DNA of 42,126 nt, taken from Candidatus Kuenenia sp. (GTDB lineage: Bacteria > Planctomycetota > Planctomycetia > Pirellulales > UBA1268). Shown piece after piece: positions 1 through 42,126 of the stretch. A program made the translations under genes and the position numbers. Location of the stretch: the NCBI GenBank assembly GCA_038144795.1, contig JAYQOK010000002.1:6769-48894 (forward strand), written 5' to 3'. Numbering within the stretch: position 1 is the first letter of the stretch; each line of letters starts with the position of its first letter. The notes beneath the pieces were generated by a model. That model was given only the letters and a program-made list of their open reading frames with translations, was not told the origin of the DNA and searched no databases.

Positions 1-147
1 ACCCACATGGAGCGTGGCATGGGCCTGAGAGTCGAGGTCGATCAGCAGCACACGGCGACCGGCGCGGGCCAGCCCCACCGCGAGGTTGACGGAGGTCGTG
101 GTCTTGCCGACCCCGCCCTTCTGATTGGCTACGGCGATGGCGCGCAT
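1..147 (-). CDS. parA: ParA/Soj family ATPase, N-terminal part (runs off window edge)
   Basis: Manual translation from ATG at 147: [45 protein letters not shown]; deviant Walker A KGGVGKTT plus LLIDLD-Q motif. Confidence 0.85.
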
Positions 148-190
148 GGCAGGAGGATAGGAGGCGGCCGCGGCCGGCCATAGGCCGATT

Positions 191-733
191 TCACCGGGGT
201 TCTGCCATGTCAGCGGCCGGAATCGTGGCCGCAATCCACGCTGCCAGCCCACTACCCAGCCGGCCCAGGGCGACACGGCCGGCCTGTCCCTGCACCGCCA
301 GCCAGCCACCGTCGCCCTCGAGATCGATGACAATAGTCGTACGACCATCGAGGGTGGGGTTGCTGAACACGAGCGCATAGTCCCACGCCGCCTCCGGGAG
401 CCGCCCTGCCAAACCAGCCTCACTCCAACGGAAACCGACATCTTCGACGAGCCCACGGCGGAGGTGCACGATCCCCTTGGCGAAGGTGACGTCGTGTCGG
501 CCGGTAGCCACAAGCCGCCCGGGCCGGCCGGCAGGGGCTAGCTGCCACAGTTCCACCCGCGGTGCTTTCGCCACCTGCCGCGCCGCCTCGGGACCGTAAA
601 AATCGAGGCAGCGGTGGGTCTGCATCCGCTGGTAGGAAAGTGCTGCCGTCGCGGCCGCAATGCCGAGGAGCAGGATGCCGACGACGATCAGGGAGCCGGG
701 ACGAAACGGTGCGGCGGCCGATGCATGAGCCAT
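191..733 (-). CDS. Hypothetical membrane-anchored protein
   Basis: Part of ORF 191..883; likelier start MAHASAAAP at 733, followed by a hydrophobic segment ([18 protein letters not shown]). Confidence 0.6.
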
Positions 734-832
734 GCCGCATGTATACTCCATGAGCCGGCCAGACGGCACCGGCCACGAGTGCCGCCCCGGCGTTCGGATC
801 ACTTTGGAGCCCACCGAGGAGCCTTTCCACCG

Positions 833-1060
833 ATGCCCAATGCCCTTGACCCCTACCGCGAAGCACTCGTCGTCGAGTATCACACCGTCTGGCCCAACGA
901 TTGCGAGGACTGGTCAGCAGCCGACAAGGCCCGGGTGGAGGCCCTGCTCCACGCCAGCCCGACGGAGGCGGCTGACCTCGACTATGTGCGGCAGCATACC
1001 GGCTTTGCCCGCGTGATCACCGTCACGCCCACCGACCTCGAACGGGTGAGTGTGGCCTGA
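833..1060 (+). CDS. Small hypothetical protein (75 aa)
   Basis: C-terminal part of ORF 614..1060 (MPNALDPYREALVVE...); GAGGA upstream of ATG 833; stop lies 2 nt before the aroB start. Confidence 0.65.
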   Translation: MPNALDPYREALVVEYHTVWPNDCEDWSAADKARVEALLHASPTEAADLDYVRQHTGFARVITVTPTDLERVSVA

Positions 1061-1062
1061 CC

Positions 1063-2175
1063 GTGCCCACGATTCATGTTCAACTTACCGGAGTTGCTGC
1101 GGCCAACCGGTCGTATGACGTTCAGATCGGCGCCGGCGTCATCGGCGAGATCGGCGTTGCTGTGGCCCAACGAGGGGGTCGCCGAGCAGTCGTGATCAGC
1201 GATGCGGCCGTGGCACCCCATGCCGCCGCCGTGATGGCTTCACTTACCGCCTCCGGAATCGACACGACAGCGGTGGCCGTACCCTCCGGCGAGGCCTCGA
1301 AGTCGCTCGCCGAGGCGGGCCGCCTGTGGAATGCGTTGGCCGTAAATGCCACCGATCGCCAGACACATGTTGTTGCGGTTGGCGGCGGAGTGGTGGGTGA
1401 TCTGGCCGGCTTCGTCGCCGCCACGTTTGCCCGTGGCCTGCCTGTGTGGCAAGTACCGACCACACTCGTCGCCCAGGTTGATAGCGCGATCGGTGGCAAG
1501 ACAGGCATTAATCTTGCGGGCGGCAAAAACCTCGTCGGCTGCTTCTGGCAGCCGAGTGGCGTGGTTGCCGATATCGACACGCTCGCCTCCCTGCCCGACC
1601 GCGAGTTCACAAGCGGCCTGGCTGAGGTGGTGAAGTATGGCATGATCCTCGACGCGGAGTTCTTCGCGTGGCTGGAGGCTCATGCGGCCGACCTTGTGGC
1701 CCGTGAACCACAGGCGCTAGTGCACGCGGTAGAGCGCTCGGCAGCCCTGAAGGCACAGGTCGTCAGTGCGGACGAACGGGAAGAGACTGGCCTGCGGGCC
1801 GTTCTCAACTACGGCCACACCTTCGCGCATGCCTTCGAGACGGCGGCCGGCTACGGCACGCTGCTCCATGGTGAGGCAGTGTCGATCGGCATGGCGTGCG
1901 CTGCCCGCCTCGCGGAGCAACTCGGCCGCATCAGCAGCGACATCGTGGCTCGTCAGGATGCCCTGCTGGCTGCTTGCCAACTGCCGCGGACTGTTCCTAC
2001 GCTCACCGCCTCGACCGACGATCTTTTGGCGATCATGGCCCGCGACAAGAAATCTCTCGCCGGCCAGCTTCGCTTTATCCTCCCCGACAGCATCGGCCAC
2101 GTCGAACTCGTTGCCAACATCGATCCCAGCCTCGTCAGGTCGATGCTGTCGCTGGAACGAGCCGGGCCCAGGTGA
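1063..2175 (+). CDS. aroB: 3-dehydroquinate synthase
   Basis: Motifs GEASKS, GGGVVGDLAGF, PTTLVAQVDSAIGGKTGIN, GKNLVG, GLAEVVKYG, LNYGHTFAHA, LLHGEAV, DKK. Confidence 0.95.
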   Translation: MPTIHVQLTGVAAANRSYDVQIGAGVIGEIGVAVAQRGGRRAVVISDAAVAPHAAAVMASLTASGIDTTAVAVPSGEASKSLAEAGRLWNALAVNATDRQTHVVAVGGGVVGDLAGFVAATFARGLPVWQVPTTLVAQVDSAIGGKTGINLAGGKNLVGCFWQPSGVVADIDTLASLPDREFTSGLAEVVKYGMILDAEFFAWLEAHAADLVAREPQALVHAVERSAALKAQVVSADEREETGLRAVLNYGHTFAHAFETAAGYGTLLHGEAVSIGMACAARLAEQLGRISSDIVARQDALLAACQLPRTVPTLTASTDDLLAIMARDKKSLAGQLRFILPDSIGHVELVANIDPSLVRSMLSLERAGPR

Positions 2176-2254
2176 ATCCGACGCGAGTTGGCGTATCCTC
2201 GCCCGGAAGCGGAGGGTTCATCCACGCCCGGCAGCGCAGCACATGCCCGGCGGC

Positions 2255-3652
2255 TCACCAACGGGTCTCGACGGCGAGGCCGCCCTGATCCGCCATGGGT
2301 AGCGGCACCACCCGCACCTCATAGCCGGCAAACTGCATCTCAGTATGGTTGATGGCCCGGGAACTGGCCCAGGCAAGATACCAGCCAAGAAACACCTGCG
2401 ACGGGTAATGGGCGTTGTCCGTCATTCGTGAAAACCCCACAAATGTCGAACAAACATAGAGGGTGCCCTTCAGTAGCGGGCTTTCCACCATGTCAGCGGC
2501 GGCCAAGAAAGGAATCGCTCCCACGAAGGCATGACCGCTGACACCATTGTCATCGTTGAACGGAGACCACGAACTGCCCCCCGAGTAATCCCGCGGCCGA
2601 GATGCACCAGTCGCCAATTGCAGCGCATAAACCGGTGGAGCGCCAACGGCGAACATGCGTAGTGATCGCCCTCCCCATTCGCCAACAACATCGGCAACGG
2701 GAGCGTTTTCAAAGACCAGTCCGGTCGCATAGGCCACACCGAATACCGGAAGTGCGTATCGGCCTTCCCCGATGTTCTTACAACCAGAAAAGAATGTTCC
2801 CAAGCCCGTGGGCTGAACACCAGTCATCCAAGCATCTTGCATGGTCTGGTCGAATCCAGTGTTCGCCATGATCGCGCCGGCGCCGAAGGCTCCCGCAAGA
2901 CAGGTCAAGCTTTCACAGGAGTAGAAGTTGCGATAGTCTTGCGCGACTTGATGCCAGGCCCGCGATGCTCGCGGATGGCGACTTCCGATCCATGGGCGCT
3001 CATCAACTGGAGGAAGGGGGAGTGGCTGACCGGAAAACGATTCCATGGAAAGCGCTGGCAATGAATAGGCCGGCGGCTCAACCGGTGTCATCTGAGCAGC
3101 CAACTTCACCGTGATGTCCTCTGACACTCCGGCGGTATCAGTCTGCCAGCCACCCACAAGAGACGGGCCGGCATCCGTCTCAAGTGCCGAGAGCGACTGC
3201 GTTTGCACGGCGGCATCGATCCAGGCGCCATCGGGAGCAGGCACAACTCGCACCACCACTCGCTGCCGCCTCGGTGGCCACTGCGTCACTGTCCCTCTCT
3301 CACTCATTGGCTCAACCCATGCGGACTCGATTCGTCCAGGCCGTGGAGGCTCGCTGAGAAAGTCAGGAGGCTCGACGTGTACGATCGGCCATTCAGTCTG
3401 CACAGTTGTCAACGTCTGGTTCCAGAGTCGCTCCCCGTTGTGTCCGGCAAGAAACAGGCTGCCGTTGCGGCCTGACTCCGCCGCCCGAGCAAGGACTACC
3501 GGGGAAATCGCGCAGAGCAGGATCGCGATCACGGTGAGGCCGTGGCATACCCTGGATCGGACTGTTTGCTGCATGCGCGGCACCACCTGGAAAAACCGTG
3601 GGGGCGTTGGGAGTGTTTCAACAGTTGCCGAGGGGGGCAAGACGTTTTTCAC
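2255..3652 (-). CDS. PAP2-superfamily phosphatase with long N-terminal extension
   Basis: C-terminal PAP2-like motifs SRPR, SGHA and SRMTDNAHYPSQV among hydrophobic segments; start codon uncertain. Confidence 0.7.
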   Translation of the reverse strand: MKNVLPPSATVETLPTPPRFFQVVPRMQQTVRSRVCHGLTVIAILLCAISPVVLARAAESGRNGSLFLAGHNGERLWNQTLTTVQTEWPIVHVEPPDFLSEPPRPGRIESAWVEPMSERGTVTQWPPRRQRVVVRVVPAPDGAWIDAAVQTQSLSALETDAGPSLVGGWQTDTAGVSEDITVKLAAQMTPVEPPAYSLPALSMESFSGQPLPLPPVDERPWIGSRHPRASRAWHQVAQDYRNFYSCESLTCLAGAFGAGAIMANTGFDQTMQDAWMTGVQPTGLGTFFSGCKNIGEGRYALPVFGVAYATGLVFENAPVADVVGEWGGRSLRMFAVGAPPVYALQLATGASRPRDYSGGSSWSPFNDDNGVSGHAFVGAIPFLAAADMVESPLLKGTLYVCSTFVGFSRMTDNAHYPSQVFLGWYLAWASSRAINHTEMQFAGYEVRVVPLPMADQGGLAVETRW

Positions 3653-3671
3653 AATGTGTCTGTGAAAATTG

Positions 3672-4817
3672 TCAGGGACTAACTGCGGCAGTTACTGCCG
3701 CCTCGAGATAGACCTCGACCTGCTGACCCACGAAGAGCGGCGGCCGGCCGGAAGGATCACACGAATAGATGACCTGGAGCACCCGGGTATCGACCCGCTC
3801 AGTGGTGTCGCCAGTAAGCGACTTTTTCGGCACCACAAAGGGCTCCACACGGACAAACTCCAGCGGATACCGTTGCTGGAGGCTGCCACGCGGCACGGCG
3901 GTAGCCTTGGCAGTTTTGGTAAATCGCGGAATGTCAAACTCGTCGATATCGACCCTCACATGCAGTTTCTCGATGTTGCCCAGCACGATCAGCGGCTGCC
4001 CTGGCGGGGCACCGACAAATTCCCCGGGCCGCACGTTGACCTGCAGCACCTGACCGGCCACGAGCGCCCGAACGATGAGCCGATCGAGCTCTGTCTCGAT
4101 CTTTGCCGCCTCGGCCTCGGCTCGGCCAACACCAGCTCGGGCGATGTCGCGGTCGTATTCCCATGAACCGGATTTGAGAAGATTGAGGTCGGCCTCGGTC
4201 CGCTCCAGATTTGCTTGCGCAGCGGCCAACGCTTCGCGGCGGGCGATGAGTTCCTGTTCGGTGGTCACCTTGCGGGCAAATGTGTCCTCAGCCCGTTTCA
4301 GGGCGTCGGTCTCGCGGGCCACCGTCGCTTTCGCCTCATTGACCTGTGCAACAAGCACCGGCACCTTCTCCTTACGAGGCTCGGCCTCAAGACGGGTCAG
4401 TTCACTCTTGGCCGTCGCTAGTGCTGCCCGCCGCACGGCCAACTCGGCCAACAGGTCACGATCATCAAGCCGAAAGAGCGGTGTGCCAGGCGTTACCTCG
4501 TCGCCCACTGTCACATCCACCTGCACGACCACACCCGGGGTCGCCGAGCCGACGGCGATGTTTTCCGTTTGCGCTTCAACCACGCCGGCGGCAGCCACAG
4601 CATCCGGAAACGGGCTCCGCGCCGGCTGAATCGGTGGTGGTGGGTTGCGAGGTACTCGGCGCGTCGACCAGACATACCACCCGGCAAAGGCCAACAGCAA
4701 CAATGCGACCACAGGCAGCACCAACTGCGTGATCACATCACCGATGGTGCGGTTTCGCTTCATGCGACGGCTTGGTGCTACGCTCACTGCGTTTGTATCC
4801 GATGGGATGCCTGACAT
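3672..4817 (-). CDS. HlyD-family membrane fusion protein (periplasmic adaptor)
   Basis: N-terminal TM, lipoyl-like half motifs (PGVVVQVDVTVGDEV; AGQVLQVNVRPGE), central coiled coil, VRVDIDEFD and RVDTRVLQV. Confidence 0.9.
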   Translation of the reverse strand: MSGIPSDTNAVSVAPSRRMKRNRTIGDVITQLVLPVVALLLLAFAGWYVWSTRRVPRNPPPPIQPARSPFPDAVAAAGVVEAQTENIAVGSATPGVVVQVDVTVGDEVTPGTPLFRLDDRDLLAELAVRRAALATAKSELTRLEAEPRKEKVPVLVAQVNEAKATVARETDALKRAEDTFARKVTTEQELIARREALAAAQANLERTEADLNLLKSGSWEYDRDIARAGVGRAEAEAAKIETELDRLIVRALVAGQVLQVNVRPGEFVGAPPGQPLIVLGNIEKLHVRVDIDEFDIPRFTKTAKATAVPRGSLQQRYPLEFVRVEPFVVPKKSLTGDTTERVDTRVLQVIYSCDPSGRPPLFVGQQVEVYLEAAVTAAVSP

Positions 4818-4850
4818 AACGAAATCGTACTCAGATAAGTGCTCATCTGA

Positions 4851-4907
4851 CTATGACCATGAGGCAAGGACGAATCCCACCATGAAGCCAAAAGCCACCC
4901 AATTCAT
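4851..4907 (-). CDS. Possible 18-aa hydrophobic peptide MNWVAFGFMVGFVLASWS
   Basis: Its ATG overlaps the upstream gene's stop (TGATG at 4909-4905); almost all hydrophobic. Very short, so may be chance. Confidence 0.25.
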   Translation of the reverse strand: MNWVAFGFMVGFVLASWS

Positions 4908-6646
4908 CAATGCTTTTCCGGTGGATCCGCCGGAGTTTCTGCTTTGGCGTTTGTAGAAACCGGCTGCGTCACACCGATGTTGTCGTGAATGAGTACGTCC
5001 TTGCACTTGGGGTGTACGGTGACCTCGCGGCCACCCCCGCTCACAACATTGTCTCGCACAATGATGCCCGTGCCATTGGGGGCAAACGTGATGGCCGGTC
5101 CACACTCCGGGCCGGTGGCGAAAACGTTCCCAGTCACGACAACGGCCCCATACTTCCCGTCCGCCTCATGCAGTGTGAAATACAGTTCCGGATACGACTC
5201 ATAGTCCCCGGTGATGAAGGTCTTGCGGCCACGCTTCGGGTCACGCTCACACTTCGTGGTGTTGTTGACAAAGACGTTGTTCGAGAGCACGAGGTTTTTC
5301 GGTTGGTTGATCCAACTGCCCCGGCCACCACCCCGAAACGTGTTTCCACTAATGGTCACGTCGGCACATGACTTCTCCACACTCATCACCCGTGAACCAT
5401 TGGTTCCGTCCACCGTGTTGCCAATGATTGTCGCATTCTTGCAGTACTCAGCCAGGAAAAACGCCCCCATCCGGGAGCCGAGGATCTGGTTGCCGTCGAA
5501 CACGACGTTTTGGCACTTCTGGATGTGCATGGTGTCTCCACGGGCGCTGAGCCTGCAGCCACTCACCCGAACATCCTTGCAGGCGACAAGGTCGATCGCC
5601 CCCTTACCAGGTCCGCTCCCACGTGGCGAGTACAGGGCGAGGAAAGCGCGAAAGTGATCGTGGATGATCTTCGCCTGCGGTCCAAAACTGCCATCGAACA
5701 CGATCGGCCTGCCGCCGGGCTTTTCGGCAACCTTGATGTACTCCCTTTCACTCTCGACGATGAAGTACTGTCTCCCCCGAATCACGTTCGTCGGTAACGT
5801 GTCTCCGAAGAAGACCAGAGCGTCTTTTGGCTCCGCAGTTCTAGCAACCGGCAGTGGTTGGGTGGGGTTATCAAATCTCACTCGGTTGCCCTTGTCATCG
5901 CACCGAATCCCGGACCGGATCAGGGAGGACGTGAAGTACCGTGCCGCTAGTGCCCGCTCGTGATCAGTGTGCTCCTCCGGCCAGACCGTGATCTGCCACA
6001 GGTAGCCGTAGTCCCACATAAACTTGCCGGAGTCGAGAAGTGTGCAGTCCTCCAGCGTCACGTCGGTGGCGTAGTTGGTAACCTCACGCTCTGATCCCGG
6101 CTTGGCAACGCCAACGACGGTCACGACCGCACCCGCCATCCCAGCCGACGTGATATCACGAAAGCGGAGGCGGCGGGTCGTCCCACCGCGAGTGGTGGTG
6201 ATCAGGATCACCCGCGTGTTGGCATTCGGCTCCCAAGTATTGAATTCGATCGTCGGGTCAAAGCACCGTCCGCGGAAGTCGCCTCCTCGCCACGAGAAGT
6301 CGCAGATGTCCTCGCCGGTAAAGAGTACGATGCGGCTCCCGTCGCCGAGTGTTTCCGGGAGCGTGAACACCGCGCCATCAGCAGCGACGTGCGTGTTACT
6401 GGCAAGCGTGATCGGCTTTTCTCCTGCCAAGAAGTATCGCCCGGGTGGAATGATGACATGCCCGCCACCCGCAGCCTCAACGTCGGCAAACAGTTTGCCG
6501 AACGCCTCCGTTGCATCATCTCTCCCATTCAATGGAGGCTTGTAGGACGCAAGCGAAAATGTTTTTATCTCGCGTGATGCACACACAGCCCCCGTTTCAA
6601 CCAACACCAACACACACACGCAGATATTGAGAGTCAGACCACGCAC
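4907..6646 (-). CDS. Secreted right-handed parallel beta-helix protein (pectate lyase superfamily-like)
   Basis: Signal-like N-terminus; DDATEAF...GGGHVIIPPGRY motif; repeated Asn-ladder coils (FDGNQI, IIGNTV, ISGNTF, LSNNVF, VTGNVF, VRDNVV). GTG at 6646 follows GGAGG; the ORF track starts at 6661. Confidence 0.8.
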   Translation of the reverse strand: MRGLTLNICVCVLVLVETGAVCASREIKTFSLASYKPPLNGRDDATEAFGKLFADVEAAGGGHVIIPPGRYFLAGEKPITLASNTHVAADGAVFTLPETLGDGSRIVLFTGEDICDFSWRGGDFRGRCFDPTIEFNTWEPNANTRVILITTTRGGTTRRLRFRDITSAGMAGAVVTVVGVAKPGSEREVTNYATDVTLEDCTLLDSGKFMWDYGYLWQITVWPEEHTDHERALAARYFTSSLIRSGIRCDDKGNRVRFDNPTQPLPVARTAEPKDALVFFGDTLPTNVIRGRQYFIVESEREYIKVAEKPGGRPIVFDGSFGPQAKIIHDHFRAFLALYSPRGSGPGKGAIDLVACKDVRVSGCRLSARGDTMHIQKCQNVVFDGNQILGSRMGAFFLAEYCKNATIIGNTVDGTNGSRVMSVEKSCADVTISGNTFRGGGRGSWINQPKNLVLSNNVFVNNTTKCERDPKRGRKTFITGDYESYPELYFTLHEADGKYGAVVVTGNVFATGPECGPAITFAPNGTGIIVRDNVVSGGGREVTVHPKCKDVLIHDNIGVTQPVSTNAKAETPADPPEKH

Positions 6647-6909
6647 ACTCGTACCTCCCACCTTTCAACTCCAGACTGAGCAGTTGATGACCTTGAACAA
6701 TGAAGTGTGACCTATTGCGGTTTAATAAAAAATCATCGTCTGGCGTCGCAACGCAACGGGGATTTGGTGTTGCTGCTCGTAAATCAACTTTTCACCGGTC
6801 AATAAACGTCATCGATAACGCACCCGCAAACCAAGCAAAGGCGCCCTCTTCGCGCCCTGGAGACAGCGCACCGCGTCCGCGGTTCTGCCAATGAAGGGCT
6901 ACACTCCAT

Positions 6910-8142
6910 TCAGCGGCCAGTGTTCGTTCCCTGAGCAGCCCAGTCCCGCAGCATGGCGAACTGTTTTGAGAAGTCCTGCTCGGCTACATTCAGTGGGCTT
7001 TTGAAGAAACATGCGAGCCACTCCAGGGCGCCATATTCACCCCCGCGTCGGGCCCGGTCCACGAGCCGTACCAGATCGAGCACGAGCGGCGCCGCCAAGA
7101 TCGAATCGCAGCCCTGCCAGGTGAATTGCATCGTCATCGGCGTGCCGAGGAAGCCACGGAAATGGATGTGATCCCATGCCGTCTTCCAGTCGCCCAGGCT
7201 CTCGATGTATTCGATCGAGACATGCGTCTGGGGCGGATAGCCGAGGATGGCCGCCAGGAGGTGATCCTTACTCCGCACCTTGGCCGCCTTGTTCCGTGGA
7301 TCGTCGAGCACCTTGCCATCCATGTTGCCGAAAATGTTGTGCCCCACCCAGCTCATCACCTCGAGATTGCGGGCGGCAAACATCGGCGCAAGTACGCTCT
7401 TGAGGAGCGTCTCGCCTGTCTTGCCGTCGCAGCCGGCATGGGCGATGTGACGGTCGAGGGCAACCTGCTGCAGGCAGGCGGGCGTGCCACCGGTCGAGGG
7501 CGTGAAATTAATGAATGAAGTACCGGCCTCAGCGGCGGCCAGAAAGTAGAGACTGCTGGCCGGAAGCGGGCACGCCTCGGCATCGTCGAGGAGCGGTTCG
7601 ACGGCGGCGAAGTGGTCAGGGATTGGCAACAACGGAGGCGGCTCGGTCGAGGCGACATTGATGACGATCACATGCTCGAGATCCTCCGCCTGCTGAAAGG
7701 CCTCGAGGTCGGATCGCACCCGGTCAATCGCCTGCCGCGGCGTCTCCACTACGTTGGCGGTGACACGGTCGGCAAGGCTGCGAATGCGATCGCCCGCCGC
7801 CACGAGCGTGCCCGGCCGAAGGCGACGCTCCACGTCGGCAAAGAATCCGGCGGCACCGTCGAGCAACTCCGGCGTGATCGCCCGGCTCTCGGTCCACATC
7901 CGTCGCGCCTCGTCGGCGAGGCTGCCCGCACGGATGTCATGGCCCCCTACCACGATGTCGGAAAACCCGACCAGCCCGAGGTGGGCAAATGGCTCGGTGG
8001 CCGTGATCAGCCCCACCGGATCGATCGCCCCGCGCTGGAGGGCCGCCAGACCCGTCATCACGGTCGTCGCAACGCCTCCCTTGGCACCAATCAGCCAAAC
8101 ACCGAGACGGGACGGGGGAGGCACGCTTTGCATGCCGTCCAT
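6910..8142 (-). CDS. ino1: myo-inositol-1-phosphate synthase
   Basis: GAKGGVATT, VINVASTE, FINFTPS, GCDGKTGETLLKS, NIFGNMDG, GDWKTAWD, DSILAAPLVLDL, FFKSP. Confidence 0.9.
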   Translation of the reverse strand: MDGMQSVPPPSRLGVWLIGAKGGVATTVMTGLAALQRGAIDPVGLITATEPFAHLGLVGFSDIVVGGHDIRAGSLADEARRMWTESRAITPELLDGAAGFFADVERRLRPGTLVAAGDRIRSLADRVTANVVETPRQAIDRVRSDLEAFQQAEDLEHVIVINVASTEPPPLLPIPDHFAAVEPLLDDAEACPLPASSLYFLAAAEAGTSFINFTPSTGGTPACLQQVALDRHIAHAGCDGKTGETLLKSVLAPMFAARNLEVMSWVGHNIFGNMDGKVLDDPRNKAAKVRSKDHLLAAILGYPPQTHVSIEYIESLGDWKTAWDHIHFRGFLGTPMTMQFTWQGCDSILAAPLVLDLVRLVDRARRGGEYGALEWLACFFKSPLNVAEQDFSKQFAMLRDWAAQGTNTGR

Positions 8143-8175
8143 TCTTTTTCCGGAATCCCTTCCGTCAAGGATGCT

Positions 8176-8931
8176 TCACAGACATCGCTCAGACCGTTGT
8201 CGGCTCGTGGGGTCGCTCTCCACGGACTCGATCCGACCGTCTTCCATCGACGCGATCCGGTCGGCGAAGGAATACACTCGCGAGTCATGCGTGACAACGA
8301 TCACTGCCCGGTCAGGCTGCACGGCCACCTGCTGTATCAACTCCATCGTGATTCGGCCGTTGGCGGCATCGAGGGCGCTGGTCGGCTCGTCGCAGACCAA
8401 GAGCCGCGGCTCATGCACGAGCGCCCGGGCGATGGCCACCCGTTGCTGCTGGCCACCGGAAAGTTCACTCGGCAGGTTTGCCAGGCGATCCCCCAGCCCC
8501 AGCCGCTCCAGAATGTCGGCTGCCACTTCGACGGCATGGGCCCGCCGCCAGCCGGCGATGAGCAGGGGCACCGCGGCATTCTCCACGGCCGTGAGCGATG
8601 GCAGCAGGTTGTAGGCCTGGAAGATGAAGCCGACGTTCTCCCGACGAAACCGCACCTTACGGCCGTTGCTCATGCCCACAAGGTCGTGGCCGAGCACCTG
8701 CACGTTGCCAGCGGTCGCCTCGAGCGTTCCGGCCACAATGGAGACGAGCGTCGTCTTGCCGCAGCCGCTGGGGCCGACGAGCATCAACATCTCGCCATAG
8801 GGCACGTCGAGATCGACGCCCCGCAACGCCCGCGTGAGCGAGCCGCCGCTGCCGAATTCCTTCGTGACGCCGCGGACCCGCACGGCCATGTCGTCGGCAG
8901 GGCGGTTGTCATCCACATGTCGTGCGGCCAT
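8176..8931 (-). CDS. ABC transporter ATP-binding protein (LolD/DevA/MacB-NBD type)
   Basis: GPSGCGKTT, LSGGQQQRVAIARAL, DEPT, VTHD. Confidence 0.93.
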   Translation of the reverse strand: MAARHVDDNRPADDMAVRVRGVTKEFGSGGSLTRALRGVDLDVPYGEMLMLVGPSGCGKTTLVSIVAGTLEATAGNVQVLGHDLVGMSNGRKVRFRRENVGFIFQAYNLLPSLTAVENAAVPLLIAGWRRAHAVEVAADILERLGLGDRLANLPSELSGGQQQRVAIARALVHEPRLLVCDEPTSALDAANGRITMELIQQVAVQPDRAVIVVTHDSRVYSFADRIASMEDGRIESVESDPTSRQRSERCL

Positions 8932-8934
8932 CGC

Positions 8935-10077
8935 TCAGCCTCCCCGAAAGACGATTGCCGGATCGACGACGAGTACCTTCCGCACCGAGAGCAGACTCGC
9001 CAGGAGCACGATCACAAACACCGCCACACCCGTGATTGCCAGAACCTGCCATGGCATGAAGAACGAAAGCCTTGTCGCCGCCCGCGACCAGAAGCCAAAC
9101 AGTGCCGCCAGGCCCACTCCCACGCCATATCCGACCACGCCCACCTGGATCGCCTGCGAGAGCACCATCAGCAGGATCATCCAGTTGCTCGTGCCCATCG
9201 CCTTCAGGGCGCCGAACTGGCGGATATTTTCCACCGTGAACAGATAAAATGTCTGACCAGCGATGGCGGTGCCGACGAGAAAACCCAGGAAGACCGTGAT
9301 CCCGAAGTTGACCGGGATGCCGGTCTTCTTGAGGTAATACCAGATCGTCTTCCAGGTGAATTGTTCCTGCGTGACCGCCTGCAGGCCTGTCCGCTCGGTG
9401 ATCCGCCGGCAGACTTCTTCCGGATCGAGCCCCGGCTGGGCGTCGGCCAGCACGAAGGAGAGCACCTTCCGCTCCGGCGGCGCGAAGAGCACGGCCTGGC
9501 TATACCGCGTGTAGATGATCGGAAAACTCTGAAACGTGCGGCTGGCCTTCGTGATGCCCACGATCACGGCGCGGCGGTCATTCATCTCGAAGGAGCGGCC
9601 GAGCCGGTAGGGTTCCCCCGGCCAGATCCGTTTGTAGCCGGCATCGTCGATGATCACGGCATCGGGCCGCCGCAGGTCGGCGATCGACCCCAAAAAAACC
9701 TGCTGCGGTGCACCGACGAGCGTCGCATCATCAAGCCCGAGCAGGATCATCTGCTCATACGTCCCCTCCTCAAGCCGCGCTCGGGCTATCCCCTTATAAA
9801 ACCGCACCGCCCAGTCGACACCGGGCACGCCCTTCACCCGAAAGAGTTCGGTATCGGAAAGCGGCTTGATGTCATCGACAAACTGGACGTTTTCATCCAT
9901 CACCCAGATATCGGGTCCGGCGGTGTCATAGATCTGACTGATCGTCAGCGACATCAGCCCACAAAAGATTGACGCCTGCTGCGCGATCAACAGCGCGGCA
10001 AACACGACCCCAAAGACGATCCCCAGGTACTTCGCCCGATTCCCGATCAGCATCTTCCAGGCAATCCAGAACATCAC
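8935..10077 (-). CDS. ABC exporter permease (FtsX/MacB/DevC type)
   Basis: One N-terminal TM, large periplasmic domain, three C-terminal TMs, FGALKAMG motif; adjacent to the ATPase. Confidence 0.88.
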   Translation of the reverse strand: MMFWIAWKMLIGNRAKYLGIVFGVVFAALLIAQQASIFCGLMSLTISQIYDTAGPDIWVMDENVQFVDDIKPLSDTELFRVKGVPGVDWAVRFYKGIARARLEEGTYEQMILLGLDDATLVGAPQQVFLGSIADLRRPDAVIIDDAGYKRIWPGEPYRLGRSFEMNDRRAVIVGITKASRTFQSFPIIYTRYSQAVLFAPPERKVLSFVLADAQPGLDPEEVCRRITERTGLQAVTQEQFTWKTIWYYLKKTGIPVNFGITVFLGFLVGTAIAGQTFYLFTVENIRQFGALKAMGTSNWMILLMVLSQAIQVGVVGYGVGVGLAALFGFWSRAATRLSFFMPWQVLAITGVAVFVIVLLASLLSVRKVLVVDPAIVFRGG

Positions 10078-10245
10078 GTCATCCTATGGGGCCACGAACA
10101 ATTCTCCCACCCGGCTGGCGGCGAGAGTGGCGGCGCGATCTCCATTCAGGAAATAGGCTCCGGGCACGGAAATTGCAGCGGTGTGGGCATTGGCGATGGA
10201 CCGCACGAAGGAGGTTCGTTTCACCGGCAACAGGAACCAATCGGG

Positions 10246-12354
10246 ATGCGAGAAAACGCAACACTCGCCGCAAAATGCAACGCACCCGACAGCTATCCAA
10301 CCAGAAGGGGCCGGCGAAAGCGTCGCTTACCGGCGGCCATTTCTCTCGGATTCGAGTCCCTCGAACACCGGCACCAACTGGCCGCGGACACCGGCCACAT
10401 GCAGATCGGGATGAATCTCGAGAACATTGTGGACTGGTCGCCGGCCTGGACATTCACCGACGCCTTCCGGGCATCCCGCCCTTGGATCGCCCTGGCCTTC
10501 GACACAACCACGTGGGGGACGACGTGGGACGATCCCTCGACCCCGCCGCTCACGCTCGACACCGACGGCAACATCTCTCACCTCACGACATGGACCAACG
10601 CGGCCGGCCATACCATCCAGCAGCGGGCCGGCACATTGATGTTTCGTGGACTGGATGGCGGCTACGCGGCGGGCACATACCGCGCGGAGTGGGATGGCGA
10701 GGGCACCATCTCGTTCGGCTTTGACGCCCGTGTGATCGCGACTGGTCGCACCGCGGCAGGTCGGAATTTTGCCGACCTGCTCGTCACCCCGAGTGACGAC
10801 GGTATCTTCATGCTCATCGAGTCGATCAATCCCGCCGACCCGGCCCGTGACTTCAATGTTTGGATGCCCGACTGGAACGGCCGGCGATTTGCCGAGCAGC
10901 GGTGGGATAAGGGCGGTTCAGCCTCCCCCTTCCACCCGGTTTTTCTCGAGCGACTCGCCCCATTCAAGACGATCCGCTTCATGGCGATGCAGGAGACCAA
11001 CTCGTCCGACATTCGCTCGTGGACCGACCGCCGCGACGCCGCCGACATCCGCCAGGGCTCCGGGCCAAATGGAACCCTCAGCGAACCGCTCGTCAACGGC
11101 ATATCGGTGGAATACATGGTTCGACTTGCAAACGATCTCGATGCCAATCCGTGGTTTAACATGCCGCACAAGGCGGATGACGAGTTCGTCAGGAACTTCG
11201 CCATCTACGTTCGCGAACACCTCGAGCCCGGACGAACGGTCTACGTCGAATGGGCCAACGAAGTCTGGAACTTCGGTTGGGGCTTCGAAGCCTCGCACTG
11301 GATCGACGCCCAAAGGGGCATGCCCGAAAACACCGGGCTCGATCCGGATCTTGCCCACTGGATCATCGCCGGCCGCGAGGCAAAGCGTGACATGGCGATC
11401 TGGTCGGACGTATTTGCCGGCCAGTCCGACCGGCTGGTTCGCGTTGCGGCCGGCTGGGCCGCCGTTGACTGGGTAACTGCCCAGATTGCCGAGGCGATGG
11501 AGGGATCGTTCGATGCAATTGCGATCGCCCCCTACATCACTCCCACCGACGAGCAGCGAGCAACCTATTCAGATGGCACCTCCGTCGATCAGGTTCTCGC
11601 CGACACGAGGATCAATCTTGCCACCAGCGTGGCCTGGACCGCCAATCACGAGCAGCTCGCCCAAGAGTGGTCGTCCCGGCTCGGCCGGACCATCCAGCTC
11701 CTTGCCTATGAAGGCGGGCCTCACCTCGACGGCCGCGGGGAGTCGTACCAGACGGTGTTCCACGCCGCGACAAACGACCCCGGAATGGGCGATATCTACC
11801 GTGACTATCTGAAAGGGCTCGACGCCGCCGGGATGGACCTCTACCTCGACTTCCAGTTCACGGGTCAGCCGGGGCTTTCGCAGTGGGGCGACTTCGCGAA
11901 ACTCCATCGCATGGACCAACCTCTCGAGTCGGCACATCGCTATCGGGCCGTGTTCGCAGCCGCCACCGGCTCACTCTGGGATGTCACTACGCCGATTCAA
12001 CCGACGTTGGCCGTTTATGCGGATGGTTTTTTGAGTGTAAACGGCCACCCGGTCACGCACGAGTCTCTCCCCGTCGGCACGTCATTCTCTTCGTGGGCCA
12101 TCTTCGAAGCTGCGACCATCGGTGGTCGAAACATATTTTTTGCCGAACACTCCAGCGGACGGATGCATCGCCTCGATGCCACCGGTGATTGGTCCATCGT
12201 GGGGGGCTTGGATGGCGTCGGCAATGTATTTTCGATCCCATTGCCCCGCTTGGCGAACGAAACCGGTGAGCCGAACGTCCTGCGAACCATGTCCACCCTG
12301 GCAATGGCCTATTGGCTGGACATCGAAGGCGATGGAGATGGCGTGATCACCTGA
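10246..12354 (+). CDS. Planctomycete extracellular protein with putative TIM-barrel glycoside-hydrolase-like domain
   Basis: RRGRRKRRL...FESLEHRHQLA resembles the planctomycete extracellular N-terminal motif; internal WFNMPH, VEWANEVWN and LLAYEGG; C-terminal DIEGDGDGVI. Start uncertain (ORF track starts at 10183). Confidence 0.65.
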   Translation: MRENATLAAKCNAPDSYPTRRGRRKRRLPAAISLGFESLEHRHQLAADTGHMQIGMNLENIVDWSPAWTFTDAFRASRPWIALAFDTTTWGTTWDDPSTPPLTLDTDGNISHLTTWTNAAGHTIQQRAGTLMFRGLDGGYAAGTYRAEWDGEGTISFGFDARVIATGRTAAGRNFADLLVTPSDDGIFMLIESINPADPARDFNVWMPDWNGRRFAEQRWDKGGSASPFHPVFLERLAPFKTIRFMAMQETNSSDIRSWTDRRDAADIRQGSGPNGTLSEPLVNGISVEYMVRLANDLDANPWFNMPHKADDEFVRNFAIYVREHLEPGRTVYVEWANEVWNFGWGFEASHWIDAQRGMPENTGLDPDLAHWIIAGREAKRDMAIWSDVFAGQSDRLVRVAAGWAAVDWVTAQIAEAMEGSFDAIAIAPYITPTDEQRATYSDGTSVDQVLADTRINLATSVAWTANHEQLAQEWSSRLGRTIQLLAYEGGPHLDGRGESYQTVFHAATNDPGMGDIYRDYLKGLDAAGMDLYLDFQFTGQPGLSQWGDFAKLHRMDQPLESAHRYRAVFAAATGSLWDVTTPIQPTLAVYADGFLSVNGHPVTHESLPVGTSFSSWAIFEAATIGGRNIFFAEHSSGRMHRLDATGDWSIVGGLDGVGNVFSIPLPRLANETGEPNVLRTMSTLAMAYWLDIEGDGDGVIT

Positions 12355-12419
12355 TACCGCCCCTGCCTCGAGCCGTGCCATCGTGGCGTTACCAGGCGTC
12401 TGGTATCCTCCCGTCTGTC

Positions 12420-14252
12420 ATGGACGTCACCGAGATCCTCTGCCGCTGGTGGGGCTTCGACACGCTCCGCCCCTTGCAGGCGGAGGCGATCACTGCGGCA
12501 CTTTCCGGCCGCGATTCGGTGGTGGTGATGCCGACCGGCGGCGGCAAGAGCCTCTGCTACCAACTGCCGCCGCTGGTGGGCGACACGACCGATGTCGTGA
12601 TCTCACCGCTCGTCGCCTTGATGAAAGACCAGGTCGATTCGCTGGAGGCGATCGGCTATCCCGCAGGGGCTCTCTACGCCGGCATGGAGCAGGCAGAGCG
12701 GCAACAGATCCGTGATCGTCTGGTGGCGGGGGAGTTGCGGCTGCTGTTTGCGGCACCCGAGCGACTGGTCAACACCGGCCTGCTCGACCTGCTGGCCCGC
12801 GTGGGCGTGAAGCGATTCGCCATCGACGAGGCCCATTGCATCAGCCACTGGGGCCACGACTTCCGTCCGGAATACCGCCAGCTCGCCATGCTGCGGGAGC
12901 GGTTTCCCACGGCGAGCTTTCATGCCTTCACGGCGACGGCCACGCCGCGGGTTCGCAAAGACATTGCCGCCCAGTTGCACCTCCGCGACCCCGAGGTGCT
13001 CGTCGGCACCTTCGATCGCCCAAACCTGATTTATCGCGTCGTTCCCCGCACCGACCGCATCGGGCAGACGCTCGAGATTCTCGGCCGCCATCGGGGCGAG
13101 GCGTCAATCGTCTACTGTCTCTCACGGCGGGAGACCGAAGATCTGGCCGCCCGGCTGGCTGCCGAAGGAATCCTGGCGCAGCCCTATCATGCCGGCCTCG
13201 ATGCCAGCCAACGGCATGCCACCCAGGAGGCGTTTGCCCGCGAGACGATCGACGTGGTGGTGGCAACCGTCGCCTTTGGCATGGGGATCGACCGCTCCAA
13301 TGTTCGCCTCGTGCTTCACACGTCGCTGCCCAAGAGCCTCGAGGCCTATCAGCAGGAGACGGGGCGTGCCGGCCGCGACGGGCTCGCCGCCCAGTGCGTG
13401 TTGCTCTATTCGTCGGCCGATGTCTTCAGCTGGGAGTCACTTGTCCGCAAGAGCATCGACGAATCGGATCTCGAGCCCGACGAGGCCGGGCAGCTGCTCT
13501 CCTCGACGGTGGAGCATCTCCATGCGATGCGACGCTACGCTCAGGCCGCCCGCTGCCGCCATGCCGCGCTCTCGGAGTATTTCGGGCAGGCCTATGAGCA
13601 GCCCACCTGCGAGGCCTGCGATGTCTGCCTGGGCGAGACCGAAAGCCTGCCCGATTCCACGGTCACGGCGCAAAAGATCATTTCCTGTGTGGCGCGGGTC
13701 GGTGAGCGGTTTGGTGTGCGGCATGTCTGCGAGGTCCTGCGGGGCGCGAAGACGGAGGGAATCATGCGGCATGGCCACAACCGCCTCTCCACCTATGGCC
13801 TGCTCCCGATGATCGACCAGCGGGCCACCGAAAACCTCGTTCATCAGCTGCTCGATCAGGAACTGCTCTCCCGCAGCGGCGGTGATCGGCCGGTGGTGAC
13901 GCTCAACGCCCGGTCGTGGGAGGTGCTGCGGGGCGAGCGGCAGGTGGTGCTGCTTCAGCCGCGGGCCGGCCGCGCCAAGACGGCGAAGGCCGATGCCGAC
14001 GACTGGAGTGGCGTCGACCGCGACCTCTTCGAGCGGCTGCGAACCTGGCGCCGCCGGGTGGCCGACGCCCGCGGCAAGCCCGCATGGACAATCTTCGACG
14101 ACAAGTCCCTCCGCTCGATCGCCCGTGAAAAGCCCACCTCCCCAGCCGCCCTGCTCCGCTGCAAAGGCATCGGCGAAAAACGCCTCGCCGACTTCGGCGC
14201 CGCCATCCTCGACCTCGTCGCTGGCCGCGAAAGCAACGAGACAACAGGCTGA
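12420..14252 (+). CDS. recQ: ATP-dependent DNA helicase RecQ
   Basis: MPTGGGKSLCYQ, DEAHCISHWGHDFRPEY, TATAT, ATVAFGMGID, QETGRAGRDG, Zn-binding Cys cluster, RQC and HRDC regions; likely start MDVTEIL at 12420. Confidence 0.95.
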   Translation: MDVTEILCRWWGFDTLRPLQAEAITAALSGRDSVVVMPTGGGKSLCYQLPPLVGDTTDVVISPLVALMKDQVDSLEAIGYPAGALYAGMEQAERQQIRDRLVAGELRLLFAAPERLVNTGLLDLLARVGVKRFAIDEAHCISHWGHDFRPEYRQLAMLRERFPTASFHAFTATATPRVRKDIAAQLHLRDPEVLVGTFDRPNLIYRVVPRTDRIGQTLEILGRHRGEASIVYCLSRRETEDLAARLAAEGILAQPYHAGLDASQRHATQEAFARETIDVVVATVAFGMGIDRSNVRLVLHTSLPKSLEAYQQETGRAGRDGLAAQCVLLYSSADVFSWESLVRKSIDESDLEPDEAGQLLSSTVEHLHAMRRYAQAARCRHAALSEYFGQAYEQPTCEACDVCLGETESLPDSTVTAQKIISCVARVGERFGVRHVCEVLRGAKTEGIMRHGHNRLSTYGLLPMIDQRATENLVHQLLDQELLSRSGGDRPVVTLNARSWEVLRGERQVVLLQPRAGRAKTAKADADDWSGVDRDLFERLRTWRRRVADARGKPAWTIFDDKSLRSIAREKPTSPAALLRCKGIGEKRLADFGAAILDLVAGRESNETTG

Positions 14253-14381
14253 AAGAAAAAAGAGAAATGGAGGAGTGAGACATCTCCAAACGAGGGAGGC
14301 TCGGGGCTGTCGATGCCCCGTCGCCGGCGCATCTCAATGTCTTGTCCGCCTTCGCTACCACGACAGATCGGGAGACCTGTC

Positions 14382-15035
14382 CTACAACGGCCGGAGACGC
14401 CCCTGCTCCATGAGCCACCGCCGCCCCGCCGGCACCATTCCCACGCAGCCCACCTGCTCGACCACCACGGCAGCGATGCCCCGGGCCGTCAGCGACCCGA
14501 TCACGTCGAAGAGCTGCCGGGCAATCGGCTGCGGCATACCCATCGACGGCTCGTCGAGCAGCAGCAGCCGCGGCCGCCCCACCATGGCCCGGGCGACCGC
14601 CAGCATCTGCTGTTCCGCCGCCGAGAGGGCCGTCGCAGGCCGGCTCATGCGGGTTCCCAAAATGGGAAACAGTTCGCATGCCTCCGAGATGTCGCGCCGC
14701 AGCTGCCAGGCGTCCCGCTGAGTGTAGCCGCCGAGTTCGAGGTTTTCCCGTACCGTCATCCGGGAAAAGAGCCGCCGGCCCTGTGGGCAGTGGCCGATCC
14801 CAAGCCGCATGATGGCGTGCGGAGGGAGCCCGGTGATCGAGCGGCGTCGGTACCGCACCTCCCCGGCCTGCGTCGGCACGAGTCCGGAGATGGCCGCCAG
14901 AAGGGTCGACTTGCCGGCGCCACTGTCTCCGTGAATCGAGACGATCTCGCCTTCGGCAACCTCAAACGAGGCAGCTGCAACCGCCATGATGGGGCCGTAT
15001 GCCACATCGATCTGATCGACTACCAACAGCGGCAT
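14382..15035 (-). CDS. livF: Branched-chain amino acid ABC transporter ATPase, LivF-like (divergent)
   Basis: GDSGAGKS, PQGRRLF, LLLDEPSMG, VEQ; signature reads LSAAEQQ and the C-terminus is short. Confidence 0.75.
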   Translation of the reverse strand: MPLLVVDQIDVAYGPIMAVAAASFEVAEGEIVSIHGDSGAGKSTLLAAISGLVPTQAGEVRYRRRSITGLPPHAIMRLGIGHCPQGRRLFSRMTVRENLELGGYTQRDAWQLRRDISEACELFPILGTRMSRPATALSAAEQQMLAVARAMVGRPRLLLLDEPSMGMPQPIARQLFDVIGSLTARGIAAVVVEQVGCVGMVPAGRRWLMEQGRLRPL

Positions 15036-15045
15036 CGCATGATCC

Positions 15046-16362
15046 TCAGGACGAGACTCCCGTGGTGATTTCGATCACCCGCCGGTGGCGTTTCATCTCG
15101 GCCGGTGATCCTTCGGCGATCTTCACCCCCTGCTCGAGCACCGCCATGCCGTCGCTGATCCTGGCCAGCGGGTCGATGCTGTCGCCGGTGACGAGCACTG
15201 CCGAGCCCCGCTGCTTGATCTGCCCGATCAGGTCGATCACGGCATCGACTTCCTCGGCCTCCAAACCTGCCGTCGGTTCATCAAGCAGGATGAGCGTGGC
15301 TCCGGTGGCGAGGGCCCGGGCGATCTCCAGCCGTCGACGGCCTGCCAGCGACAGGCCGCCGGCGATCCGCTCGGCGTCTCCCTCGAGCCCCACGAAGGCC
15401 AGCGCCTCCTGGGCGCGGCGGCGTGCCTCTTCTTCGCCGCGACGATGGCGGCGGGTGCCGAGCAGCAGCGCGATGGCGCCTCCCGGGATCGTGCGATCGA
15501 GGCCCACCAGTACATTTTCGAGCACGGTCATCTCAGGAAAGAGCCGCGGCTGCTGAAACGTTCTGGCGATGCCGGCACGGGCGACCGCGTGGGGAGAGCG
15601 CCGGCCGCGCCTCCAGATGGCGATGGTGCCGGCGGCCCCAAGAACCCAGCCCGCGACGAGGCCGGCCCAGCCGCGGATCCGCACCCGAGCCTTGCCGGCG
15701 GCCAGCCGGTCGAGCACCTCGTCGGGCAGACTGGCCTGCGGCTGGGAAGGGCTTGCCGCATCGGCCATATCGGAAGCATCGGGGATCGTGCCCGGCCCCG
15801 CCCGGCGGGCGGTCACGGCGGCCTGGAGCTGATTCCGCAATGACACGGCATCGGCGTAGTCGCGCCGGATCGCGAGCACATCCCGGCCGTTGGCGGTCAC
15901 CACCCGCCATTTCCCGGCAAGCTGATCGATCGCCAATTCGCCACGAAAATAACTCCGCAGCCGCCGCCGGGCCGTGTCGAACGTGAACGGCTCGTCGAGC
16001 ACCATGCCCCGCTTCACGACGGCCAGCCAGAGACGGTCGACATCGACGGCGGCGGCGGCTGTGAGCAGCCCGACCAAGAGCCCGATGCCCATCGCCATCC
16101 AGAACACCCGTGGGCCAAACGTCTGCGTGAGCCGATGCCCGTGAAACCGCACCGATCCACTCGTCGGCGAACAGATCCCGCTCACGCAGTTGCAGACGGT
16201 CGTCTTGCCGGCGCCGTCGGGCCCGATGAGCGACACGACCTGTCCCTCCGGCACATCGAGATCAAGATCCGACACGGCGACGAGGCCACCGAATCGCATC
16301 GACACGCGGTCGATATCGAGCAGCGGAATATCAGCGGCCGATGCCACGGGTCTGGTCCTCAT
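15046..16362 (-). CDS. livG: LivG-like ABC ATPase with large internal insertion
   Basis: FGGLVAV, GPDGAGKTT, GIARTFQ, LLDEPTAG. Start MRTRPV overlaps the livM stop (ATGA). About 175 extra residues with two hydrophobic segments. Confidence 0.75.
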   Translation of the reverse strand: MRTRPVASAADIPLLDIDRVSMRFGGLVAVSDLDLDVPEGQVVSLIGPDGAGKTTVCNCVSGICSPTSGSVRFHGHRLTQTFGPRVFWMAMGIGLLVGLLTAAAAVDVDRLWLAVVKRGMVLDEPFTFDTARRRLRSYFRGELAIDQLAGKWRVVTANGRDVLAIRRDYADAVSLRNQLQAAVTARRAGPGTIPDASDMADAASPSQPQASLPDEVLDRLAAGKARVRIRGWAGLVAGWVLGAAGTIAIWRRGRRSPHAVARAGIARTFQQPRLFPEMTVLENVLVGLDRTIPGGAIALLLGTRRHRRGEEEARRRAQEALAFVGLEGDAERIAGGLSLAGRRRLEIARALATGATLILLDEPTAGLEAEEVDAVIDLIGQIKQRGSAVLVTGDSIDPLARISDGMAVLEQGVKIAEGSPAEMKRHRRVIEITTGVSS

Positions 16363-17420
16363 CGCCTGCCGTGCCCCCATTCGGCCGCCAGCCGTCGCGA
16401 GGGAATCAGGCCCGCCGGGCGATACCGCATCACCAGCACGAGCGCCAGGCCGAAGATCGCCAGCCGCCAACTCGCGAGGCTGAGGAGGCTCGAGCGATCC
16501 GCAGCGCCGCTGAGCTGTTGGATGAGCGAGTCGGCCGCCGGGATGAGCACGGTGTCGAAGCCAACCAGGATCGCCACGCCCAGAAGCGTGCCCGGAATGC
16601 TGCCGAGCCCACCGAGGATCACGGCACAGAGCACCAGGATCGAGCGATTGAAGTCATAGGCATTCGGATCGGCGGTGGTCGACAGCGTTGCGGCATAGAG
16701 ACATCCGGCCAAGGCGGCCACCGCCGCCGACATCGCGAAGGCCGACAGCTTCACCTGGGTCGCCGAAATCCCCAGTGCCGCGGCGGCCGGCTCATCTTCC
16801 CGCACCGCCGCCCACGCCCGCCCCAGACGGGAGCTTTCCAGCCGCCGCATCGCCCACACCACCCCCGCCAACGCGGCGAGGACGAGGTAGTAGAACCAGC
16901 GGGGATCGACCGCGAAGGCGCGGCCGAGATCGGTGCCGGCCACGGTCACGCCGGCACCCGGCGGCGGCACGGGATTGAGCCCCTTCATACCCCCGGTCAC
17001 CTGTTCGAGATTGCGGAGCGTCACTTTCACCACCTCCCCGAATGCAAGCGTGACGATTGCCAGGGCGTCACCACGAAGCCTGAGCACGGGGCCACCGAGC
17101 GCGAAGCCGACGCCGGCGGTCACGGCAATGCTCACGGCAGTTGCCACCAGCCAGCCGATCTGGAAGGGAAAGAGGGGCACCGTCAGGATCGCCACCATGA
17201 AGGCACCGATCCCGAAGAAGGCGGCGATCCCGAGATGGAGCAGGCCCGTGTAGCCGACCATCACATTCAGGCCCAGGGCCAGGATGCAGTAGATGAAGAG
17301 CGTCGTGACCTGCCCACCGAGAGCACCGCCAAGGGCGGGCACGAAGAGGGGCGCGATCGCCAGCAGGGCCAGCGCCACCACCTCCCACCGCTGGCCGATC
17401 CAGTTCCATAGTGCAGCCAT
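16359..17420 (-). CDS. livM: Branched-chain amino acid ABC transporter permease LivM
   Basis: LGLNVMVGYTGLLHLG, LRGDALAIVTLAFGE, GRAWAAVREDE, ILGGLGS; start MAALWN overlaps the livH stop (TAATG). Confidence 0.9.
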   Translation of the reverse strand: MAALWNWIGQRWEVVALALLAIAPLFVPALGGALGGQVTTLFIYCILALGLNVMVGYTGLLHLGIAAFFGIGAFMVAILTVPLFPFQIGWLVATAVSIAVTAGVGFALGGPVLRLRGDALAIVTLAFGEVVKVTLRNLEQVTGGMKGLNPVPPPGAGVTVAGTDLGRAFAVDPRWFYYLVLAALAGVVWAMRRLESSRLGRAWAAVREDEPAAAALGISATQVKLSAFAMSAAVAALAGCLYAATLSTTADPNAYDFNRSILVLCAVILGGLGSIPGTLLGVAILVGFDTVLIPAADSLIQQLSGAADRSSLLSLASWRLAIFGLALVLVMRYRPAGLIPSRRLAAEWGHGRR

Positions 17421-18346
17421 TAGACCTTCTCCTTCGCACGGTGGCCGAGCAGCCCTTCCGGCCGAAAGGCGAGCACCACGATCAGCACGGCGAACACGAT
17501 CGCCCCGGCCCACCGTTCGCCCGCGTAGGCCGTCGAGAGCGCCCGCACCAGGCCCACCATCAATCCCCCCGCCACCGCGCCGCGAATGCTGCCCAGCCCG
17601 CCGAGCACCGCGGCTGTCATGGCGTAGAGACCGTTCTGGAATCCCATCTGGTAGCTGATGGTGTTGGTATAGAGACCGGCAATCACGCTGGCAGCGCCGC
17701 CAAGAAACCCGGCGAGAAAGAAGGTCGTCGCCACCATGCGGTCGACGTCGATCCCCATCAGTGCCGCTGCGGTGCGATCCTGGGCCACGGCTCGCACCGC
17801 CTTGCCAAGCCGTGTCGTCCGCATGAGCAGCATGATGCCGACGATCAACGGCATGGCCACCACCATCACGAGCAGATCTTTCCAGCCAAACTGCACCACG
17901 TTGCCCGGCAGCAGGCTCGCCGCCGGCACTACCTGGGGAAACCCACGGTCGGCCGGACCGATCCATGCCAGTCCGATATTCATGAAAATAAACGACACAC
18001 CGATCGCCGAGACCAATGGGGCCAGGGTCGGAGCCTCACGAAGCGGCCGATAGACGAATCGGTCGACCGCCACATTGAGCCCGCCACAGAAGAGCCCGCA
18101 GAGGAGCACCATGGCGACGACACCAAGCCAGGTGGCCAGTGACGGCGGCCCTCCCGTGGCCGCCAGCCCCAACGGCGCCACCAGCCCCAGCGCCGCGCAG
18201 GCGCCGAGCATGATCAGGTCGCCATGGGCGAAGTTGATAAACCGCAGCACCCCGTAGACCATCGTGTAGCCGAGGGCCACCAGCGCGATCAGGCCACCGT
18301 TGGTGAGACCGATCAGGCATTGCTGCAGCAAAAACAGGGCCAACAC
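17420..18346 (-). CDS. livH: Branched-chain amino acid ABC transporter permease LivH
   Basis: ALGYTMVYGVLRFINFAHG, GKAVRAVAQD, VLGGLGS, RPEGLLG. Confidence 0.92.
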   Translation of the reverse strand: MLALFLLQQCLIGLTNGGLIALVALGYTMVYGVLRFINFAHGDLIMLGACAALGLVAPLGLAATGGPPSLATWLGVVAMVLLCGLFCGGLNVAVDRFVYRPLREAPTLAPLVSAIGVSFIFMNIGLAWIGPADRGFPQVVPAASLLPGNVVQFGWKDLLVMVVAMPLIVGIMLLMRTTRLGKAVRAVAQDRTAAALMGIDVDRMVATTFFLAGFLGGAASVIAGLYTNTISYQMGFQNGLYAMTAAVLGGLGSIRGAVAGGLMVGLVRALSTAYAGERWAGAIVFAVLIVVLAFRPEGLLGHRAKEKV

Positions 18347-18370
18347 AGCGTGCTCTCCTCGGCGGTGTTG

Positions 18371-19600
18371 CTACTCGGCCGGCGATTCCGCGGCCATGTC
18401 GCTTGTCCTGATCGTCTCCGCAAACTCGAAGCGACCTTCCCGCACCACGCTCACCGTGAGCACGCCGAGGGTCGTATCGCCATTTTCATCGAATCCCCAG
18501 TGGCCCAGCGCCCCGTCGTAATCACCGATTGCCAACGCGGCAGACGTGATCGCCAGCCGATCCTTCACTCCTGCATCGCGGATCGCCCGCAGCACGACGC
18601 CCGCCGCCTCGTACCCATACACGGCATACCCATCGGGCGATTCACCCCACTCGCGGCGATAGCGGTCGACGAAGGCCGCTCCCTTGCCGGTGAGTCGCTC
18701 GGGTGGCAACCCACCGAAGGTGACGAAGCAGCGGCCGTCGAGAACCGCCGCACCCGCCGAATCGATGAAGGCCTGCGCCTGACAGCCATCGGGCACCAGC
18801 AGCACCGCATCGATCCCTGCGCTAAACATGTCCTTGGCCAACTGTCCCCCCTTGCTCTGCACCGTACCGCCGAAATAGACGAGGTCGGGCTGCGACGACT
18901 TGATGCGGGCCATGAGCGACTTGAACTCCTGTGCCCGGGCATCGATCGCATCATGGCCGAGCACCTCGATTCCGATCTCCCGGCAGCGGTCGGCAAACAG
19001 ATCGGCAATACCCTTGCCATACACCTGACCATCGTCAAGCACGTAGACCTTTCGGATGCCCTGCCGCCGTACCCACTCCGCCGAGAGGGGGCCCTGCAGG
19101 TCGTCGGCTGGCACCACCCGCACGAAGTTGATCCGCCCCACGGGGCGATAGACCTCGGGCTCGCCCGGCTCACCGAGGCGGGGCTTGGTGAGGCCGACGG
19201 CGGTGGCGGCCGGCGACACCATCAGCAGGTCACCGAAATTGAGGATCGGCATCGACACCTTCGCAGCCCCCGAGTTGAGTGGCCCGATACAGGCGACCAC
19301 GTCAGGATCCTGCAAGGCCCGCCGGGCGTTGGCCGCCTCGGCCTCACTGGTCCACTGGCCGGCAGCGACCGTTGAATCGTCGAGATCGAGATACTCGACG
19401 CGAAACGGGCCGACGTGGCCGCCTGCCTCATCGATCGCCATGCGGATCCCACGCACAATCGAGTCGGTCTGCTGCTTGGCGGGGCCGGTTCGCGGCAGGC
19501 TCGATACGATCCGGACCACCCCCGGATCGGCCGGCCGGCAGCCGAAGACCGCCATCAGCATGGCGGCCACCATCGGAGCCGCACAAATCCGTGCATTCAT
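18371..19600 (-). CDS. Branched-chain amino acid ABC transporter substrate-binding lipoprotein (LivK/LivJ family)
   Basis: Lipobox-like AVFGC; GPLNSG, RVVPADDLQG, YGKGIA, YGYEAA, FDENGD. Start placed at MNARIC (19600); the ORF track starts at 19636. Confidence 0.88.
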   Translation of the reverse strand: MNARICAAPMVAAMLMAVFGCRPADPGVVRIVSSLPRTGPAKQQTDSIVRGIRMAIDEAGGHVGPFRVEYLDLDDSTVAAGQWTSEAEAANARRALQDPDVVACIGPLNSGAAKVSMPILNFGDLLMVSPAATAVGLTKPRLGEPGEPEVYRPVGRINFVRVVPADDLQGPLSAEWVRRQGIRKVYVLDDGQVYGKGIADLFADRCREIGIEVLGHDAIDARAQEFKSLMARIKSSQPDLVYFGGTVQSKGGQLAKDMFSAGIDAVLLVPDGCQAQAFIDSAGAAVLDGRCFVTFGGLPPERLTGKGAAFVDRYRREWGESPDGYAVYGYEAAGVVLRAIRDAGVKDRLAITSAALAIGDYDGALGHWGFDENGDTTLGVLTVSVVREGRFEFAETIRTSDMAAESPAE

Positions 19601-19642
19601 GCCCGGAATGTACGGCCCGCGTTTTCCCGGCGTCAAACCGTC

Positions 19643-21934
19643 TCATCGCGTCACCAGCCGCCAGGCCCGGTGGATCCGCTCGTTGCGGAAGTCTTCGGGA
19701 ATCGTCTGCCGGGTGATCTCGCGGATCGTGTAACTGGCTGCCACCTGTTCTTCAGCCAGATGAAAGCGGCGAAAATTCGTTGAGAAATAGACGATGCCCC
19801 CGGGAGCGAGATTCTTTGCGACCAACTCCAGGAGTTCCCCGTGGTCGCGTTCGACATCCCAGGGCGTGTCGCTCTTCGCCGATCGGGAGAAGGTGGGGGG
19901 ATCGACGACGACCAGATCAAACGGGGGCTCGCCCCGCCGCGCACGGTGCTCGAGAAAGCCGCGGGCCTCGTCGCGAATCGTGCGATGGCGGCCCGCATTC
20001 TTGAAGCCGTTGGCGGCGAGGTTGGTCCGCGTCCAGTCGAGATAGGTGTTGGAAAGATCGACGCTCGTTGTTTCGGCGGCCCCGCCGGCCGCCGCATAAA
20101 CCGAAAAGCTGCCTGTGTAACTGAAGAGATTTAGGAAGCGTTTGCCATCGGCTTCATTGCGGACCAACGCCCGCGTCTGCCGGTGATCGAGGAAGAGCCC
20201 CGTATCGAGATAGTCGGAGAGATTGACCTCGAAGGCCAGCCCTCCTTCCTGCACCGTAAGCAGCGTCTGCTGCTGGCCGACCTTCTCATACTGCCCGCCC
20301 ACCCGCTGGCGGCGGCGGGCCTTGAGAAAGGCCTGATTCGGCGGCACTCCCAACTCGGCTGCCGCGGCCTCGATCATTCGCGAGAGCCACACCTCGTGTT
20401 CGATCTCGGTGCGTTCATGCGGTCGCTCGTATTCGGCCGCATGGAGCCAGCCGACATACCAGTCGATGACAAGCGGCACCTCGGGAATGTCACGATCATA
20501 GACACGAAAGGCCTCGATCCCCTGGCGGCGGGCCCACTTGGAGAGGTGTTTGAACCGCTTCGCCAGCCGCCTCCGGAAGTCACCGATCTGTTCGTCGGTG
20601 GCCCGGGCACGCTGACGCCCGGCGAGGGGCGCGACGTCTCTGGCCTCGTTGGCAGGGAAGCCTGCCTCCTCCTGGCCTGCTGCCGGCGGTGGCGGGATGC
20701 AGTGTCGCGGCCGGATATCGACCTCGAGAAGGCGGCAGGCGATCGGGCCGTTGTGAATTGGCACGCGATGGGTGGTGCGGAGGCCGAGGTGTTTCGTGGC
20801 GGGCGTGTCGGGGGCGAGAATCGCCGCCCGCCAGCCGCCGCACTGCTGCACGAGCCAGTCGCCAATGCGGCGGTACAGTGCCGCCGCCCGCGGCAAGGGC
20901 AGCCGTTCGCCATACGGGGGATTGGTGACCACGAGGCCGGCCTTCCCCGTGGGCCGCACCTCCTCAAAGTGATGCTGCGCGATGACCACATGCGCCGCCA
21001 CGCCGGCCGCCTCGGCATTGGCCCGCGCGGCAGCGACAGCCTGCTGGTCGAGGTCGCTGGCGGAAAACGAGCCGGCCGGAGGCTTACCGCGGGCCTCGAG
21101 TTCCGCCACGAGCCGGGCGGCTAAAGCCTTGTCGCAATCGCGAAACCGAAACAAGCCATGGCCCTTGCGCCGGGCCCGCCACAGCCCCGGGGCCATGCCC
21201 GCTGCTATCGTGGCCGCCTCGATCACAAGTGTGCCCGAGCCGCACAGGGGATCGAGCAGCGATTCGCCTGAGCAGTCGCCGTCTGGATGGCCCGGTCGCC
21301 ACCATCCGGCGATGCCGAGGATGCCGGCGGCGAGCACCTCGGAGAGTGGTGCCTCCACATCGCCCATCCGCCAGCCCCGCTGGTGGAGCGATCGGCCGGC
21401 GGCATCGCGGAAGATCGTCGCAACGTTCCCGACCAGATGGAGCGCAAGCCGCAGCGTCGCCCCCCGCAGTTGGACGCTCGGCCGTTTCCCGCTGGGGGTG
21501 CGAAGCTGATCGACAACCGCATCCTTCACGACCTGCGCCGCGTAAAGCGAGTGGGTGAGAAACGTGTCATGGATGACGGCGTCGACGCGAAGTGTGTCCG
21601 ATGTCTTCAGCTGCTCGGTCCAGTCAAGCTCCTGAATCGCACGGTAGAGCGACTCCGACGAATCGACTCGAAACCTTCCGAGCGGCTCGAGCACACGAAT
21701 CGCCGTGCGGCTTTCGAGCACGACGCGGTAAAGCGTTTCCCGTTCCCTGCCGCGAGGGGCTGAAAACTCGATCGTCCGTCGGCCGACCCGCAGATCATCC
21801 GCCCCGATCGCCTCGAGTTCCTTGGCCAGCAGCCACTCGAGGCCCTCGAGTGTGCGCGCCGTCAGCCGCGGTGGCTCATCGAGCGTCGCCGCGAGCAAGG
21901 GCCGTGGCACTGGGTGAATAACAGGAAATTCCAT
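19643..21934 (-). CDS. rlmKL: Bifunctional 23S rRNA methyltransferase RlmKL
   Basis: THUMP region, SLHQRGWR, DPLCGSGT, TNPPYGER (RlmL half); RVYDRDIPE, DYLDTGLFLDHR, LNLFSYTG, DPPTFS (RlmK half). Confidence 0.93.
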   Translation of the reverse strand: MEFPVIHPVPRPLLAATLDEPPRLTARTLEGLEWLLAKELEAIGADDLRVGRRTIEFSAPRGRERETLYRVVLESRTAIRVLEPLGRFRVDSSESLYRAIQELDWTEQLKTSDTLRVDAVIHDTFLTHSLYAAQVVKDAVVDQLRTPSGKRPSVQLRGATLRLALHLVGNVATIFRDAAGRSLHQRGWRMGDVEAPLSEVLAAGILGIAGWWRPGHPDGDCSGESLLDPLCGSGTLVIEAATIAAGMAPGLWRARRKGHGLFRFRDCDKALAARLVAELEARGKPPAGSFSASDLDQQAVAAARANAEAAGVAAHVVIAQHHFEEVRPTGKAGLVVTNPPYGERLPLPRAAALYRRIGDWLVQQCGGWRAAILAPDTPATKHLGLRTTHRVPIHNGPIACRLLEVDIRPRHCIPPPPAAGQEEAGFPANEARDVAPLAGRQRARATDEQIGDFRRRLAKRFKHLSKWARRQGIEAFRVYDRDIPEVPLVIDWYVGWLHAAEYERPHERTEIEHEVWLSRMIEAAAAELGVPPNQAFLKARRRQRVGGQYEKVGQQQTLLTVQEGGLAFEVNLSDYLDTGLFLDHRQTRALVRNEADGKRFLNLFSYTGSFSVYAAAGGAAETTSVDLSNTYLDWTRTNLAANGFKNAGRHRTIRDEARGFLEHRARRGEPPFDLVVVDPPTFSRSAKSDTPWDVERDHGELLELVAKNLAPGGIVYFSTNFRRFHLAEEQVAASYTIREITRQTIPEDFRNERIHRAWRLVTR

Positions 21935-22006
21935 AAACGATCGTTGCAGGCGGCGTTTCCCGCTCCAGACTGCGCTGGGCAGCCGATGACTTGGGATGGG
22001 CTGCGG

Positions 22007-22165
22007 TCAGCCGGGCCGCCGCTCCGCGGGTAGGCTTTCGGCTTGCGTTGGGGCAGGCGGAAACTCCACGTTGGGATAGATCTCCGCCACCGGCCCCGAA
22101 ATTCCAAGCGGGTAGAGGCCGAGATACTCGGCGGGTGTCAGGCGTCGTTGTTCGGCGATTGACAT
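22007..22165 (-). pseudogene. Internally deleted Uma2 (DUF820) family endonuclease remnant, 52 aa
   Basis: Manual translation MSIAEQRRLTPAEYL-GLYP-LGISGPVAEIYPNVEFPPAPT...; first 15 residues resemble Uma2 N-termini and LGISGPVAEIYPNVEF resembles Uma2 C-termini; catalytic middle absent. Confidence 0.6.
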
Positions 22166-22172
22166 GACCTTG

Positions 22173-22202
22173 ATAATATACGTCGGTATAGGTGCCAGTC
22201 AA
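22173..22202 (-). promoter_or_regulatory. Candidate sigma70-type promoter (TTGACT-N16-TATATT or N18-TATTAT)
   Basis: Minus strand reads TTGACTGGCACCTATACCGACGTATATTAT, an AT-rich patch in GC-rich DNA, ending 7 nt before the ATG at 22165. Confidence 0.5.
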
Positions 22203-23737
22203 CGGACCCTGCCGTGCGTCGCTGCCCCGCCGACGAAGTCGCGCAGGTCGGCCCGCCGCAGCCTCCACCAGTACGACGCGGAAAATCCAGGCCAGAGCGC
22301 CGAAAGTCGGCCGGCCGGATCGCGATACCAGGTGGTACAGGGCCGTCGCCACGACGAGGCGGTCGAGCCCGCGCCAGCGGTGGAGCCCCACACAGTCCGC
22401 AGAAACCGCCGCTGGATCCATTTATTGAACTGATGCTGCACATCGGGCCGCACATCGATCTCGGGAAGCCGGCCGGCTTCGAGCAGGTCGAGGCAGGAGC
22501 TTACGTAGCGGACCTGCGCCTCGAGCATAAACACGATCGAGTTGTGGCCGAGGCCGGAGTTGGGGCCCATCAGCAGGAAGAGGTTCGGGTAGCCCGCCAC
22601 CATGAGGCCGTTGTAGGCCTCGGGGCCTGTGGCCCAGTCGTCGGCGAGTCGGCGGCCGCCCCGGCCACGGATGTCGATCTCGGTAGCCGGATTGAACGTG
22701 CGGAAGCCGGTGGCCAGCACGAGCACGTCCGCCGGTCGCTCCACGCAATCCGCCGTCACGATTCCCTGCGGGCGGATCGCGATGATCTTCTCGGTGGTCA
22801 CATCCACATTGTCACGGGCGAGCGCCGGGTAGTAATCGTCGGAGAGGAGCACCCGCTTGCAGCCCATCGTGTACTGCGGCGTGACCGCAGCGCGGAGGGC
22901 GGGATCCTTGATATGCCGGGCCAGATGAGCCAGCGACTCCCGCTGCCAGCTCCCCAGGAGCCATGGCCAGAGCGTGAAGCCGATCGCGATTGTCTCCGAC
23001 TCCATATAGAGGAGTGTCCGCCACAGCCGCTGCATGCCGGGGACATGGTCGAAGGCCCATCGCGCCCAGCGGGAGACCTTCCGGTCGTGCCGCGGCAAGA
23101 CCCACGGGGGCGTCCGCTGGCAGACCAGCAGCCGCTTCACCTGCGGGGCGATCGCAGGAATGATCTGGATTGCACTGGCGCCCGTGCCGATCACGGCCAC
23201 CCGTTTGCCGGCGAAGTCGACGTCGTGCCGCCAGCGGGCGGAGTGAAAGGCCGGGCCCGCAAACGTCTCAAGCCCCGGCAGTTCCGGAATCCGCGGCACA
23301 TGCAGGCCGCCCACGCCGGCCACGATGATGTCGGCCGTGAACGTGCGGCCGTCGGTGGCGGTGAGCTGCCAGCGTCGCTCGGCGTTGTCCCAGTCGAGCC
23401 GCATAATCTCCGTGTTGAACCGGATGCGGTCGGTGAGGCTGTGCTTGGCGGTCACCCGCTCCAGATAGCGAAGGATCTCCGGCTGCGGGGCGTAGGTTCG
23501 CGACCAGCCCGAATCCTGTTCGAATGAAAAGGAGTAGAGGTGGGAGGCGATATCGCAGGCACAACCCGGGTAGGTATTTTCCCGCCAGGTGCCCCCCACT
23601 CCGGCTGCCTTTTCGAAGATCGTGAATTCGCTGCGGCCGGTCTCGAGCAGTTGAATCGCCATCCCCAAGCCGCCGAAGCCGGCGCCGAGAATGGCAACGC
23701 GGGTGTGGTCGGTCGCTGAGGGCAGCAGGCTCGCCAT
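22199..23737 (-). CDS. Flavin-containing monooxygenase (Baeyer-Villiger/CzcO type)
   Basis: GAGFGG, GGTWRENTYPG, fingerprint FAGPAFHSARW, GTGASA, QRTPPW, ATGF. Confidence 0.92.
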   Translation of the reverse strand: MASLLPSATDHTRVAILGAGFGGLGMAIQLLETGRSEFTIFEKAAGVGGTWRENTYPGCACDIASHLYSFSFEQDSGWSRTYAPQPEILRYLERVTAKHSLTDRIRFNTEIMRLDWDNAERRWQLTATDGRTFTADIIVAGVGGLHVPRIPELPGLETFAGPAFHSARWRHDVDFAGKRVAVIGTGASAIQIIPAIAPQVKRLLVCQRTPPWVLPRHDRKVSRWARWAFDHVPGMQRLWRTLLYMESETIAIGFTLWPWLLGSWQRESLAHLARHIKDPALRAAVTPQYTMGCKRVLLSDDYYPALARDNVDVTTEKIIAIRPQGIVTADCVERPADVLVLATGFRTFNPATEIDIRGRGGRRLADDWATGPEAYNGLMVAGYPNLFLLMGPNSGLGHNSIVFMLEAQVRYVSSCLDLLEAGRLPEIDVRPDVQHQFNKWIQRRFLRTVWGSTAGAGSTASSWRRPCTTWYRDPAGRLSALWPGFSASYWWRLRRADLRDFVGGAATHGRVR

Positions 23738-23781
23738 GCTCCGAGGCTACCGTGCCGCCGCCGTCTCCGGAAACCGATCCT
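23726..23781. repeat. Left copy of 56-bp direct repeat (carB 3' end plus monooxygenase start)
   Basis: CAGGCTCGCCATGCTCCGAGGCTACCGTGCCGCCGCCGTCTCCGGAAACCGATCCT; 54/56 identical to 29668-29723; minus strand encodes [10 protein letters not shown]-stop, then MASL. Confidence 0.95.
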
Positions 23782-23802
23782 CCTTCGCGAGCCTGATCCG
23801 CG

Positions 23803-24570
23803 ATGAATTTGCTGCGCACTTTGTGCCCACCGCGCAAGCCAAAACGACTCCCCTCCGTCCTCAGTCATGAGGAAGTGACCGATCTGCTTGCCAGACTGAT
23901 TGGCCAGCCGGCAATAATTGCAACGCTTCTCTATGGCGCGGGCCTACGGCTCATGGAGGCGCTTCGCTTGCGAGTCAAGGATCTGGATTTCGAGCGCCGA
24001 GAGATCGTCATCCGGGAGGCGAAGGGCAACAAGGATCGAGTCAGCGTGATTCCCCAGTGCCTGGTACCTGAACTGGCGACCTCATTGAGGAAATGGCAGA
24101 CCGAGCATGCCCGCAGAGTCGAACTTGGCAGCGGCCGTGTGCAGCTACCGACAGCACTGGCCCGTAAATATCCTGCCTTGGAGACCGCCTGGGGGTGGCA
24201 GTGGGTATTCCCGGCAGAGCGAGACTACCGCGACCGCGTCGATGGCAGACACTACCGTCATCACATCCATGAAAGTACCGTCCAGCGAGCGGTAACCAAA
24301 GCTGCCCGTGACGCCGGCATCGTGAAACGGGCAACCTGCCATACGCTTCGGCACTCTTTCGCCACGCACTTGTTGGAAGGCGGCTATGACATCCGTACCG
24401 TCCAGGAGTTGCTGGGGCACAACGACGTACGCACGACGATGATCTACGCCCATGTACTTAATCGTGGCGGCCCACTGATTCGGAGCCCGGCCGACGGCCT
24501 TCCGGGACCGGGATTATGCCGCCCTCCAGCAGCAGAACACGCACCTTCCCCGCCGCGACCGTGTCGCTAA
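23803..24570 (+). CDS. intI: Integron integrase, N-terminally truncated (255 aa)
   Basis: LLYGAGLRLME, KGNKDR, IntI-specific insert ALARKYP...WQWVFP, HTLRHSFATHLL, QELLGH, TTMIY. Begins near RLPSVLS, with an in-frame TGA at 23794-23796 upstream. Confidence 0.92.
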   Translation: MNLLRTLCPPRKPKRLPSVLSHEEVTDLLARLIGQPAIIATLLYGAGLRLMEALRLRVKDLDFERREIVIREAKGNKDRVSVIPQCLVPELATSLRKWQTEHARRVELGSGRVQLPTALARKYPALETAWGWQWVFPAERDYRDRVDGRHYRHHIHESTVQRAVTKAARDAGIVKRATCHTLRHSFATHLLEGGYDIRTVQELLGHNDVRTTMIYAHVLNRGGPLIRSPADGLPGPGLCRPPAAEHAPSPPRPCR

Positions 24571-24584
24571 CCCTAATCGCATGC

Positions 24585-24614
24585 TTGACTTGCCAATCCC
24601 CACACACCTAGGCT
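24585..24614 (+). promoter_or_regulatory. Candidate cassette promoter (TTGACT-N18-TAGGCT)
   Basis: Lies between the intI stop and the first core site, pointing into the array; motif match only. Confidence 0.35.
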
Positions 24615-24617
24615 TCC

Positions 24618-24674
24618 GGGGTTATGCCGACACAAGAATGTGTTTCTGTGGAACGAGAGAAATACAAGTTATCC
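24618..24674 (+). other. Putative attI recombination site; crossover G/TTATCC at 24668-24674
   Basis: GTTATCC is the exact reverse complement of the first cassette's inverse core GGATAAC (25097); no attC hairpin precedes it; a second core-like GTTATGC lies 47 bp upstream. Confidence 0.7.
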
Positions 24675-24705
24675 TTTCTCAACCATCACATCTCACAGCC
24701 ACAAT

Positions 24706-25038
24706 ATGACAACTGACCAAAACCAATCCAACCAACTTGCGAGCGCTCCATCAGCATCTCGACTCGTCAAAACGGCCAGTTGGCTCGGCACATGGGCCGT
24801 TATTTGCGCTGCGATCTTCGTTCTTCGGTTTCGCAAGATTTGGCTTCTCGTTGGAGAATCATGGATAGGCCTCTTGGTCGGCTACTTTGTACTGTGGCTT
24901 GGGGGGGCGTCGCTTTACTTCGCATTTTCACAACTTGACCGCATCAAGTCCGAAGGACTTAAGTTTGTCGCACAGATGCTTCTCTGTCTCCTCGTCACAG
25001 TCGTGATTGGCGGGGTAATCTTAGTCATCACCTTCTAA
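24706..25038 (+). CDS. Cassette 1: hypothetical membrane protein (about 3 TM)
   Basis: ATG at 24706 is the first start inside the cassette (24669-25191); three hydrophobic segments. Confidence 0.75.
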   Translation: MTTDQNQSNQLASAPSASRLVKTASWLGTWAVICAAIFVLRFRKIWLLVGESWIGLLVGYFVLWLGGASLYFAFSQLDRIKSEGLKFVAQMLLCLLVTVVIGGVILVITF

Positions 25039-25096
25039 CCTCGCTTGTGAGCGCTTCATACATGGAGTGAATACACGTCGACAGGAAATCCGAAAC

Positions 25097-25197
25097 GGAT
25101 AACCACGCGATGCAACGGAGCGGAAATGGCGTTCCGATTTTTTCCTTAAATCAAGATCACTCGCGCCATTTCCGCCCGCTGATCGCCATCGTTCGCC
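25097..25197 (+). other. attC site 1 (101 bp)
   Basis: GGATAAC...GCGAT[G]CAACGG[A]GCGGAAATGGCG / CGCCATTTCCGC-CCGCTG-ATCGC...GTTCGCC; imperfect palindrome with two unpaired bases. Confidence 0.92.
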
Positions 25198-25249
25198 GGA
25201 CAATTCGGAAAACAGAGTTCGGCCTATCTCTACCGCGACCAAAAAAGCG

Positions 25250-25564
25250 ATGACAACGAAACCAATAACCGACCCCTGCCAGGAGACCATCCGGTCATTT
25301 GCGAAACGCTCTGATCGGACCGTATTGCTGATCACATTGCTGTTCGCCATGGGCGGAGCCTTCATAGATATCGCTCTTGGCGTTAGTGACGCATTGTTGG
25401 GCAGTCGTCCGGCGGTGTTCTGGGGGATTTGGGTGCCGCTTTGCTTCATTACCATCCCGCCACTCCATTACCTTTGCCGCAAAGTGTGGATCTTGCAAGA
25501 GCGCGTCCAGGCCCTTGAGTCGCAATTAAAGACCGAAGAGTGCCGTGAGCAGTGCAACGCCTAG
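25250..25564 (+). CDS. Cassette 2: hypothetical membrane protein (2 TM plus C-terminal coiled coil)
   Basis: Single ORF filling cassette 25192-25658; LQERVQALESQLK heptad pattern. Confidence 0.75.
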   Translation: MTTKPITDPCQETIRSFAKRSDRTVLLITLLFAMGGAFIDIALGVSDALLGSRPAVFWGIWVPLCFITIPPLHYLCRKVWILQERVQALESQLKTEECREQCNA

Positions 25565-25576
25565 CAGTCGCGTCGC

Positions 25577-25664
25577 GGCGAACAACGCGATGCAGCGGAC
25601 TCGCAATAAAATTGGGCGGTGTGGATCGCGTATGGCTGCGAGCCGCTGATCGCCCGCGTTAGCC
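25577..25664 (+). other. attC site 2 (88 bp)
   Basis: GGCGAAC...GCGAT[G]CAGCGG[A]CTCGCA / TGCGAG-CCGCTG-ATCGC...GTTAGCC. Confidence 0.93.
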
Positions 25665-25704
25665 GAAACCCGACCATCTCTCGCAAAGCAAAGGGTTGTC
25701 CCTC

Positions 25705-26007
25705 ATGAATGATCTGCTTCAACTTGCCTGTCTCATTAGTGTGGCTGCCCTACCACTTGTTGTGCTGGGCCTTCGCGCAGCCCGCCCAAAGTTCATGCCA
25801 TGGTGGGCCGTCTTCTTGCTTGTGATTGGGCTGGGGTGGGGGCTGGTCTTACTCGCCGCGATGCTGAACGAGACCAAGAATGGCGGTGCAGGCCATGTTT
25901 TCGCCCTGTTTTTTGGTTGGGCCATTGCGCTCATTTGGCTTGCCCCATGGCTTCTTGTGTATGCAGTCATCCAACTCTTTCGCCGCCGTGCGATTCCCCG
26001 TGCCTAA
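25705..26007 (+). CDS. Cassette 3: hypothetical membrane protein (about 3 TM)
   Basis: Stop TAA lies inside the attC3 inverse core GCCTAAC, a classic cassette arrangement; start ATG 25705 or TTG 25696. Confidence 0.8.
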   Translation: MNDLLQLACLISVAALPLVVLGLRAARPKFMPWWAVFLLVIGLGWGLVLLAAMLNETKNGGAGHVFALFFGWAIALIWLAPWLLVYAVIQLFRRRAIPRA

Positions 26008-26089
26008 CCACGCAATGCAGCGGACTCGCGATAAAATCAGTCCAGACGGAGAAGCCAAGGTCGCGAGCCGCTGATTGCTACCGTTCGGC
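26002..26089 (+). other. attC site 3 (88 bp)
   Basis: GCCTAAC...GCAAT[G]CAGCGG[A]CTCGCGA / TCGCGAG-CCGCTG-ATTGC...GTTCGGC. Confidence 0.93.
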
Positions 26090-26111
26090 AACAGGAAGGA
26101 AATGAGGCCCC

Positions 26112-27188
26112 ATGCGGCTGACACCCATCGCGATAACCATCTTCGGCTGGCTGGCGATCGGCACCACTTTTTCAGGAGACGCGGGCGAGCCGCCGGGCTC
26201 ACCTGCTGCTGCCTCAGCACGTATATTCAACGCACTCGATTACGGCGCTGTGGGCGACGACAATACTGATAATACGGCGGCATTTTCGGCTTGCATCAAG
26301 GACGTGATCGAAGCGGGAGGCGGCCGCATGATGATCCCCGTCGGGGTCTATCGCGGCAGAATCGTCATTCCCGGAACCAAAGAGTGGATCACCGTGGAAA
26401 TCGTGGGCGAAAGTGAACCCACCCCGGTCTTCGGGACGATCGGCGCATTTCCGTTTCCGAAGAATGGCACGACAATTAAATGCGTGTCGGAATCAGGTCC
26501 GGCGGTCATCTCCGCAGCCAACGTCCCCGCCAAGTTGTATTCGCAGTTCTCAGGGATCAACGTGAGCCTGCGAAACCTGGACGTCCGCACGTATGACAAT
26601 CCTGGGATCGGCGGCATCAATCTGCTAAACGCGGCGCAATGCAAACTCGAGAACGTCTTCGTCAACACCAATCGCTACAACGTACAGGCGTCCAAGCCCA
26701 CCCGCGGCACGGTCGGCATTAGCACCCCAGCCTGCAACAATGCAGCCCTCACGATCCTACGCAATGTCGTCGTGACCGGATATCACACCGGTATCCTGGT
26801 GAACGAGCATACCGATGGCGATAACGTTACCGTGGCGTCCAACGTCAACGGGCTGGAGTTTGCCTTCGCCTATCACGCCTCCAGATTCGGCCGGGTCGGC
26901 GCGTATCGATGCAGCCGCTGCCTCACGGTAACCGGCAAGCACGGTTTCTGCATCGAGCAGCTCAATGTAGAGATTGCCGGCCCCGGGCAGACCAGCAAAG
27001 ACAATGCGTGGCAAACCACTGAGTTCAACATTTACGCTCCCGAGAATCTCGGCACTGGTGACCTCAACTGGTGGGTTGTCGAGGGCAATGTTGGAGCGGT
27101 GGAGAAGTTCACGAAGAGTGGCGGAGAGCATGTCCGTACCCGACGGATCGGATCGCATCCAATTCCAGCAGAAAACTCGGCGAAATGA
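26112..27188 (+). CDS. Cassette 4: secreted pectate-lyase-superfamily beta-helix protein
   Basis: Signal peptide; FNALDYGAVGDDNTDNTAAF...GGGRMMIPVGVY motif; beta-helix coils (LRNLDV, LENVFV, LRNVVV). Confidence 0.85.
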   Translation: MRLTPIAITIFGWLAIGTTFSGDAGEPPGSPAAASARIFNALDYGAVGDDNTDNTAAFSACIKDVIEAGGGRMMIPVGVYRGRIVIPGTKEWITVEIVGESEPTPVFGTIGAFPFPKNGTTIKCVSESGPAVISAANVPAKLYSQFSGINVSLRNLDVRTYDNPGIGGINLLNAAQCKLENVFVNTNRYNVQASKPTRGTVGISTPACNNAALTILRNVVVTGYHTGILVNEHTDGDNVTVASNVNGLEFAFAYHASRFGRVGAYRCSRCLTVTGKHGFCIEQLNVEIAGPGQTSKDNAWQTTEFNIYAPENLGTGDLNWWVVEGNVGAVEKFTKSGGEHVRTRRIGSHPIPAENSAK

Positions 27189-27234
27189 TGATCCCCCCAA
27201 GCGATAGTCGGCACGGGACGCCGTATCAGGGCAT

Positions 27235-27323
27235 GCCGAACCAAGCCTTACAGCCGACTCGCGAGAGCGTCTTGCGGTATGGATGCCGTGTTGGCTGCGA
27301 GCGGCTGAAGGCGGTCGTTATCC
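27235..27323 (+). other. attC site 4 (89 bp)
   Basis: GCCGAAC...GCCTT[A]CAGCCG[A]CTCGC / GCGAG-CGGCTG-AAGGC...GTTATCC. Confidence 0.92.
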
Positions 27324-27327
27324 ACTC

Positions 27328-27882
27328 ATGAAAAGAATCGCTAATTCGCTCATTGCTGGTTGCATCGTGCTGCTCATCGCCGGATGTTCTCAGCGCACCA
27401 ACATTGGCTCGCAAACTACACGGACGGTCGACACGTACGACATAGATTTATTTGAAAAACTTGACGGAGAACTGAAAGCACTAAGCCGTGGAGTATCCTT
27501 GCTTCTCGCGATGAACCGGGAATCTGACCGATTCACAACTCTGACGGACTTTCTTGCAACGATTGACGCAGGCCAACTGCGCTGTGAAATCAGGGAACTG
27601 GAGTATTACCCTTTAGTTCTCTACATATATCACACATCTTACTACCTTCCCGATGGTTCGTATCGTCCAACGCTAGATCGCAAGTCAGCGCTCGTTCTTG
27701 TTGACGCGAAGACCCATCGCGTGATCGATTTCACATTTGAAACTGGCTATCGAACTGACGCTATAAGCAGCCAAGAACCGTACTACGAGGGATCATGGGA
27801 CCGTAAAGACGGGACAACTGTTACGTACAGGCTCCTACCCTCAGGTTTTGAGGTGTCGAAGGCAGAAGAGCAGGGCAAGTAA
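27328..27882 (+). CDS. Cassette 5: putative lipoprotein
   Basis: ATG 4 nt after the core site: MKRIANSLIAGCIVLLIAGC (lipobox LIAGC); the ORF-track start at 27283 falls inside attC4. Confidence 0.8.
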   Translation: MKRIANSLIAGCIVLLIAGCSQRTNIGSQTTRTVDTYDIDLFEKLDGELKALSRGVSLLLAMNRESDRFTTLTDFLATIDAGQLRCEIRELEYYPLVLYIYHTSYYLPDGSYRPTLDRKSALVLVDAKTHRVIDFTFETGYRTDAISSQEPYYEGSWDRKDGTTVTYRLLPSGFEVSKAEEQGK

Positions 27883-27892
27883 TCAACTACGC

Positions 27893-27983
27893 AGATAACA
27901 ATCGCATGCACCGGAGTTGCCGACGGTGCGGTATTCACATGGGAACATCGCTGGCGGCAACCCGGTGATGCGTGGCGTTATAC
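27893..27983 (+). other. attC site 5 (91 bp)
   Basis: AGATAAC...CGCAT[G]CACCGG[A]GTTGCCG / CGGCAAC-CCGGTG-ATGCG...GTTATAC. Confidence 0.93.
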
Positions 27984-28020
27984 TGCATCGAATGGCCGCG
28001 ATGGCGGAGAGTACATCTAC

Positions 28021-28407
28021 GTGACGGATAGCTCCAAACCTGAGTCGACTCTCGATTGGCTGGTCGGAGTACCGCTTCTCCTCCTAATCGGTGCGGTTGC
28101 AGTCGTGGTGGTCTCGCCGATACTGCTCGCGCGTGCGTTCATTCGGACCATCTGCCCCAGGTGTCACATCCCCGTGGCGAGGAAAATCCTTGCAACGACC
28201 TTCGATCGAGAAAACGTTAAATTCAACGTCGATCACTACCGTGTCTCGTGTGCCTGCCGTTGGTGCGGCAGTCGGTGGGACTACGAAAAGTTGCTCGGAG
28301 CCGACTTGCGCAGAGTTGACTTCCATGAAGGCGGTACACTCCGGGGCCCTCCGGGGCTGTCCTCGGGTAGCACCTTCAGTTCAATCCGAAAGCCCAGCGA
28401 TTCCTGA
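28021..28407 (+). CDS. Cassette 6: membrane-anchored putative zinc-ribbon protein
   Basis: One TM followed by CPRC and CACRWC cysteine clusters. Confidence 0.7.
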   Translation: MTDSSKPESTLDWLVGVPLLLLIGAVAVVVVSPILLARAFIRTICPRCHIPVARKILATTFDRENVKFNVDHYRVSCACRWCGSRWDYEKLLGADLRRVDFHEGGTLRGPPGLSSGSTFSSIRKPSDS

Positions 28408-28418
28408 CACCAATCGCA

Positions 28419-28510
28419 GTATCACAATCGAATGCACCGGATTTGCCACCGGTGCCGATTCCTGAAGTTGAGTGTCGCTGGCGGCAACCCGGTGATGCGT
28501 GTCGTTAGGA
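28419..28510 (+). other. attC site 6 (92 bp), degenerate inverse core
   Basis: GTATCAC (GTATAAC expected)...CGAAT[G]CACCGG[A]TTTGCC / GGCAAC-CCGGTG-ATGCG...GTTAGGA; right arm nearly identical to attC5. Confidence 0.88.
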
Positions 28511-28522
28511 GCACCCTGCAAC

Positions 28523-28777
28523 ATGCCCGCGATGAAGTTTCTGCTCTGGCTAACGTTATCCGGCTTTGCGGTTGCGGTCGGCGGCCTTGTTCATCGCGCA
28601 CTCGCGGTAGGCGTGCCGTATCAAGATCCCACTCCTGCCCAAGCCGCTGCGGAGCGGGTGTCCGTCGCTATCAGCGACTTGGCAATGGGTAGCGGTATAG
28701 TCATGTTGCTCGTGGGCCTCGTTGGGATGGCATTCATCGGCGTAGGCCGTCTGGTGAAATTGAAAGCCGGCTCCTAA
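28523..28777 (+). CDS. Cassette 7: small 2-TM membrane protein
   Basis: Start at ATG 28523 or 28532; two hydrophobic helices around GVPYQDPTP; stop TAA inside the attC7 inverse core TCCTAAC. Confidence 0.78.
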   Translation: MPAMKFLLWLTLSGFAVAVGGLVHRALAVGVPYQDPTPAQAAAERVSVAISDLAMGSGIVMLLVGLVGMAFIGVGRLVKLKAGS

Positions 28778-28861
28778 CCATACGATGCAAAGGACTCGCG
28801 GGTATCGTCATGGGTGATTGCTGCCCCGAGGGCCGCGAGCCTTTGATCTTTGCCGTTCGGC
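28772..28861 (+). other. attC site 7 (90 bp)
   Basis: TCCTAAC...GAT[G]CAAAGG[A]CTCGCGG / CCGCGAG-CCTTTG-ATC...GTTCGGC. Confidence 0.9.
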
Positions 28862-28934
28862 CGGATCAGTTTAGACGTTGCGTCATGCTGAAAGCAATTG
28901 TTTCAAAACGCCTAACCCTCTGAAAGTGTATCTC

Positions 28935-29363
28935 ATGAACAGTCTATTTTCGTTACATCTTGGCTGCCGCCTCGCGGTTTTGGTTGTTCTGGTTTTTAAT
29001 GTTGGATGCGGAACTCAGAGGAACTCCCGAACTACTTCGACGACGCCTACTTCGGAGGATGACATTCCAGCAGCATCCTTTATGGAGCGAATTGATGACC
29101 ACGATAGAAAACATCTCCTTGAGTGGTTTACTGCTGAAAAACCGATGGACGAGATTTACAGGTGGTTTGACACAGAGTTGCCAAAGGCTGGATGGCAACG
29201 CATTTCTGATGCGGAAGATCACCCAATTACCAGGACACTCCAGTTTCAAAAGGGTGACAGGAAATGCAAAATAGAAATCTCTGGTTTTATGACCGGCGGC
29301 ACCATGTCAAACCCTCAAGTTGATTCAAAGTTTTTTATTGAAATATGGCCAAACCTAAAGTAA
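28935..29363 (+). CDS. Cassette 8: putative lipoprotein
   Basis: MNSLFSLHLGCRLAVLVVLVFNVGC (lipobox-like), Ser/Thr linker, then YRWFDTELPKAGW; AT-rich. The ORF track starts at TTG 28878. Confidence 0.72.
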   Translation: MNSLFSLHLGCRLAVLVVLVFNVGCGTQRNSRTTSTTPTSEDDIPAASFMERIDDHDRKHLLEWFTAEKPMDEIYRWFDTELPKAGWQRISDAEDHPITRTLQFQKGDRKCKIEISGFMTGGTMSNPQVDSKFFIEIWPNLK

Positions 29364-29443
29364 CATGCAGTGTTTACCATTAGTCGACTGTTACGTGAAC
29401 GACGCCGATCGATGTCCTTCTGAACTAAATCAGAAGCAATCAG

Positions 29444-29534
29444 ACATAGCCAAGCGGTGAACCGGAACCGCCGATCACGCGGATTTCTGAAGTCAGAATT
29501 CTTGGCGGCGGCCCGGTTACCGCCGCCGTTATGT
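29444..29534 (+). other. attC site 8 (91 bp), degenerate inverse core
   Basis: ACATAGC (AAC replaced by AGC)...GCGGT[G]AACCGG[A]ACCGCCG / CGGCGGC-CCGGTT-ACCGC...GTTATGT. Confidence 0.85.
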
Positions 29535-29667
29535 GGCGGAGAGCGACAACGGCGCTGGCGGGTGAGCGATCACCTGAATCAACGCTTGGCCACGTTGTTC
29601 GGGCAACCGCCTACCTCGCGTTCATTTTCCCTTTCCTCCTCATGGGTGACGGGAGAGTGGAGGAGGA

Positions 29668-29723
29668 CAGGCTCGCCATGCCCCGAGGCTACCGTGCCGC
29701 CGCCGTCTCCGGAAACCGGTCCT
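29668..29723. repeat. Right copy of 56-bp direct repeat (contains the functional carB stop)
   Basis: CAGGCTCGCCATGCCCCGAGGCTACCGTGCCGCCGCCGTCTCCGGAAACCGGTCCT; two mismatches versus 23726-23781. Confidence 0.95.
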
Positions 29724-32700
29724 GGATCGCCTGCACTGAGAGCAGGTCGTTCCGCATCGCCTCCATAGCCCGCACACAGGCCTCGGCGGCCGGCAGTGTC
29801 GTGATGCAAGGCACGCCATACTGCACGCTCGCCGCCCGAATCCGCCCCTCGTCGGTACGGGCCCCCTTCCCCCGCGGCGTATTGAAGATGAGGTGCACGC
29901 GGCCGTCGATCAGATAGTCGAGCAGGTTGGGATGCCCTTCCTGGAGCTTCCGCATCGGCTCGACCGGAATCCCCGCCGCCGTAAGGGCGCGGGCCGTGCC
30001 TTCCGTCGCGATCAGTTCGAAACCGAGCGCCACCAGCCTCCCCGCCAGTCCCACCATCGATTCCTTGGCCTGCGGGCTGGCAACGCTCAAAAAGATCCGC
30101 CCCTCGCGGGGCAGGAGGATGCCGGCGGCGATCTGACTCTTGGCAAAAGCGATGCTGAACTGCTCGCTCACCCCCATCACCTCGCCGGTGCTCCGCATCT
30201 CCGGGCCCAGGGCGATATCGACGCCGGCAAACTTCACAAACGGAAACACGCTCTCCTTCACACTGCGATGGGCCGGCACCGGATCGGCGTCGATTCCCTG
30301 CTCGGCCAGACCGAGCCCCGCCATCACCTTCACCGCCACCTTCGCCACCGGCAGGCCCGTCGCCTTGGCGACGAAAGGCACGGTGCGACTGGCACGCGGA
30401 TTGACCTCGATCACGTAAAGCGTGGGCGTGCCGTCTTCCTTCTTGACGGCAAACTGCACGTTCATCAGGCCGATCACGCCAAGGCTCTTCGCCATCTCGG
30501 TAGCGGCGGCCTTGATCTCGTCGACCACTTCGGCCGAGAGGCTGTGCGGCGGGATGCAGCAGGCTGAGTCGCCGGAATGTACCCCCGCTTCTTCAATGTG
30601 TTCCATCACGCCGGCCACGATCACGTCGCGGCCGTCACTGATACAATCGACATCGACTTCGATCGCATCCTCGAGAAACCGGTCGATCAAGACCGGCTGC
30701 CCCTGAGCCACCGCAAAGGCCTCTGCCACATACCGCTCGAACTGCACCGTGTCGTAGCAGATCTCCATCGCCCGGCCACCAAGCACGAAGCTCGGCCGCA
30801 CGAGGCTCGGGAATCCGATCCGGGCCACCTCCCGCCGGGCCTGCTCGAGCGTGCGGGCGATACCGCTGGCCGGCTGCCTAAGGCCGAGGCGGTCGAGCAG
30901 CTCGCGAAACTTCTCGCGATCCTCCGCCGTCTCGATCGTGTCGACGGTCGTGCCGATGATCGGCAGGCCGGCGGCATGGAGGGCTCGAGCAAGGTTGAGT
31001 GGGGTCTGGCCCCCGAGTTGCACGATCACGCCGTCGGGCTGGATGCGATCGGCGATATTGAGCACATCCTCGCAGGTGAGCGGCTCGAAGAAGAGCATGT
31101 CGCTCGTGTCATAGTCGGTGCTTACCGTCTCAGGATTGGAGTTGACCATCACGCTCTCGATCCCCATCTCGCGAAGCGCGAAGCTGGCATGGCAGCAGCA
31201 GTAGTCAAACTCGATCCCTTGCCCGATCCTGTTGGGCCCACCCCCGAGGATCATCACCCGCTTGCGGCCCGGCTCCTTGGGCCGCGTTTCGTCCTCGTCT
31301 TCCCAGGTCGAATAGTAGTAAGGCGTCTGGGCCTCGAACTCGGCAGCGCAGGTATCGACCGACTTGTAGGTGGCGACCACACCCCGTCGCTTCCTCTCCT
31401 CGCGAACATCCATCTCCGAACTGCCGAGCATCACAGCCAGTTGCCTGTCAGAGAAGCCATATTGCTTGGCCTGCCGCAGGAGCCCCGTGTCGATCGCCGC
31501 CAGCGACCCGACCTCGCGAAGCAGGCTCTCCAGTTCCACGATCTGCAGCAACTGGTCGAGAAACCAGGGGTCGATCGCCGTCAACGAATGTAGTTCATCG
31601 ACCGTCATCCCCGCCTTCAGGGCATACCGCAGATACCACACGCGATCTGGGTCGGGCGTAGACACGCGGGCACGGATATCGTCAGGCGATGGCTCCGCCG
31701 CCGTACCCCATAGATCCTTGCCGTCGCAGCCGAATCCGAACGAGCCCACCTCCAGGCCGCGGAGCGCCTTCTGAAAGGCCTCCTTAAAAGTCCGCCCGAT
31801 CGCCATCGTCTCCCCTACGCTCTTCATCTGCGTGGTGAGCCGGCTGTCGGCCTCGGGAAACTTCTCGAAGGCAAACCGCGGCACCTTGACGACGACATAG
31901 TCGATCGACGGCTCAAAGCAGGCCATCGTCTTCCGAGTGATGTCATTGGCCAGTTCATGTAGACGCCAACCAACAGCAAGCTTGGCGGCTATTTTTGCGA
32001 TCGGAAACCCGGTGGCCTTACTGGCCAAAGCCGAAGAGCGACTCACGCGGGGGTTCATCTCGATCACGATCATCCGGCCGGTCCGTGGATCAACGGCGAA
32101 TTGGATATTGGAGCCGCCGGTCGCTACGCCGATCGCACGAATGACGGCAAAACTGGCATCCCGCATCCGCTGATACTGCTTGTCGGTGAGCGTCATTGCC
32201 GGGGCGACAGTAATTGAGTCGCCGGTGTGCACGCCACAGGGATCGAAATTTTCGATGGAGCAGATGACGACGGCATTGTCGTCGGCATCCCGCATCACCT
32301 CCATCTCGTATTCCTTCCAACCGAGAATCGATTCCTCGACGAGTACTTCGCTGACTGGCGAAAGGTCGAGGCCCCGCTGGACCTTGTGGTCGAATTCCTC
32401 ACGGTTGTAAGCAACGCCTGATCCGGAGCCACCAAGCGTGAAGCTCGGACGGATGACAGCAGGCAGGCCGATCTCGGCGAGCACCTCACGAGCCTCGGGC
32501 AGACTTTTCACAATCTGGCCACGGCAGGTGTCGAGACCGATCTTCTGCATCGTTTCCTTAAAGATCTCCCGATCCTCACCCCGCTTGATCGCGTCTGCCC
32601 TGGCGCCGATCATCTCCACGCCGTGCTTGGCGAGGATGCCGCGGCTGTCAAGCTCCATCGCGAGGTTGAGCGCTGTCTGGCCGCCCAGCGTCGGCAGCAC

Positions 32701-32955
32701 CGCATCGGGCTTCTCGACCTCGATAACCTTCTCGAGCATCTCCCAGGTGAGTGGCTCGATGTAGGTGCGGTCAGCCGTGCCCGGGTCGGTCATGATCGTA
32801 GCCGGGTTGGAATTCACGAGCACTACCCTGTAGCCGTCTTCCCGAAGGGCCTTGCAGGCCTGGGTGCCGGAGTAGTCGAACTCGCAGGCCTGACCGATGA
32901 CGATGGGGCCAGAACCAATGAGGAGGATTGTGTGGAAGTCGTCGCGGCGGGGCAT
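29689..32955 (-). CDS. carB: Carbamoyl-phosphate synthase large subunit
   Basis: Start MPRRDD...[22 protein letters not shown]; duplicated ATP-grasp ([19 protein letters not shown]); [14 protein letters not shown]; C-terminal MGS domain. Confidence 0.97.
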
Positions 32956-33094
32956 GGCGTTTCGGAGGGTGACGGGCGGGAAAAAACAAATTTCCCAAAG
33001 GTAGCACGGGTCCCCTTTTCTCTTCAACGAGCCGCTAAAATCTGCGGGAGTTTCACCGTCTTGCTGCCCTCGTACTTTTTCGGAGCCTCCATCC

Positions 33095-33631
33095 ATGTCC
33101 ATTGCCACGCCCGCGCTCGATGCCCTGCGCGATACCCTAGCCGACGAATTCAAAGACACCCGCCTCAATCTCGCGAGCGTGCTGGCCGGCGAAAACCTCG
33201 ATCCTGCGAAGGCGTTTGGCGTGGCTCTTTCGGCAGCCCGGTTCGTCCGGGCCAAAAAACTGGTGGCAGCTTTGGAATCGGATATTCATGCCGGCCTCGG
33301 CAACGCAGCTGCGGCCATGATTTCCGATGCCGTCGCCGCCGCCGGAGTGATGGCGATGAACACAGTCTACTATCGATTTCGCCATATGCTGGCGAAGGAG
33401 AGCTACGAGGCCCGGGCGCCGCGGCTGCGGATGAGCCGAATGGCTCAGCCCGCCACCGACAAGCAGACCTTCGAACTGATGAGTCTCGCCTGTGCGGCAC
33501 TGGCCGGCTGCGAACTCTGCATCCGCAACCATGAGGCTCACCTCATTGACGCGGGCGCGAGCGAAGACGCCTGCCACGACGCCGTTCGCATCGCTGCCGC
33601 GATCAACGCTGCAGCGGTTGCGCTGGCATGA
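33095..33631 (+). CDS. ahpD: Alkylhydroperoxidase AhpD (carboxymuconolactone decarboxylase family)
   Basis: [36 protein letters not shown] (CxxC plus His). Confidence 0.85.
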
Positions 33632-33941
33632 GCTCCCGCAGATACTCGAGAGTGTAGATACCGCTGTCGTGGCCGTCGGAGAAGGTGATCTTGTAGGCAT
33701 ACTGCCCCACCGGGCTCATTCCGGTAATCGTCAACGGGGCAATCTCTTCGGGCGTGAGTACCTGCAAGAGACCTGCCCCTGCTGCCCCCACTGTTTCGGC
33801 CCGCTTCTCCCGGCAGGAAGCGCACGGGCATGCATCGCGGAGCAGTCGCGGCGTGGCCACACATTCGGCGCCGTCGTTCCAGGCGATCTTGATTGATCCG
33901 TCGTCACGGCGGCGGATCGCCACGGGAATCAGATGGTTCAT
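33603..33941 (-). CDS. DUF971 / GBBH-like N-terminal domain protein
   Basis: LRDACPCASC, VGQYA, FSDGHDSGIYTLEYL. Confidence 0.85.
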   Translation of the reverse strand: MNHLIPVAIRRRDDGSIKIAWNDGAECVATPRLLRDACPCASCREKRAETVGAAGAGLLQVLTPEEIAPLTITGMSPVGQYAYKITFSDGHDSGIYTLEYLRELMPAQPLQR

Positions 33942-35263
33942 GGTATGGGTCGCCTCGTCACACGGGACCGCTCATCGATGATGCGACGGCCTTTGCCCTC
34001 GAACCGCGGCAGGCTGCCGACCGGAGCAGTCGCTACTTCAACGCGCAGCCCGAGCCGGAGTCGCAGTTCCGCGGCGACGCGGCCAGGATCATCAAGATGA
34101 TCTTCTATTTCCAGAAATATCATATCGAGACTGTCATGAGTGGACACGGTGAGCCGGTATTCGACAACCTCGGGAAAACTGCGGACGATGTCATCGACTG
34201 CCCCCGGAAAGATGTTGACACCGCGCACGATCAGCATGTCATCGGCCCTACCGAGTACGCCGCCCTCGAGCCAAACCCATGGACATCCGCCAGCGGTCAG
34301 TTCTTCGTCACTCGGCCAACAAGGACGCACAAGGTCGCCCGTTCGATACCGGATTACCGGCGCACCAGCACGGCCGAGCGTTGTGAGCACCAACTCGGAA
34401 AGTTCACCCGCCACCGCCGGCCGGCCGGTATCGACCGCAAAAAACTCGGGATGAAACCAAGGCTCAATCACATTGAGACCATGGCCTCTTTGGTCACCCA
34501 CGCCCCACGGCCCCACCTCCGTAGCGCCAGCGTGATCAAGCACTGCGGCCCCCCAAAGCTCCGCCAACTGTGACCGCACCGCGGGCGATGACCCCCCCGG
34601 CTCACCGGCCACGATGACCAGTCGTACGGCGAGGGAAGCCGTATCGATTTTTTGCGTTTCAGCCACTTCAGCCAGATGCAACGCGTAACTTGGTGTGGCA
34701 ACAAGCACGGTTGCTCCGACAGAGCGCAGTAGTTCTAAACGGGAGACTGTCGAAAGACCTCCGGATGGGATTGCCATTGCGCCCGTGGTCGCAGCCGCAT
34801 CGAATGCACTCCAGAAACCAACATACGGCCCAAACGACGATGCCACGAAAACGCGGTCACCAGCCCGTACGCGGCCCCGTTCCAGCACGACTCGCCAGCA
34901 CTCCATCCACCACTGCCAGTCCGCAGCAGTATCGAAGACGGCCAGCGGTCGACCATGGGTGCCGCTGGTCTGGTGGTAGCGCACGTACCGCTCAACAGGA
35001 TAGGTCAGGTTGCCGGGATGGGCCGGCTGCCCTGCGGCCACAGCCATGCCCGCCGCCTCGACCAACTCATCCTTGAAGGTGAATGGCCATTCAGCCAGTG
35101 TGTCGAGTGATTCGATCGCTGCCGGCTCAGGCACGCGGGCCAACTTGGCCGCGTAAAAACCGTTGTCAGGAAGTATTTCTTCCAGCAGGCAGCGAAGCCG
35201 CGTGAGTTTCAGCGCATCGAGCGTTGCCCGATCGCTGGCATGGTGATGGAAGGATTCGGACAT
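33938..35263 (-). CDS. Phenylacetate-CoA ligase family protein (PaaK-like)
   Basis: PFTFKDEL, TSGTHG, ATPSYA, AGEPG, GATEVG, RYRTGD, GRADDMLIVRGVNIFP; start at 35263 or 35296. Confidence 0.85.
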   Translation of the reverse strand: MSESFHHHASDRATLDALKLTRLRCLLEEILPDNGFYAAKLARVPEPAAIESLDTLAEWPFTFKDELVEAAGMAVAAGQPAHPGNLTYPVERYVRYHQTSGTHGRPLAVFDTAADWQWWMECWRVVLERGRVRAGDRVFVASSFGPYVGFWSAFDAAATTGAMAIPSGGLSTVSRLELLRSVGATVLVATPSYALHLAEVAETQKIDTASLAVRLVIVAGEPGGSSPAVRSQLAELWGAAVLDHAGATEVGPWGVGDQRGHGLNVIEPWFHPEFFAVDTGRPAVAGELSELVLTTLGRAGAPVIRYRTGDLVRPCWPSDEELTAGGCPWVWLEGGVLGRADDMLIVRGVNIFPGAVDDIVRSFPEVVEYRLTVSTHDSLDMIFLEIEDHLDDPGRVAAELRLRLGLRVEVATAPVGSLPRFEGKGRRIIDERSRVTRRPIP

Positions 35264-35270
35264 GCAAACA

Positions 35271-35876
35271 TTATGGCACGCCGAGGCTTGGAACACCCTG
35301 CTGTGGCGCGTTTTGTCCCGGAGACTGTAGGCCTTGCATTGGCAGCGGCACCTGTTGCGGCGGAAACACCGGCCCTGGCGGCGGCAGCGGTTGCACAGGC
35401 GTTGGCGGTGGTGCGATCGGTGGCGTCATCAGCGGAACCGGAGTCATTGAACCGCTCCCAGAAGCCAGTCGTGCCACCTCGGCACGCCCCACCACTTCCT
35501 CCGGCGCGATTGCGGCCGCCGGCATCATCGCCAGATCGACCACCCGTTCATCCCGGATCTCCCACGGCCAAAGATTTTCGGTGACGAAATCGAGTGGAAA
35601 AACCTGGTACCACGGCAGTGGGAAGGGCTGCCGAACTGTGAGCGTCTCGTAGCCGTCCTTCACGAGCCGAATCTTGCGGGTACCGTAGTAGACGAAATCG
35701 GTCGAGACAGGTGTTGATCCCAACTGATAATCGTCGACGTACACGAGGGCTCCGGGCGGGTTACTGCGAATAGTCATTCGCCGCTGCACGCAGCCGGCGA
35801 ATGACACCAAGCCCACAAAGCCGATGACAACTGTTGCTGCCAAAACGCGATTCTTTCCACACATGGAGCAAACCAT
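35271..35876 (-). CDS. PEGA-domain lipoprotein with Pro-rich tail
   Basis: Lipobox FAGC, then IRSNPPGALVYVD..LGSTP and KDGYE. Confidence 0.82.
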   Translation of the reverse strand: MVCSMCGKNRVLAATVVIGFVGLVSFAGCVQRRMTIRSNPPGALVYVDDYQLGSTPVSTDFVYYGTRKIRLVKDGYETLTVRQPFPLPWYQVFPLDFVTENLWPWEIRDERVVDLAMMPAAAIAPEEVVGRAEVARLASGSGSMTPVPLMTPPIAPPPTPVQPLPPPGPVFPPQQVPLPMQGLQSPGQNAPQQGVPSLGVP

Positions 35877-36015
35877 AGACTCAGGGAAATTCAGTCGCCA
35901 GACCAGCCCTTCAAGGCCATGGTTGACACCGCGAATGCATATCGCCCTGACTTCGACGTCTCGCTAGAATCTGCAGTTTGCTTCCTTTCTGAACCTCCCC
36001 GGGGCTCTCACAGTT

Positions 36016-37353
36016 TTGGGAAACGGCACAACTCTCGTCTGCAGTGGTCGCTCTGATGTGGGCTGCCGACGGGCCATGAATCAAGACGCCCACGCCATCC
36101 TTCCCCCATCAGGCCCCGAGGCCTATCGGAAGACCGGCTGGTTTCTCATTGTTGCCGACGGCATGGGCGCTCACGCCGCTGGTGAAGAAGCCAGTGGCAT
36201 GGCAGCGGATCGCGTACCTCACCTGTACCAGAAAATCATCAACACGACCCCACCCGACGCACTCCAACGGGCGATGCGGCAGGCGAATGCTGAGATCTTT
36301 GACAAGGGAGAGACGCATCCCGGTTTCCGTGGCATGGGGACTACGTGCAGCGCTCTTGTGATGGTCCCGCGGGGCGCCTTGATCGGCCATGTCGGGGACA
36401 GCCGAGTGTATCGCATCCGTGGTCATCGTATTGAGCAACTCACTCGCGACCACTCGTTGGCCTGGGAGTGCGGTCTGCCAGAGAAAGAGGCTGAGGGCAT
36501 TCCGAAAAACATCATTACTCGTTCGATGGGTCCCCATGCCGAGGTTGAGCCTGATCTCGAAGGCCCGCTCCCCATTCGGAATGGTGACATCTTCGTCCTG
36601 TGTAGCGATGGTCTCTCGGGCCAGGTCAGCAATGCAGAAATCGGACTCCTCGCTTCGCAACTCTCCGACGTGGATCAGGCAACCAAGGCACTCGTGGGCT
36701 TGACGCTCGCGCGCGGGGCTCCGGACAACGTGACTGTCGTCATTGCTAGAGCCGGTCCCGAGGAAGTTACCTCGTCGTACGCAAGGCAAGAGCCCTGGCC
36801 ACTTACCGATGGGCCCCAAACACCTTCATCAATGCCGGGTCTCGCCTGGAAATCACTCCTTGCTGCCGGCATGTGTTTTTTTCTGTTCCTGGTTCTTAAA
36901 GGCGACCTGATCCAGCCCAAGTCGCCCACTGCGGAAGCGATTACAGGAATCGGGGCTGCCGCTGCCGCACTTGCCACGGTCGTGTTCCTTGGCGGTGCGG
37001 CGCTGGCCGCCATTGCCAGACAAAGCACGGCACTTGCCGGCGCGCGAGCAACTCGGCAGAACCACGGATCGTATCAAGAAGCCGACTGCACTCCTGACCA
37101 CAGACACTTTGCGGACCTCGCCAAGAGCATCGAGACGATTGCATCAGAACTCTCCCCCTCTGAGCAGCAGCAACTTGTTCCGCTTGCAGCGGAGGTTTGG
37201 GAGCGGAGTTCAGCCCACCAATTCGACGGCGCCATCAACGCGGCGGCAACTGCCCTCTGCCTCATTGCTGATGCACTACCACGAAATCGGTCAGAGCGAA
37301 AGCAGCACCAGAGCGAACCCGCCGGCCTGGATCGGCCTGCCGCTGATGAATGA
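36016..37353 (+). CDS. PP2C-family Ser/Thr phosphatase with two TM segments
   Basis: SDVGCRRAMNQD, VADGMGAH, GMGTT, HVGDSRVY, LTRDHS, LCSDGL, DNVT. Confidence 0.92.
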   Translation: MGNGTTLVCSGRSDVGCRRAMNQDAHAILPPSGPEAYRKTGWFLIVADGMGAHAAGEEASGMAADRVPHLYQKIINTTPPDALQRAMRQANAEIFDKGETHPGFRGMGTTCSALVMVPRGALIGHVGDSRVYRIRGHRIEQLTRDHSLAWECGLPEKEAEGIPKNIITRSMGPHAEVEPDLEGPLPIRNGDIFVLCSDGLSGQVSNAEIGLLASQLSDVDQATKALVGLTLARGAPDNVTVVIARAGPEEVTSSYARQEPWPLTDGPQTPSSMPGLAWKSLLAAGMCFFLFLVLKGDLIQPKSPTAEAITGIGAAAAALATVVFLGGAALAAIARQSTALAGARATRQNHGSYQEADCTPDHRHFADLAKSIETIASELSPSEQQQLVPLAAEVWERSSAHQFDGAINAAATALCLIADALPRNRSERKQHQSEPAGLDRPAADE

Positions 37354-37365
37354 CCCGCAGCTACA

Positions 37366-38565
37366 ATGCAGGCTCCCATGAAGATCATTTCTCGTTATGT
37401 TCTGATTGAACTGCTGCAGGTCTTCCTCGTGTCGCTGTCAGCACTCACGCTCTTCATGCTCATTGTCGGGCTTGTGAAAGAAGCGCAGCAGCAGGGGCTG
37501 GGGCTTCTCCAAATCGCTCGGCTCATTCCCTTCGTGGTGCCGGAGGCGATGCGGTTCGCCGTCCCAGGCACCATGCTGTTTGCAGTGGCCAGCGTGTTCG
37601 GCAGGATGTCGGCAACGAATGAGATAACCGCCCTCAAGGCGGCCGGTATCACGCCCATGGCAGCGATCTGGCCGGCAATAGCGTTGGCTGTAGTGGTCAG
37701 CTTTATCTCCGTCTGGCTGAATGACGTGGCCGTGTCATGGGGACGCGATGGCGTGCGGCGGGTGATCGTCAATAGCGTCGAAGAAATCATCTATGGCCGA
37801 CTGCGGCAACAGCGGTCCTACAGCACACCGCAGGTATCGATCAATGTGAAGGGGGTCGAGGGCAAACGGCTGATCCGCCCCACGCTGTCATTCACTCAGG
37901 GTGGAGCGGGCGGCACTCCGGCCACGGTGTCGGCGGCCGAGGCTGAGATCACCACCGATCCCGATGCGAGCGAACTGATTGTCACCTTCCGTGACGGCAC
38001 GCTCCACATGGGTGACGTGAAGGCCGTGTTCCCCGACACGATCGTCCGCAAGGTGCCGCTTGATGCGGTGAGCCGGAAGGGGCTCGCCTCGACGAGCCCG
38101 TCTGAGATTGCCATGGCCGATTTTCCAGCGGCGCGGGCCGAGGAAGTGAGGCGTCTTGACCAACTCAACCAGTTGGCGGCCGGCCAGCGGGCCCTGGCGA
38201 TCGTCTCCGGCCACCTCGATCAGACAGCGCCGGCGGCGATCGCTGGGCACAACGCCGATACCGGGCACCACACCAACCGACTCACTCGCATCATCATGGA
38301 GCCGTGGCGACGGTGGGCCAATGGCTTCAGCTGCCTGTGCTTCGTGCTCGTTGGGGCTCCGATGGCGATCCGAATGCGAAATGCCGACTTTCTTACGAGC
38401 TTCTTTCTTTGCTTTCTGCCAATTCTTGTCGTTTATTATCCGATCTTCATGATGGGTGTCTCGCGGGTGAAGGCGGGGGCCTTCCCACCCCCGGCCGTCT
38501 GGGCAGGCAACGTGCTGATCACGCTGTGGGGTCTGTGGCTCCTGCGCAGTGTGATTCGGCGATGA
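37366..38565 (+). CDS. LptF/LptG family permease
   Basis: IISRYVLIE, three [18 protein letters not shown], periplasmic domain, three C-terminal TM ending WAGN; start may be 37378. Confidence 0.88.
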
Positions 38566-38653
38566 TCCCTGCTTTCAGCTTTTTGCCTTCGGCCTTACAC
38601 TCTGGGAAATCTTCAGTTCCCGAGTTTTAATTTCGTACCGAAGGAATATCACC

Positions 38654-39655
38654 ATGTCCCGTCCTGTCACACTCTTTACAGGCCAATGGGCCGATATGCC
38701 GCTGGAAGATCTTGCCCGCAAGGCCAACGAGTTTGGCTACGACGGCATCGAACTGGCCTGCTGGGGAGATCACTTCGACGTCACTCGTGCCCTTGAGGAA
38801 AGTGGCTATTGCGCTGCTCAGCGTGACACGCTCGAGCGGAATGATCTCTCTGTGTACGCCATCTCCTGCCATCTGGTCGGTCAGGCAGTCTGTGACCGCA
38901 TCGACGAGCGGCACAAGGCAATCCTGCCACCGCACGTCTGGGGTGATGGGGATCCGAAGGGCGTCAATGAACGAGCCGCCGAGGAGATCAAGCGAACCGC
39001 TCGAGCCGCTCAACGACTTGGTGTGTCAGTAGTCAACGGCTTTACGGGATCGTCGATTTGGCATCTGCTCTACTCGTTTCCGCCGGTACCCGACTCGATG
39101 CTCGATGCCGGCTTTCGAGAATTTGCCGACCGCTGGCATCCAATCCTCGACGTGTTTGCGGAGTGCGGCGTGCGGTTTGCTTTAGAGGTGCACCCCACCG
39201 AAATCGCATTCGACACCGTCACAGCCCAACGTGCGCTCGACGCCCTCGGACGCCGCGAGGAGTTTGGTTTTAACTTCGATCCGAGCCATCTTCACTGGCA
39301 GGGGGTCGATTCGGTCGAGTTCATCCGTACTTTCTACGACCGGATCTACCACGTTCACATCAAGGATGCGGCAGTCACCCTCAACGGCCGGGGAGGCATC
39401 CTCGGCAGCCACCTCAACTTTGGTGATCCACGCCGCGGTTGGGACTTCCGCTCGCCGGGCCGTGGCGGCGTTGACTTTGAGGAAATTATTCGGGCTCTCA
39501 ATCAGATCGGTTACGAGGGGCCGCTGTCGGTTGAGTGGGAAGACTGCGGCATGAACCGGGAGCACGGCGCCGCCGAGGCGGCCGAGTTTGTCCGCAATCT
39601 CGACTTCGCTCCCAGTCGCCAGCAGTTCGACTCGGCCTTTGCCAAGGAAAGTTGA
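38654..39655 (+). CDS. Sugar phosphate isomerase/epimerase (xylose-isomerase-like TIM barrel)
   Basis: [35 protein letters not shown]; AAGGA upstream. Confidence 0.88.
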
Positions 39656-39705
39656 GAGGCTCTTGGTCTTGGCTCTGATGGCAGTCGTGAAGTTGGAGGC
39701 TGGCC

Positions 39706-41181
39706 GTGGATCATCGTGCCTGTCATTGTGGGATGGTCAGCCTGATCATCTTTACGGCGAGGTTTGCGGCTGCTTTGCCGCTCTCTGCTGCAGAGCCCAC
39801 TTCGGCGGATGAGCAGCAACTGGCCGATCGCTGGCAGGAGACAGCCTCCGTTCTTGAGCGTCGGGCGGCCGAGCAAGGGCTCTCCGGTCTGGCGGCCCTG
39901 ATCGAGTCCTGGGAACTCCCGGCGGTGGCCGAGCGGATCGTTGTCGTCGAGATCCCACCGAAATTGGTCACGCCGGAGCTCGTCTCATCACCGACTGCTG
40001 AACTGATCTGGCGAGACTTCGTTGCCGCACGACGTCAGCAGGCCAAGAGCCTCTTTGCGCTCGCAGTCGAGGCCGCCCGCTCGCATGCGGAGGGCTCAGA
40101 GTTCATCCAGCGGAGTTGCGACGCGGTACGGCTCTTGGCGTTGGCACTCCGCGAGGATCCTGAGCATGCCCAAGCCCGTGAAGCTGGTGGCTGGGTGAAA
40201 CGGAACGAGGACTGGCTGTGGCCGGAGGTGGCACGGCGGCTCGACAAGGGTGAAGTCTGGTCTGACGACTTTGGCTGGCTGCCCCGCTCGCGGCTTGCTC
40301 GCTACCATGCCGGCGAGCGGTACGACCGTGGCCGTTGGGTGCGGGCGGCTGACTTGGCCGCTGGGCCGCGGCCGCTCGATCAGGCCTTCTCATTTGCCTC
40401 CGACCACTGGCAGATTCGCTCAACCGGCAGCCTGCAGGAGGCCGCCTTCCTCGCCCGTGAGATGGAGGAGACGTTTGCGATTTGGCTCCAAGTCTTCGGT
40501 GGATTTCAGACGGAGCCAGCCGGGCTCGAGCGACAGTTTGAGGGACGTGGCCGCCCGCCGATCCGTGGCCCTTTTGCCGCCGTGCTCACCGCCGATCGGC
40601 AGCAGTACATCACCGAGATGGGAAAGCTTGAGCCGCTCATTGCTCAGACGCTCGGCATCTACTGGACACCCACTCACACAAGTTGGTTCTTCGTGGGCGA
40701 GGAACGAAGCAAGACGACCGTACACCACGAGGCTACGCACCAACTCTTCGGCGAGATGCGGAAGACCAGTCCGCTCGTGGGCGAGCGATGTGGCTTCTGG
40801 GCTGTTGAGGCAGTGGCCTGCTTCATGGAGAGCCTCCAGCGGACCGAATTTGGCTGGACGCTCGGCGGCATCGACGCCGGCCGCGTGCCCGCCGCACGTC
40901 AGCGACTCATGGAAGACAGTTTCTATGTGCCCTTGGAGGAGTTGACGTCCCTCGGCCGCCGAGCGTTTCAGTCCCGTACCGACCTGCCGCCGCTCTATAG
41001 CCAGATCTCTGGGCTTGCCGATTTTTTCATGACCGGCAAGCAGGGACGGTATCGCGAGGCATTCGTTGAGTATCTTGTGAGGATCTACACCGGGTCGGTC
41101 GATCCCGATACGCTTTCCCGCCTCTGCAAGAAGGACTATGCGGCGCTCGACGAAGAGTATCGCCGCCACCTGTCACGCTGA
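39706..41181 (+). CDS. Secreted DUF1570-like protein with HExxH zincin motif
   Basis: Signal-like N-terminus; HHEATHQL followed by WAVEAVACFME. Confidence 0.7.
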   Translation: MDHRACHCGMVSLIIFTARFAAALPLSAAEPTSADEQQLADRWQETASVLERRAAEQGLSGLAALIESWELPAVAERIVVVEIPPKLVTPELVSSPTAELIWRDFVAARRQQAKSLFALAVEAARSHAEGSEFIQRSCDAVRLLALALREDPEHAQAREAGGWVKRNEDWLWPEVARRLDKGEVWSDDFGWLPRSRLARYHAGERYDRGRWVRAADLAAGPRPLDQAFSFASDHWQIRSTGSLQEAAFLAREMEETFAIWLQVFGGFQTEPAGLERQFEGRGRPPIRGPFAAVLTADRQQYITEMGKLEPLIAQTLGIYWTPTHTSWFFVGEERSKTTVHHEATHQLFGEMRKTSPLVGERCGFWAVEAVACFMESLQRTEFGWTLGGIDAGRVPAARQRLMEDSFYVPLEELTSLGRRAFQSRTDLPPLYSQISGLADFFMTGKQGRYREAFVEYLVRIYTGSVDPDTLSRLCKKDYAALDEEYRRHLSR

Positions 41182-41277
41182 CAGCAACAGCCAGTATTTC
41201 CACCGGGCATGGACGGGGATTTCGCCAAGGCGTTACACTTCTCGCGAAATCAATCACGAGCAAGGAGCGTTTCGTTC

Positions 41278-42126
41278 ATGACTGTTTCTTCGGCCACTCC
41301 CACTCACTCCGCCACCGATCTCGACCGCCTGGCAATCGACACGATCCGCACGCTTTCGATGGATGCGGTCGAGGCAGCCAAGAGTGGCCACCCCGGCACG
41401 CCGATGGCCCTCGCTCCGGTCGCCTTCACAATCTGGAAAGACTTTCTTCGCTACGATCCGGCCGACCCTGGCTGGCCCAACCGTGATCGATTTGTGCTCT
41501 CCTGCGGTCATGCGTCGATGCTGCTCTATTCGCTGATTCATCTGGCGGGCATCCGCCGGCAAGCCGGCGGTAGCGAGCCGGCCATATCGCTCGACGAGAT
41601 CCGCCGCTTTCGCCAGCTCAACAGCGTCTGCGCGGGTCACCCCGAGCACCACATGACCGCCGGCATCGAGACCACCACCGGCCCCCTTGGTCAGGGCTGC
41701 GGCAACTCCGTAGGGATGGCGATGGCCTCGCGCTGGCTGGGGGCCCACTACAACCAGCCGGGCCACACGCTCTTCGACTTCGACACCTACGTGCTTTGTA
41801 GCGACGGCGACCTGATGGAGGGCGTGGCGGCCGAGGCGGCCTCGATCGCCGGCCATCTGAAGCTGGCGAATCTCTGCTGGGTCTACGATGACAACGCGAT
41901 CACGATTGAAGGGGAAACCCACCTCGCCTTCAGTGAAAACGTGGCGGAGCGTTTTCGCGGCCTCGGCTGGCGGGTGGAGCATGTCGATGATGCCAACGAA
42001 ACCGCCGCTATTGTCAAAGCCCTGAAGGCTTTCAAGACGGAACAGGAAAAGCCGACGCTCATCATCCTCAAGAGCATCATCGGCTATGGCGCCCCGAAGA
42101 AGGCCGGATCGCACGCCGCTCACGGT
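41278..42126 (+). CDS. tkt: Transketolase, N-terminal part (runs off window edge)
   Basis: Manual translation after AAGGAG: MTVSS...IRTLSMDAVEAAKSGHPGTPM, NRDRFVLSCGH, GHPE, TTGPLGQG, SDGDLMEG, YDDNAITIEG. Confidence 0.95.
   Translation, partial: MTVSSATPTHSATDLDRLAIDTIRTLSMDAVEAAKSGHPGTPMALAPVAFTIWKDFLRYDPADPGWPNRDRFVLSCGHASMLLYSLIHLAGIRRQAGGSEPAISLDEIRRFRQLNSVCAGHPEHHMTAGIETTTGPLGQGCGNSVGMAMASRWLGAHYNQPGHTLFDFDTYVLCSDGDLMEGVAAEAASIAGHLKLANLCWVYDDNAITIEGETHLAFSENVAERFRGLGWRVEHVDDANETAAIVKALKAFKTEQEKPTLIILKSIIGYGAPKKAGSHAAHG

Follow-up and report, generated by a model that had tools for sequence, protein, structure and literature searches.

How does an integron come to lie between two copies of a host gene junction, and by what route could it leave again? 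This question is raised by a locus in a MAG (G000; 280 contigs, 3.4% contamination, 89.5% complete). Within the window, that is the whole stretch of 42,126 nucleotides that was analysed, an insert of 5886 bp separates carB from a flavin monooxygenase gene and is bounded by direct repeats:

22199..23737, minus strand: flavin-dependent monooxygenase (FMO/Baeyer-Villiger-like), whole; Pfam PF00743, 3.5e-18
23726..23781, no strand: left direct repeat (DR-L), with the monooxygenase start, the 9-nt spacer and the displaced last 10 carB codons and stop
29668..29723, no strand: right direct repeat (DR-R), with the working carB end, the displaced spacer and the first four monooxygenase codons
23763..23774, second copy 29705-29716, no strand: imperfect 12-nt palindrome around TCCGGA, inside the carB tail
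29689..33255, minus strand: carB (carbamoyl-phosphate synthase large subunit; an essential gene), whole; NF003671, 1640.7 bits

The repeats lie 5942 bases apart, start to start, and are identical at 54 of 56 positions, with weaker similarity extending to 63 nt. Read on the minus strand, each comprises the final 10 codons of carB, the stop codon, a 9-nt spacer and ATG GCG AGC CTG (MASL); in the left repeat, the latter are the first four codons of the monooxygenase. One of the two mismatches (GAC/GAT) is synonymous and the other falls in the spacer. An earlier note on this DNA had described this repeat content, these mismatch types, an integron enclosed by the pair and two intact flanking genes, and all of this held, both reading frames being whole. 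Allowing up to three mismatches, the 56-nt pattern has exactly two matches in the window, none of 100 dinucleotide shuffles of the window contained two, and the whole assembly (3.74 Mb, 280 contigs) has no further copies. The GC content of the insert is 49–58%, versus 59–72% in the flanks.

The insert consists of an integrase gene, a putative attI region and a cassette array:

23803..24570, plus strand: 5'-truncated integron integrase gene, 255-aa ORF; TIGR02249, 310.8 bits (cut-off 265)
24571..24672, plus strand: putative attI region, alike in G000 and metagenome contig L131 up to ..ACAAGTTAT (24664-24672)
24673..29536, plus (top) strand: cassette array, 8 cassettes, each closed by an attC; repeat families D1-D3
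25096-25199, 25576-25666, 26001-26091, 27234-27325: attC sites 1-4
27892-27985, 28418-28512, 28771-28863, 29443-29536: attC sites 5-8
29537..29667, no strand: terminal segment, 131 nt, from the last attC to the right repeat

With an IntI model match above cut-off and eight attC sites, we identify the insert as an integron. Beyond ..ACAAGTTAT, the first cassettes of G000 and L131 differ, and we infer that the attI crossover point lies there. On the minus strand, the minimum-energy fold of seven of the eight attC sites is a long hairpin whose 3' arm carries single-base bulges, the exception being the site at 28419-28510, whose lowest-energy fold is a different one; folding z-scores range from -1.45 to -4.22 (n=8). 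A covariance model (R1) built from these eight sites found nine attC elsewhere, four in G075, three in G004, one in G084 and one on contig C16 of G000 itself, and an Rfam search gave no match. Only one cassette ORF matches Pfam, as pectate-lyase-like. The terminal segment may be a cut cassette: queried as 29535-29667, it matched nothing in the genome or the fetched loci except L131 (96% over 101 nt).

The integrase ORF starts 21 nt past the left repeat, as the earlier note had stated, and is transcribed toward the cassettes. The gene is not intact. It covers only positions 88-315 of the 315 in TIGR02249 and aligns to residues 99-317 of the 320 in IntI4 (PDB 2A3V; best PDB match, 4.1e-53), including the W.W.FP region, with no counterpart to IntI4 residues 1-98. 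Because only these positions are matched, the predicted protein retains the catalytic domain and the IntI-specific insertion and lacks the DNA-clamping N-terminal domain. An in-frame TGA stands immediately upstream of the ATG. Truncated in this way, the integrase is probably non-functional. No second IntI scored above cut-off in the 89.5%-complete genome and, in agreement with the earlier note, none of the nine insert ORFs scanned against Pfam matched a recombinase besides the truncated IntI.

We compared this site with its counterpart in the 11 other species of the genus. Five (G011, G008, G010, G002 and G003) have an empty site, with carB adjoining the monooxygenase; the first three were checked base by base and carry a single repeat copy, and the other two were called by adjacency only. 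Such single-copy sites were what the earlier note had proposed to look for in relatives, and their existence supports a true insertion at the carB–monooxygenase junction that duplicated its target. One species (G004) is occupied at the same site and in the same orientation, with its own repeat pair, a more decayed intI pseudogene and a different cassette array; the intI remnant lies beside the monooxygenase and three attC sites lie on the carB side, an architecture spread over two contigs. Two species (G005 and G007) hold an unrelated 3.1-kb gene block at the site, between 55-nt repeats of their own (54/55 identical), two (G006 and G009) retain a carB-tail remnant of 31 nt, which stops at repeat position 55, and the remaining one lacks carB–monooxygenase adjacency.

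Monooxygenase orthologues in eight congeners are 76–88% identical in DNA. In their tree, G000 pairs with G011 (support 89/91), G004 groups with G006 and G009, and G008 and G010 fall outside; RlmKL gene identity to G000 is 88–95% for G011 versus 77–90% for G004. On these relationships, taken from two or three MAG genes, G011, an empty-site species, is the closest to G000. Its presence in G004 as well, at a flank identity of 82–87%, makes the insertion look old. G000–G004 identity is not raised near the junction, which fits vertical descent. The two insertions may share a single origin, although no similarity was detectable between their cassettes or between their inner right flanks, and G004, whose left repeat ends at about position 50, has lost the exact left junction.

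The repeats themselves appear to have changed together. Both G000 copies have A/C at positions 2 and 9, where both G004 copies have G/T, and these concerted changes within each genome point to gene conversion. Homologous exchange fits such shared, species-specific changes better than does a fixed crossover point; independent insertions, each copying its own host's target, would also explain them.

Metagenome contigs inform both the junctions and the history of intI. L131, a single contig of 1488 nt, runs from an array end through one repeat copy into the fullest intI seen, whose conserved part begins about 10–25 nt from the repeat, with the array end on the repeat's other side. This topology would fit a circle or a tandem junction; it could also be a chimera assembled through the repeat. 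Relative to L131, the G000 intI lacks about 135 nt in one block adjoining the repeat, and it matches poorly between the VNDFL codons and 23964; the G004 intI lacks two blocks, with about 14 nt kept between them; the one block versus two supports independent decay. The same intI occurs with other cassettes in L131 and in two further contigs, X7 and X4, the last of which has attC-to-attC joints with sides of only 31 letters. X7, a Logan contig from an independent study, spans 23629-23832 with three differences, from the monooxygenase through the left repeat into the start of intI. Logan contigs of X1 and X3, the runs that are probably the source, break inside both repeats, and these runs are therefore neutral on the joins. 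The contigs of four runs, the material searched, contain no 5942-base skip, which would mark the empty-site joint; of the circle-junction check that the earlier note had suggested, the joined-ends topology was found in one contig, L131, and the empty-site joint in none.

Even in L131, intI has no start codon before an internal ATG and no upstream region. Full-length intI ORFs in seven of nine family relatives have an extra N-terminal stretch and an upstream region that L131 lacks, which is why we consider that the insert cuts into intI at one end. The other end lies 131 nt past the last attC. Judged against these homologues, the ends are arbitrary rather than those of a defined element, and the same ends were not found among 151 family genomes. 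Family integrons occur at different loci, including one in congener G010, which is empty at carB, and those at other loci carry no copy of the carB repeat beside intI.

The reading that we favor, with a probability of about one in two, is an old, one-off duplicative insertion of a family-type integron piece, whose repeats now recombine homologously. The insert would be a small, decaying, sedentary chromosomal integron of a type common in the family, with intI transcribed toward the cassettes. A piece spanning from about codon 20–25 of intI to 131 nt past an attC would have entered the tightly packed carB–monooxygenase junction a single time, in the common ancestor of five species that form a clade within the genus, duplicating about 56 bp of target and thereby leaving both genes whole. 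Entry may have been an illegitimate or replication template-switch event, or the single-crossover integration of a DNA circle; since both insert ends cut integron parts, we favor these routes over a dedicated mobile element. The integrase may have worked early on, the ancestral form having presumably kept the whole conserved N-terminal domain and the internal ATG, and cassette content differs across every strain and species seen. Decay of intI would have followed independently in different lineages. The repeats would now serve as short substrates for homologous recombination, kept alike by gene conversion, and a crossover between them could delete the integron cleanly, which would explain the empty site of G011, or duplicate it; either product could account for L131.

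What speaks against a one-off event is the second insertion in G005 and G007, with repeats of nearly equal length. The 55-nt repeats of G005 overlap the G000 repeat over 21 bases around the palindrome, which in G005 and G007 is a perfect 16-nt palindrome. Two independent illegitimate events of such geometry would be a coincidence, one that a site-specific system explains better. We hold it tentatively possible, and rather unlikely, that the repeats are attL and attR and that a tyrosine or serine recombinase, lost from the element or encoded elsewhere, acts at a core around TCCGGA in the carB 3' end, the integron being the surviving cargo of a larger carB-targeting element, or mobilised in trans, and L131 its attP form. 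The 50–56-nt repeats that rebuild a gene 3' end, the empty sites, the foreign base composition of the insert and the topology of L131 all fit such a system, as do the stops of the carB-tail remnant in G006 and G009 at repeat position 55 and of the G004 left repeat at about position 50. So does G005, in which it is the functioning carB tail that has diverged, the displaced copy looking ancestral, as expected from an element-borne replacement 3' end.

Several observations weigh on the other side. Apart from the truncated IntI, none of the nine Pfam-scanned ORFs of the G000 insert matched a recombinase. The G005 insert contains none either, and its genes (ABC-F ATPase, methyltransferase, Bcp) are each the single-copy orthologue of a housekeeping gene that G000 and G004 carry elsewhere. 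The insert ends cut through intI, and the left part of the right repeat, which would belong to the element on this model, carries the variants of its own host in each case, which a fixed crossover would not produce. Double carB tails were seen in this genus only, by a test blind to other genera, and the repeat core is absent from a viral contig collection. The attL/attR signature proposed by the earlier note survives in the duplicated target and the empty sites; it fails in that no integrase able to act was found among the nine insert ORFs scanned and that the ends are not defined ones. Any role of the palindrome is putative.

In a further reading, which we consider doubtful, the whole integron would excise as a circle with one 56-bp copy and re-enter the carB 3' end through the palindromic core, driven by a recombinase in trans or by an ancestral full-length IntI. 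If true, this would make an 'integron island', in which sedentary chromosomal integrons move between chromosomes without a transposon or plasmid, and the same hot spot would also have moved an ordinary gene block in a sister lineage.

It is improbable that IntI itself moves the whole integron, with the repeat as a double-stranded attachment site by the intI start. The arrangement in L131, with conserved intI close to the repeat and the array end opposite, does resemble an int–attP module. However, IntI, which crosses over at G|TT, is not known to generate 56-bp duplications, the G000 integrase lacks anything matching IntI4 residues 1-98, and L131 is without a start codon before the internal ATG and without the upstream region of its nine family homologues. 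In addition, the closely related integron of G075, the only one in the family with its whole array inside a contig, has no flanking repeat, nor do family integrons at other loci have one beside intI, and by eye the repeat does not resemble the attI region. The self-mobilised island of the earlier note does not survive the missing N-terminal domain and the ends that cut intI.

Least probable is a misassembly that spliced an integron contig into the carB–monooxygenase junction through a shared k-mer: the fragmented, slightly contaminated MAG and the contig breaks inside both repeats would allow it, but the repeats differ at two positions and lead into different genes, both whole, the left junction is spanned by X7, L131 joins the right inner flank to a repeat copy, and G004, another species, has its intI remnant by the monooxygenase and its attC sites by carB.

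The arrival and loss of sedentary chromosomal integrons are poorly documented. Found together within this genus are empty sites, an occupied site at which a long stretch of target is duplicated, integrase genes in independent decay, strain-differing cassette arrays and a candidate excision or duplication product. Because related species have the same site empty, the locus shows how an integron can enter and leave a chromosome. Two testable ideas follow: short host-derived repeats may give integrons a route to clean loss, amplification or transfer, and these bacteria may have a recombination hot spot at the carB end. If the origin was an ordinary illegitimate insertion, the locus is a neat example and involves no new mechanism.

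How, then, does it compare with known systems? Genomic islands and prophages integrate at the 3' ends of genes or tRNAs, where attL/attR repeats rebuild the gene end. Our locus shares with them the repeats of about 55 nt over a gene 3' end, the whole gene, the empty sites and the foreign composition; unlike them, it has no island integrase, its ends cut integron parts and its repeat copies evolve in concert. A literature search, blurred by matches of 'carb' to carbapenem, gave no report in which carB serves as an attachment site. Cury et al. 2016 are said to have distinguished CALINs (attC clusters without an integrase) and integrons with pseudo-intI; our locus would lie on the path from complete integron to CALIN, with G004 further along, and these categories do not describe insertion junctions. 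Gillings et al. 2009 reportedly found integrons mobilised by flanking MITE-like structures. There too, a whole integron lies between two repeat copies, but those are transposable-element copies that come with short duplications of the target, whereas here they are the host's own gene junction.

Two chromosomal systems are also comparable, and in the main texts of both reports gains and losses are described from tree distribution only (PMC3607928; bioRxiv 10.1101/2025.06.18.660453). The Xanthomonas integron downstream of ilvD is inherited at one locus within the genus, its intI is often inactivated by stops, frameshifts or deletions, its arrays vary by lineage, and extra attC clusters occur elsewhere in the genome (bioRxiv 10.1101/2025.06.18.660453, whose main text contains 'direct repeat' 0 times). 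The single genus locus, the decaying intI, the differing arrays and the attC elsewhere (G000 contig C16) are all alike; unlike in Xanthomonas, there is a 56-bp target duplication, sister species have clean empty sites and intI points toward the cassettes. Treponema-type integrons, for which an atypical intI orientation is described along with a single gain and, later, the disappearance of the entire system in a lineage (PMC3607928; 'direct repeat' likewise 0 times in the main text), resemble ours in that intI and cassettes share one strand. Unlike in that case, the repeats and the empty site here give a concrete route of loss.

The insert between carB and the flavin monooxygenase gene is an integron, and the pair of long direct repeats around it lies where the earlier note had placed it:

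23726-23781 and 29668-29723: direct repeats, left and right copy, 54/56 identical, 5942 bases apart
22199..23737: flavin monooxygenase gene (NCBIfam/Pfam identification, frame whole)
23803..24570, plus strand: ORF of the integron integrase gene, intI
29689..33255: carB (NCBIfam/Pfam identification, frame whole)

Allowing up to 3 mismatches, the 56-mer occurs at these two places in the window, and 0/100 shuffles reach two matches; the whole assembly of the window's genome, G000 (280 contigs, 3.74 Mb, 89.5% complete, 3.4% contamination), contains only these two copies. Read on the minus strand, the repeat encodes ten residues and a stop, followed by a 9-nt spacer and MASL. The outer neighbours are ordinary (an RlmKL-type methyltransferase, a branched-chain amino-acid transporter, an AMP-binding ligase, a PP2C phosphatase and LptF/G), and the G+C content of the insert is 49-58% compared with about 59-72% in its surroundings. 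In the spacer before the monooxygenase start (window 23740), the working left copy reads GGAG, and the right copy and the empty sites of two congeners, G011 and G008, read GGGG; GGAG may be an improved ribosome-binding site.

With 310.8 bits, the ORF exceeds the cut-off (265) of TIGR02249, the integron-integrase model, and among solved structures its best match is IntI4 of Vibrio cholerae (2A3V). The gene is incomplete: the match is confined to model positions 88-315 and, in IntI4, to residues 99-317 out of 320, and its ATG is preceded by a TGA in frame. It is followed on that strand by eight attC sites, detected first as repeat families. In seven of them the minus strand forms a long, imperfect hairpin whose 3' arm carries single-base bulges, a structure not obtained in the lowest-energy fold of the site at 28419-28510. 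A covariance model made from the eight sites found matches in G075, a relative from the same family (four), in G084 (one), in the congener G004 (three) and at the end of C16, another contig of G000 (one), and none in the empty sites or in other kinds of insert; an Rfam scan of the window gave no family at the gathering score. The integrase gene points towards its cassettes, as it does in G075 and as is described for Treponema (PMC3607928). G000 has no other IntI above the cut-off, just an Xer-like gene on contig C80 and a 47-residue C-terminal fragment on C16 (about 36736-37162), which together with the attC site at that contig's end (L129 1847-1927) represents another integron remnant or a further group of attC sites. 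We rejected this fragment as the source of the window's copy, since at 68% identity over 38 aa it is not a recent twin. In the collection of species-representative genomes, the closest IntI is 68% identical and comes from a Pirellulales MAG, and there is no near-identical full-length IntI that would mark an intact element.

Among 11 other species of the genus, all represented by MAGs, the carB site takes several forms. It is empty in five. In G011, G008 and G010 carB is followed directly by the monooxygenase with one repeat copy, as a base-by-base check showed, confirming the single-copy empty site that the earlier note had proposed to seek in relatives; G002 and G003 have the same adjacency at lower identity. 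One species, G004, carries an integron at the site, with an intI pseudogene (stops and deletions) adjoining the monooxygenase and a repeat pair of its own, about 50 nt long with 4 differences. Its cassette array is split over two contigs, the second of which holds three attC sites and an IS3-family element beside carB, and none of its cassettes resembles the window's. An IS3-family transposase pair (L032 10472-11682) lies inside or just past this array, and short pieces of the IS3 stretch match many G000 contig ends. Two further species, G005 and G007, hold a different, unrelated block of 3.1 kb (ABC-F ATPase, methyltransferase and Bcp peroxiredoxin) that separates carB from a displaced carB tail, at these coordinates:

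L037 5596-5650 and 8773-8827 (G005): repeats of the second insertion, 55 nt, 54/55 identical
L036 6811-6887 (G007): second insertion

These repeats overlap the window's repeat over 21 bases, within which lies a palindrome, in G005 a perfect one of 16 nt, and the working carB tail of G005 is the diverged copy. The block's genes are present in single copy, and their orthologues in G000 and G004 lie at other places. In G006 and G009 a 31-nt remnant of the carB tail persists about 700 bp from the monooxygenase, with no carB nearby; these assemblies, 76% and 50% complete, yielded no carB at all. The remnant falls inside a 212-aa ORF of the opposite strand (L035 2011-2649 in G009, remnant at 2083-2113; also L034 in G006), and the monooxygenase of both species differs at its N-terminus. 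The last species, G001, lacks the carB-monooxygenase adjacency.

Scanning for the repeat core gave no match in viral contigs and one in metagenome contigs, a single contig of 1488 nt (L131). In the window's orientation, L131 begins with the insert's final 100 nt (96-97% identical) and one repeat copy, and continues with N-terminal coding sequence of intI, about 270 nt that are absent from the window. There follow the remaining intI with two internal deletions, the putative attI region where cassettes would insert, and a different first cassette. This first cassette (reverse complement 973-1488) contains two small ORFs that by eye look like a toxin-antitoxin pair. Recombination between the repeat copies would lead to clean loss, which would account for G011, and to either a circle or a tandem duplication, and the joint of either product is what L131 shows. 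The order of array end, repeat and intI in L131 is the one that a circle junction would have; the contig may come from a circle or a tandem duplication, or may be an assembly chimera.

L131 also bears on the loss of the integrase's front end. Judged from sequence, the ancestor of the locus had the whole conserved N-terminal domain of intI. Compared with L131, G000 is without one block of about 135 nt adjoining the repeat, and G004 is without two blocks with about 14 nt kept between them; because these patterns differ, the two deletions are independent, and an ancestral truncation shared by both was rejected after aligning them to L131. Even in L131 the first start codon is an internal ATG, and the N-terminal extension and upstream region found in all nine aligned family relatives (full-length ORFs in 7/9) are missing; on its left side, therefore, the insert breaks off within intI. 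On its right side it stops 131 nt past an attC, in sequence that matches nothing else. The ends of the insert are not those of a defined mobile element. In all nine family relatives (L152-L159, L136) a T/A-rich palindromic motif precedes the conserved LLDRVR codons of intI by about 100-140 nt. The motif includes TGTACA in six of them and a variant (for example TGTTCAC or TGTATAC) in three; it resembles a LexA-type operator, and it is absent at the window's locus and in L131.

We followed the locus into Logan contigs of four public runs, in which rare forms are dropped. No 5942-base skip, the joint of an empty site, is listed among these contigs, a result that proves nothing for uncovered parts; in the likely source runs, X1 and X3, the contigs break inside the repeats. 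A contig of X7, from another study, is continuous from the monooxygenase through the left repeat into the truncated intI, with 3 differences, and nearly none of the window's cassettes are covered in that run. X4, a lagoon metagenome, has intI with 11 differences in 653 bases and one of the window's cassettes. It also has attC-to-attC joints (window 25620>26005 and 26035>29526), weak evidence with sides of only 31 letters, that skip cassette 3 and cassettes 4-8; in one X4 contig the truncated intI contains additional letters, at 23832/23833. Because X7, X4 and L131 differ in their cassettes, the junction has been stable while cassette content changed. This suggests that the integrase was once active at the window's locus, for some period, or that another served it in trans.

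The repeats differ by host at two positions. Positions 2 and 9 are A and C in both G000 copies and G and T in both G004 copies, and they fall in monooxygenase codons, which are purposeless in the right copy. Independent drift would not give host-specific variants in both copies. Two processes would: gene conversion between the copies, or separate insertions, each duplicating the target of its own host.

The trees, built from single genes, few in number and taken from MAGs, group the monooxygenase of G000 with that of G011 (support 89/91) and that of G004 with those of G006 and G009, leaving G008 and G010 outside both groups; RlmKL identity to G000 agrees (G011 88-95%, G004 77-90%). An empty-site species therefore stands between the two integron bearers. 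Sliding identity between G000 and G004 does not rise towards the junction and so gives no sign of recent transfer of the region; with identity flat there, we did not adopt lateral transfer through flanking homology. The simplest reading of these sequences is one gain in the ancestor of the five species so grouped, followed by clean loss in G011.

No result shows the entry step itself, and the readings that follow are ones we infer. We favor an illegitimate or replicative one-off event, to which we assign a probability of roughly one half. The ends of the insert are arbitrary, the nine insert ORFs scanned against Pfam gave no recombinase hit other than the partial intI, and family integrons occupy several different loci, including an intact one elsewhere in the congener G010. 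G075, the sole family integron whose array is visible whole, has no flanking repeat; at the others the contig ends before the array does. A site-specific hot spot at the carB 3' end is a doubtful alternative, for which the second insertion in G005 and G007 argues through repeats of nearly the same length (55 compared with 56 nt), the shared 21 bases with their palindrome, and the diverged working carB tail of G005. Outside the genus, a back-translated carB-tail pattern run on 176 family genomes gave a carB match at 0/5 fetched loci, and its reversed-pattern control also matched several genomes, so that the search is uninformative about other genera. Mobilisation of the integron by its own IntI is highly improbable, and an assembly artefact is scarcely credible.

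Our literature search found no chromosomal integron at carB or between long target duplications, within a partial coverage that for carB was blurred by 'carb' matching carbapenem; 'direct repeat' occurs nowhere in the main text of PMC3607928 or of bioRxiv 10.1101/2025.06.18.660453. The nearest described case is the Xanthomonas integron downstream of ilvD, which, according to the latter source, is ancestral and vertically inherited, with intI often inactivated and a different array from lineage to lineage. For Treponema, PMC3607928 describes how a chromosomal integron was lost within the genus.

Follow-up and report, generated by a model that had tools for sequence, protein, structure and literature searches.

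The locus

The window analysed here is a stretch of 42,126 nucleotides from Candidatus Kuenenia sp. On one strand it holds, in this order, an integron integrase gene, an attI region with a predicted junction at G24668|TT, and eight cassettes, every one of which is made up of one ORF and an attC site. These features lie in a 5.9-kb island between carB and a flavin-monooxygenase gene. They are listed below.

22199-23737, minus strand: the real monooxygenase gene, with the left repeat copy in front of it
23726..23788, no strand assigned: left direct-repeat copy, 63 nt, 92% identical to 29668-29730 at a spacing of 5942; it is a duplicate of the carB 3' end, the 9-nt spacer and the opening 12 nt of the monooxygenase gene
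23803..24570, plus strand: 5'-truncated integron integrase ORF, 255 aa (TIGR02249, 310.8 bits)
24571..24670, plus strand: putative attI region, predicted crossover between G24668 and T24669
24669..25191, plus strand: cassette 1; ORF 24706-25038, 110 aa, multi-pass membrane protein; attC1 25097-25197
25192..25658, plus strand: cassette 2; ORF 25250-25564, 104 aa, membrane protein; attC2 25577-25664
25659..26083, plus strand: cassette 3; ORF 25705-26007, 100 aa, three hydrophobic segments, stop codon within R''; attC3 26002-26089
26084..27317, plus strand: cassette 4; ORF 26112-27188, 358 aa, pectate-lyase-like beta-helix with a hydrophobic N-terminus (PF12708, 4.1e-11); attC4 27235-27323
27318..27977, plus strand: cassette 5; ORF 27328-27882, 184 aa, lipoprotein-like (LIAGC); attC5 27893-27983 (type B)
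27978..28504, plus strand: cassette 6; ORF 28021-28407, 128 aa, one hydrophobic segment and CxxC...CxxC; attC6 28419-28510 (type B)
28505..28855, plus strand: cassette 7; ORF 28523-28777, 84 aa, membrane protein, stop codon within R''; attC7 28772-28861
28856..29528, plus strand: cassette 8; ORF 28935-29363, 142 aa, hydrophobic N-terminus, GC 0.47; attC8 29444-29534 (type B)
29529..29667, plus strand: fixed end-of-array flank, TTATGT and about 133 nt
29668..29730, no strand assigned: right direct-repeat copy, the true carB 3' end, after which the monooxygenase start is present as an orphan copy
29689-29691, minus strand: carB stop, inside the right repeat copy (carB domains matched)

The island is flanked by a target duplication of about 52-63 nt, and has a GC content of 0.46-0.59 compared with 0.60-0.71 for the flanks. 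Five genomes of the genus have an empty site, at which carB directly abuts the monooxygenase gene, and the genome G004 has the same junction of monooxygenase gene, repeat and intI remnant as the window. There may be a short microhomology of the CGG-AAAC-G type at the island junction. The approximately 133 nt after TTATGT in the end-of-array flank contained no recognised features, and the flank as a whole (29529..29667) had no match among 11 other genomes of the genus.

The integrase gene and attI

The integrase ORF exceeds the TIGR02249 cut-off of 265 bits, the match covering only positions 88-315 of 315. About 87 N-terminal profile positions are missing, there is an in-frame stop upstream of the ORF, and solid homology to a full-length relative begins at 23833. 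A full-length integrase, with N-terminal and catalytic domains, is not present at the array, as the N-terminal part of the profile is missing. No control genome (0 of 14) gave a TIGR02249 match above the cut-off. The protein shares 75% identity with a full-length IntI from a related genome (G010:C167), which scores 423 bits across positions 1-315, and the two are grouped with 99% support in a tree of 84 IntI rows, 27 labelled by gene orientation and 57 unlabelled. The window protein is inside a 6-row Planctomycetota clade, also with 99% support, and these IntI relatives make the host probably a member of the Planctomycetota. The half of the tree in which it lies contains all 11 same-orientation rows and one of the 16 divergent ones; the orientation label needs two changes, and none of 500 shuffles was as low. 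We equate this half with the published inverted-IntI group. The intact architecture is seen at another locus (L019), where a 331-aa intI is followed on the same strand by GTTAGGCC and five attC sites.

The putative attI is at the integrase-proximal end of the array, with its predicted crossover at G|TT. Its block GAACnAGAGAAATACAAGTT is identical to that of G010:C167 at 19 of 20 positions, the similarity ending after GTT, and the motif closes the 3' flank of intI in five Planctomycetota loci.

Class 1 identity was rejected for the integrase, which scored 228.4 bits against NF011946 (cut-off 435). The setting of a mobile integron class was likewise rejected, the class 1 model being below its cut-off and the flanks being carB and the monooxygenase gene. 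IntI1, which the preliminary description had proposed for an assay, is not the cognate enzyme, given the score below the NF011946 cut-off.

The attC sites

The array of eight cassettes claimed in the preliminary description is real: eight attC sites were found on the plus strand, the same eight by two covariance models. The first, R1, was built from the window's own eight sites, which it also scores (60-86 bits). The second, R2 (36.8-84.5 bits), derives from four other genomes, six contigs of which supplied its 44 sites; as R1 was used to gather these, the independence of R2 is only partial. Neither model found further sites in the 42-kb window (R2 gave none below E = 0.2) or a second attC inside cassette 8, and R1 matches on the minus strand of the window had 18 bits or less. 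Over the whole 3.74-Mb assembly R1 found these eight and one site at a contig end, nine in all, and at 80 IntI loci of other genomes it gave 67 matches, in arrays adjoining intI. The R1 and R2 scores were 60.6 and 53.5 bits for attC1, 86.1 and 80.8 bits for attC2, 83.5 and 84.5 bits for attC3, and 79.6 and 52.3 bits for attC8. The weakest site was attC6, at 73.1 and 36.8 bits.

Each site, situated between ORFs, is an imperfect palindrome 87-101 nt long, and two sequence types recur. Folding of the bottom strands, as had been suggested, gave hairpins with R and L boxes (z-scores -1.7 to -4.6), in which the R box is followed by an unpaired spacer, 5 bp, a bulge, 6 bp and a second bulge. Two unpaired bases six nucleotides apart had been described for all eight hairpins, and this holds for all eight in one register but for only six, attC1-5 and attC7, in the minimum free energy (MFE) DNA fold; that of attC2 is canonical. 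For attC8 the bulge pattern appears in the centroid and the constrained fold (-19.8 vs MFE -21.5 kcal/mol), and for attC6 in the constrained fold only (-10.8 vs MFE -15.4 kcal/mol). The covariation analysis had 88.6% of cells paired, with compensatory changes in 14 of 23 pairs; 0 of 500 shuffles was as good, and slid registers were 29-45% paired. The bulges read T-N6-C, the first being C in seven of the eight sites and in 43 of 44 sister sites. In attC4 it is T, giving T-N6-T.

Core pairing and cassette boundaries

The junction G's are at 24668, 25191, 25658, 26083, 27317, 27977, 28504, 28855 and 29528, as originally placed, and TT follows each of the nine. IntI cuts the folded attC bottom strand between G and TT. 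In the present case each cassette would have arrived as a circle, IntI would cut the folded bottom strand at the point reading G / TT on the top strand, and the R' box of the inserted cassette would be divided, its final six bases standing at the cassette's start and its G at the cassette's end. Because the leader thus consists of the cassette's own R' bases, it pairs with the R'' of the same cassette.

Over the eight cassettes, own-cassette pairing was found at 27 of 32 variable positions, compared with 18 of 32 for pairing in situ, and when the eight leaders are permuted, only 16 of 40320 arrangements attain 27. The exact pairs reported for cassettes 1, 2, 4 and 7 are present. These are GTTATCC with GGATAAC at 25097, GTTCGCC with GGCGAAC, GTTCGGC with GCCGAAC and, in cassette 7, GTTAGGAGC with GCTCCTAAC across 9 nt. 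Single mismatches were also correctly given for cassettes 3 (GTTAGCC vs GCCTAAC), 5 (GTTATCC vs AGATAAC) and 6, where the mismatch is in the AAC triplet (R'' GTATCAC). The wider claim, that the core at the head of every cassette matches the inverse core at that cassette's end, is sound for cassettes 1-7, at 26 of 28 variable positions with 2 of 5040 permutations as good, but fails for cassette 8. The leader there is GTTCGGC and the structure-registered R'' is ACATAGC (29444-29450), which agree at one of four variable positions, compared with four of four for the in situ pairing of that R'' with the downstream GTTATGT. In sister arrays (38 cassettes) own-core pairing accounts for 142 of 152 positions vs 92 of 152 in situ, and every one of these benchmark cassettes scores at least 2/4, compared with only 1/4 for cassette 8. 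The own-core rule confirms seven cassettes, not eight.

The cores depart from GTTRRRY even more strongly than had been claimed, as this consensus fits none of the nine in the window. Nor does it fit any of 44 cores from sister arrays, GTT alone being conserved, and we treat GTTRRRY as a resistance-cassette consensus, not as a defining feature of integrons. Within the window, R' has GTT in 8/8 sites and R'' has AAC in 6/8, with CAC in attC6 and AGC in attC8.

Cassettes in other samples and genomes

For six of the nine boundaries, contigs from other studies stop or depart from the window no more than 0-7 nt away, at 24670, 27316, 27981, 28504, 28862 and 29526. These are short k-mer contigs placed at 90% likeness, and in two of the three contig joints the shorter arm is only 31 nt long. 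A 1978-nt contig from one run (X4) carries cassette 5 alone (27316-27981, 3 differences) within sequence absent from the window. An X4 contig terminates at 24670, the end of attI, and around cassette 7 contigs of the same run start at 28504 and stop at 28862. X4 and X5 each have a contig in which the 5' half of an attC3-like site continues into the sequence from 29526, and another X4 contig begins at 29526. Close relatives in other samples are 98% identical over intI-attI (11 differences in 653 nt) and have other cassette orders. Within the genus, cassette 4 has homologues on other contigs in three genomes. An 81%-identical homologue in G010:C30 begins at a GTTCG core after an attC-like arm.

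The reading of the repeats as attC sites and of the G|TT boundaries as recombination junctions, put forward in the preliminary description, is supported. Cassette capture at G|TT is borne out by the upstream intI and attI, the covariance model from other genomes, the own-core rule in sister arrays and the contig breaks. The region from 23.8 to 29.7 kb is almost certainly a chromosomal integron, with intI co-stranded with the cassettes and followed by attI and eight promoterless cassettes. The eight-cassette array is genuine, and is an ordinary new instance of the well-known integron system. As the local integrase is 5'-truncated, the capture belongs to the history of the array and does not speak for present activity.

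Activity and alternative readings

Present-day movement would need IntI in trans, the local integrase having no N-terminal part. That the array is still active, its cassettes being moved by an intact, unassembled IntI elsewhere in the cell and the truncated gene being irrelevant, is possible but somewhat doubtful. Genomes of the genus do each have more than one integron, all of the same attC type (R1 matches in 9 of 12 genomes, TIGR02249 above cut-off in 4 of 12). The source assembly (G000, 280 contigs) is 89.5% complete, the end of its contig C16 has a second attC beside a 45-aa IntI remnant, and the relatives with 98% identity over intI-attI differ in cassette order. However, no full-length intI was found in that assembly, the second locus likewise has only a remnant, and the differences between samples could predate the truncation.

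The truncated frame is open, its fit to the family profile per position is about that of an intact relative, and its dN/dS is 0.40 relative to the decayed G004 copy at the same locus. It might be a selected catalytic-domain-only protein that acts on the array, alone or with a full-length IntI, in an island that reached the carB 3' end by microhomology-type insertion. We consider this combination very unlikely; if true, such insertion would be a route of integron relocation without a transposon.

That the 255-aa catalytic-domain-only IntI is functional, as a recombinase or in another role, and kept by selection is likewise very improbable. In its favour are the open ORF and the presence of LRL, KGNKD, HTLRHSFATHLL and MIYAHV, which we take to be catalytic-type motifs. 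The profile score is 310.8 bits for 228 positions vs 423 bits for 315 in the full-length G010 protein, dN/dS is 0.12 vs G010 and 0.40 vs the G004 remnant, which has stops, and in the tree its terminal branch, at 0.18, does not exceed the 0.21 of G010. However, the missing ~87 positions are the N-terminal domain, which tyrosine recombinases need for clamping DNA, the dS vs G010 is saturated at 1.5, and the G004 comparison covers only 78 codons. Furthermore, at 23832/23833 one X4 contig contains additional letters, a difference that fits a recent deletion in G000 and not long-term maintenance.

It is scarcely credible that the island is an assembly chimera, with foreign integron DNA joined at a short repeat. 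The genome is a metagenome bin of 280 contigs, and the island is poorer in GC than the DNA on either side and is bounded by a repeat, but low GC is usual for cassettes, and the repeat copies are just 92% identical and so are not a shared exact k-mer. The junction shared with G004 also argues against a chimera, as does an X4 contig from another study, which extends from 29526 across the flank and reaches 29697, within the repeat.

The chance that the repeats are other intergenic palindromes, REP- or MITE-like, is negligible; they are imperfect palindromes of two repeated types between ORFs, but if core pairing were a by-product of symmetry, the best partner of each R'' should be the R' of its own site, and the previous junction is better (27 vs 18, and 142 vs 92 in the sister arrays), the sites are on one strand only and beside intI, and R1 gives 67 matches in intI-adjoining arrays elsewhere but just nine in this genome.

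Comparison with known integrons

[quoted passage not shown] The island resembles them in having intI co-stranded with the cassettes and attI behind the 3' end of intI, in an IntI that groups with those of other same-orientation loci, and in cassettes that mostly encode small proteins of unknown function. It differs in the loss of the N-terminal part of intI, in having only eight cassettes, in lying between two housekeeping-type genes with a ~52-63-nt duplication at the flanks, and in being found in a genus with a second IntI lineage, 46-52% identical, whose layout is the classical divergent one and whose attC sites are of the same type.

Cury et al. (2016, PMC4889954) counted 279 CALIN elements, of which 15 had an intI pseudogene no more than 10 kb away. 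Like these, the locus has a cluster of attC sites but no integrase that is demonstrably functional, and is possibly still mobilisable by an integrase from elsewhere. Unlike them, its remnant is a long open frame still above the integron-integrase cut-off, and a pipeline that scores the C-terminal profile alone would probably label the locus a complete integron.

The attC sites of resistance integrons, such as aadB and aadA7, have the consensus RYYYAAC/GTTRRRY and bottom-strand bulges T-N6-G (PMC3518468; PMC3053210). The window sites share with them an R box, an unpaired central spacer, an L box with two bulges six nucleotides apart, a variable loop and the G|TT crossover. They differ in the first bulge, which is C and not G in 7/8 sites (T in attC4), and in cores of the form GTTC... 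or GTTAT..., with 0/9 fitting GTTRRRY. The T-N6-C arrangement is already known to be functional for IntI1 (PMC3053210), and G-to-C changes of the bulge have been reported to have minor effects (PMC2727003).

Cassette junctions

The locus is a real integron cassette array, as the preliminary description had read it. That description had divided 24669-29534 into eight cassettes by pairing the leader of each (its first bases, the GTT core) with an inverse core at its end. All nine of its boundaries stand, and what is called here the own-core rule, ie the leader pairs with the R'' box of the cassette's own attC, confirms seven cassettes out of eight. GTT is present at every junction, the G being at 24668, 25191, 25658, 26083, 27317, 27977, 28504, 28855 and 29528. 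Between the junctions lie eight plus-strand ORFs, each with an imperfect palindrome, 87-101 nt long, behind it. The features of the island are listed below; contents of cassettes 1-3 and 5-8 were read from translations and a hydropathy scan.

Features of the island and its cassettes
23726-23788 and 29668-29730: 63-nt direct repeat, 92% identical, bracketing the whole island
23803-24570, plus strand: truncated integron integrase ORF, 255 aa (TIGR02249, 310.8 bits, cut-off 265)
Cassettes 1, 2, 3 and 7, plus strand: small membrane proteins
Cassette 4, 26112-27188, plus strand: pectate-lyase-like protein (PF12708, 4.1e-11)
Cassette 5, plus strand: lipoprotein-like, with LIAGC
Cassette 6, plus strand: one hydrophobic segment and two CxxC pairs
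Cassette 8, plus strand: protein with a hydrophobic N-terminus

The exact core pairs reported for cassettes 1, 2, 4 and 7 were found again, that of cassette 7 extending over 9 nt, and cassettes 3, 5 and 6 have one mismatch each, as had been claimed. Since the outer boxes of a palindrome (R'' and R') pair by construction, the informative test is to set the pairing of R'' with the previous junction against its pairing with R' of the same site. Own-leader pairing held at 27 of 32 variable positions over the eight cassettes, compared to 18 of 32 in situ. Only 16 of the 40320 assignments of eight leaders to eight R'' boxes reached a score of 27, while 11830 reached the in-situ score of 18; the 26/28 obtained for the first seven cassettes was equalled by 2 of 5040 permutations. 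For a benchmark, four other genomes of the genus supplied six arrays, which contain 44 attC sites and 38 cassettes with both ends present. There, own pairing was observed at 142 of 152 positions (29 cassettes at 4/4, eight at 3/4 and one at 2/4), compared to 92 of 152 in situ, so that the own-core rule is general in the lineage.

An own-core match had been claimed for every cassette. This holds for cassettes 1-7 but not for cassette 8, for which no pair had been given. Its leader, GTTCGGC, agrees with its R'' box, ACATAGC (29444-29450, placed by structural alignment), at one of four variable positions, outside the range of all 38 benchmark cassettes. The same R'' agrees at all four with GTTATGT downstream of attC8. 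Cassette 8 looks chimeric. A hidden ninth attC within it was considered as the cause of the mismatch, and none was found, with filters off, by covariance models built from the window's eight attC sites (R1) or from the 44 sites of the other genomes (R2). An R''-like GCCTAAC at about 28912-28918 was dropped as a candidate remnant, a 6/7 match being expected by chance about 0.8 times per 590-nt cassette. The own-core test is cheap; it tells true cassette junctions from plain palindromes and flags rearranged cassettes, as cassette 8 appears to be.

The boundaries were also compared with contigs from sequencing runs of other samples. Runs X1-X3, all of a single study, contain 88-95% of the sampled words and may be the source; X4 and X5 belong to two further studies. 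Contigs were compared at 90% likeness; they are short, and joints with short sides are to be read with caution. Positions 1289-1954 of a 1978-nt X4 contig correspond to 27316-27981, ie cassette 5 and the shared core letters, with 3 differences, and the remainder of that contig is not adjacent to cassette 5 on the window. An X4 contig carrying intI and attI ends at 24670 (11 differences in 653 nt), and among other X4 contigs there are starts at 28504 and 29526 and an end at 28862. A joint seen in both X4 and X5 connects an attC3-like 5' half, which reaches 26035, with the sequence from 29526 on, one side being 31 nt. Loose contig ends diverge directly past GTT at 25661, 26085, 29530 and 29531. 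Together these ends and divergence points mark six of the nine boundaries to within 0-7 nt. The array seems to have a fixed end, the TTATGT flank, behind differing last cassettes.

Structure of the attC sites

The preliminary description had proposed two computational checks, an attC covariance model and bottom-strand folding. R1 scored the eight sites at 60.6-86.1 bits on the plus strand and at no more than 18 bits on the minus strand, with nothing further below E = 1.9 in the rest of the window; over the whole 3.74-Mb assembly it found the same eight sites and one at the end of contig C16. Because R1 is circular for the window, R2 was built from the other genomes' sites. It recovered all eight intervals, at 36.8-84.5 bits, the next plus-strand match in the window having E = 0.41; its sites had themselves been gathered with R1, which makes its independence partial. 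In 80 loci encoding integrase relatives in other genomes (959 kb), R1 gave 67 matches; at any one locus nearly all of them share a strand and are serially arranged beside intI. Applied to 10 loci of relatives that surround the monooxygenase gene, R1 found no attC. Rfam 15 gave no match in 23000-30500 at E up to 1. Rfam is not known to include an attC family.

Folded as single-stranded DNA, the bottom strands gave z-scores of -1.7 to -4.6 relative to dinucleotide shuffles (the ranges used for attC3, attC7 and attC8 were 1-4 nt off the final site limits). A common anatomy is present in six of the eight minimum-energy folds, those of attC1-5 and attC7. Starting at the bottom strand's 3' end, it comprises the R box, a 3-nt/4-nt spacer, 5 bp, a bulge, 6 bp, a second bulge, a stem and a variable loop, each bulge being one base. 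The two unpaired bases six nucleotides apart, described earlier for all eight hairpins, are seen at minimum energy in those six. In attC8 the common form appears in the centroid and the constrained fold (-19.8 compared to a minimum of -21.5 kcal/mol), and in attC6 in the constrained fold only (-10.8 compared to -15.4 kcal/mol). In attC6 (28419-28510) the R'' box reads GTATCAC, AAC having become CAC, and the R2 score, 36.8 bits, is the lowest of the eight. Given these two features and its non-canonical minimum-energy fold, attC6, the weakest of the eight sites, may be in decay.

When the eight sites are aligned, 88.6% of the cells pair, and 14 of the 23 pairs show compensatory changes. On four of five measures the alignment was not equalled by any of 500 column shuffles, and with one arm slid by 1-3 columns pairing fell to 29-45%. 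Pairing amounts to 95% in the inner helix, compared to only 75% for the R box in situ, which is expected if the 3' half of that box belongs to the next cassette. A repeat finder sorted the palindrome arms into two sequence types, A (attC1-4 and attC7) and B (attC5, attC6 and attC8). Seven sites have T and C as their bulged bases; in attC4 both are T.

This is the anatomy of the attC sites on resistance cassettes, for which PMC3518468, PMC2727003 and PMC3053210 describe RYYYAAC/GTTRRRY boxes, T-N6-G bulges, an unpaired central spacer and a G|TT crossover. There are two differences. The first bulge is C in 7 of the 8 window sites and 43 of the 44 sister sites, and the cores read GTTC or GTTAT (GTTC in 42 of 44 sister sites). 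None of the nine window cores or the 44 sister cores fits GTTRRRY, a departure that had been pointed out for several of the window's cores. Both lineage traits fall within known tolerance. In the experiments described in PMC3053210, T-N6-C sites were efficiently excised by IntI1, and G-to-C changes had minor effects according to PMC2727003.

Cassette contents

A search of Pfam and NCBIfam with the eight cassette proteins matched cassette 4 alone, giving PF12708 and two weak NCBIfam matches below cut-off. PADLOC gave no family match for any of the eight, and none of the cassettes has a recognised resistance or defence gene. A sigma-70 promoter scan of 23700-29750 returned 1 site compared to 2.8 expected. 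Homologues of cassette 4, with 70-81% DNA identity, occur on other contigs of three genomes of the genus (G010, G001 and G008). The closest (81%; locus L155 on contig C30 of G010) begins at a GTTCG core behind an attC-like arm, and no attC was recognisable after the gene.

Integrase and attI

The integrase ORF covers only positions 88-315 of the TIGR02249 profile, and its frame is closed upstream. It fell short of the class 1 equivalog model (228, cut-off 435), and no other TIGR02249 match above cut-off was found in the assembly (280 contigs, 89.5% complete). A full-length IntI on contig C167 of G010 (profile positions 1-315, 423 bits) is 75% identical to it, and firm homology between the two begins at 23833. 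An X4 contig has extra letters between 23832 and 23833, which is consistent with a recent deletion in the lineage of the window. Relative to the G010 gene, dN/dS was 0.12 over 231 codons, with dS saturated at 1.5. We regard the local integrase as very probably inactive. Arrays next to an intI remnant are already known; an intI pseudogene occurs close to 15 of 279 CALIN (PMC4889954).

The intI gene lies on the cassette strand, its stop codon 98 nt before the first junction. The attI block GAACnAGAGAAATACAAGTT, 20 nt through GTT, is identical at 19 of 20 positions to that of G010 contig C167, and the likeness stops straight after GTT. A motif, (G/T)AGAA(A/T)TA...G|TT, closes the 3' flank of intI in five loci of the clade. 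The conserved motif and the divergence after GTT fix the first boundary independently of the core-pairing argument.

The nearest full-length relative with context, in a Planctomycetia MAG (L019), is 61% identical to the window IntI. There the order is a 331-aa intI, GTTAGGCC, which pairs with GGCCTAAC in the first attC, and, still on the strand of intI, five R1 matches. In a quick IQ-TREE phylogeny of 84 IntI fragments (LG+G4, SH-aLRT support only), 27 rows could be labelled by the position and strand of R1 matches and 57 were unlabelled. One half of the tree, with a split support of 92%, holds all 11 same-strand loci and 1 of the 16 divergent loci; the orientation label needs two changes, and 0 of 500 shuffles gave a number as low. 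The window IntI groups with that of G010 contig C167 (99% support) within a Planctomycetota clade, also at 99%. On the basis of the L019 layout and this tree, the same-strand arrangement is native and involves no rearrangement. Inverted IntIs are described, in PMC8352920, as a sub-clade of the soil/freshwater clade, and the window integron belongs to this known same-strand (inverted-type) group, with a truncated integrase. It adds a well-delimited same-strand chromosomal integron from a poorly sampled lineage and leaves the understanding of integrons unchanged; its exact boundaries, its attI motif and the attC grammar of the lineage (GTTC/GTTAT, T-N6-C) could sharpen attC models for that lineage.

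Genomic setting and other integrons of the genus

The island, at about 23789-29667, has a GC content of 0.46-0.59, compared to 0.60-0.71 around it. The right copy of the bracketing repeat consists of the true 3' end of carB and 12 nt from the start of the monooxygenase gene; the left copy stands in front of the real monooxygenase gene. In five genomes of the genus carB directly abuts the monooxygenase gene, uninterrupted. A different insert, of 3.2 kb, with an ABC-F-type ATPase and an unassigned ORF, lies at the same spot in another species of the genus, G005 (L116, on contig C322), and, by similarity, in G007 (L117). The G005 insert is accompanied by a 55-nt duplication (5596-5650 and 8773-8827, 98% identical), which does not have the same boundaries as the window's. 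The carB/monooxygenase spot has the look of a hot spot for insertions. As the source of the duplication, site-specific integration at a fixed core was considered and is unlikely because of the differing boundaries in G005.

In G004, a sister genome of the genus, the same locus (L098, contig C33, 1-745) has the monooxygenase gene, the repeat and then a decayed intI remnant with stops, deletions and altered conserved motifs, the contig ending about 280 nt past it. The remnant extends further toward the N-terminus than the window intI, from which it differs with a dN/dS of 0.40 (78 codons). Judged from the sequences, which align weakly at the shared junction, the two islands probably have one origin.

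The genus is rich in integrons, with R1 matches in 9 of 12 genomes; in 4 of the 12, TIGR02249 scores above its cut-off. The same attC type is used by two coexisting IntI lineages (loci L143, L144, L145, L146 and L152). Members of the window-like lineage are 68-75% identical and have same-strand cassettes where the layout is readable (L146 and L152); no attC was found at the full-length L143, ie G010 contig C167. Those of the second lineage are 46-52% identical and have divergent arrays. At the loci of the genus with a readable layout, every same-strand intI copy is broken or truncated. The window's own genome has a second integron relic at the end of contig C16 (L013; 1126-1263, minus strand, and 1495-1570, plus strand), in which a 45-aa C-terminal IntI remnant faces, across strands, a type-A attC cut by the contig end, in the classical divergent layout.
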